Positions 1-35,977 of a stretch of 35,977 bases of DNA are shown piece after piece (within the stretch, counting starts at the first letter, position 1; every line of letters starts with the position of its first letter). Under the pieces are notes generated by a model that was not told the DNA's origin, did not search any database, and saw nothing but the letters and a program-made list of their open reading frames with translations. A program made the position numbers and the translations under genes. The stretch covers positions 1 through 35,977 of the forward strand of contig CAYFYW010000212.1 of the NCBI GenBank assembly GCA_964347425.1. Reading direction: 5' to 3'. The DNA is from an uncultured Nitrospirales bacterium (GTDB taxonomy: Bacteria; Nitrospirota; Thermodesulfovibrionia; UBA6902; BMS3Bbin08).

Positions 1-7
1 AACCCGC

Positions 8-199
8 GTGGTAAAGGAAATCTGGTTTCTCTCGTGTCTTATGTCCCTGCTTGCTTTTGTGCTCTACAGTTATGATGCGTGGCTGATGTTGTTTGTCTTT
101 TGCATTGTTGTGTCCTTAATGGGAGTTTTCATTGAAAACCTGCAGATTATAAGGTCAAGGAGACCACGGAAGAGATATTCATTTTATCGTTTGCCTTGA
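8..199 (+). CDS. hypothetical small two-helix membrane protein; the frame stays open to the left window edge, so it may be the 3' end of a longer gene
   Basis: 63-aa ORF in the track with a GTG start, two hydrophobic stretches and a basic tail (RSRRPRKR). No family recognised. Confidence 0.25.
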   Translation: MVKEIWFLSCLMSLLAFVLYSYDAWLMLFVFCIVVSLMGVFIENLQIIRSRRPRKRYSFYRLP

Positions 200-292
200 A
201 ATAATTCAGGTGTACTGTTTAGAATAGGCACACGTTGCAGGCTTCACGCCTGTTACTTCTCCCGGTGACGGAAATTCTGGAGGGAAAATTGG

Positions 293-2719
293 ATGATAAA
301 ACTGCGCCGTTTTACACTTTATCTTTTGACCATACTGCTGATATCCGCTTCTACTCATGCCCAGCAGATTGATATAACTCCGTTATTGTCCCCTATCCCT
401 TCACTTCAGCGTCAACCTCAACTCCTTCCTCCGCCAAAAAAGCCGGCTACTTCAGAGCAGGAACCTCTAATCCCTTTGCAACCTGCTGTTGAAACATTGT
501 CAGAATTTGAACAATATATCGCAGAAAAAATAGACATCACTGAAAAACAATTAGAAATTCTGCAGAAATACGGGATTGTGTTCTCTCAAGCGATGCAGCC
601 CCCGCCCCCCGGGAAAATCAAGCTTACCGTAAGAATCGTTAAGGTCCCTGAGGACGACAAAGCCGCAAAAAAAACGGATGAATCCAAGAAAATTCCAGGT
701 AAACCAACTGAAAAAATGGATGAGCTTGCCGGCGCGATAATAGACGCCGGGTTCCTGATTGCAACGCAGGAGCAGTTATCAACGGCATTTAAAATCCTGG
801 GGATACAAAGCCCGTTTACAACTACTGTTGGCATCAGGCAGTTCGGTTATGACCTCTTTATGCAGCAGCCTTCAACCTTTGCACCCCTTGAAAACGTGCC
901 TGTTGGACCGGATTATGTGCTTGGACCCGGAGATGAAATAAGGATTGCGGTATGGGGGAAGATAGAGGGGCTCTGGAATGTTATTGTTGACAGGGACGGC
1001 AACATCAACCTGCCCAAGGTCGGTATCATCGGGGTTACCGGGCTTACGTTTAAGGAATTAAAAGAAGTCCTTTTTAAAGAGTTTTCAAAATACTATACAG
1101 GGTTTGAGATGAATGTAAGCATGGGCTCGTTGAGGACGATCAGGATTTATGTGATCGGCAATGCCCGGCGCCCGGGTGCTTATACAATTTCTTCCCTTTC
1201 CACGCTTATCAATGCCCTGTTTGAGGCCAGTGGACCTGGCAAAACCGGGTCAATGAGGGACATACAGGTAAAGAGAAACGGTGAGACCATTGTACATTTT
1301 GATATGTATGATTTTCTGCTCAAAGGAGATAGAGCAAATGATATAAGGCTCATGCCTGAAGACGTAATATTCATTCCGCCCGTCGGGCCTCTTGCCGGTA
1401 TCTCGGGGAGCGTAAATAACCCTGCAATATACGAGATGAAGGGCAGGACCACAATCCCACAGTTAATAGAGATGGCCGGGGGTCTGAGTGCCGTTGCCTT
1501 TAAAGGCAGGGTGCAGATAGAGAAAATAGTTGAAAAGGGGCGGCAGATAGTATTTGACGCCAATTTAAACGAGATAGCGGATAAAGATATTACGCTTCAA
1601 TCCGGAGACGTGGTAAAAGTCTTTCAGATTGCCCAGGACAGGGCAGTCGTAAGACTTGTCGGCGCAGTGCAGAGACAGGGCGAGTACGGGGCCAGCCCGG
1701 GAATGACGGTTAAAGATTTAATCTCAATAGCCGGCGGTCTTAAATACTATGCATACAACAAAGAAGCTGAATTAACAAGATTATATGTTACAGATGAAGG
1801 ACCGAAAACCGAGAAGATCGTGATTGATATCGGGAAGGCTTTAGCCGGGGAGCCGGAAAACAATGTCGTCCTTCAGGCAAACGATTATCTCTTTGTACGT
1901 GCTGTTCCTGAATGGATGCTCTACCAGACGGTAACCATCCAGGGAGAGATTACATTCCCCGGCACCTATTCGATCACGAAAGGAGAGAGGCTGTCTTCGC
2001 TTATCAAAAGGGCAGGAGGCTATACCGATACGGCTTATTTACGGGGGGCCGTATTTACCAGAACCCGGGTCAGGGAGTTGCAGAAAAAAGGGCTTGACGA
2101 GATGATTGAAAGACTTGAAAGAGAAATCCTGACCGCAGGATCTGCACAGATATCTACCGCACTGTCCAGGGAAGAAATAGAAGCCAAGAAAGCGGAGTTA
2201 GAGCAGCAGAGAAAACTTATAGAATCGATGAAAAAAATAGAGCCGCTTGGCAGGCTGTCCATACGCCTTGCCCACCTGAGATTATTAAAGGGCAGTGAAT
2301 ACGATATCGAGCTTGAGGAGGGTGACAAGCTTTATATCCCGGTGAAAAACAGTATTGTAAATGTTATGGGAGCGGTGATGTCGCAGGGCAGTTTCATTTA
2401 TTCCGGAAATCTGGACTACAAGGACTATATAGAATTAACAGGTGGATATACAAGGCATGCAGACAAAAAGAATGTGTATGTCCTGAAGGTTGACGGCACC
2501 GCAAGAAAACTGTCTGGCGGGTTGTTCAGCTGGAATTCCTCCAAATCCAGATGGGAAATAGCAGGCTTTGGTGAGGAAATAGAAGAGATTGAACCGGGAG
2601 ATACAATTGTCGTCCCTGAAAAATTAGAACGTATCGCATGGTTAAGAGAGATTAAAGACATAACGCAGATTCTCTATCAGATTACGTTGGCTGCAGGTGT
2701 GATTGTCAATCTTTTCTAA
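293..2719 (+). CDS. large periplasmic/outer-membrane polysaccharide export protein (Wza/KpsD-like Poly_export domain plus several SLBB repeats)
   Basis: Signal peptide (LLISASTHA/QQ) with no lipobox Cys. Poly_export-type motif PGDEIRIAVWG...DGNINLPKVGIIGVTGLT. Repeated SLBB-like units (GxxxxPGxY...L..LI..AGG). Hydrophobic C-terminal helix ITLAAGVIVNLF as in Wza. Confidence 0.85.
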   Translation: MIKLRRFTLYLLTILLISASTHAQQIDITPLLSPIPSLQRQPQLLPPPKKPATSEQEPLIPLQPAVETLSEFEQYIAEKIDITEKQLEILQKYGIVFSQAMQPPPPGKIKLTVRIVKVPEDDKAAKKTDESKKIPGKPTEKMDELAGAIIDAGFLIATQEQLSTAFKILGIQSPFTTTVGIRQFGYDLFMQQPSTFAPLENVPVGPDYVLGPGDEIRIAVWGKIEGLWNVIVDRDGNINLPKVGIIGVTGLTFKELKEVLFKEFSKYYTGFEMNVSMGSLRTIRIYVIGNARRPGAYTISSLSTLINALFEASGPGKTGSMRDIQVKRNGETIVHFDMYDFLLKGDRANDIRLMPEDVIFIPPVGPLAGISGSVNNPAIYEMKGRTTIPQLIEMAGGLSAVAFKGRVQIEKIVEKGRQIVFDANLNEIADKDITLQSGDVVKVFQIAQDRAVVRLVGAVQRQGEYGASPGMTVKDLISIAGGLKYYAYNKEAELTRLYVTDEGPKTEKIVIDIGKALAGEPENNVVLQANDYLFVRAVPEWMLYQTVTIQGEITFPGTYSITKGERLSSLIKRAGGYTDTAYLRGAVFTRTRVRELQKKGLDEMIERLEREILTAGSAQISTALSREEIEAKKAELEQQRKLIESMKKIEPLGRLSIRLAHLRLLKGSEYDIELEEGDKLYIPVKNSIVNVMGAVMSQGSFIYSGNLDYKDYIELTGGYTRHADKKNVYVLKVDGTARKLSGGLFSWNSSKSRWEIAGFGEEIEEIEPGDTIVVPEKLERIAWLREIKDITQILYQITLAAGVIVNLF

Positions 2720-2883
2720 CGCGATACCCTTCATACCCCCAGAAACAGCAATCAGTAAGGAGTAAGGAGCAAGCACTTAGGATGCAGTATAGTGGAGAGT
2801 TACGATGAAGTTAAAAGAATCTTATACGGCATGATTGATAAACCGGAAAAGTCCTGCATACAGACAGTTAAAAACAGAAAGTA

Positions 2884-4947
2884 ATGTGTCCTGGGAGGCT
2901 TCATGCGTACTGCTTACTGCTGACCGCTTACTGCCTGCTCCTTACCCCATCACATGCATCTGATGAACCCTTCATATATCCCTCAAACTATGGCGGCACA
3001 GGCCTCATGGAAATTCCAACAGCAAGAGTGATGAGGGAAAACAGCTACCGCATTGGTGCCAGCCAGATAGATCCTTACAGATACTTCTATGGTGCGGTAA
3101 GTCCAGTTAAAGGGCTGGAGGTAAATGGAAGAATAACTGAAGTTCTAAGGGTCCCTGCATTAACACAGGACTATGGCAATTTTAAAGACAAAACAATAGA
3201 CCTGAAATACCAGCTCATCCCCGAGGGTAAATATATGCCTGCTTTTGCAGTTGGATTCATGGACCCCCACGGTACAAGGGTTTATCCGTCCCAATACGTT
3301 GTAGTGAGTAAACAGATATACCCTTTTGACTTTACACTTGGGTTCGGCAACGGCAGGTTTGGCAAAGAACCGCTTCCTTCAGCAGGCGAAGGAATGAAAT
3401 TTGAGATGCTGAGCGACCCAATGGGATGGCTGGAAGATTCGAAGTTTTTCTGGGGTATTCAGTTTGCGCCTTCTGAAAAATATGCATTGATGTTGGAATA
3501 CAGCCCGATAAAATATCACGCACAGACAAGAGACCCTGCACAGGAGAAATACTTCAACGATCCTGTTCCTTCAAAATATAATTTTGGCTTCCGATACAAA
3601 CCTACAAGGTGGTCAGAAATTGATGTAAGCTATCAAAGGGGCGAACAGATAGGTGTTGACGTATCATTGACATTTGATATCGGCAAAACCCTGATACCGA
3701 TATACGACCGCCCCTACAGGGAAACCCTTGAGGACAGATTGAATCCACTGTCTGAAAGAATCACAAAGGCATTATACTTTTCGGGTTTTAGTGATATCGG
3801 CATTCTCATGCAGGGGGATGAGTTATGGATAGAGGCACAGAATGAAAAATATTTTTATAATACAAAAGCACTGGGAAGGATTCTCACTGCAGTTATTCAA
3901 GCTGTTCCCGAACATATCCGGAAAATTCATATTATCCTCAAGGAAAACGGAGTCCCGATAATTGATTTTTCAGCTCTGAAAGCGGATATCAATAACTATT
4001 ATTCCGGTGAACTCACGCTGAACGAATTCCTCTATGTATCAGAGATAAACACCGATGTATTGAAGACATTGGATATACCGGGAAGACATAAAAAATCCTT
4101 CAGATACAGATTTAGACCATCTTTAGAGACATTCCTGAATGATCCGTCAGGTTTTTTCAAATATAGATTAGGCGTCTCGGGATCGATGAGCTACCACCCC
4201 TGGAAAGGTGCATCTTTTGTCACCGGGCTTTCAACATACCCCATAAACAATATTTCTTCTGTTAATGAGCCTTTTTCCATCCCGGTCAGGTCAGACCTTG
4301 TTCTGTATACACAGGAGAGGTTTGCACTTGACAGATTGCTCTTTGACCAGATAAAAAAACTGACCCCGCACATATATGGTAAGGTCTCCGCAGGATTCCT
4401 GGAGGTTCAGTATGCAGGTATTGACGCAGAGGTTGCAATGCCTGTTCTTGATGGCAGAATACTTCTGGGTTTAAGCGGAAGTGCGGTAAAAAAAAGGGAT
4501 ATTAAACAGCCTTTTAACCTGAAGCGCAATGATGTCAAAGATATCTATACAACCGCATTCATAAATACACGTCTTAACCTCCCTGATCAGGAAATTTCAA
4601 TAGATATCAAAGCCGGCAGATTTCTGGCAGGCGACAACGGCGTGAGGTTTTCAGTGTCAAAATCTATAAACGGCATAATCCTCATGGCATGGTATACTGT
4701 TACGGATACGTCTGCTTTTACAGATGATTTCAACGATGGTTACCGGGACAAAGGAATTGGCATATCAATCCCGATAAGGTTATTTCAGGGTTCTGACTCA
4801 AGAACTGCTTACAGGTATGAAATCTCCCCATGGACGAGAGACACCGGACAGGACATAGACCACTTTGGCACGCTGTTTGATTTTATGGACAGAAACGTAA
4901 AGATTTTTCTTGACAAAGACAAAAAAATGATGTTTAATTCTAACTGA
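2884..4947 (+). CDS. YjbH/GfcD-family outer-membrane exopolysaccharide protein
   Basis: Matches remembered E. coli YjbH landmarks: YGGTGLMEIPTARVM (cf. FGGVGLLQTPTARM), NFKDKTIDLKYQL (cf. YKDKAFDLKLRL) and YVVVSKQIYPFDFTLGFGNG (cf. YLVASK..PFDFTLGLGWG). The N-terminal signal peptide ends SHA/S. Confidence 0.88.
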   Translation: MCPGRLHAYCLLLTAYCLLLTPSHASDEPFIYPSNYGGTGLMEIPTARVMRENSYRIGASQIDPYRYFYGAVSPVKGLEVNGRITEVLRVPALTQDYGNFKDKTIDLKYQLIPEGKYMPAFAVGFMDPHGTRVYPSQYVVVSKQIYPFDFTLGFGNGRFGKEPLPSAGEGMKFEMLSDPMGWLEDSKFFWGIQFAPSEKYALMLEYSPIKYHAQTRDPAQEKYFNDPVPSKYNFGFRYKPTRWSEIDVSYQRGEQIGVDVSLTFDIGKTLIPIYDRPYRETLEDRLNPLSERITKALYFSGFSDIGILMQGDELWIEAQNEKYFYNTKALGRILTAVIQAVPEHIRKIHIILKENGVPIIDFSALKADINNYYSGELTLNEFLYVSEINTDVLKTLDIPGRHKKSFRYRFRPSLETFLNDPSGFFKYRLGVSGSMSYHPWKGASFVTGLSTYPINNISSVNEPFSIPVRSDLVLYTQERFALDRLLFDQIKKLTPHIYGKVSAGFLEVQYAGIDAEVAMPVLDGRILLGLSGSAVKKRDIKQPFNLKRNDVKDIYTTAFINTRLNLPDQEISIDIKAGRFLAGDNGVRFSVSKSINGIILMAWYTVTDTSAFTDDFNDGYRDKGIGISIPIRLFQGSDSRTAYRYEISPWTRDTGQDIDHFGTLFDFMDRNVKIFLDKDKKMMFNSN

Positions 4948-5072
4948 CGGCGGCAATACTTTCACAGGGAAGCGTAAAACACGCTTAAGGTGCCAAAATA
5001 AAAAATATTACCGGTCTTAAAAGGTATTTTTTGAATACCGGAAAATAAGTAATTTAAAAGAAAGGGGGAAAG

Positions 5073-5531
5073 ATGAGGAAAGTCATAGCCTTACTGGTAG
5101 TTTTCGCATTCGTGATGTTTAATTTTGGATTTGTATCACAGACGTCTGCGCTGGACAGGGTCACTGAAAAAATACCGTCAGTTGAAAATGCAAAGGAGAT
5201 TGCAGCAAATGCCGGCGGAGTATATCTGAAAGGTACAGACGCCCCGGCTCTTTCAGAAACTGAAGTGGCCTTACCGATAATGGAAAAAACAGGTGATGTT
5301 ATCGGGTATATAGCTGCTGATCAGTCAAAACTTGCGGCAGCACTCGATGAAGCAGGGTATACGGAGGCAGGCTCGGCAATAGCAGCCCTTAAAAGCGGCT
5401 CAACCGCAGGTCACACAGTTGAAACCGGCACTTCTATTGGAACCGTGGCACTTGCAGTAATATTTGTTGTTGCAGCTACCGGAACAGCGTTTGCCGTATC
5501 AGAATCAACCGAGAGTACAGGGGGACACTAA
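5073..5531 (+). CDS. hypothetical secreted/membrane-anchored Ala/Gly/Thr-rich protein (composition reminiscent of YjbE/GfcA)
   Basis: RBS aaagggggaaag 1 nt upstream of the ATG. N-terminal signal/anchor. C-terminal STAGHTVETGTSIGTVALAVIFVVAATGTAFAVSESTESTGG segment. A strong terminator follows. Confidence 0.55.
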   Translation: MRKVIALLVVFAFVMFNFGFVSQTSALDRVTEKIPSVENAKEIAANAGGVYLKGTDAPALSETEVALPIMEKTGDVIGYIAADQSKLAAALDEAGYTEAGSAIAALKSGSTAGHTVETGTSIGTVALAVIFVVAATGTAFAVSESTESTGGH

Positions 5532-5568
5532 ACAGTTACGTTCTCAAAAGATATTATTTATACTAAAG

Positions 5569-5605
5569 AAATGGGGCTGTTCTTCAGACAGCCCCATTTC
5601 TTTTC
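5569..5605 (+). terminator. rho-independent terminator
   Basis: Perfect 12-bp stem aaatggggctgt / acagccccattt (5569-5580 / 5588-5599), 7-nt loop, then cttttc. Confidence 0.7.
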
Positions 5606-5621
5606 AATGAATCAATTCACC

Positions 5622-5779
5622 ATTATCCCCGTACGACCCGATTCCGGGATTCGCTTCGAGCTACAGGGAATAATAAATAAAAAAGATTGATCATCTCCAG
5701 AAAAGTTGGCCTGTCCCTTTTCGGGATTCAAGCCTGCCTGCTTGCCTCGATTTGCGAAGCGGGCCGGCGGGCAGGGGGT
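5622..5779. repeat. degenerate copy of the GGGAAT/ATTCCC plus CCTGCCTGC hairpin repeat family
   Basis: Contains attatcccc...gattccgggattcgc...cagggaataat, then ggattcaagcctgcctgc...ggcgggcaggggg. This resembles the copy at 32508-32601 (ggattccccgacctgcctgccggcaggcaggtcgggg). Confidence 0.35.
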
Positions 5780-5801
5780 CAAGGAGATTAAAGACAGAGA
5801 T

Positions 5802-6314
5802 ATGAAACACGGAAAATCAACAGTATCACTAATTTTTATTCTTTCCCTCATTCTTGGTGTCATCCCGAATCCTCGCTTCACACATGCCGAACACGGAGAA
5901 GAATCCATCGATTTAATTCTTGATTCAGCTGAGAAATTCTTTATCTCATTAAGAGTGAAGGACTACAGAGCCGCATGGGACTTATTGTCTGAGGAATCGC
6001 ATGAGAAAATAATTGATGATGTCTATAAAGACTCTAAAAAAATGGGATTGGGGATTGAAAAAAAAACGATTATAAAAGATTTTAAGAGTAACGGAGCAAT
6101 GTTTTCAAACTACTGGATTGCCTTTCATAATAACTTTGATCCTGACATGATCCTGGAACAGAGCAGATGGGAAATGGGTTTTATTAAAAAAAATCAAGCT
6201 GAAATAATCATCACATACAAAAAATCAGAAAATCCGGCAATATTAAAGATGTTTAAAGAAGGGGGTATGTGGAGAGTGGGTCTTGTTGAAACATTCTGGA
6301 CAAGAAAATATTGA
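5802..6314 (+). CDS. hypothetical secreted protein (about 170 aa)
   Basis: The track ORF starts at 5706, but its first 32 codons translate the GC-rich repeat. Met at 5802 gives a normal signal peptide, MKHGKSTVSLIFILSLILGV. No family recognised with confidence. Confidence 0.55.
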   Translation: MKHGKSTVSLIFILSLILGVIPNPRFTHAEHGEESIDLILDSAEKFFISLRVKDYRAAWDLLSEESHEKIIDDVYKDSKKMGLGIEKKTIIKDFKSNGAMFSNYWIAFHNNFDPDMILEQSRWEMGFIKKNQAEIIITYKKSENPAILKMFKEGGMWRVGLVETFWTRKY

Positions 6315-6416
6315 TTGTATGTAAACGGGTCAGTGCACAAAGCGGGTTTGCCTGAGAGAATATCCGGTCAGGAGAAGAAATTAATATATAAGTAATTTTT
6401 ATAAGTCCATTCTTTC

Positions 6417-6445
6417 TTGACAAAAATATAAGTTCAGTATAAAAT
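6417..6445 (+). promoter_or_regulatory. sigma-70-like promoter for the sulfur relay operon
   Basis: TTGACA (6417-6422), 17-nt spacer, TAAAAT (6440-6445). It lies about 45 nt upstream of the first gene. Confidence 0.45.
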
Positions 6446-6490
6446 TTTTTTGTTTCTCACCAACATTATTTCCACATGAGGAGGATTCTC

Positions 6491-6787
6491 ATGAAATTAG
6501 CTGTCTTTGTAAGTGATTACAGGATTACTGTCGACACCCTTGAGAAGTTAAAGCCTGAAAAAATGGGGATAATATTAGTACAGAATGGTGTTTATCACGC
6601 TACCACTAAAGAGAATGGAAATCCCTCTCCCCTCCTGAAAACATCTGCTGATTTGTACGCACTTTCAGAGGATCTCGAAACGAGGGGTCTGGGCAGTTCA
6701 GACGTCGACAGCAAGGTAAAAGTTGTGACTATTAATGACGTAGTCGATTTGATATTTAATGACTACGAAAAAACGGCCTGGTTATAG
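6491..6787 (+). CDS. DsrH/TusB-family sulfur relay protein
   Basis: RBS GAGGAGG (6478-6484), 6 nt before ATG 6491. About 98 aa with the family pattern ILVQNGVY...LYALSEDLETRGL...V.....DVVDLI.....TAWL. Contains no Cys. Confidence 0.7.
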   Translation: MKLAVFVSDYRITVDTLEKLKPEKMGIILVQNGVYHATTKENGNPSPLLKTSADLYALSEDLETRGLGSSDVDSKVKVVTINDVVDLIFNDYEKTAWL

Positions 6788-6801
6788 GAGGATACTGCGA
6801 T

Positions 6802-7161
6802 ATGGGAAAGCTTACAATAGGTTGTTTTGCTTCACTTGTCGGGTCCTTGAATCTTGATTTTGCGGTAAAGCTCGCGGGCGCTGCGATAGACAAGGGTCAT
6901 AAAGTGGACTTATGGGTTTCGGGTAATGCAACAATGCTGTCAATCCAGGACCAGAGACCCTTTAAGGATTATTCTTATCTCGAAAAGCCCTTGAAGGAAC
7001 TCATGGCGAAAGGGCTCAATGTTACAGCTTGTGAGGCATGTGCGGAAGCAAGAGGCTATCATAAAGAAAATACCATGGAAGGCTTTAAAAGACACAGTAT
7101 GGACTGGTATCTTGCAAGTGCTTTTGACGCTGACAGGGTCCTTCATATAGGAGGTGAGTGA
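6802..7161 (+). CDS. DsrE/TusD-family sulfur relay protein
   Basis: 119 aa. GHKVDLWVSGNA...GLNVTACEACAEARG places Cys77 where TusD/DsrE Cys78 sits (VC.....RG). RBS aggagg upstream. Confidence 0.7.
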   Translation: MGKLTIGCFASLVGSLNLDFAVKLAGAAIDKGHKVDLWVSGNATMLSIQDQRPFKDYSYLEKPLKELMAKGLNVTACEACAEARGYHKENTMEGFKRHSMDWYLASAFDADRVLHIGGE

Positions 7162-7163
7162 TA

Positions 7164-7577
7164 ATGGCAACTACGAAACTTGGATTTATCGTTCAGAGAC
7201 CCCCATATAAAAGTGAAAACCCGAAACTCGCTCTTACTCATGCAATTGCATCACAGAGTGTGGAAGTCTATTTAAATGAAGGTGATTTGGTTACGGCAGA
7301 TGTTGCCTTTATAAGCGACGGCGTACTGAATTGTATAAAAAATCAGAAAGCGATGGAGAATTACGACCTTTCGAGCACAGAATCACACATTAAGATGTCT
7401 CTTCTCGTTGACCTGAATGTCCTTGTATGTAAGGAGGACCTTGAAAAATTTGGCCTGTCTGAAAATGACATTGTTCTGGATGCCGAAGAATTTGGGGCTG
7501 ACATGAAGGTCAAAGTTGTTCCTTTTCAGGATATAGCTAAAATGATGGAAGAAATGAACCATCTACTTTTCTTTTAA
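7164..7577 (+). CDS. DsrF/TusC-family sulfur relay protein
   Basis: ATG 7164 is preceded by ggaggtgag. Pattern GFIVQRPPY...VAFISDGV...NVLVCKEDLEKFGL...LLFF resembles TusC/DsrF, including the C-terminal F. Confidence 0.65.
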   Translation: MATTKLGFIVQRPPYKSENPKLALTHAIASQSVEVYLNEGDLVTADVAFISDGVLNCIKNQKAMENYDLSSTESHIKMSLLVDLNVLVCKEDLEKFGLSENDIVLDAEEFGADMKVKVVPFQDIAKMMEEMNHLLFF

Positions 7578-7602
7578 ACTAAAAAAACATAGGGAGGCAA
7601 TT

Positions 7603-7854
7603 ATGGCTGATTTAAAGTCAAAGGAACCAACTCAAGTACTTGATGTACTGGGGAGGGTTTGTCCTTACCCGCTTGTAATAACAAAAAAGACGCTGGAGAA
7701 AGCACCGGGAGGGACACTGCTAAAAGTACTTTGTGATGCTCCGGCATCTGCTGAAGACACAATTCCTAAATATGCTGAAAAACAGGGATTTGAGTTCGAA
7801 TCCGTTAAAGTTGAAGATAAGGGTTATTGGGAGCTTTATCTCAAAAAACCTTAA
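7603..7854 (+). CDS. tusA: TusA/SirA-family sulfurtransferase
   Basis: 83 aa with the canonical LDVLGRVCPYPLV (CPxP) active-site motif. RBS gggagg upstream. Confidence 0.85.
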   Translation: MADLKSKEPTQVLDVLGRVCPYPLVITKKTLEKAPGGTLLKVLCDAPASAEDTIPKYAEKQGFEFESVKVEDKGYWELYLKKP

Positions 7855-7902
7855 AGTCAGTTAAGATAAGAGAAGTGAAGTAAGAAGTTATCAGGAAGAC
7901 AC

Positions 7903-7937
7903 AAAAAAGGCGTCCTGTATTTCGGGACGCCTTTTTT
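7903..7937 (+). terminator. rho-independent terminator (A-tract/T-tract flanked, possibly bidirectional)
   Basis: 8-bp stem aggcgtcc / ggacgcct (7908-7915 / 7925-7932), 9-nt loop, T-run to 7937, with an A-run 5' of the stem. Confidence 0.75.
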
Positions 7938-7987
7938 ACCTTAAATCCCGCATCAACTTGAACATCGATCACTTTTTTTACATCCTT

Positions 7988-8049
7988 AGACATTTTAAAT
8001 TAAATATGTTTTGTTTTCTCTGAGAACTCTGTGGCAAAAAAGATTTTTT
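7988..8049 (+). repeat. partial copy of the CACAGAG-type repeat unit
   Basis: 35 nt (agacattttaaattaaatatgttttgttttctctg) are identical to 12985-13019. The following ctctgtggcaaaaaagatttttt is the reverse complement of 12852-12874. Confidence 0.8.
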
Positions 8050-8169
8050 GGCACCTTCTTTTTTGGAGTTGACATGAACGGGAACTCCTCAATAGATATG
8101 AATCAGATGTATCATGATAATGCAGATGTATGTGTAGTGGAATGACGGGATGTAACGCACCTCATGCAG

Positions 8170-8607
8170 TTACATAAACTGCTCAGATTCTGCCTGGCTC
8201 AGGATGCGTTTTGCCTCGGCGAGTTTCTTATATAAGGCCTGGACTTTATCTTCATTTTTGGCTGCGACCGCCTTGAGCAAATCGCCCTCAAGCTCGGCAA
8301 CTTCAAGACGCTTGTAATAATCCCGAGATTCCTTGAGGTGAGCCAGTACGATTTTACCCGTCAGAACCGGATGATTATTTGTTACGTTCGCATCCTTAAA
8401 CATTGTACCGTGTTCAAGTTCAACCTCGAGTCCTCTGCAGAAGTCCTCAAGGTCAATATTCATGCCTTCAACATTAACCTCTTTTAAGATTACCTCTGCT
8501 TCTTCCGGTTGTACCACAGGTTTTTTCAGTGCAGACCAGTCCTTGATATTCAGTTCTTTGCAGACTCTTTTGACTTCGTCCTCTGTTATGTATTCGGGGA
8601 GTTTCAT
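8170..8607 (-). CDS. DUF5661-like protein of unknown function
   Basis: 145 aa. The core GLEVELEHGTMFKDANVTNNHPVLTGKIVLAHLKESRDYYKRL matches my recollection of the DUF5661 signature (ELEHG...NVTN.....T.KIALAHL.E.PDYY). Confidence 0.55.
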   Translation of the reverse strand: MKLPEYITEDEVKRVCKELNIKDWSALKKPVVQPEEAEVILKEVNVEGMNIDLEDFCRGLEVELEHGTMFKDANVTNNHPVLTGKIVLAHLKESRDYYKRLEVAELEGDLLKAVAAKNEDKVQALYKKLAEAKRILSQAESEQFM

Positions 8608-8637
8608 AATTTTCTCATTATTCCGAAGGTAAAAAAA

Positions 8638-9540
8638 TCAAGGCACCATTATAGTCATCCCTTTTTGTATATTCCCGGCACCCTTGGTAGCCTTTCCAAT
8701 AGAAACCTTTTGCTTTACGGTCTGTATAACGATCGTTCCCACTTTTTCCATGGATACATCGAGAAGCTCTCCTGTGTCAGGGTCTCTGAGCTCCTCTGTA
8801 TCACCCACAACAAAGCTCTGACCGCTGGAAACCCCGTCTCTCTCTCCCCTGTTTACATATATTTTACCGCCCTTCACTAATATAACAGTTCCTTCCCATG
8901 GTATATCTTCTATCTGATGGCTTATGAACTGGACTGCCTTATCGATTGCCGCCTCTACAGCTTTTCCGACATTTGTCTTTTTGAATCCACCGAGGTCTGC
9001 TCCCCAGTCCCTGTCCGAGAATCCAATATCAAGACCCGTCCTTGAGGCCTCGCCCACAACCTTCTTGGATGATAAGACCTGGCCGGTGGTTGAGTCCACA
9101 ACATATATTACAGCGTTTATCTCTGCTTTGTCGGTTCCCCCTCCAAGCTTAAAACCCTTAATCCTTAGGCCGCCTAAACCTCCGGTTGTTGAGTGCTGAA
9201 AGTGTGTAATCTCTCCTTTAACGAGGATTTGAGCAGGGGTCATCTGCCCCATCCTGGGCTTTTTCTTTCCGCCGGCAGTCCTGCCTGAAGCGCCAAAATC
9301 CTGTTCGGCCAGAGCCTCCTGCCTCATATCCTTTTCACCCAGGACGATAAACTTCCCTGTCTGCTGGAGGCTGTCTGTGAGTACTGCGCCAAAGGTATCA
9401 GCAAGGTTCCATTGACCGGACCAGTTGGAACGGTTTTCAAACTTGGATACCATAATGGAGTAGCGGAGATTGTGACCTGCAGAGACAAAAGCCGGAGCAG
9501 CAAGTAACAGGATAATAGCTAATAAAACCAGTTTTTTCAT
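8638..9540 (-). CDS. CsgG/HfaB-family secretion-channel-like protein with an extra C-terminal beta domain
   Basis: RBS GAGGAGG and a signal peptide. CsgG-like layout: SIMVSKFENRS...LTDSLQQTGKFIVLGE...AQILVKGEITHF...TGGLGGLRIKGFKLGGG...INAVIYVVDSTTGQVL. No lipobox Cys. Confidence 0.7.
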   Translation of the reverse strand: MKKLVLLAIILLLAAPAFVSAGHNLRYSIMVSKFENRSNWSGQWNLADTFGAVLTDSLQQTGKFIVLGEKDMRQEALAEQDFGASGRTAGGKKKPRMGQMTPAQILVKGEITHFQHSTTGGLGGLRIKGFKLGGGTDKAEINAVIYVVDSTTGQVLSSKKVVGEASRTGLDIGFSDRDWGADLGGFKKTNVGKAVEAAIDKAVQFISHQIEDIPWEGTVILVKGGKIYVNRGERDGVSSGQSFVVGDTEELRDPDTGELLDVSMEKVGTIVIQTVKQKVSIGKATKGAGNIQKGMTIMVP

Positions 9541-9768
9541 GCTTTCCTCCTCTTAAATTTTACTCAATAATCAAAATTTTGTAGAACGATTACTCCGACT
9601 AAAGACTTGGTTTATCTGTATAATCTGAGTAATTAATCTGTGTAATCATATGAATGCGTAATTATTTATGACGCTTCATATAAATTATATGTAGAACAAA
9701 CTTTATTTTCAAGTACAATGACAGTATGTCATAACAAAATTACAACTCTATTGAGACCGGCCATCCTT

Positions 9769-10218
9769 TCACTTTCTAATTACAAGAACAGGGAATTTTG
9801 TATCTTTATGTATAACTCCAAATGTTACGCTCCCGAGAAATGCTGTCTTTATGGCACTTTTGCCGTGGGAGCCCATTACAATCAGATCAACCTTTGATTT
9901 TTTTGCTTCCTTTATTATTTCTTCAACGGGGTGCCCGCTTCTTATAATTTTTTTTGTTTTGATATTATTCTTCTTGCATAATTTTGCAGCCTCTTTAATA
10001 TACGTTTCAGCGGCCTGTCTCAGGTAATCTTCAAGCGGCACTGTTACACGGGTTTTGGTTTCTATGGCGGGGATTGATTTAGTAACAAAAGGACTTTTAT
10101 CGACTATATTAAGTAATATTAAAGTTGCACCTGTCTGTTTTGCGAGCCCGACCGAATATTTAACTGCTTTCTGCGCTGTTTCCGAACCATCTGTTGTCAC
10201 AAGGATCTTTGTAATCAT
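9769..10218 (-). CDS. universal stress protein (UspA family)
   Basis: ILVTTDGSE...A...A...A......L.LL.V...DLIVMGSHGKS...LGSVT..V......PVLVI pattern. Confidence 0.88.
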   Translation of the reverse strand: MITKILVTTDGSETAQKAVKYSVGLAKQTGATLILLNIVDKSPFVTKSIPAIETKTRVTVPLEDYLRQAAETYIKEAAKLCKKNNIKTKKIIRSGHPVEEIIKEAKKSKVDLIVMGSHGKSAIKTAFLGSVTFGVIHKDTKFPVLVIRK

Positions 10219-10249
10219 AACCCCCCCTTAAAAAAGATTTTGCTCCCTG

Positions 10250-10277
10250 ATTTTGATTTTTGATATTTGAATTTTGA
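10250..10277. repeat. four tandem heptamers NTTTTGA directly upstream of the usp start codon
   Basis: attttga tttttga tatttga attttga. Confidence 0.8.
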
Positions 10278-10287
10278 TTTTTTTCGC

Positions 10288-11481
10288 TTACAGTCCGCTT
10301 AAATCCCACTTCTCAAGGTCTTTTCTTATGCTTTCTATACCCCTCTTTTCATCTATAGCCTTGACAACGTTTCTGTAATGAGAATTATCTCCGTACAGAA
10401 TACATCCTGCGAGCACGTTGTCTTTTATAACGAGCTTTTTATATATGTATTTAGCCCTATCTTTATGAACGATGGATTCGGATTTGCCCTCAACATCTAT
10501 ATCTCCTGCAGCCGCAAGGTCAATGCCTGCGACTTTCAGGACATTTGATGGTGTTGTGCCCCCGTACACTGCACTGCCCCCGGCCATGTTTTCCCCCGCA
10601 ATTTCTCCCTGCTTCTGAGACGCGGGCCATATACCGTAAAATATCCCCCTGTGCTCTATTAAATCTCCTGCTGCATAAATATCCTTTATCTCTGTTTCCA
10701 TTGTTTCATTGACCACCAGACCCCTGTTAATTGTAAGACCAAGTTTTCTGGCTAATTCTGCCCGGGGCCTTATTCCGGCAGAGATGATTACTAATTCGCA
10801 GTCAATCTTTGTTCCGTCTTCAAGAAGGATACCTTGAACTTTATCATCCCCCAATATCTCCCTGGATTTTGCCCCGAGGTAAAAGGTAAAACCCATGCTA
10901 TCCAGCTGGTCCTTGAGTATTTCAGATCCTTCAGTGTCCATCTGTCTCGGGAGAAGGCGGTGGGAAAATTCGACTACAGTCACTTCGTGCCCTGTTTTTC
11001 TCAGACTGTTACCTGCCTCAAGACCGAGCACACCGCCCCCGATAAGAAGGATCTTTTTGATAGCTCCTGCGTACTCTATAATTTCCCGAGCGTCCCTTAA
11101 TGATCTTAAGGTAAATACCCCTTTCTTGTCAGAACCCTTTATAGGCGGGATAAAAGAAATCCCGCCTGTTGCAAGAAGCAGTTTGCCATATTCCAGCACT
11201 TCTCCTTTTTCAGTTATGATCTGTTTTTTATTGTTATCTATTTCAGAAACACGTGTGTTCAGCAAAAGGTTAAGATTATTTTTTTTATACCATATGTCTT
11301 CATGGATAATTAATCCTTTTTCACCTACTTCCCCTGCAAGATAGTCTATTAATCTTATGCGGCTGTAAAAAGGATACGACTCGTCAGTGAGGATAGTTAT
11401 TTCGCCGCTCCGGTCTATTTTCCTGATTTGAGAGGCTGCCGATGTTCCTGCAACACCGTTGCCTATGATTATGTATTTCAT
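10288..11481 (-). CDS. FAD-dependent pyridine nucleotide-disulfide oxidoreductase (NirB-N/rubredoxin-reductase-like)
   Basis: Two Rossmann dinucleotide motifs (IIIGNGVAGTSAA and LLIGGGVLGLEAG) and the AAGD motif (IYAAGDLIE). Confidence 0.85.
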   Translation of the reverse strand: MKYIIIGNGVAGTSAASQIRKIDRSGEITILTDESYPFYSRIRLIDYLAGEVGEKGLIIHEDIWYKKNNLNLLLNTRVSEIDNNKKQIITEKGEVLEYGKLLLATGGISFIPPIKGSDKKGVFTLRSLRDAREIIEYAGAIKKILLIGGGVLGLEAGNSLRKTGHEVTVVEFSHRLLPRQMDTEGSEILKDQLDSMGFTFYLGAKSREILGDDKVQGILLEDGTKIDCELVIISAGIRPRAELARKLGLTINRGLVVNETMETEIKDIYAAGDLIEHRGIFYGIWPASQKQGEIAGENMAGGSAVYGGTTPSNVLKVAGIDLAAAGDIDVEGKSESIVHKDRAKYIYKKLVIKDNVLAGCILYGDNSHYRNVVKAIDEKRGIESIRKDLEKWDLSGL

Positions 11482-11502
11482 GAAAAAGTTAAAAATTCAC
11501 TG

Positions 11503-11784
11503 CCGTCCAAAACAATCATAATCAGGCAGGCCGGTCGATGACCTGTAGAGATGCCTGATAAACATAACTAAACCCCTGATGATCTGCAGAGCAGGAGATA
11601 GTATTTGAATGGTTTCGTTTATTCAGTGAAATATGTTTCACTGAATAAACGCCTCGGAGACCCGAGCGAAGTCGAGGGATGAGAATGAATGAAAATACTA
11701 TCTCCTGCTATCTCCTACGTTAAAAGCCAGCGATTCATTGTGCTTATGAGGTGTTCAGCCTCCATAAATACTTTATCCTGGATA
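11503..11784 (+). repeat. MITE-like modular repeat, copy A (full length, about 282 bp)
   Basis: Ends ccgtccaaaacaa ... ttatcctggata. Shares both conserved arms with copies at 26177-26368, 35772-35977 and, inverted, 33761-33893. Confidence 0.85.
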
Positions 11785-11797
11785 TGTATGTCAGAAA

Positions 11798-12508
11798 TTA
11801 TTTTCTATCGGCATCTGTTTTCTGCTGCAGGAATTTTCTCAGAACTTCGGCTAATTTAGAAGGCGGGGTCACCATTTTTAAAAGAAAATCATCTGCACCG
11901 GCACTGGTAACCGCGTCCCGCACATCGTCTGTGTATTTTTTAGATAAAACTATCAGGGGGATGTCTTTCCATTCAGGTGAACCTCTTATTGCTGACAGTA
12001 CTTCAAATCCGTCCGTTTTATCCATAAAAAGGTCAATAACCACTATGTCAACCGGCTGCTCTTCAAGAGCCTTGATGGCGTCGATTCCATTCGTCGCTTC
12101 GACAACCCAGAAACCTTCAAGGCTTAGTTCGCTTTTCATGATTTTTCGGGACATGGTATTATCGTCAACTAACAGGACCCCTGGTTTGTCCCTTTTCGGC
12201 ATGGGAGGTTTTCTCTTTATATCCTCTATTAATTCTTCAATTTTAGCTTTCTGGATATCATCCAGATCTATAAATCTTAGCCCTATCCCGACTCCTGCAT
12301 GCTCGTATTTAATTCTCGCTTTAATTTTTAATTCTTCACTATCAATCGGCAAACTGATCTCAACCACGCTGCCAGCCTGAAAAGGGTGATCGGTATGCAC
12401 ATACAGACCGCCTTTACTTATATCAATCGACTGAACGGTAATCGTGCTGTTAATCATGATTCTCTCATGGTAGGGGATTCTTTCCTGTGCTCGCTGTTTA
12501 TTATCCAT
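11798..12508 (-). CDS. PilZ domain / response-regulator receiver hybrid protein
   Basis: N-terminal PilZ motifs RAQER (RxxxR) and DISKGG (DxSxxG). C-terminal REC domain (VLLVDDN...VVIDLFMDKTDG...LIVLS...DFLLK). Confidence 0.82.
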   Translation of the reverse strand: MDNKQRAQERIPYHERIMINSTITVQSIDISKGGLYVHTDHPFQAGSVVEISLPIDSEELKIKARIKYEHAGVGIGLRFIDLDDIQKAKIEELIEDIKRKPPMPKRDKPGVLLVDDNTMSRKIMKSELSLEGFWVVEATNGIDAIKALEEQPVDIVVIDLFMDKTDGFEVLSAIRGSPEWKDIPLIVLSKKYTDDVRDAVTSAGADDFLLKMVTPPSKLAEVLRKFLQQKTDADRK

Positions 12509-12625
12509 AACTTTGGCCTTATTATAGTGTGCGCATCAATTTTTGTCCATTAAGCCCAAAAACTGCAACTAGTGTGGCGTTACATAAATCCCTTTACATT
12601 AAAAATCCTGTAAGACGTCAATGTT

Positions 12626-12711
12626 GTCATTCCCGAGGTAGTAATCGGGAATCCATTGTCTTTCTGAAACGAATAAAACCTGGATTCCCGCTTAAGGACT
12701 GCGGGAATGAC
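12626..12711. repeat. GTCATTCCCG...CGGGAATGAC hairpin repeat
   Basis: Outer inverted ends gtcattccc / gggaatgac. Two inner 8-bp hairpins (attcccga/tcgggaat and attcccgc/gcgggaat). A second copy lies at 32508-32601. Confidence 0.8.
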
Positions 12712-12865
12712 GGCTCAAAATACTCAAAACAAATGTAAAGAACCGTTAGTAACAGCACACTAGCCCCCGTAAAATAATAAACATATAACGGGGCAGGCAC
12801 AGAGATAAAACTAAATATAACCAAGAAATAAGCAACTCATTAATTTTTCTAAAAAAATCTTTTTT

Positions 12866-13042
12866 GCCACAGAGTTCACAGAGAGCACAGAGTTTAAGTT
12901 CAAAAAAAAAGTAAACTAAATTAAGGAACTGTCGAACGGGGCATTAACCCCACTCGACAGATATGTTTATGTGGTATTCATCAAAGACATTTTAAATTAA
13001 ATATGTTTTGTTTTCTCTGTGCTCTCTGTGAACTCTGTGGCT
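12866..13042. repeat. element bounded by a perfect 27-bp inverted repeat built of CACAGAG nonamers
   Basis: gccacagagttcacagagagcacagag (12866-12892) is the exact reverse complement of 13016-13042. The 123-bp core contains the hairpin ctgtcga..gggg..cccc..tcgacag. Confidence 0.9.
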
Positions 13043-13069
13043 ATTAAACCTGTGTGGCTGAGTGGTTGA

Positions 13070-13879
13070 CTAACTGTTTCCACGTTTTAACATCGTCAAA
13101 AAGAATATCACGATGCTCACAAGCACGATACTCGGGCCGGACGCGGTGTTGAGATAAACAGAGCCCGTGAGCCCCGCAATACCCGAGAAGACGCCGAAAA
13201 TGCATGAAAGACCAAAAAGCCGTTTCATGCTTGATGCAAGATTCTTGGCTGCAGCAGCAGGGACGATGAGAAGGGACGTTACGAGGATTATCCCGATAAT
13301 CTTAAGACTTATCGTTACAACAATTGCAATGATAAAAAAGAGCAGGTATTCAAAAAACCTTACATTAATTCCATTTACGCTTGCGAGTTCGCTGTTGAAG
13401 GTAATCTGGAGAAAGGGTTTTAAAAAAGAGAGGAGGGTTGCAATGGTCAACGTGCCGACAATAAAGATTAGCAACAGGTCTGACCCCGTGATAGCGAGGA
13501 TGTTTCCAAAGAGAAAGGTAAAAATATCCCCCCTGTAACCTTTGAGCATTCCGATTATGAGCACTCCTGTGGCAATGGCACCTGAAAAGGCAATCCCGAT
13601 AACTGTATCATGTGACAAGGATGTTTTTTCGGAGAGAAAAGCAATAACAAAGGCAATAAGTATTGCCATAACTACGGATGATAGGGAGAGGTCAATGCCG
13701 AGAAGCATACCAGCTGCAATTCCTGCAAAGGCTGAATGCGATATTGCATCCGAGAAAAAGGACATCCTGCGCAGGATCACGAAATTTCCAACAAAGGGGC
13801 AGAGTATACCAACCATGAGTGAGGCAAGGAGGGCCCTCTGGATAAAGGGATATGATAAAAACTCGCTAATCGTGTTCAT
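13070..13879 (-). CDS. znuB: metal (Zn/Mn) ABC transporter permease
   Basis: 269-aa polytopic membrane protein of the ZnuB/TroC type. Overlaps the upstream ATPase gene by 14 nt. Confidence 0.82.
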   Translation of the reverse strand: MNTISEFLSYPFIQRALLASLMVGILCPFVGNFVILRRMSFFSDAISHSAFAGIAAGMLLGIDLSLSSVVMAILIAFVIAFLSEKTSLSHDTVIGIAFSGAIATGVLIIGMLKGYRGDIFTFLFGNILAITGSDLLLIFIVGTLTIATLLSFLKPFLQITFNSELASVNGINVRFFEYLLFFIIAIVVTISLKIIGIILVTSLLIVPAAAAKNLASSMKRLFGLSCIFGVFSGIAGLTGSVYLNTASGPSIVLVSIVIFFLTMLKRGNS

Positions 13880-14615
13880 GACAGCTGTGTATATACGCCC
13901 CCATCATTTCTCCATAAACGCTCTTGATAACCTCATCGGTCAGTGTCTCTCTCGGCTGACCGCTGCATATTAATCTCCGGTTCAAACAGAGTACATTATG
14001 AGCAAAGCGGTAAACAACATTTAAATCGTGAGAGATTAATATAACGGTTAGTCCCTTCTCCCTGTTCAGCCTCCTGATTAAATCGTAAAACCTCTCCTGA
14101 CCTTCTATATCTACACCTGACGCAGGCTCATCAAGAAAGAGTATTTTGGGCTTGTTAACAATTGCCTTGGCAATCATAACCCTTTGAAGCTCTCCTCCGG
14201 ACAGACTCCCGATCCCCCTGTCCGCTAACCCCTGTGCACCAACAATTTCGAGAAGGCTGGAAATGTATTTCTTCTCCTGTCTCCTTTTTATAAAAGGAAA
14301 GGAGAGCATCGGCGGCACGGCAAACCCTACAAGTTCAGATACGGTAAGGGGGAATGTCCTGTCAAACTCAAGTCTCTGCGGGACATAACCGAGCCTTACA
14401 TGGGAGTTTTTACCGGTAACGGGAATGCCAAACATTGAGATAGAGCCTGTGCTGGGAATAAGTCTGAGTATAGCTTTAACCAAAGTGGTTTTCCCTGCGC
14501 CATTAGGTCCTATGATTGCAATAATACTGCCTTCATCAACAGAAAACGAAATATTTTCTATTAAATGACGGCCGTTCACCTTAACGCAGAGATCTTTAAC
14601 GCTCAATGCATTCAT
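13866..14615 (-). CDS. znuC: metal ABC transporter ATP-binding protein
   Basis: Walker A GPNGAGKTT, signature LSGGELQR, Walker B ILFLDEP. Confidence 0.9.
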   Translation of the reverse strand: MNALSVKDLCVKVNGRHLIENISFSVDEGSIIAIIGPNGAGKTTLVKAILRLIPSTGSISMFGIPVTGKNSHVRLGYVPQRLEFDRTFPLTVSELVGFAVPPMLSFPFIKRRQEKKYISSLLEIVGAQGLADRGIGSLSGGELQRVMIAKAIVNKPKILFLDEPASGVDIEGQERFYDLIRRLNREKGLTVILISHDLNVVYRFAHNVLCLNRRLICSGQPRETLTDEVIKSVYGEMMGAYIHSCHEHD

Positions 14616-14625
14616 TTTATAACCC

Positions 14626-14725
14626 GATTACACAGATTTCCACGGACGATTACACAGATAAATTTTATCAATAATACAACATTATTCTCTATCGGTGTCA
14701 TCTTTATTTTTTTATCTGTGTAATC
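14626..14725. repeat. GATTACACAGAT repeat cluster between znuA and znuC
   Basis: gattacacagat at 14626-14637. gattacacagataaa at 14648-14662 with its perfect inverted partner tttatctgtgtaatc at 14711-14725, which overlaps the znuA stop codon. Confidence 0.9.
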
Positions 14726-15677
14726 AATGCAGTGCTTTTTTTAAAACCGCAACATTTGCCCTCATTCTGTCCTCGTACCACTCAGGATAAAGCATTCCTG
14801 ACTCCAGGGTATCGAGAGGATAAACCCGCAGTTTCAGATCACCTGCAATTGCCTTTACTATCTTGGGAGTAAACTGCGATTCTGAGAAGATAGCCTTTAT
14901 CCCTTTGGCCTTTATTGTTTTTATAACATATGCGATGTGTTTTGAAGTGGGCTCTTCTTCGGGGGACTCCTGAATCACTGCTAACAGTCTCAGTCCATAG
15001 TCCCTCGCAAAGTACTGAAATGCGGGGTGAAAGGCAACAAACTCTTTCTTATCCCATGTCTTGACTTCATCCCTTAAATCTCTGTCAAGGACTTCAAGGC
15101 GATTAATATACTTCTCGGCATTTTCCGTATAATTTTCGGTTCTGCCCGGGTCTTCCTTTACCAATGCGTCCCTGATGTTTTTCACCTGGATAATTGCATT
15201 ACGCGGTGAAAGCCATATATGAGGGTCATTGAGGATAACCTCTACGCCGGCACTTGTGTCTACCACTGTGAGTTTTTTACTGCCCGATGCAATTACCCCC
15301 TCCTCTGCGGAGGCTACTAATTTGTCTAACCACGTTTCAAGGTTTGCACCATTTTTTATAAGAACCTGCGCCTCTTTAATCTTTTTTATATCTGAAGGGC
15401 TGAAAGAGTATTCATGCGGCCCCGCACCTGAAGGCAGGAGATTTTCTACAACAGCAAGGTCACCTGTAATATTTTTGGTGAAGCTGTAAAGCGAGGCGGT
15501 TGTTGTGAGGACTTTCAGTTTTTTCTCCGGCCGCTTCGACCCGCTGACGGGCTGATACGACTGTTGACAGGCTGAAAGAGTGATGGAAAACAATATAATG
15601 CAAAGAAGCGTGGATTCGCCGAGGCGAAAAAGGCAAAGCTTTCTTTCTAACTGGGTAAATCTCCCGACTATTGTCAC
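14724..15677 (-). CDS. znuA: metal ABC transporter substrate-binding lipoprotein (ZnuA/TroA family)
   Basis: Lipobox LSAC after a hydrophobic leader. ZnuA-type core (HEYSFSP...DPHIWLSP...AFHPAF.YFARDYGL). GTG start at 15677; the start is uncertain. Confidence 0.82.
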   Translation of the reverse strand: MTIVGRFTQLERKLCLFRLGESTLLCIILFSITLSACQQSYQPVSGSKRPEKKLKVLTTTASLYSFTKNITGDLAVVENLLPSGAGPHEYSFSPSDIKKIKEAQVLIKNGANLETWLDKLVASAEEGVIASGSKKLTVVDTSAGVEVILNDPHIWLSPRNAIIQVKNIRDALVKEDPGRTENYTENAEKYINRLEVLDRDLRDEVKTWDKKEFVAFHPAFQYFARDYGLRLLAVIQESPEEEPTSKHIAYVIKTIKAKGIKAIFSESQFTPKIVKAIAGDLKLRVYPLDTLESGMLYPEWYEDRMRANVAVLKKALH

Positions 15678-15803
15678 GGATAAGATTATACCATAACAAA
15701 AAGCAGATGAAGCCAGATTACTTGCAGATACTCGCTGAAAATATCAGTGCTCATCTGTTCCTGTCTGTGATCATCTGTGTTAAGCGTGTGTTATATTACC
15801 TCA

Positions 15804-17015
15804 ATGATTTTTTCAGCCCTCACTTACAGAAACTACAGACTCTTCTGGTTCGGACAGATAATCTCACTAACGGGCACGTGGATGCATTCCGCAGGCCAGG
15901 GCTGGCTTGTATTAAAACTTACAGATTCTCCGTTTTATTTAGGGGTTGTAGGTTCAGCAGCGTCAATGCCGATCCTCCTCTTTACTTTAGCCGGCGGGGT
16001 GCTTGCTGACAGGTTTCCCAAGCGGAAAATCCTCTTAACTGCACAGACCATACTTATGTTCCTGGCATTTACCCTGGCGGTTCTGGTATCAACAGGAACC
16101 GTCACTGTCTGGCATGTGCTGTTCTTTGCTTTTTCTATCGGTACGGTCAGTGCCTTTGATATCCCCGCGAAACAGTCATTTTTAATAGAACTGGTTGGAA
16201 AAGAAAACCTCATGAACGCCATCGCACTGAACGCCGCTACATTTAACGGTGCCAGGATTGTTGGGCCGACCATTGCAGGAATAGTCATTCGATATCTTGG
16301 AATTGCTTTTTGCTTTTATCTTAACGCACTGAGTTTTCTTACCGCAATTATCGGGCTTTTAAAAATGAGGTTTAATCACGAAGAGACAGAAAAAAAACCA
16401 CGGGCCGGGATGAGAGACGAGTTTGTACAGGGACTCAAATATGTCTTTAAAGAGCCGAAAATATACACTCTTATCACATCTGTCGGGATAATCAGCTTCT
16501 TCGGTTTTCCTTATATTACGTTTCTGCCAGTCTACGCACGGGACATCCTTAAAACAGGCGCAACAGGGCTCGGTATATTGATGGGCTTTGCCGGAGCAGG
16601 GGCCTTTACCGGGGCATTGAGCCTTGCAGTAAGAGGGGACTTTGCAAGAAAAGGTGTTCTCCTTGCAGCCTCAGGAATAATTTTTTCATCCGCGCTTCTT
16701 GTCTTTTCCCTTTCGACAACCACCTGGCTTTCCCATATAATGCTTTTCCTTGTCGGATGGGGAGCTATAAGCCAGATAGCGACAACAAACAGCCTGCTTC
16801 AGCTCACAGTCCCTGATCCATTGAGAGGGAGGGTAATGAGCGCTTTTACCTTCATTTTTTTAGGGATGGCCTCTATCGGAAACTTTGTAGTGGGGAGTTT
16901 GGCCGCCTTTGTTGGAACGAAGACAGCATTGGGAATCGGTGCAAAATTCTGTTTGCTTGGAATTATAGTTCTTCTATGGAAAAAGCCGGGAATACTCATT
17001 GACGAACGAAGATGA
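15804..17015 (+). CDS. MFS transporter (EntS/MFS_3-like exporter)
   Basis: About 12 TM segments. N-terminus YRNYRLFWFGQIISLTGTWM is typical of the EntS-like MFS_3 group. Start moved to ATG 15804 because the first 9 track codons translate a CACAGAT repeat. Confidence 0.8.
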   Translation: MIFSALTYRNYRLFWFGQIISLTGTWMHSAGQGWLVLKLTDSPFYLGVVGSAASMPILLFTLAGGVLADRFPKRKILLTAQTILMFLAFTLAVLVSTGTVTVWHVLFFAFSIGTVSAFDIPAKQSFLIELVGKENLMNAIALNAATFNGARIVGPTIAGIVIRYLGIAFCFYLNALSFLTAIIGLLKMRFNHEETEKKPRAGMRDEFVQGLKYVFKEPKIYTLITSVGIISFFGFPYITFLPVYARDILKTGATGLGILMGFAGAGAFTGALSLAVRGDFARKGVLLAASGIIFSSALLVFSLSTTTWLSHIMLFLVGWGAISQIATTNSLLQLTVPDPLRGRVMSAFTFIFLGMASIGNFVVGSLAAFVGTKTALGIGAKFCLLGIIVLLWKKPGILIDERR

Positions 17016-17053
17016 GAAATAACAGATAAGCACAGATAAAAAAACTGTGATGT

Positions 17054-17491
17054 CTAGATCGTCTGGATATATTCATCAACCTCTGATTTAAATTTCTTCA
17101 TCACATCCCTGATCGCGTCAACGAGAACTTTCAATTCTTCCCATTTAATAGTAAATATATATGCGTAGAGGAAGTAGTTTCGAAAAGCGAGGTACCTGGA
17201 GAATATCTGAAAAAGGTCAGGTGGCAATATCCCCATTTCACTGGCTTTCTTGAGCACTTTCTCATGCCATGCAGGAGAATCAGTTATGTCAAGTTTGTCG
17301 AATATGAGTATCTGTTTTAAGATTTTTTCAAACCCGCTGTATATATTCACAATAAAAGCAGCTATCGCTGCTTCTTCTACAAGCGTATAATCTGATTTTT
17401 CAGGCATGTAAACTGCGAAGAGTTCATCTGCAGTCCTGTTAATATAACTGAATTCTTCATCACAGCGTTTTACTAGCTCATCTCTTGTCAT
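17054..17491 (-). CDS. hypothetical protein, weakly HEPN/HepT-like
   Basis: All-helical 145-aa protein. C-terminal YLAFRNYFLYAYIF..W..L resembles the HepT-type FRH..(x)H.Y segment, but with Tyr where the His is expected. Confidence 0.4.
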   Translation of the reverse strand: MTRDELVKRCDEEFSYINRTADELFAVYMPEKSDYTLVEEAAIAAFIVNIYSGFEKILKQILIFDKLDITDSPAWHEKVLKKASEMGILPPDLFQIFSRYLAFRNYFLYAYIFTIKWEELKVLVDAIRDVMKKFKSEVDEYIQTI

Positions 17492-17614
17492 AGATTGCTG
17501 TACCCCCCTTCCTTATACTGCCTAAAACAGGCGATTGACCCCTTAAAATAATAAATTCTTAACGGGGTATGGCTGTCCCAAAGCAGCTCAATTCAGGTAC
17601 TGATCAGGCAGTGG

Positions 17615-17944
17615 TCATGAATTTGTATTTCCCCTGGTCTGTATCGATTCTTCCAGTTTTTTTATCCTTGCCGAAAGAGAAAGCACTTTCTTGTGAAGTT
17701 TTTCCACCTCGTTTCTTGAGGGCATGTTCATCTTATCAAGGGTTTTACTGACGATCTCTGTAATACCCTTGCCCAGTTCATCTCCAGACTTACCGACCTT
17801 GTCTGTCCATTCTTTAACAAGTTTGGAGCCCTGGCTTTCGCTCAGTTCGCCCTTTTTAACAAGCTCGTCAACCAGTTCTTTGACCTTCTCCTGCACACCT
17901 AATCCCGCCATTAATGCCTTGCGTATAGATTCAAAAACAGTCAT
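17615..17944 (-). CDS. phasin-family / PHA synthesis regulator-like protein (COG3937-like)
   Basis: 109-aa helical protein: GLGVQEKVKELVDELVKKGELSESQG..LV.E......MPSRNEVEKL..KV..L..R...LE. Confidence 0.6.
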   Translation of the reverse strand: MTVFESIRKALMAGLGVQEKVKELVDELVKKGELSESQGSKLVKEWTDKVGKSGDELGKGITEIVSKTLDKMNMPSRNEVEKLHKKVLSLSARIKKLEESIQTRGNTNS

Positions 17945-18004
17945 GAGAACCTCCTCTATTTTTCAGTTAAACGTTAAGAGCTAAAAGTCTATCGCTTTTA
18001 ATTT

Positions 18005-20635
18005 TCAACTTTTAACTTGTTTCTTAACTATATCTACAACTAACCGTATTGCCTTGTCTATGCCGTCTACATCTTTTGTACCACCCTGTGCCATATCTGC
18101 TCTACCGCCCCCTCTCCCTCCGGTTATGGCTTTTAGGATTTCTCCTGCATTCAGCCTTGATATTAAGTCTTTTGTTACCATGGCTACGTACGATACCTGT
18201 CCATTTTTTGAAGAGCCAAGAACAACAACCCCGGCTCCGATTCTCTCTTTTATTGTATCCGCAAGATTCCTTAATGACTTAATATCAAGACCGTCGACCC
18301 TGTGAGAAAGCACTTTAATCTTATCTACATCAACGGCTTTCTCAAGAATAGCACTTAAATTGCTGACAGTTGCTCTGGTTTTAACCTTTTCCATCTCTTT
18401 TTCACGCAATTTAGCCTCATGAATAAATTTCTCAAGTCTGTCTGAAACCTTGAGTTCTTTAACCTTAAGCAGCGCGGCCGCTTTCTTTAGTTCGCTCTCC
18501 TCGGCTTTGATAAACTCCAGGGCAGTAAACCCTGCAAGCGACTCTATTCTTCTAATTCCGGCAGCTACACTTCCTTCTGAAATTATCTTGAACGGACCTA
18601 TGTCGCCCGTAGCGCTGCAGTGCGTTCCACCGCACAGCTCAGCTGTAAAATCTCCTGCACTGACGACCCTGACCTGCTCCCCGTATTTCTCCCCGAAGAG
18701 GGCCGTGGCCCCTCTGGAAACGGCATCATCAAGTGTTGTCTTTTCTACGCTGAGAGGAAGGTTCTCGATAATCTTCTCATTAACAATATCTTCCACTTCC
18801 TGCAGCTCCCTGCTGCTCGTTGCATAAAAATGGGTGAAGTCAAACCTCAGCCTGTCCGCCGCAACAAGAGAGCCAGCCTGTTTGATGTGGTCGCCAAGGA
18901 CAGCCTTTAACGCGGCATGTAATAAATGAGTCGCAGTGTGATTGCGCATAATTGATTTCCGTCTCTTCTCGTCAACAGACGCATGAACTGTCATTCCTCT
19001 TCTGATGACTCCTTTTTTTATAGCAGCAACGTGAAGCGTTATCCCGTTAAACTTCTTTGTATCAAATACCTCAATTCTCAGGTCACCCGCCTTTATGTGC
19101 CCCTTGTCCCCGACCTGTCCTCCTGATTCCCCGTAGAATGGTGTCTTATCCAGCAGTATTTCTACTTCTTCACCTTCTTTTACCTCTTCCACGGAAGCCC
19201 TGTCTTTTACCAGGGCATTGACCCTGCAGTCTGCCTGCAGTGTTTCGTAGCCAATAAACTTTGTGGGGCCGTATTGACCCAGGATTTCCTTATAGATACC
19301 TGAAATCCCTTCTTCTGTTTTAACCCATGAGGCCCTTGCCCTTGTTTTTTGAAGCTCCATCTCCTCGGTAAAGCCCTGCTCATCTATTTTAAGACCGCTG
19401 TCCTCTGCAATATCCTGGGCAAGGTCGAGGGGAAAACCATAAGTGTCATATAGTTTGAAAAGTTCGGCCCCGGGTATTGTATCTTTTCCGGATGACCTGA
19501 GTTCTTTAATGAGCTTATCCAGTATGGTTGTGCCTGAAGAGAGTGTATGTGCAAACCTCTCTTCTTCGAACTTGAGCATCTTCCTGCTTCTCTGAATATC
19601 CTCATGCAGTTCAGGGTAGGGTTCGGACATTATTTCAAAAACAGGGGCCACGACTTTATAAAGGAACGGCTCATTGATTCCGAGCATAAAACCATGTCTT
19701 GCTGCCCTTCTTATTATCCGTCTCAGGACGTACCCCCTTCCCTCGTTCGAAGGGATTAATCCTTCTGACAGGACAAAAGCTATCGCCCTTAGATGGTCTG
19801 CTATTACGCGTATGGATATATCCGCTGAAGGGTCAGTGCCGTAGTGTTTACCCGAGGTATCCTCTATACCCTTAATAATGGGGCTGAATAAATCTGTGTC
19901 AAAATTATTCTTTTTGCCCTGCAGTACTGCTGCAAGCCTCTCAATTCCCATGCCGGTGTCAATGCTTGGCTTTGGCAGGGGGGTCAACGTTCCGGATGAA
20001 TCCCTGTTGTACTGCATGAATACAAGATTCCATATCTCAAGATACCTGTCACAGTCGCAACCAACTGTACAGTCAGGCCTGTTGCAGCCCACCTCCGGTC
20101 CCTGGTCTATCAGTATCTCGGAACAGGGACCGCAAGGTCCGGTTTCTCCCATCTGCCAGAAATTATCCTTTTCTCCGAGCCTGAAAATCTTATCAGGCTC
20201 AACATCTGTCTCATCCTGCCAGATAGAGGCTGATTCATCATCTTTTTCATAAATGGTAATAAACAGTTTTCCCTTTGGCAGTTTTACCCGTTCTGTTAAG
20301 AATTCCCATGCCCACCTAATTGCCTCTTTCTTAAAGTAATCTCCAAAGGAAAAATTGCCCAACATTTCAAAGAATGTATGATGTCTTGCGGTCCTGCCGA
20401 CGTTCTCCAGGTCATTGTGTTTTCCGCCTGCCCTCAGGCACTTTTGAACAGTTACGGCCTTTTTATAAGGGCTTTCTTCATCACCTAAAAAAATGGATTT
20501 AAACTGAACCATTCCTGCATTGGTAAAGAGGAGTGTGGGGTCATCTCTTGGTATAAGGGGTGAACTTGGGAGGACTTTATGTCCTTTCTGAATGAAAAAA
20601 TCCAGGAATTCTTGTCTTATCTCTTTACTTTTCAT
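18005..20635 (-). CDS. alaS: alanine--tRNA ligase
   Basis: Full-length AlaS: MKSKEIRQEFLDFF..KGH, FTNAGMVQFK, the editing-domain HTATHLLH motif and a C-terminal DHHA1-like GGGRADMAQGG. Start set at the conserved MKS (20635) rather than GTG 20653. Confidence 0.97.
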   Translation of the reverse strand: MKSKEIRQEFLDFFIQKGHKVLPSSPLIPRDDPTLLFTNAGMVQFKSIFLGDEESPYKKAVTVQKCLRAGGKHNDLENVGRTARHHTFFEMLGNFSFGDYFKKEAIRWAWEFLTERVKLPKGKLFITIYEKDDESASIWQDETDVEPDKIFRLGEKDNFWQMGETGPCGPCSEILIDQGPEVGCNRPDCTVGCDCDRYLEIWNLVFMQYNRDSSGTLTPLPKPSIDTGMGIERLAAVLQGKKNNFDTDLFSPIIKGIEDTSGKHYGTDPSADISIRVIADHLRAIAFVLSEGLIPSNEGRGYVLRRIIRRAARHGFMLGINEPFLYKVVAPVFEIMSEPYPELHEDIQRSRKMLKFEEERFAHTLSSGTTILDKLIKELRSSGKDTIPGAELFKLYDTYGFPLDLAQDIAEDSGLKIDEQGFTEEMELQKTRARASWVKTEEGISGIYKEILGQYGPTKFIGYETLQADCRVNALVKDRASVEEVKEGEEVEILLDKTPFYGESGGQVGDKGHIKAGDLRIEVFDTKKFNGITLHVAAIKKGVIRRGMTVHASVDEKRRKSIMRNHTATHLLHAALKAVLGDHIKQAGSLVAADRLRFDFTHFYATSSRELQEVEDIVNEKIIENLPLSVEKTTLDDAVSRGATALFGEKYGEQVRVVSAGDFTAELCGGTHCSATGDIGPFKIISEGSVAAGIRRIESLAGFTALEFIKAEESELKKAAALLKVKELKVSDRLEKFIHEAKLREKEMEKVKTRATVSNLSAILEKAVDVDKIKVLSHRVDGLDIKSLRNLADTIKERIGAGVVVLGSSKNGQVSYVAMVTKDLISRLNAGEILKAITGGRGGGRADMAQGGTKDVDGIDKAIRLVVDIVKKQVKS

Positions 20636-20796
20636 AGTGAACCGTAGAAACACCTAAACTAACAGAATCTGCTATATAATATATTTTATTATATCAAAAT
20701 TAAATATATATGAAGAAATAAACAGATACCCTTTTCCTCTCATAGGAATAGAGGGGGAGAAGCCCGAAAATAAAAAAAAAGCCTAAGGTAAGGCAA

Positions 20797-21102
20797 TTGA
20801 CACCAGGCGCTGTAATAAAAAAGATGAAGTTCGGGGAAATTGGGGTTTCATGCTGTGTAGACAGTTTTGGAGAAGACGGTCCTGAGGTTTTTTCGGAGGA
20901 GACAACAATCTACATAAACAGGGACCACCCTCTTTACAAACGAGAATCCAAAAAGGCTGATACCCATATGCTGAATCTTGCGAGGCTTATCACCCAGGAA
21001 ATTTCCCTCATGAAAGATCCCAAAAATCCAAGACAGGCTTCTGAAAGACAGAGTAAATTATTAAGGGATGCGTTTATTGAGGGAAACTCCGGTTCCCGAT
21101 AG
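20797..21102 (+). pseudogene. orphan ORF, possibly the C-terminal remnant of a larger gene
   Basis: TTG-initiated 101-aa ORF with no RBS and no upstream coding continuation. The segment TTIYINRDHPLYK... resembles C-terminal regions of some GHKL-type ATP-binding proteins; this is a weak, memory-based match. Confidence 0.3.
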
Positions 21103-21387
21103 GCTTGATGTAATTATATCAGACTGGCGGCAGACAATGCCTGATGAGATCAGGGGCTCTTCTTTCAATCTATTCTGTTACAGTTAACTCAACACAGTCA
21201 TAGTACTTTTGACCCATATCTATTGAACAATCCATTAATGAAGCCAACACCGAAACAGATGGTATAAGAACCTGTAAAAGAAAATAGTTGTTCTCTGGAT
21301 TTCATTGAAAAAAAACATTAATTTCAGGTATATTTCAGTGACTTTAGAATGCCGTGGTTGCGTTACCATTGAGGAGAATAGAAGCAT

Positions 21388-22692
21388 ATGTATAATCTTG
21401 TAAGCTTTGGAGGGATAATTGTCCTTATGGCTTTTGCCTGGGTCTTGTCGTCTAACAGGAAGGTCGTCAACTGGCGCGTTATTTTCTGGGGCGTTGCCAT
21501 CCAGGTGCTCTTTGCTTTTCTTATATTTATTCTTCCTGCGGGCGCAAAGATTTTTCTTTTCATAAATGACGCGGTGGTGAAGGTTGTTGACGTTGCCGGG
21601 GCCGGCACGAAGTTTATTTTTGGCAGGCTTGCCCTTCCTCCCGGTACAACGGATGAGTGGGGAGGTGAATCCCTGGGTTTTATTTTTGCTTTCCAGGCTC
21701 TCCCGACAGTGATATTCTTCGCAAGCCTTATGGGCGTTCTTTACTACATCGGGGTGATGACCCGGCTGATAGGTCTTTTCTCCAAGATATTTACAAAGCT
21801 GATGAGGATAAGCGGGGCAGAGTCCCTGTGCACGTCCAGCAATATCTTTGTTGGTATTGAATCTGCCACAACTATCCGCCCCTATCTTGAGAGGATGACC
21901 CGTTCTGAACTGTGCACGATTCTTACTGCTGGTATGGCGACCATTGCCTCCAGCGTTTTGGCCATTTATGTCATGTTTCTTCAAAATCAGTTTTCGACTA
22001 TAGCAGGACATCTGGTTTCGGCATCATTCCTCTCGGCGCCGGCAGCCGTAGTGATGTCCAAGCTCCTGGTGCCGGAGGCTGAAAAGCCGGAGACCCTGGG
22101 AGTGGACGTAAAACCTTACTACAAGAAAGAGTCTTCTCTCATAGAGGCCATTATAAACGGTGCAAACGCGGGATTTAAACTGGTGGTTGGTATCGTGGCC
22201 CTGCTTATTGCCTTTCTCGGTCTGGTGGCTCTGGTAGATCTGGTTCTTTCGGGAGTTGGAGGAAAATTAAATAATCTCTTCAGTATCCAGGTGGACTGGT
22301 CATTGAAAGGCCTTCTGGGGTATGTTTTTTATCCCTTTACCCTGGTGATAGGTGTTCCGCCTGTTGATGCTTTTGAAATAGCAAAACTAATAGGTGAGAG
22401 AACCATTGTAACAGAGGCAAAGTCCTATATGGATCTTGCCGAACTCCTTGCCAGAAATTCCCTAAAAGACCCCCGTTCTGCCTTTCTTGCGACGTATGCC
22501 CTCTGCGGTTTTGCCCATGTCGCTTCACTTGCCATCTTCGTGGGCGGCATAGCAGCCCTTGTCCCCAAAAGAACAGGTGACCTCTCAGCAGTTGGACCAC
22601 GTGCCCTATTGGCAGCAACCCTTGCCTGCCTTATGACAGCCTCAGTGGCAGGAGCTTTTTTTACCGGTGGATCGATACTTTTGGGCAAATAA
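21388..22692 (+). CDS. nupC: NupC/NupG-family concentrative nucleoside transporter
   Basis: 434 aa. N-terminus GIIVLMAFAWVLSSNRKVVNWRVIFWGVAIQ and the overall CNT layout. Confidence 0.9.
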   Translation: MYNLVSFGGIIVLMAFAWVLSSNRKVVNWRVIFWGVAIQVLFAFLIFILPAGAKIFLFINDAVVKVVDVAGAGTKFIFGRLALPPGTTDEWGGESLGFIFAFQALPTVIFFASLMGVLYYIGVMTRLIGLFSKIFTKLMRISGAESLCTSSNIFVGIESATTIRPYLERMTRSELCTILTAGMATIASSVLAIYVMFLQNQFSTIAGHLVSASFLSAPAAVVMSKLLVPEAEKPETLGVDVKPYYKKESSLIEAIINGANAGFKLVVGIVALLIAFLGLVALVDLVLSGVGGKLNNLFSIQVDWSLKGLLGYVFYPFTLVIGVPPVDAFEIAKLIGERTIVTEAKSYMDLAELLARNSLKDPRSAFLATYALCGFAHVASLAIFVGGIAALVPKRTGDLSAVGPRALLAATLACLMTASVAGAFFTGGSILLGK

Positions 22693-22706
22693 CAGCAAAC
22701 AGATGA

Positions 22707-23264
22707 TCACAGATCGCCTTTATCTGCGCTATCTGCTTTTCCATCTGTGTTCATCTGCGTTTCTTTAATGGATTTTAGTGCGAGATGGATAATGTCGGCT
22801 GAAAAACCCCTGCGTTGGAGTGTCCCCCAGAGTTTACGCTTCACAATGTTTTCAGGATGATTTTTCAGTATCTTTATTTTTTTGTCCACGAGTCTTAACG
22901 CGGTTTCTTTTTCCATTTCTCTTGAATGGGCTGTCAGTGCTCCATTTATAAGCTCTCTCTCAATTCCCCGCCTTGAAAGAAACATCTCAATACCTTTTTT
23001 GCCAAGGTGTTTTCTTTCTATTGCGTGCCTGAAAAGTCCGGCTGCAAGTGCATCATCTCTGATTAAGCCCGCCCTTTCAAGATATTCCACTGCCATCTTT
23101 ATCCGGTAACTGTCAAACCCTTTTCCCGTCAGCCTTTCATGTATTTCTTTCCTGCTTCGGGGACGATATCGGAGAAGCTTTAGTGCATAGTCTCTGGCTT
23201 CATTGTGAGAACCTTTCAATCTCGGGTTCATCTTTTTTGGCTTTAATAACTTCTTCCTCAGCAT
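22707..23264 (-). CDS. recX: recombination regulator RecX
   Basis: Three-repeat helical RecX pattern (ALKLLRYRPRSRKEIHERL..KGF...I...V..L...GLIRD..A). Start ambiguous (23264 or Met at 23231). The last ~18 codons translate a CAGAT repeat tract. Confidence 0.85.
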   Translation of the reverse strand: MLRKKLLKPKKMNPRLKGSHNEARDYALKLLRYRPRSRKEIHERLTGKGFDSYRIKMAVEYLERAGLIRDDALAAGLFRHAIERKHLGKKGIEMFLSRRGIERELINGALTAHSREMEKETALRLVDKKIKILKNHPENIVKRKLWGTLQRRGFSADIIHLALKSIKETQMNTDGKADSADKGDL

Positions 23265-24357
23265 CTCTTATATCCTCTAAGGACTGAATGCCTTTGACTT
23301 TGAGAGCAAAATCATCCGGGCTTGATGCCCTGCTCAGGGCGTCCTCATAAGAAATAAGTCCATCCTTATACAGGGATAAAAGTGATTGATCGAATGTCTG
23401 CATCTTGTACTGGCTGTGGCCCTGTGCGATAACGTCAGGAATGAGTTTTGTCCTGTCAGGGTCTTCAATGCATGCCTTTATCATATTGGTTGCTATGAGT
23501 ACCTCAACAGCAGGCACCCTCCCTTTGTCGTCAGCCATGGGAACCAGTCTCATGGATATAATTGCTCTCAGGATAGAGGCGAGCTGTATTCTAACCTGTT
23601 TGTGTTGATAAGGCGGAAAGACCGCTATGATTCGGTTTATAGTCTCGGCTGCGTCAACTGTGTGCAGGGTGCTTAGCACCAGATGTCCGGTTTCTGCTGC
23701 AACAAGGGCTGTCTGAATTGTCTCAAAATCACGCATCTCGCCTACAAGAATTACGTCAGGATCCTGCCTCAAAGCAGACCTGAGTGCTTTACTGAAAGAC
23801 TCGGTATCGGTTCCTAATTCCCGTTGATTTACAATACTGCTTTTATCCCTGTGAAGAAATTCAATAGGGTCTTCAATGGTCATTATATGCTCTGTTCGTT
23901 GAGAATTTATCTGGTCAATCATTGTTGCAAGTGTTGTGGTTTTACCGCTTCCGGTGGTCCCTGTTACCAGGATAAGCCCCCTTGGCTCCAGGGCAATCTT
24001 GTTTAAAATGAACGGCAAATGAAGTTCTTCTATACTAAGGATTTTCATGGGGATAACCCGGAAGACTACCCCTATTGTTCCTCTCTGCACAAAGCTATTA
24101 CATCTAAATCTTCCAAGCCCGGGAACGCTGTATGCTATATCGATCTCGTTTTTCTTTTTAAATGCCTCTTTCTGCGGCTCTGACATGACAGAGTAAGCTA
24201 TATCCATGGTATCCTCTGACGAAAGCCTGTTTTCTCCTGTCATAAATGAAAGGGCACCATTTATGCGGACAATAGGGGCATTGCCTACTTTTATATGCAG
24301 GTCAGAGGCCCCCAGATTAATAGCTTTTTTGAGGAGTTCATCTATATTTATTGACAT
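23200..24357 (-). CDS. pilT: type IV pilus retraction ATPase PilT
   Basis: LGASDLHI, Walker A GTTGSGKTTT, Asp box, Walker B ILVGEMRD, His box LVLSTLHT and the PilT-specific AxxxIxxxH-type region. RBS AAGGAGGTG lies inside the recA 3' end. Confidence 0.92.
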   Translation of the reverse strand: MSINIDELLKKAINLGASDLHIKVGNAPIVRINGALSFMTGENRLSSEDTMDIAYSVMSEPQKEAFKKKNEIDIAYSVPGLGRFRCNSFVQRGTIGVVFRVIPMKILSIEELHLPFILNKIALEPRGLILVTGTTGSGKTTTLATMIDQINSQRTEHIMTIEDPIEFLHRDKSSIVNQRELGTDTESFSKALRSALRQDPDVILVGEMRDFETIQTALVAAETGHLVLSTLHTVDAAETINRIIAVFPPYQHKQVRIQLASILRAIISMRLVPMADDKGRVPAVEVLIATNMIKACIEDPDRTKLIPDVIAQGHSQYKMQTFDQSLLSLYKDGLISYEDALSRASSPDDFALKVKGIQSLEDIRDAEEEVIKAKKDEPEIERFSQ

Positions 24358-24360
24358 CCG

Positions 24361-25356
24361 TCACCTCCTTAGGCTATATACTTCGAGTATTTTTGATTCA
24401 ATTTCGTTTGATACTTCAGGACTGGATTTCAGATGTTCTTTGGCGTTTTCCCTTCCCTGACCTATGCGATTTCCATTATATGAATACCATGCCCCGGATC
24501 TCTCAATAATTCCTTTTGCAACTCCGAGATCAATAAGCTCTCCGGCTCTTGAGATTCCCTCGTTAAAATATATGTCAAACTCTGCCTGTTTGAATGGCGG
24601 GGCAACCTTATTTTTAACCACTTTTACCCTTACTCTGTTGCCAATGCTTTCCTGTGCATTTTTAATGGTATCTATCTTTCGGATATCAAGCCTGTTAGAA
24701 GCATAAAATTTAAGCGCATTGCCGCCTGTAGTGGTCTCGGGGCTTCCAAACATAACGCCTATCTTCATTCTGATCTGGTTGATAAAGATAACGGTTGTTT
24801 GACTCTTTGATATCGTGGCTGTCAGTTTACGTAATGCCTGACTCATGAGCCTTGCCTGAAGTCCGGGCAGGCTGTCTCCCATGTCTCCCTCAATCTCTGC
24901 TCGCGGGACAAGGGCCGCAACAGAATCGATCACAATAATATCAAGTGCCCCGCTTCGTACGAGTGTTTCAGCAACCTCCAGGGCCTGTTCGCCGGTATCG
25001 GGCTGGCTTATTAAGAGATCATCTGCTTTGACTCCCAGTTTTGACGCATAACCTACATCAAGGGCGTGTTCAGCATCAATAAAAGCGGCTGAACCACCTG
25101 CTTTTTGAGCCTGTGCAACGGCACTTAAAGCAAGGGTGGTCTTTCCGGAAGATTCAGGTCCGTAGATCTCTATGACCCTCCCTCTCGGATAACCACCGAC
25201 CCCGAGTGCCGCATCCAACCCGATGGAACCTGTTGGTATGGCTGCTATCTCAACAATGCCTTCAGAGCCAAGCCGCATTATTGCACCTTTGCCGAACTGC
25301 TTTTCTATCTGGGAAATAGCCATTTCAATGGCCTTTGTGCGATCCTTATGAGTCAT
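24361..25356 (-). CDS. recA: recombinase RecA
   Basis: Canonical RecA: [28 protein letters not shown], the L2 loop GNALKFYAS. Confidence 0.99.
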
Positions 25357-25404
25357 TTACACCTCCAATATATTTAATCTCCAGATTCCAAATGCCAATC
25401 CCGA

Positions 25405-26022
25405 TTATTCGGGATTTAACATCTCATTTTCATTAAATTCCATATCATCTTGGATATCTGCCCCGGGCTGAGCCAGGGGAAATTCGGCAATTTTGCTGTA
25501 CCTCGCCCCAGCAGGATTCAGGTCGCTTCTCATCAGGGATATTGATTCGACATTGACTGATCCAAAAATATCTTTTTCGTGGAGCTTAACTGCTTTCATG
25601 AGATCTTCTTTTCCCGCTGCAGATCTGAATCTACCGAGAGTAAGGTGCGCAGTAAATTTTCTCTTCTCCTGCTTAAATCCTAAATTGGCTATCCCCTCAT
25701 CAATCTCTCTTTGAATCTCTGTCAGTATCCTGCTGCTATTGATACTCACCCATAAGACCCTCGGAGATCTTGTACCGGGAAAGACACCCACGCCTGTCAT
25801 TTCAAGACCAAAGGCAGTATACCGACTGCAAATTTCTTTCATTATTTCCGTTATCTTATCAACTTCCCCTTTATCAATACTTCCAAGGAATTTTAAAGTA
25901 AGATGGATATTCTCCGGTTTGACCCATCGGACATCAGCCCCGTATTTTTTAAACTCCTGCTGAAGTTCTGCCATGGCAGATTTTAGTGTGTCCGGTATTT
26001 CAATGGCTATAAAACTTCTCAA
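25405..26022 (-). CDS. thpR: RNA 2',3'-cyclic phosphodiesterase (2'-5' RNA ligase family)
   Basis: Two HxT/S motifs (HLTLKFLG and HLTLGRF). TTG start, then RSFIAIEIP. Confidence 0.85.
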   Translation of the reverse strand: MRSFIAIEIPDTLKSAMAELQQEFKKYGADVRWVKPENIHLTLKFLGSIDKGEVDKITEIMKEICSRYTAFGLEMTGVGVFPGTRSPRVLWVSINSSRILTEIQREIDEGIANLGFKQEKRKFTAHLTLGRFRSAAGKEDLMKAVKLHEKDIFGSVNVESISLMRSDLNPAGARYSKIAEFPLAQPGADIQDDMEFNENEMLNPE

Positions 26023-26090
26023 GGTTTTCTGTCAATAATTCAATTTTCGCCTACTTTATAGATAGAATACCACAGATCAATTAAAATAAA

Positions 26091-26127
26091 AATTCCAAAT
26101 TCCAATCCCGGAATTCCAAATCCCGGG
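26091..26127. repeat. tandem heptamers AATTCCA / AATCCCG upstream of thpR
   Basis: aattcca aattcca atcccgg aattcca aatcccg. 20 nt match the recA-upstream tract at 25384-25403 with one mismatch. Confidence 0.8.
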
Positions 26128-26176
26128 CTATCAAAAATATCGGTTAATCAGATTCAAATATTGTTTAAAACCACTA

Positions 26177-26368
26177 CTGTCAAAAATAACCATGAACAGG
26201 AAGGCTGGTCGATGACCTGCAGAGATGCCCGATAAACATAACTACACCCTTTGGCGATCTGCATAGCAGGAGATAGTATTTGAGCGAAGTCGAGGGACAA
26301 GGTCAAAATCCGGCAATTCATTATGTTTATGAGGTGTTCAGCCTCCGCAAATTCTTTATTTTGGACAG
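26177..26368 (+). repeat. MITE-like modular repeat, copy B (192 bp, lacks the inner hairpin module)
   Basis: ctgtcaaaaataa ... ttattttggacag termini, with both conserved arms present. Confidence 0.85.
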
Positions 26369-26378
26369 GTATGGTGAT

Positions 26379-26825
26379 TTATAATATCTGCCTTAATAGT
26401 TGCATGCTCAGATTGGTATAAACTGCGGCTAACACATCATCCAGCATAATGCCTGCACCACCCCGAACAAGCCCTTCAATTTGTCTTATGGGCGGCGGCT
26501 TCAGTATATCGAAAACTCTGAATAAGACGAATGCTGTGAGAAGATAACCTGTGCTTTTTGGAATTAGTATGACCGAGAGCAGATATCCGGAAAATTCGTC
26601 TATGACTATATGACTGCTATCTTTGCCAAGGACTTTTTCGGCATTGTGTGAAGTTAACAAACCGAGAAGAAACATTGGTAAAAAAATCATGAGAAGTTCA
26701 AGATCGTCGGGTCCAAGTAAAATTATGAGTAAAAGGCCCGGTGCCGAGCCAAAGGTACCCGGGGCATGTGGAAGATAACCGATAAAGCCCAGTGTTGCGA
26801 TTGCCTGCTGAATTTTTTTAGTCAA
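26379..26825 (-). CDS. pgpA: phosphatidylglycerophosphatase A
   Basis: ATLGFIGYLPHAPGTFGS...VIDEFSG...FR.FDI.KP.P...E pattern. Confidence 0.88.
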   Translation of the reverse strand: MTKKIQQAIATLGFIGYLPHAPGTFGSAPGLLLIILLGPDDLELLMIFLPMFLLGLLTSHNAEKVLGKDSSHIVIDEFSGYLLSVILIPKSTGYLLTAFVLFRVFDILKPPPIRQIEGLVRGGAGIMLDDVLAAVYTNLSMQLLRQIL

Positions 26826-26855
26826 TGAGGCCTTCTCTTGATTAGTTTAACTTTC

Positions 26856-27278
26856 TTAATCCTCCCGGACAATCCTATATGAATGTTTTATATTTGCCGA
26901 TTTGTCCAGAGTTGCGCCGACCGAACAATATTTATCCAGAGAAAGCTCAATCGCACGTTCTACAGCCGCATCAGAAATATTTTTGCCGGTTAACACATAT
27001 TCAATATGAATAGCCGTATACCTGTGCGGATGGTCTTTTGCCTTCTCACCTTCTACATTCATCTCAAACCCGGTTACATTCTGCTTTTTTTTCCTCAAAA
27101 TTGAAATCACATCCATTCCAGTACACCCGCCAAAGGCCATAAGAAGAATTTCCATGGGGGTAGAGGCTGTATTGCCTCCGCCAACTGATGGTGGTGCATC
27201 CATTACCACTGCATGGCCTGAATCAGCACTGCCAACAAACTGCATACCGTCTACAAATGTAACTTTAGCCTTTCCCAT
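26856..27278 (-). CDS. OsmC-family peroxiredoxin-like protein
   Basis: 140 aa. P.E.LL.A.GGCTGMDV and the second Cys in DKYCSV are typical of OsmC/YhfA-like proteins. Confidence 0.85.
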   Translation of the reverse strand: MGKAKVTFVDGMQFVGSADSGHAVVMDAPPSVGGGNTASTPMEILLMAFGGCTGMDVISILRKKKQNVTGFEMNVEGEKAKDHPHRYTAIHIEYVLTGKNISDAAVERAIELSLDKYCSVGATLDKSANIKHSYRIVRED

Positions 27279-27451
27279 TTTCTTACCTCCTGTACAGTTG
27301 TGATTTACTCCAATTCCTTTTTATCGGTGTAATCAGTATTGTTAAAAATTTGTCATCTAAACCTTTTTTAAAATGTACTGGATAGTTCTCGCCTTTGTCA
27401 ATTCATAGCGTCTCATGTGAAATCTGCTATAATTTACTGATGCTTTATGAT

Positions 27452-28138
27452 ATGAAAATAGCGGTTATAATTCCCGCACTGAATGAAGAAGAAACCATTT
27501 CCAGGGTGCTGGGAGACATACCTCGTGATTTGGTTGATGAAGTGGTAGTTGTGGACAATGGGAGTACCGACAGGACCCCTTCGATAGCAGAGGGATGGGG
27601 AGCAACCGTCCTGAATGAAGCGAAAAAGGGTTACGGGTACCCCTGCCTGCGAGCAATCGAATACCTTAAGGGAGAGAGTCCGGATGTAGTGGTTTTTTTA
27701 GACGGAAATTATAGTGACTACCCTACAGAGGTAATCAGGCTGCTTGAGCCCATAGTCAGGGACGGTTATGATCTGGTTCTTGGTTCCAGGTTCATGGGTG
27801 AATGTGAAAAGGGTGCTCTAAGGCCCCCTGTTCGTTTCGGTAATCTATTGGCAACTACATTGATCAGATTTCTTTATCTGGCTAAATACTCGGACCTCGG
27901 CCCCTTCAGGGCCATTAAATTTACAAAACTACTGGAATTGGGTATGCGGGATAACCTGGGATGGACAATCGAAATGCAGATTAAGGCAGTTCAAAAAAAA
28001 TACCGGATTGCCGAGGTACCGGTCAGTTATCGAAAAGGAACCGGGAAGTCAAAAATAACGGGAAATATAAAGGGTATAATAGTGGTTGGTTATAGACTTC
28101 TCTGGAACGTATTCAAATACAGGTTCTTCCGGAATTGA
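27452..28138 (+). CDS. family 2 glycosyltransferase
   Basis: IAVIIPALNEEETI...VVVVDNGSTDRT...FLDGNYSDYP (DxD-like). Start placed at Met 27452 (MKIAVIIPA). Confidence 0.8.
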   Translation: MKIAVIIPALNEEETISRVLGDIPRDLVDEVVVVDNGSTDRTPSIAEGWGATVLNEAKKGYGYPCLRAIEYLKGESPDVVVFLDGNYSDYPTEVIRLLEPIVRDGYDLVLGSRFMGECEKGALRPPVRFGNLLATTLIRFLYLAKYSDLGPFRAIKFTKLLELGMRDNLGWTIEMQIKAVQKKYRIAEVPVSYRKGTGKSKITGNIKGIIVVGYRLLWNVFKYRFFRN

Positions 28139-29127
28139 AACCTCACGGTAGAACGACCAAATCTTCAAATACCGTAATTATTATTCTCGGACCGACCGGT
28201 GTTGGTAAAACTGGTCTGTCTGTCCTTCTCGCAGAAACCTTAAATACAGAAATCATAAGCGCAGATTCTATGCAGATTTACCGTCATATGGACATAGGAA
28301 CTGGCAAACCTTCACAAAGGCAACTGGAAAAAGTAAAACATCACCTGATTAACATATTATCTCCCAGAGAATCTTTCAGTGCCGGCATGTTTAAAAAGAT
28401 GGCGACAAAAATCATAGATGAGCTGCACAGAAAATGTAAAATCCCAATAATTGTGGGGGGAACAGGTCTTTATATAAAGACTCTCACGAGGGGCCTGTTT
28501 GAAGGACCCGGCGCTGACTGGTCATTGAGAGAAAAATTGAGAGAGGAAGAGAGATATTTCGGTAAAGGATATCTCTATCGACATCTCAAGCAGGTTGACC
28601 CTTTATCTGCAGGCAAAATCAATCCAAATGATACAAGAAGAATAATCAGGGCACTCGAAGTTTCACTGAAAGGCGGTAAGACAATCTCGGAGCTTCAGCA
28701 TGTATCAACCGTGTCTCTACCGTATAATTTTGTCAAGATAGGACTTTTAAGGGAAAGAAAACAGCTATACAAACTCATAGAAGAGAGGGTTGATGACATG
28801 ATGGAGAGAGGTCTTTTACAGGAGACAGAGACGCTCCTAAGAAAGAGTCCCCATAGAACCCCCTTACAGTCACTCGGGTATAAGGAAATGCAACTTTATC
28901 TCAAAGGCGCTCTCGGTTTCGAACATGCCGTAAGGCTTTTAAAAAAACGTACAAAAATGTATGCTAAAAGACAGTTTACGTGGTTTAAGAGAGAATCCGG
29001 CATTAGCTGGATAGACATAACAGACATTATGGATGCAGACAAGATTTATGAGAAGGTCATAAATGATGTTGATATTCTGAGAGAAATACTTTATGTTAAA
29101 AAATCTTATAAAAAACAAGATGTCTAA
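28135..29127 (+). CDS. miaA: tRNA dimethylallyltransferase
   Basis: P-loop ILGPTGVGKTGLS, SADSMQIYRHMDIGTGKP, IVGGTGLY, YAKRQ.TWF. TTG start overlaps the GT2 stop by 4 nt. Confidence 0.94.
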   Translation: MKPHGRTTKSSNTVIIILGPTGVGKTGLSVLLAETLNTEIISADSMQIYRHMDIGTGKPSQRQLEKVKHHLINILSPRESFSAGMFKKMATKIIDELHRKCKIPIIVGGTGLYIKTLTRGLFEGPGADWSLREKLREEERYFGKGYLYRHLKQVDPLSAGKINPNDTRRIIRALEVSLKGGKTISELQHVSTVSLPYNFVKIGLLRERKQLYKLIEERVDDMMERGLLQETETLLRKSPHRTPLQSLGYKEMQLYLKGALGFEHAVRLLKKRTKMYAKRQFTWFKRESGISWIDITDIMDADKIYEKVINDVDILREILYVKKSYKKQDV

Positions 29128-29133
29128 TCAGTA

Positions 29134-29211
29134 CTGTCCAAAATAATATAAAAAGAAGGCGGGCTTGCCCGCCAAATCTGTAAAGGCGGGATGCATTTCT
29201 GTTTTGGACAG
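29134..29211. repeat. MITE-like repeat, short copy E (78 bp) between miaA and hfq
   Basis: ctgtccaaaataa ... ctgttttggacag termini. Inner GC hairpin ggcgggc tt gcccgcc. Flanked by the 12-bp direct repeat gatgtctaatca (29119-29130 and 29216-29227). Confidence 0.8.
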
Positions 29212-29261
29212 ATGTGATGTCTAATCAAGGATAATAAATATATATTATAACGGGAGATTCT

Positions 29262-29501
29262 ATGGGCAATAAGAGCCATGACTTGCAGGACCTCTACCTC
29301 AATTCCTTAAGAAAGGAAAAGATTCCGGTTGTGGTATATCTAACAAACGGAGCACGCCTGAGGGGGGTAATAAAGGGTTTCGATAATTTTGTGATTTTAT
29401 TTAAACAGGAAAAGCAGCAGCTTGTGTACAAACATGCCATTTCCACGATAATTCCAGAGAGAGATGTTGCCTTAAATCGTGAAAATGCCAGGGGAGAATG
29501 A
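29262..29501 (+). CDS. hfq: RNA chaperone Hfq
   Basis: Sm1/Sm2 motifs: [40 protein letters not shown]...[11 protein letters not shown]. Confidence 0.96.
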
Positions 29502-29908
29502 ACTGGATGCAGTCCCGGCCAGGAAGCCCTCTTTGCACTGTTGATGCAATCATAGAGACTGGAAATGGAATTATTCTCATCAAAAGAAAAAACCCACCTT
29601 CCGGATGGGCTATTCCGGGGGGATTTGTCGATTATGGAGAATCACTTGAGGATGCTGTTTGCAGAGAGGCAAAAGAAGAAACAGGGCTTGATATAGAACT
29701 TTTAAAACAGTTCCATACATATTCAGACCCTGAAAGAGACCCCAGGCATCACACCATTTCCACTATATACATTGCCACTGCGTCAGGCGAACCAAAAGCG
29801 GGTGATGACGCTAAAGAAGTGGGGATTTTCAATAAAGACTCTCTCCCGAAAGATATAGCCTTTGACCACAGGCAGATTCTTGAAGATTATTTTAGTGGAA
29901 AGTATTAA
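29498..29908 (+). CDS. NUDIX hydrolase
   Basis: Nudix box [28 protein letters not shown] overlap with the hfq stop. Confidence 0.88.
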
Positions 29909-30011
29909 TCCAAAATCATACCTGTCCAGACCCCGCGAAACCCTAAAGTAATAAGTCGTTCAGGCCGAATAGTTATATAGTTGGATTAAAAAATTCTGAA
30001 AAAGGGTCAGT

Positions 30012-30284
30012 ATGGTAAAAAAACGACCTTTAAAGGTTCGCGACAGGATAGAAGAATACCTGGCACAAGTTCCCCGATTCGGTATGATCGCTGTGGATAT
30101 GGGTTTTGTGACTGCACAGCAACTGAAAGAAGTCTTGACCGAGCAGATTGAAGACGACCTTTCCAACAGGCCCCACAGACTTGTTGGAGAAATGTTTTTC
30201 GACAGAGGCTGGATGACCCATGACCAGATTGAGACGGTTTTGAACAGACTCTCCAACGAAAAAAGGGGTAAGGGCGTTTCATAA
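30012..30284 (+). CDS. small stand-alone MshEN/T2SSE_N-like protein
   Basis: Residues 22-45, RFGMIAVDMGFVTAQQLKEVLTEQ, fit the RLGxxLLxxGLLxxxxLxxxLxxQ pattern. A second, looser copy is LVGEMFFDRGWMTHDQIETVLNRL. Confidence 0.5.
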   Translation: MVKKRPLKVRDRIEEYLAQVPRFGMIAVDMGFVTAQQLKEVLTEQIEDDLSNRPHRLVGEMFFDRGWMTHDQIETVLNRLSNEKRGKGVS

Positions 30285-30306
30285 AACGGGCCCCTCCGAT
30301 ACTCGA

Positions 30307-30696
30307 TCAAACCTTGATCAATTTCCCTTTTGCATCAGCAATAATTAAATCATCTCCGGTCACAGCCTTTGCATAAGCATCTAAAAGTTTCTTAGTCGTT
30401 TTTAATATCCTGGCCTCAATTCTTACCTTCTCTCCAACATTAAGAGCCTTTCTGAGACGAACGTCCATATGTGCAGTAACAGCCGGCATATCCATGGCAA
30501 TGGCAAGCTTAACCATTGCCTCGTCCAGAAGAGTCGATATGATCCCGCCGTGGACAATGTTTAAGTATCCCTGGTGCTCTTTTTTGGGGATAAATTCGGT
30601 TCTTATAGTTTCTCCATTGAAATGGAAATCCAGCTTAAGGCCAATGGGATTTTTTTGCCCGCATACAAAACAGTAGCCGTCATCAATAAGGTCCAT
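30307..30696 (-). CDS. PaaI-family hotdog-fold thioesterase
   Basis: CFVCGQKNPIGLKL.F........F......H.G....VHGG....LLDE.M. Confidence 0.82.
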   Translation of the reverse strand: MDLIDDGYCFVCGQKNPIGLKLDFHFNGETIRTEFIPKKEHQGYLNIVHGGIISTLLDEAMVKLAIAMDMPAVTAHMDVRLRKALNVGEKVRIEARILKTTKKLLDAYAKAVTGDDLIIADAKGKLIKV

Positions 30697-30812
30697 TATA
30701 AAAATTTAGCATAATACTTTATCAATCGCAAATACAATAAAACATTCGTTTTACATAAATTTACTGTGCTATACTCTAAAATAGTATTTGCCTGAAGGGG
30801 GTGAGAAAATCC

Positions 30813-31265
30813 ATGTCCAGGAAGAAAAAAACTGAAAAAGTAAAACCTGGAAATAAAGCCGGGGAGAAAAATAAAAGCACAAAAAATATCATTATCGTTG
30901 TTGCGGCGGTATTGGCCGCTGCGCTGGTGGTAATTGCCTTTCAGTTGAGAACATCAACCGATAAAACCCCCGGTTCCGTGTCTGCTGTTGATGATAGTTC
31001 TTTGCGGAAGGGTGAGACGAGGGAGACCCTTCCGCCTGCAATGTTTGCAGATCCATTTATTGCAGGGATGTATCAGGTTGCAAAGGACATACCTCACGTT
31101 CTGGACAGTGTCAGGTGTTATTGCTATTGCGAAAGGGACCCGTTCAAACACGTTAGTCTTCTCAGTTGTTTTGTGGACAAGCATGCAGCCGCCTGAGGCA
31201 TCTGTCTGAATGAAGCCCGGCGGGCTTCAGAATTGTATAAAGAGGGCAAGAGCATAAAAGAAATA
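30813..31265 (+). CDS. PCYCGC-type membrane-anchored protein read through an in-frame TGA (candidate selenocysteine at 31194-31196)
   Basis: RBS gggggtga before ATG 30813, an N-terminal TM anchor and a CYCYC...H.SLLSCF..KHAAA motif. The same frame continues past TGA as GICLNEARRASELYKEGKSIKE to TAA 31263-31265. Confidence 0.5.
31211..31229 (+). promoter_or_regulatory. SECIS-like stem-loop 14 nt downstream of the in-frame TGA
   Basis: tgaagccc ggc gggcttca: perfect 8-bp stem (or 6-7 bp with a G-rich 5-7 nt loop). Confidence 0.35.
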
Positions 31266-31399
31266 AGCGATATTATAGACAAAGAATTTGGCAGATAGAT
31301 TCAGGTGTTACCATTATTTAATAAAAGACTTGACCTGAAATTTTCATATGGAGTCTATTCCCATCACGCTCTTACAGAGGTATTGATGGTTTTAAACCC

Positions 31400-32422
31400 A
31401 TGTTGGTAAATCTTTTAGTAAAGCCGGGCGTGCTTGAATTAAGAGAGGTTAAGACCCCGAGGCCGTCACCCGGCGAAGTTCTCGTAAAGATAAAGGCTGC
31501 TCTTACCTGCGGGACAGACTTGAAGGCGTTCAGGAGAGGGCATCCTGTGATACCAATGCCAACGGTCTTTGGCCACGAGTTTTCAGGCGTTGTGGAGGAT
31601 GTCGGCAGAGGTGTAAAAAAATTCTCAAGGGGTATGGATATAATGGCTGTCCACAGCGCTCCGTGCGAAAAATGTTATTTCTGTAAAAAACAACTGTACA
31701 ATCTCTGTGAGGGCCTAATGAAAACAAAAGTTCTCGGCGCCTTTGCAGAATATATTTTATTGCCAAAACATATTGTTAAACATAATGCCTTTATAAAGCC
31801 GGAAAGACTCTCCTTTCAGGAAGCAGCTTTTTTAGAACCTCTTTCCTGTGTGATACACAGCGTCAACTCCGTCAGCATGTCCAGAGGAGATACTGCTCTG
31901 ATATTTGGAGCCGGCGCTATTGGATTGCTGCATTTAATGGCTTTAAAAACAATGGGTATTAAAGCGATTGTCGTTGACAAACAAGAAACACGTCTTGGAA
32001 AGGCAGTCGAGGCAAAATCGGATATTGTGGTAAATGCTGACAGAGAAGACGTTCATGGAAAGATTATGGACTTTACGGGAAAAAGGGGTGTTGATGTTGT
32101 ATTTGAATGCACCGGGGCACATGAGGTATGGGAAAACTCTGTCTGGCTTGTCCGTAAAGGTGGAACGGTTATACTGTTCGGGGGATGTAGGCAGGGAACA
32201 CGGGTTGCTTATGATGCAGGGAGGATTCACTATGATGAGATAACCCTTAAAGGCGTTTTTCACTACAAACCTTCTGATGTGGCAAAGGCATATAATCTTC
32301 TTTCTCAAGGAAAAATGACAGTGGACAGACTGATTTCAGGAGAATATCCCCTCCAGGGGCTGAAAAAAGCATTTGACAGGCTGATGGCCGGTGAGGGAAT
32401 AAAATATGCGATTATTCCTTAA
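31400..32422 (+). CDS. Zn-dependent medium-chain alcohol/polyol dehydrogenase
   Basis: GHEFSGVVEDVG catalytic-Zn motif, structural-Zn Cys cluster CEKCYFCKKQLYNLC and Rossmann IFGAGAIG. Confidence 0.86.
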   Translation: MLVNLLVKPGVLELREVKTPRPSPGEVLVKIKAALTCGTDLKAFRRGHPVIPMPTVFGHEFSGVVEDVGRGVKKFSRGMDIMAVHSAPCEKCYFCKKQLYNLCEGLMKTKVLGAFAEYILLPKHIVKHNAFIKPERLSFQEAAFLEPLSCVIHSVNSVSMSRGDTALIFGAGAIGLLHLMALKTMGIKAIVVDKQETRLGKAVEAKSDIVVNADREDVHGKIMDFTGKRGVDVVFECTGAHEVWENSVWLVRKGGTVILFGGCRQGTRVAYDAGRIHYDEITLKGVFHYKPSDVAKAYNLLSQGKMTVDRLISGEYPLQGLKKAFDRLMAGEGIKYAIIP

Positions 32423-32507
32423 AGCGCGGATTGACACAGATTAAAAAAGCAGATTGGCACAGATAAAGACAATTATTGACTCACGCATAAATAATGTCCG
32501 CTTTTTC

Positions 32508-32601
32508 GTCATTCCCGAAATTCTTGATCGGGAATCCATGTTTTAAGTTTTTACCTCTGGATTCCCCGACCTGCCTGCCGGCAGGCAGGTCGGGGAATGA
32601 C
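32508..32601. repeat. GTCATTCCCG...GGGGAATGAC hairpin repeat, second copy
   Basis: gtcattcccga..tcgggaatcc plus the perfect 16-bp palindrome arms ccccgacctgcctgcc/ggcaggcaggtcgggg. Confidence 0.8.
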
Positions 32602-32663
32602 AGCACTATCAGTATATAGGGCATTATTATTACGACTATCAATAGTGATTATATACGTATCAG

Positions 32664-33686
32664 ATGAAAGTCGCTAAACTCTACAGTTTCAACGATATCC
32701 GTATTGAGGACGTGCCGGTTCCCGAGATTGGCCCGGATGATGCACTGGTCAGGGTCAAGGCATGCGGCATCTGTTCAGGTGATGTCATGCCATGGTATAT
32801 AGAGACAAAAGCCCCGCTTGTCCTTGGCCATGAGCCGGCGGGGGAGATGGTCAAGGTAGGCCGCATGGTTAAAAACTTCAAATATGGTGACAGGGTATTT
32901 TTTCATCACCATGCCCCCTGCTTCATTTGCAAATACTGTAAAAAGGGCGACTATGTTCAATGCCACACATGGAAGGATTCAAAGATAATCCCGGGTGGTA
33001 TATCAGAATATGCACTCATTCCCCGGGTAAACTTGCAGGGCGACACGCTCCTGCTCCGGGGAAAAGTTTCTTTTGAAGAGGCTACGCTTATTGAGCCGGT
33101 TGCCTGCGTTGTAAAAGGATTGAAGAGGGCTAAAGTCAGACAGGGAGACACGGTCCTTGTAATGGGACTCGGTGTTATGGGACAGATACATATCATACTT
33201 GCGAAAAGATATGGTGCTGAAAAAATAATAGGAGCAGATAGGATACCTTATCGGCTTCAACATGCAAAGGAATTCGGAGCCCACGCTGTTATTGATGTAT
33301 CAAGCGTCGAATTTGCGGATGCAATAGTCAACGAGACCGGCGGAGAGATGGCAGACGTTGTGGTAGTCGGTCCCGGGGATGTTGAAGCAATGTCTCAGGG
33401 TATTGGTTGTGCCGGCAGAGGGGGCAGGGTGCTTTTTTTTACACCGGCAGGACCGGAAGACGTGCTTCGTATCAAGCCAAATGAAATATACTTCAGGGAT
33501 ATAAACATTATAACCAGTTACTCCTGCGGACCTGACGATACTAAAGAGGCACTTGCCCTTATATCAGATGGTGTAATTAATACGGAGCGTCTTATTACAC
33601 ACAAATTCCCCATCGAAAAAACCTCAGAGGCCTTCAGGCTTACTGCCGCGGCAAAAGACTCTCTTAAGGTAGTGGTTACAATATGA
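32664..33686 (+). CDS. Zn-dependent medium-chain alcohol/threonine dehydrogenase-like protein
   Basis: CGICSGD, GHEPAGEMVKVG, Cys cluster CFICKYCKKGDYVQC and Rossmann VMGLGVMG. Confidence 0.86.
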   Translation: MKVAKLYSFNDIRIEDVPVPEIGPDDALVRVKACGICSGDVMPWYIETKAPLVLGHEPAGEMVKVGRMVKNFKYGDRVFFHHHAPCFICKYCKKGDYVQCHTWKDSKIIPGGISEYALIPRVNLQGDTLLLRGKVSFEEATLIEPVACVVKGLKRAKVRQGDTVLVMGLGVMGQIHIILAKRYGAEKIIGADRIPYRLQHAKEFGAHAVIDVSSVEFADAIVNETGGEMADVVVVGPGDVEAMSQGIGCAGRGGRVLFFTPAGPEDVLRIKPNEIYFRDINIITSYSCGPDDTKEALALISDGVINTERLITHKFPIEKTSEAFRLTAAAKDSLKVVVTI

Positions 33687-33760
33687 GACCAAAATCCGTT
33701 AACCCGAATAATGCAGATATTGTTCAAGAAATAAAATAAATCAAAGATCAGAAATCATGA

Positions 33761-33893
33761 CTGTCCAAAAAAGCATTTATGGAGGCCGAACACCTCATAA
33801 CCACAATGAATCGATCAGAGATTCGCCGCGGCGAACAGGTCTCTTGAATGTCAAACCTCATCCAGCCCCCCTGTTCATGATTATTTTGGACGG
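33761..33893 (-). repeat. MITE-like modular repeat, copy D (133 bp, inverted relative to A/B/C, different core)
   Basis: ctgtccaaaaaagcatttatggaggccgaacacctcataaccacaatgaatcg is the reverse complement of the right arm of copies A and B. It ends ttattttggacgg. Confidence 0.8.
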
Positions 33894-33959
33894 TACTGAA
33901 TTCGGATACAAAGGAGACACCGGGGTATTCAATTTTGGCCATCCATGGTATATTTTTAT

Positions 33960-34961
33960 ATGCCGGCCAATCTGCCACCAGAGTATTTTGAGGCGGAACA
34001 GAAATTTAAACAGGCGAAAAGTCCTTCTGAGAAGATCGCATCTCTCAGGGAGCTTATAGCCACTGTTCCCAAGCACAAGGGCACAGACAAACTGAGGGCG
34101 GACTTAAGAAGAAGGCTCTCCAAATTAAAAGAAGAGAGCGTCAGGAAAAAGAAAACAGGCAAAGGCGACCTGTACACCGTTGACAAAGAGGGCGCCTTGC
34201 AGATAGCTCTCGTTGGACTTCCGAATTCAGGGAAATCATCTTTGCTGAAAAGCCTCACAAATGCCCGGCCTGTTATTGCCAGTTACCCGTTGTCAACGGT
34301 TATACCCCTTTCAGGAATGATGCCTTTTGAGGATATCCAGTTTCAGCTCGTGGACTTGCCGCCCATAGGAAATGAGTCCACGGACGGCTGGGTTTCGGGA
34401 ATCCTCAGAAATGCAGATTTTTTCCTGCTCGTCATCGACCTTTCAGACGAACCGGACATTCAGGCAGAGATTCTCATGAATCAGCTAACCAGATGGAATA
34501 TTGGCATGGCCAGGAAACGGGAGGTTATCGAAAGCAGGGAGGATTCGGCAGCAGGTGAAAAAAGCAGCCGTAAAAAGGTCATCATTGTGGCGAATAAGAT
34601 GGACGTGCCCGGTGCGGAAGAGGGGTTCAGGAAGCTGTGGGAAATGTATGAGGACGCTTATCCCGTTATTGCCGTCTCATTAGAGAAAAAAAATGTCCTT
34701 GAGGCCCTTAAGAGAACTATATTTGAGGTCTCAGGGATTATCAGGGTATACACAAAAGAGCCTGGAAAGGATCCTGACCTCGGAGAGCCTTTTACGGTAC
34801 CATCGGGAACTACGGTTCTGGAACTTTCAGAGATGATTCACAAGGATTTTGTCAGGAATCTGAAATATGCCTGCATCTGGGGCTCTTCAAGGTTCCCCGG
34901 CCAGAGGGTTCAGAAAGACCATGTTTTGCAGGATAAGGACGTCGTTGAATTTCATCTGTAA
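33960..34961 (+). CDS. DRG/Rbg-like OBG-HflX-superfamily GTPase with C-terminal TGS domain
   Basis: N-terminal helical HKGTDKLRADLRRRLSKLKEE (cf. DRG NKATE.HLG.LKAKLAKLR). G1 GLPNSGKSS, G3 VDLPP, G4 ANKMD. TGS-like C-terminus IRVYTKEPG....P......TV..L...IH.DF......A..WG. Confidence 0.8.
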   Translation: MPANLPPEYFEAEQKFKQAKSPSEKIASLRELIATVPKHKGTDKLRADLRRRLSKLKEESVRKKKTGKGDLYTVDKEGALQIALVGLPNSGKSSLLKSLTNARPVIASYPLSTVIPLSGMMPFEDIQFQLVDLPPIGNESTDGWVSGILRNADFFLLVIDLSDEPDIQAEILMNQLTRWNIGMARKREVIESREDSAAGEKSSRKKVIIVANKMDVPGAEEGFRKLWEMYEDAYPVIAVSLEKKNVLEALKRTIFEVSGIIRVYTKEPGKDPDLGEPFTVPSGTTVLELSEMIHKDFVRNLKYACIWGSSRFPGQRVQKDHVLQDKDVVEFHL

Positions 34962-34968
34962 AAGGCGG

Positions 34969-35559
34969 CTATTGATTAATAATGCCCTCTATCCCCAGCC
35001 GTATCATCATCACCGCTATTGCGGCAAGCAGAAGCGCCATTACTTTTGAAATAGCGGCAACACCGTTCTTACCGAAGACTTCGATTATCTTCCGGGCCTG
35101 AGTAAATGCAAACCATACTATTAAGAGGTTGCATATCAGGGATATAACGGTCGCAACAATTCCGTAATGGTCTATAAGGACTATCAGTGTGGTAATAACT
35201 GCCGGTCCTGCAATAAGGGGGACACCCATAGGGACTATACCTACTGTTCCGAATGATGCTTTGACTTCTTCATTCTCTTTCATCAATTCAAGAACGGCTA
35301 TTACAAGAAGAATAAGCCCACCGGCTATTTTAAAGTCGTTAACAGTAATCCCCAGGATTCTAAAAACCGCCTCACCAACAGCAACAAAAGTCAGGCTCAC
35401 AGCCAGGGCTGTAAGTGTTGACTGCCTGATGACGCTCTTTTTTTCACCATCTGTCATGTTGCGGGTAAGCGAGAGGAATATCGGAATCAGGGCCGTCACA
35501 TCTATTGCAACGAAAAGAGGGATAAATGTATTCGGAAGAACCCTTAAGATTTCCAGCAT
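34969..35559 (-). CDS. MarC-family (UPF0056) integral membrane protein
   Basis: 196 aa, six TM segments. FIPLFVAIDV....PIFL..T typical N-terminus. Confidence 0.85.
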   Translation of the reverse strand: MLEILRVLPNTFIPLFVAIDVTALIPIFLSLTRNMTDGEKKSVIRQSTLTALAVSLTFVAVGEAVFRILGITVNDFKIAGGLILLVIAVLELMKENEEVKASFGTVGIVPMGVPLIAGPAVITTLIVLIDHYGIVATVISLICNLLIVWFAFTQARKIIEVFGKNGVAAISKVMALLLAAIAVMMIRLGIEGIINQ

Positions 35560-35640
35560 ATGGCAATTATAAGTCTATTGAGCAATCCATGCAAGCCCTC
35601 CATTCTGGTTATCCTTTTACAAAGATAAAAGACCAAATAA

Positions 35641-35700
35641 TTTCAAATTCCAATAATCAAATCACAATAACCAAATAATTACCAATATCCAAATTCCAGA
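35641..35700. repeat. CCAAAT/CCAAT-type short repeat tract upstream of marC
   Basis: tttcaaattccaataatcaaatcacaataaccaaataattaccaatatccaaattccaga. Confidence 0.6.
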
Positions 35701-35771
35701 CACATCGCTTGTAACGAATCACGATCTTTTTACCTATAAACTCTTTTTACATTTAATATTCATTTACTATT

Positions 35772-35977
35772 ATCCAAGACAAACATAATCAGGAAGGCTG
35801 GTCGATGACCTGTAGAGATGCCTAATAAACATACCTACACCCCTGGCGATCTGCAGAGCAGGAGATAGTATTTGAATGGTTTCGTTTATTCAGTGAAACA
35901 TGTTTCACTGAATAAACGCCTCGGAGGCCCGAGCGAAGCCGAGGGACGAGAATGAATGAAAATACTATCTCCTGCTA
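35772..35977 (+). repeat. MITE-like modular repeat, copy C (truncated by the window end)
   Basis: Near-identical to copy A through the left arm, the 16-bp outer stem and the inner hairpin module. Confidence 0.85.

Follow-up and report, generated by a model that had tools for sequence, protein, structure and literature searches.

A MITE family with 9-bp target-site duplications and a uniform orientation of its long copies relative to flanking genes in DNA of an uncultured, Nitrospirota-like bacterium

The window analysed here, a complete contig of 35,977 bp, contains a dense family of five repeat copies (A to E) within 36 kb. The family is a MITE, that is, small, non-coding and transposed, because several copies are bounded by 9-bp duplications, because the empty site of one copy can be reconstructed, because the copies lie at unrelated loci and because the element has no coding capacity. 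The MITE-like reading of the preliminary description, which had been offered beside a structured-RNA reading, therefore stands. All long copies that could be scored lie the same way relative to their neighbouring genes. Jointly, these features are very probably explained by a 9-bp-duplicating MITE that is moved in trans and co-transcribed with flanking genes, and whose orientation is kept by selection. MITEs have been little studied in bacteria, and this family offers a well-defined case, in which the ends are clear, the duplication measures 9 bp and certain targets are preferred. Its orientation is the one feature that deserves follow-up; otherwise it is an ordinary kind of element.

The copies follow a common plan, in which a left arm of about 37 nt and a right arm of about 58 nt flank cores that are unrelated to one another or partly deleted, the two arms being imperfect inverted repeats of each other (Table 1). 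All five copies are present at the positions originally proposed. Repeat finding yields a 216-nt pair between A and C (92%), an 83-nt group common to A, B and C (83%) and a 72-nt match between the right sides of A and B (82%), and it shows D matching both arms of A and B in inverted orientation. Alignment gives common ends and differing middles, as had been described. Profile HMMs of the arms match A, B, C and D, the four copies for which shared arms had been claimed, together with the left end of E (29129-29151 on the + strand, E = 0.0027), with no further match in the window. In 100 shuffles the right-arm 20-mer TTATGAGGTGTTCNGCCTCC never appears, as against three occurrences in the window, and CTGTCCAAAA with at most one mismatch occurs 13 times in the window as against 3.6 +/- 1.8 expected. 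The consensus of the left end is CACTACTGTCCAAAATAATCATAAACAGGGAGGCTGG and that of the right end is ATTCATTGTGTTTATGAGGTGTTCAGCCTCCATAAATACTTTATTTTGGACAGGTATG. The copies of the preliminary description are real, but their ends had been placed too far inwards: aligned flanks put the true tips, CA(C/G)TAC at the left end and G(T/C)ATG at the right end, 5 nt further out on each side. The tips are degenerate at the right of A and at the left of C. Copy C runs off the contig, and its right end (...CTCCATAAATGCTTTTTTGGACAGTCATG) is present at 3708-3736 of the overlapping contig L016.

Table 1. Positions, structure, neighbouring genes and flanking 9-mers of the repeat copies, and positions of a second hairpin family (L-numbers, contigs or loci outside the window; matches, identical positions between the two 9-mers)
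Feature	Position	Strand	Structure	Neighbouring genes	Gene pair in strict orientation set	Left 9-mer	Right 9-mer	Matches
Copy A	11498-11790	+	293 nt, full length; left arm 11498-11534, right arm 11733-11790	PilZ/response-regulator gene 11798-12508 (-); rubredoxin-reductase-like gene 10288-11481 (-)	response regulator, oxidoreductase	11489-11497 TTAAAAATT	11791-11799 TCAGAAATT	7/9
Core of A	11590-11709	+	also in C; in B with two internal deletions					
Copy B	26172-26373	+	202 nt; left arm 26172-26208, right arm 26316-26373	pgpA 26379-26825 (-); LigT-like gene 25405-26022 (-)	pgpA, LigT	GTTTAAAAC	GTGATTTAT	3/9
Copy C	35765-35977	+	cut by contig end; left arm ~35766-35801, degenerate tip TACTATTATCCAAG	marC (-) left, cupin gene (+) right; divergent pair, from overlapping contig L016		ATATTCATT	ACACTCAAT	6/9
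Copy D	33756-33898	-	143 nt; right arm 33756-33811, left arm 33862-33898	alcohol dehydrogenase gene 32664-33686 (+); ribosome-binding GTPase gene 33945-34961 (+)	ADH, GTPase	ATCCGAATT	ATTTCTGAT	3/9
Copy E	29129-29216	+	88-nt mini element: both tips, left-arm remnant, GC hairpin core	miaA 28135-29127 (+); 79-aa ORF 29262-29501 (+)		29120-29128 ATGTCTAAT, contains miaA stop codon	29217-29225 ATGTCTAAT	9/9
L016b	6868-6904 of L016		solo left arm		ksgA, S8 peptidase			
L001					GNAT, response regulator	GTCCGGGAG	GTCATGGAT	6/9
L003					FMN/4Fe-4S protein, hisG	ATTTTTGAT	AGACGGTAC	2/9
L006					psd, pssA	GTTTGTAAC	GTTTGTAAC	9/9
L009					ruvA, ruvB			
L010						ATCAATTAA	ATATTTAAT	4/9
(C)GTCATTCCCG-loop-CGGGAATCC hairpins	12626-12654, 12682-12712, 32507-32537, 32559-32603		second repeat family					

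The arms are joined by two helices, one formed by the terminal repeat and the other by GGAGGCTGG paired with TTCAGCCTCC, and the arm pairing covers 90.6% of cells (26 pairs in seven complete copies). Whole copies fold into a rod on either strand, so that the long imperfect hairpin expected from partly complementary arms is borne out. The cores fall into three types besides that of E. Type I (L001, L003 and L010; about 220-240 nt) contains AAACACAATGA-CGAC, which also pairs with GTCGATTCATTGTGTTT, so that a rod of roughly 45 bp results. Type II is the short form shared by D, L002 and L011. Type III, found in A and C, contains nested perfect palindromes: in A, a perfect 17-nt inverted repeat, AGCAGGAGATAGTATTT (11590-11606) and AAATACTATCTCCTGCT (11693-11709), encloses a 36-nt palindrome (11616-11651) and small GC hairpins. 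Copy B is a deletion derivative of this type.

The element has stops in all frames, or frames that are not conserved, and its longest open frame has no match among 5.8 billion proteins. A small ORF starting from ATGGAGGC on the gene-sense strand was rejected: its start codon varies (ATG/GTG/TTG/ACG/GCG), it has no ribosome-binding site and the frames diverge after about 12 residues. Separately, a 100-aa ORF (33757-34059, +) begins in copy D and enters the GTPase gene out of frame; it matches nothing in Pfam and is an artefact that the repeat produces. Because spurious ORFs such as this one cross the repeat, annotators should mask it.

Target-site duplications of 9 bp lie directly outside the tips, with agreement ranging from complete in E and L006 to six positions in C and L001 (Table 1). 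Non-self control pairings give a mean of 3.6 matches of 9. The chance of a 9/9 match is about 2.5e-5 per copy, and at least six matches in five of the nine complete copies correspond to a binomial tail of 8e-4. A recognisable duplication is absent from the other four complete copies (B, D, L003 and L010), which is attributed to their age. When the copy in L006 and one of its duplications are deleted, the flanks join to form GCTGGTTCAGGTT-TGT-AACCTGAACCAGC, a perfect palindrome with a 13-bp stem downstream of psd, and this rebuilt palindrome is therefore independent evidence of insertion. The palindrome is located at 2593-2611 and 2832-2850 of L006, and the copy occupies its loop. The right flank of L007 (GTTTATAACCTGAA) is related to this palindrome and lies beside a different gene; therefore, the palindrome may itself be a repeated sequence.

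In the flanking 9-mers of both sides, R-T occupies positions 1-2 and A-Y positions 8-9 (AT-rich, R-T-N5-A-Y), which indicates a target preference. The element often follows a stop codon directly or occupies a hairpin loop. Before insertion, the two genes that flank A were separated by only 14 nt, and the right duplication of A overlaps the TAA stop of the upstream gene by 2 nt. Because the 9-mer overlaps the upstream stop codon in A, B and E (11791-11800, 26374-26382 and 29120-29128), insertion regenerates the stop and the protein is not extended. Intergenic AT-rich tracts of short period (TTCCAAAT, ACCAAATAAT, ATCAAAN) are found at 26084-26118, 35632-35704 and 10254-10279, adjoining the left arms of B and C and also downstream of the gene at 10288, and L003, L009 and L010 also have such tracts in their flanks; the element may land preferentially in DNA of this kind. 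The motif ATCTTTGAT, seen beside D, L009 and L010, is not enriched in the window and probably reflects the AT-rich target preference.

The family has the properties by which a MITE is recognised: terminal inverted repeats closed by defined tips, a duplication of fixed length, small non-coding copies of 88-293 nt and multiple unrelated loci, namely five in the window, one arm in L016 and nine in other contigs. In agreement with the preliminary description, no transposase gene was found in the window, where 39 of the 40 gene-sized ORFs were compared with Pfam; the one left out is the 79-aa ORF downstream of E, which is read as a putative hfq from its translation rather than from a database match. 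Neither was a transposase found among the scanned neighbours at the other loci. The length of the duplication, 9 bp, would be consistent with IS4, the IS903 group of IS5, IS256/Mutator-like elements, ISAs1 or IS1. Full copies gave no BLAST match among plasmids and phages, right-arm and left-arm patterns gave none among viral contigs, a literature string search for the terminal repeat returned only unrelated primers, and no paper naming both MITEs and Nitrospirae was found in the literature searched.

A scan of species-representative genomes detected a single copy, L001 (WVZO01000407.1). It is a full copy, 94% identical to L003 (JABAOF) and about 95% identical to L010 (JABAOH). The 1.1-kb contig that carries it was binned as Candidatus Aminicenantes, although the window proteins look Nitrospirota-like; this contig may be mis-binned, or the element may occur in a second lineage. 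Among 14 matches in a metagenome scan, nine are true copies (L002, L003, L006, L007, L008, L009, L010, L011 and L013), and the other five are chance matches inside GC-rich coding sequence. L008 is the locus of copy B, 99.8% identical in a metagenome contig, and L016 overlaps the right end of the window and also holds the solo left arm L016b. Sequences from different loci are not similar beyond the element borders, apart from about 14 nt common to L006 and L007. The sample amounts to about 15 copies; because nine of them were obtained through the exact right-arm 20-mer, conservation of the right arm is biased, and orientation is unaffected.

DNA nearly identical to the window is present in the metagenome assembly GCA_012974965.1 (JABAOF). 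A data paper about deep sediments of the Gulfs of Kathiawar (PMC8319310) cites the sister accession JABAOH, and JABAOF presumably comes from the same study. The nine copies of the metagenome scan belong to these same sediment metagenomes. The ribosome-binding GTPase of the window has at most 73% identity to anything else, and the nearest named relatives are Candidatus Mariimomonas, Sulfobium and Thermodesulfovibrionales. Exact-protein look-ups found no record for four of five window-encoded proteins and added only L016. The host is an uncultured lineage of marine sediment that resembles Nitrospirota. The genes in the window are ordinary chromosomal ones, such as alaS, recA, recX, pgpA, miaA, dsrEFH/tusA and a zinc ABC transporter. 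No empty allele came out of a presence/absence comparison: the same copies are found in the organism's other assemblies, and the closest relatives, at about 70% protein identity (71% for the GTPase), have loci that are not syntenic with the window. L016 has runs of N at 1553-1559, 3547-3707 and 6812-6813, at copies D and C, and contigs L011 and L013 start within a copy, so the repeat breaks or masks metagenome assemblies.

The orientation of the long copies is uniform. With + defined as left arm first, each scored long copy is antisense to its neighbours, in 12 of 12 cases (two-sided binomial 0.0005). A strict set of copies between two Pfam-supported co-directional genes (A, B, D, L016b, L001, L003, L006 and L009; Table 1) gives 8/8 (two-sided binomial 0.008), and the copies with one identified neighbour, L002, L007, L010 and L011, agree in all four cases. 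Copy C, with its divergent genes, L013, which is ambiguous, and the mini-copy E were left out of the count. The bias proposed from the window is thus real and has become larger with more copies; the accompanying statement that all copies lie between co-directional genes is wrong for C. Replication direction was considered as the cause of the orientation and rejected, because C (+) and D (-) are opposite within 2 kb.

The same pair of copies bears on a quite different origin, namely that the family consists of REP/REPIN elements with a RAYT (Y1), or of an IS200/IS605-derived palindrome moved as single-stranded DNA. Hairpin-forming inverted ends and an orientation bias typical of single-strand transposition would agree with such an origin, and the CTAC-containing tip resembles the REP tetranucleotide. 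However, orientation follows transcription and not replication, the arms are AT-rich and not individually palindromic, unlike the short GC-rich palindromes of REP, no Y1 transposase gene (Y1_Tnp) is present in the window, and elements of this kind make no duplication and have no long terminal inverted repeats. Because the present family has both, it is not a REP/REPIN or IS200/IS605 derivative, and this origin is extremely improbable.

Given that the bias is genuine, a transcription-level effect stays plausible. Copies lie inside operons, between ruvA and ruvB in L009 and between psd and pssA in L006; A entered its 14-nt spacer, and E is placed between miaA and the putative hfq. Many copies being so placed, they would be co-transcribed with their neighbours. 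The mini-copy E appears to run against the orientation rule, its left-arm profile match being on the + strand. On its minus strand, positions 29173-29158 form a terminator-like hairpin, GGCGGGCAAGCCCGCC followed by TTCTTTTTAT, which is the strongest such site in the 27-36 kb part of the window and is directed against miaA and the ORF that follows; when read on the plus strand, this GC segment can pair in two ways (GGCGGGC/GCCCGCC or CCCGCC/GGCGGG). Because E appears to lie the opposite way, its terminator-like hairpin faces away from both genes, a direction that would fit selection against sense-strand terminators.

Orientation might instead be set at the moment of insertion, by a machinery that reads an asymmetric feature at the 3' end of a gene, such as a terminator-like hairpin, the transcribing polymerase or an asymmetric target motif. 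In A, B, L006 and L011, the right arm comes to within 20 nt of the stop codon upstream; for the solo left arm L016b, the distance from the truncated end to the upstream stop is 13 nt, and L006 sits in the hairpin loop downstream of psd. The reversed copy E, with its left tip 1 nt from a stop, can be counted in the same sense, but it is also an opposite insertion at the very same kind of site. On the + strand of the element, the target 9-mer is rich in T at its centre; however, this enrichment (8/13) does not reach significance and agrees with coding strands being A-rich in general, and the outer target positions are palindromic (R-T...A-Y), as for a symmetric dimer that inserts either way. Such a mechanism is therefore unlikely.

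The folding of the copies is strong, and on both strands it far exceeds that of shuffled sequences. The gene-sense RNA of copy A folds at -96.5 kcal/mol with a z-score of -5.85, and copy D has a z-score of -2.25 (dinucleotide shuffles); across all copies, z-scores range from -1.2 to -7.8 (mononucleotide shuffles). In the arms, zero pairs are altered on both sides among seven close sequences, a comparison of low power, and the covariation score of the arm alignment of the seven close copies is 0.075, below the shuffled mean of 0.090. Arm substitutions break pairs, as expected of decaying inverted repeats. Because the copies are few and closely similar, the power of these tests is limited; at this low power, nothing supports a selected RNA structure in the arms. 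No Rfam match was obtained in the elements of the window and five loci at the gathering score or at E<=1, so the family matches no ncRNA catalogued there.

These results speak against the structured-RNA reading of the preliminary description. If the copies were non-mobile genes for structured non-coding or cis-regulatory RNAs, their inverted ends being RNA helices, then the rod-like folds with significant z-scores and the orientation bias would be accounted for; the unrelated cores of different copies and the missing Rfam match and covariation would not, and no promoter or terminator is consistently associated with the copies. The 9-bp duplications, together with the reconstructable empty site, largely refute this reading, which is very improbable. 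The orientation bias is more economically explained by selection on a co-transcribed MITE than by an RNA gene.

It is also conceivable, but quite unlikely, that the MITE has been co-opted by its host, so that a transcribed hairpin of fixed orientation serves as an operon-internal RNA module (RNase III/E site, stabiliser or attenuator). The uniform orientation, the locations in housekeeping operons and the strong fold agree with such a role, as does the fact that the mini-copy E, which is reversed, is without right-arm features. In the hairpin CGCTGCTTAT/ATAAGCGGTG of L001, L003 and L010, two G-U pairs of the gene-sense strand are A-C mismatches on the other strand, but three wobble pairs in the extension of the second arm helix favour the opposite strand; consensus wobble pairs thus favour different strands in different helices. 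A hand count of wobble-compatible mismatches in the terminal helix gives 9 on the gene-sense strand as against 6 on the other. Co-option is further opposed by the lack of compensatory changes and of covariation above the shuffled mean, and no conserved unpaired motif was identified. That a hairpin fixed one way in housekeeping operons is an RNA-level module for expression or stability, or else that insertion reads the direction of transcription, is improbable even when the two are taken together; if true, the family would be a clean natural case of a MITE with a functionally constrained orientation.

Orientation-dependent selection on co-transcribed insertions is, we infer, the likeliest cause of the bias. 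The element inserts through a 9-bp staggered cut at an AT-rich site, leaving a 9-bp duplication, and would be moved by a transposase supplied in trans by an insertion sequence with matching ends. The cores have been reshaped by deletion and module exchange, and the copies decay afterwards. Copies in operons would be transcribed within the mRNA, where the inverted arms would fold into a long, rod-like hairpin. The opposite orientation would impair the expression of flanking genes through polarity, cleavage or spurious initiation, and insertions of that kind would then be lost.

A comparison of terminators, promoters, energies and composition found no feature in the sequence that explains such harm. 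On neither strand do the long copies contain a canonical terminator, no promoter-like site was predicted within the copies of the window or in L003, and the copy in L006 has four weak promoter-like sites (9/12), which is near chance. The two strands have similar folding energies and base composition, and no strand asymmetry in these or in G-U content is consistent. A ribosome-binding site with an ATG (GGGAGGCTGGATG), present only on the + strand, is a candidate for the harmful feature; by analogy with ERIC, another candidate is a nuclease site exposed in one orientation (PMC10969869, PMC3049150). If selection acts as proposed, read-through or mRNA stability should be measurably different for the two orientations, and the strict orientation in operons lends itself to simple tests of how small repeats and transcription interact.

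The window holds other repeats besides this family. Short hairpins of the form (C)GTCATTCCCG-loop-CGGGAATCC occur in both orientations in two long intergenic regions (Table 1) and look REP-like; one intergenic region rich in them separates two tandem 340-aa zinc alcohol dehydrogenase genes (31400-32422 and 32664-33686). A third repeat consists of AAAAAATCTTTTTTGCCACAGAGTTCACAGAGAGCACAGAG and its inverse, which lie 122 nt apart as a perfect inverted repeat of 27 nt (12852-12892 with 12985-13041), and has a related copy at 7988-8049; it may be another MITE-like element of about 190 nt. The hairpin CCCCGTAAAATAATAAACATATAACGGGG occurs at 12765-12793 and 17539-17567 with 83% identity.

Several known systems share parts of this organisation. 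BOX elements of Streptococcus pneumoniae also have conserved end modules with a variable middle and occupy intergenic positions within transcription units (PMC3049150), but they contain tandemly variable boxB units, have no 9-bp duplication and bear no sequence relation to the present family. ERIC elements of enterobacteria and Yersinia resemble it as imperfect palindromes in transcribed intergenic regions, with size variants that arise from internal indels. The effect of ERIC on mRNA depends on its orientation, an RNase E site being exposed one way (PMC10969869, PMC3049150, PMC3184786). However, ERIC is about 127 bp long, ends in TA, occurs in both orientations and belongs to another host phylum, with unrelated sequence. 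Correia elements (CREE/NEMIS) of Neisseria are co-transcribed MITEs whose hairpins are cut by RNase III (PMC10969869, PMC3184786). Their inverted ends and internal deletion variants are like those found here, whereas their TA duplication, 26-bp repeats, IHF sites and promoter elements were not found in the present family. Where ERIC and Correia elements duplicate TA, the present family duplicates 9 bp. To our knowledge, the consensus of the present family shares no sequence with either.

Two other families are also comparable. QMITE2 of Coxiella burnetii has a core of 113-145 bp with inverted repeats of 23-29 bp; its direct repeats measure 7-9 bp, and its transcript folds strongly (PMC10969869, figure 2). 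Its sequence and host are unrelated, and it is not known to follow an orientation rule. MITEAba12 of Acinetobacter, which is mobilised by ISAba12, is likewise small and non-coding, with terminal inverted repeats, 9-bp duplications and AT-rich targets (PMC6382973). Recognisable duplications are retained by 40% of MITEAba12 copies (PMC6382973) as compared with about half in the present family. The inverted repeats of MITEAba12 (GGCTTTGTTGCA...; PMC6382973) show no sequence similarity to those described here. Furthermore, MITEAba12 has 16-bp repeats, a uniform length of 113 bp and no orientation preference (PMC6382973), whereas the present family combines arms of about 37 and 58 nt, lengths of 88-293 nt and mosaic cores with a strict orientation.

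Follow-up and report, generated by a model that had tools for sequence, protein, structure and literature searches.

The question raised by this locus is whether the TGA at 31194-31196, which closes an open reading frame within a stretch of 35,977 nucleotides (the whole of the DNA analysed here, termed the window), ends a protein or encodes selenocysteine (Sec). Based on the comparison of 51 related loci, we consider it very probably a real selenocysteine codon. The called frame, ending in ...CYCYCERDPFKHVSLLSCFVDKHAAA (...CFVDKHAAA*), closes at this TGA after 127 residues, and the codons that follow directly are GGC ATC TGT, giving X-G-I-C. Both points had been made in a first-pass annotation of the DNA and hold on direct reading. 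The same annotation had let the frame run for 22 further codons to a TAA at 31263-31265. This part does not stand, since 31263-31265 reads ATA (Ile), the TAA lies out of frame, and the frame continues for 33 codons (GICLNEARRASELYKEGKSIKEISDIIDKEFGR) to a TAG at 31296-31298. Read through, the feature covers 30813-31298 on the plus strand and specifies 161 residues, with the TGA as residue 128 (Table 1). Translation likely starts at the ATG at 30813 rather than at the GTG at 30801, because orthologues also begin with MSRKKK or MSKKKK. A scan for promoters and terminators around the gene gave nothing exceeding chance. The lysine-rich N-terminus, followed by a single hydrophobic anchor of about 18 residues, places the 95-residue Cys/His-rich domain of the protein probably outside the cytoplasm. 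In the AF2 model of P0052, a homologue with Cys in place of Sec (a Cys form) and 59% identity to the window protein, residues 22-44 form a helix that is equivalent to I26-F43; some orthologues carry a lipobox in place of the hydrophobic anchor. Six Cys/Sec and two His residues are invariant across the alignments. Among the Cys-form homologues C131 is invariant and the position of residue 128 is Cys in at least 90%.

Table 1. Positions of the features discussed in the text. Coordinates are those of the window unless a locus is given.
Feature	Position	Strand	Basis or remark
Shine-Dalgarno-like purine run AGGGGGTGA	30796..30804	+	8-11 nt upstream of the ATG; direct reading
Complete CDS, predicted 161-residue CYCXC-family selenoprotein, Sec at 128, ending at TAG	30813..31298	+	translation; NF041379 and PF13798 scores
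Hydrophobic stretch I26-F43 after Lys-rich N-terminus, predicted signal anchor	30888..30941	+	sequence; inferred topology
C-Y-C-Y-C motif (C102, C104, C106), family signature	31116..31130	+	columns invariant in alignments
In-frame TGA, putative U128	31194..31196	+	TGA in 47/47 loci and in L050-L053; Cys aligned in homologues
U-G-I-C redox motif (UxxC), predicted helix start	31194..31205	+	homologue columns and AF2 model of P0052
33 codons needing UGA recoding for translation; putative CcmH-like helices (…ELYKEGKSIKEISDIIDKEFGR)	31197..31295	+	coding periodicity; hhalign against CcmH
Bacterial SECIS-type hairpin, 8-bp stem, loop GGC	31211..31229	+	fold, covariation, codon-aware null, criteria of PMC13188914
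In-frame TGA of neighbouring TlpA-like redoxin genes	L007:~6843, L009:~11506, L017:~11837, L039:~9589, L041:~2620	minus in L041	at most ~1.5 kb from the CYCXC gene

The gene at 30813-31298 is not new; it is an orthologue of the known CYCXC / OS_HP4 family. With U scored as C, the read-through product matches NCBIfam NF041379 (NF041379.1, OS_HP4_CYCXC; curated cut-off 90 bits) at 112.6 bits (E 6.8e-33, model positions 1-89 of 90) and Pfam PF13798 (PCYCGC; gathering threshold 25 bits) at 49.4 bits (E 6e-13). The 127-residue ORF that ends at the TGA reaches 68.4 and 20.8 bits, respectively, and fails both models; therefore, the window holds a complete family member only if the TGA is decoded. Both motifs that define the CYCXC family are found, as C102-Y-C-Y-C106 and U128-G-I-C131. 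The assignment to PF13798 in the first-pass annotation is thus borne out. Its authors' view that the family was not among the described selenoproteins has to be corrected, since NCBI names the Cys-form relatives 'CYCXC family (seleno)protein' (NF041379), and a 'Hypothetical protein OS_HP4' with a UxxC motif is listed in a 2022 review (PMC9312934) and, with one Sec, in a 2026 review of the prokaryotic selenoproteome (PMC13188914). The latter classes OS_HP4 as 'predicted with high confidence' and not as 'experimentally verified' (PMC13188914). The OS_HP4 listing cites Zhang and Gladyshev 2007; in its main text, the 2007 Olavius paper names OS_HP1-3 only.

Support for recoding comes from related genomes. 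When one genome per species was scanned, 46 loci were recovered; they come from Nitrospirota/Thermodesulfovibrio and Desulfobacterota-type metagenome-assembled genomes (MAGs) and together with the window form an aligned set of 47; four loci fetched later (L050-L053) bring the total to 51. In each of the 46 relatives the tblastn match extends beyond the TGA. The Sec codon is TGA in 47/47 aligned loci, never TAA or TAG, and TGA again in the four later ones (51/51). The real stops of the orthologous genes are mostly TAA or TAG. Behind the TGA we find xxC in all loci except L008 and L030, in which a second TGA replaces the Cys, and a conserved tail with the consensus CQxEALRAAQLxKEGKSIxEIKxAIDREFG. 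Apart from the second TGA in these two loci, the 31 codons downstream of the TGA are free of stops in all 51. Their entropy by codon position is 0.75/0.49/1.23, compared to 0.71/0.53/1.49 upstream of the TGA; beyond the real stop, all three values lie near 1.9. A profile search recovered 2,141 homologues of the PF13798 type, and these proteins continue past the position of the TGA with a near-invariant Cys, the first of a CxxC, aligned to it. In a sample of 23 best-scoring homologues, 22 have this Cys (e.g. in C-D-I-C) and the remaining one has a 'W'. The checks that had been proposed at the outset, namely the residue aligned to the TGA in homologues, the codon at this position in orthologous loci and the conservation of the downstream codons, all came out in favour of recoding.

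The second line of evidence is the hairpin. As described in the first-pass annotation, 31211-31218 and 31222-31229 form a perfect stem of 8 bp around the loop GGC, starting 14 nt past the TGA. Bacterial SECIS elements (bSECIS) have been defined by their dimensions (apical loop of 3-9 nt, upper stem of 4-16 bp), a G at loop position 1 or 2, a distance of 16-37 nt from UGA to loop and an MFE of -7.5 kcal/mol or lower (PMC13188914). With a 3-nt loop, G in loop positions 1-2, the loop 22 nt after the UGA and -12.4 kcal/mol, the window hairpin agrees with this definition on all four counts. Taken by itself it is ordinary for the local composition (z = -0.96). A hairpin folds at the site in 51/51 loci (mean -10.7 kcal/mol); the distance from UGA to loop is 21-22 nt, except for L008 and L030 with 26 nt. 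In the 47-sequence alignment, 85.2% of the stem cells are paired, compared to 32-61% when the partners are slid; compensatory double changes are present in 4/8 stem pairs, and the observed covariation score was reached by 0/500 shuffles. Because the stem overlaps conserved codons (E-A-L/R-R-A), synonymous codons were redrawn from the usage of each locus (2,000 draws). The observed 6.82 of 8 pairs stand against 5.21 +/- 0.15 (maximum 5.75) in these draws, where the phylogenetic relatedness of the loci overstates independence, as in all of these hairpin statistics, and leaves the direction clear. Codon choice within the stem is narrow. GCC makes up 42/44 of the first Ala codons (background 35%), and the Arg is always encoded by AGG or CGG (36/36; background 47%). 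Eight Cys-form genes have on average 4.75 in-register pairs and -6.9 kcal/mol. Thus, the position and shape of a SECIS that had been noted for this hairpin agree with the published definition and are conserved with covariation. Rfam searches of the whole window at gathering threshold, and of 31150-31320 at E up to 10, returned nothing relevant and no bacterial SECIS family. One Cys-form gene deserves a separate remark: P0044, with TGT at the codon, has the Sec forms L009 and L025 as very near relatives and retains a weakened copy of the hairpin (L047:742-786; GCC to GCT, -5.1 kcal/mol). Judged from these sequences, it looks like a recent Sec-to-Cys switch.

Genes for Sec decoding were sought in the same DNA. 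ARAGORN reported no tRNA-Sec in the window, which contains no tRNA gene at all, or in the 46 loci, and selA, selB and selD were not found within the 36-kb window or the fetched loci. A scan with the SelD pattern G-x-G-C/U-G-C-K over ~710 kb of loci gave no match. A scan of the window for further TGA-split ORFs gave no second selenoprotein candidate. Arrangements of selB/selC in Nitrospirae are mentioned in the 2026 review (PMC13188914). A second gene with an in-frame TGA is present in five of the related loci (L007, L009, L017, L039 and L041), where a TlpA-like redoxin encoded next to the CYCXC gene reads FW(A/T)TW-U-PWC. Its TGA stands where the CxxC would begin, and a strong hairpin (AGGAAGG-loop-CCUUCC) comes after it. 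These neighbours, like the selB/selC arrangements, lend indirect support to Sec use in the lineage. Elsewhere, the same TlpA-like neighbour reads WCPPC. The two loci with a second TGA in the CYCXC gene itself, L008:10307-10318 (CP070737.1, Nitrospiraceae bin398) and L030:7581-7592, read TGA AAC CTC TGA, corresponding to U-N-L-U (UxxU). Their hairpin is shifted, so that its loop (GGUC) lies 26 nt past the first UGA and 17 nt past the second, and an A-U to G-C compensatory change distinguishes L008 from L030. The sequence downstream is conserved between the two, and past the real stop their identity is 29%. The reviews give OS_HP4 solely as UxxC with one Sec (PMC9312934, PMC13188914). When the L008 protein was used to search metagenomes for further UxxU members, only two additional loci came up, both UxxC.

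Several other meanings of the TGA have to be considered. If it were a genuine stop, the gene would encode a protein of 127 residues and the 33 codons downstream would be untranslated and open by chance. This would be in line with the public gene calls, as each of the 43 close homologues taken from the protein collection (P0001-P0043) ends exactly at the Sec codon, and with TGA being the commonest stop in the window. However, sequence past a real stop is unconstrained, while the 31 downstream codons have coding periodicity and, in 51 loci, contain no stop other than the second TGA in two of them; moreover, the 127-residue product reaches neither family cut-off and is without the invariant CxxC. 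We therefore regard a genuine stop as extremely improbable. Among the 43 calls, P0006 carries the source's label 'flagellar basal body-associated protein FliL', apparently on account of the N-terminal anchor. It is also conceivable that the UGA is read through or reassigned as Trp, Cys or Gly instead of Sec. Two Logan-derived records, P0045 and P0055, indeed have Trp at the Sec position, and Sec machinery was not found in the window. These 'W' calls are, however, TGA under another code table and not TGG, as the DNA of P0055 (L053:566-976) illustrates, and Sec forms are in this way hidden among apparent full-length proteins. Half of the long ORFs in the window (12/24), that of recA among them, close with TGA, which therefore is not reassigned in this genome. 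The codon furthermore occupies the place of the redox Cys and precedes a conserved, covarying hairpin at SECIS spacing, and related loci carry a second UxxC gene with a hairpin of its own. Hence, a standard amino acid at this position appears very unlikely. A pseudogene or an assembly error, in which a Cys codon (TGY) was hit by a point error, needs a single substitution from TGT or TGC to TGA, but the same TGA recurs in 51 assemblies that are independent of each other and stem from different studies and phyla. The comparative data refute this idea and we give it next to no weight.

The best overall explanation, which we hold with high though not full confidence, is a 161-residue CYCXC selenoprotein whose UGA would be recoded via the hairpin; the CcmH-like role that we attach to it is less certain. 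That Sec replaces the first Cys of a CxxC, as proposed in the first-pass annotation, is supported by the aligned Cys, the TGA in 51 loci and the covarying hairpin. We envisage that the UGA at 31194-31196 is decoded as selenocysteine with the help of the hairpin at 31211-31229, which lies inside the coding sequence and would serve as bacterial SECIS, recruiting SelB with Sec-tRNA(Sec). The ribosome would then continue for 33 codons to the UAG at 31296-31298, and Sec would start the U-G-I-C at the beginning of a helix, where homologues have CxxC. The UxxC module would probably act in a CcmH-like manner, as a membrane-anchored periplasmic thiol (selenol)-disulfide exchanger. In this scheme a TlpA/ResA-type thioredoxin, together with CcdA, would maintain the CYCXC protein in its reduced form, and the CYCXC protein would itself reduce apocytochrome c or a similar substrate.

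A part of this functional proposal is drawn from gene neighbourhoods. A TlpA-like redoxin is encoded within ~1.5 kb of the CYCXC gene in 12/47 Sec-form loci, in three different arrangements, and in L001 and L003, the two closest relatives with such a neighbour, CcdA follows the redoxin. Among Cys forms, CYCXC stands at the head of CYCXC-TPR-ResB-CcsA-redoxin-CcdA operons (L054:4001-8426, L062:4001-8420, L064:4001-8405), and the TPR protein of L064 has a weak match to PF23914 TPR_CcmH_CycH. The cluster at L060:4001-6968 reads CYCXC-TPR-redoxin-redoxin-CcdA. The presence of relatives beside genes for TlpA/ResA, CcdA and ResB/CcsA suggests that the family reduces thiols in the periplasm during the maturation of cytochrome c. 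The window gene itself is flanked by a hotdog thioesterase and Zn-dependent dehydrogenases; redox or cytochrome genes are absent from its neighbourhood. The surrounding genes are of the housekeeping kind. Upstream (28135-30284) are miaA, hfq, a NUDIX hydrolase and a 90-residue protein with an MshE-type c-di-GMP-binding motif, and downstream (31400-33686) lie two tandem Zn-dependent dehydrogenase paralogues, the first of which is also the downstream neighbour in L002 (BMS3Bbin08). At a distance from the gene, the window contains three consecutive plus-strand ORFs of 687, 152 and 202 residues (2884-4947, 5073-5531 and 5706-6314), adjoining a polysaccharide-export gene, for which NCBIfam gave no match at E up to 1e-5.

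The likeness to CcmH was followed in structure and sequence. Over the domain, AF2 models P0052 with confidence and as helices only, and the CxxC at 121-124 caps the helix 122-136. The top Foldseek match of this model in the PDB is 2kw0, the N-terminal domain of E. coli CcmH, and it is a weak one (E 1.1, probability 0.75, TM 0.56 on the target). The redox domain of CcmH is a three-helix bundle whose CxxC precedes helix 2. An hhalign comparison with the two solved CcmH sequences gave a probability of 78.7%, over 36 columns only and against a two-sequence profile, while reversed and column-shuffled controls stayed at or below 6.5%. In this alignment the CxxC falls on the CPKC of CcmH, and EGKSIKEISDIIDKEFG on EGKSKKEIVDYMVARYG. 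The window protein has no match to Pfam CcmH (PF03918) at E up to 1, and a profile search of PDB sequences gave no match. From its membrane anchor, CcmH reduces the CXXCH motif of apocytochromes, and the thioredoxin CcmG returns CcmH to the reduced state; the E. coli protein carries a fused TPR domain (PMC3884852). System II has been described with only CcdA, ResA, CcsA and CcsB (PMC3884852), without a CcmH equivalent. We tentatively propose, with a confidence that falls somewhat short of even, that CYCXC/OS_HP4 is a CcmH-like thiol/selenol reductant which together with a CcmI/CycH-like TPR partner would constitute an unrecognised accessory pair of System II (ResB/CcsA/ResA/CcdA), that CYCXC and the TlpA-like partner both alternate between Cys and Sec in some lineages, and that the two Nitrospirota MAGs represent a UxxU subfamily.

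A different function is conceivable for the same selenoprotein. The CYCxC…H…C…H…UxxC cluster could bind Cu, Zn, Fe or Hg, and the protein might then be a periplasmic metal chaperone or sensor. The invariance of the six Cys/Sec and two His residues would fit such a role, and so would the other neighbours of Cys-form genes, which include YHS-domain proteins, FeoAB with a cation-efflux gene and an OmpR-type two-component system. A Bacillales member adjoins an Fe3+-binding protein (PMC13068155). Against metal binding speak the TlpA/CcdA/ResBC neighbours, which recur in several different arrangements, and the resemblance of the UxxC module to CcmH in sequence profile and, weakly, in fold. On this evidence we rate a metal-binding role as unlikely on balance. 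It is nevertheless a serious rival to the CcmH-like function; the window gene is without redox neighbours, and other Cys forms lie by genes for YHS-domain proteins, FeoB or two-component systems.

The finding of a selenocysteine codon in the window changes little in itself, since it amounts to the correct call of a selenoprotein family that is already part of the NCBI annotation pipeline and of two reviews. Its practical value lies in annotation: 43/43 close homologues end at the TGA and two further relatives have the TGA as Trp. The OS_HP4 family has so far been listed without a function, and the CcmH-like module and the place at the head of operons give it a testable role in cytochrome c maturation. 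The parts worth following are the possible link between the CcmH-like module and System II and the UxxU variants.

Compared with known systems, the window protein shares with NF041379, OS_HP4 and PF13798 the full-length domain, the CYCxC motif and one Sec in first position of UxxC. The lineages of NF041379/OS_HP4 also agree, being Desulfobacterota and Nitrospirota MAGs, and we see no substantial difference to the window protein; the public calls stop at the TGA and are mostly unnamed. TlpA/Prx-like Sec thiol:disulfide oxidoreductases (UxxC) are extracytoplasmic, as is probable for the window protein, have Sec for the first Cys of CxxC and carry a SECIS just downstream. However, they adopt a thioredoxin fold, whereas the AF2 model of P0052 shows a CYCXC domain made of helices only. 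Filing the window protein as CcmH was considered and rejected, given the missing Pfam CcmH match, the missing LRC motif and a CYCxC…H…C…H half without counterpart. Similarities to CcmH (PDB 2KW0, 2HL7; PF03918) are nevertheless found at several levels. In CcmH, and by prediction in CYCXC, one membrane anchor carries a small helical domain in the periplasm, in both proteins the CxxC is followed by helices with …EL.xEGKS.xEI.D….(F/Y)G, and the neighbours of CcmH and of CYCXC relatives include genes for a TlpA/CcmG-type thioredoxin and a TPR protein (CcmI/CycH-like). The differences are equally clear. From CxxC to the EGKS helix, CcmH is longer by 13 residues, and it has an LRC motif (LRCxxC), where the window protein reads A-U-G-I-C, while the extra CYCxC…H…C…H half of CYCXC is absent from CcmH. 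The genomic context of CcmH is Ccm (System I); that of CYCXC is System II (ResB/CcsA).
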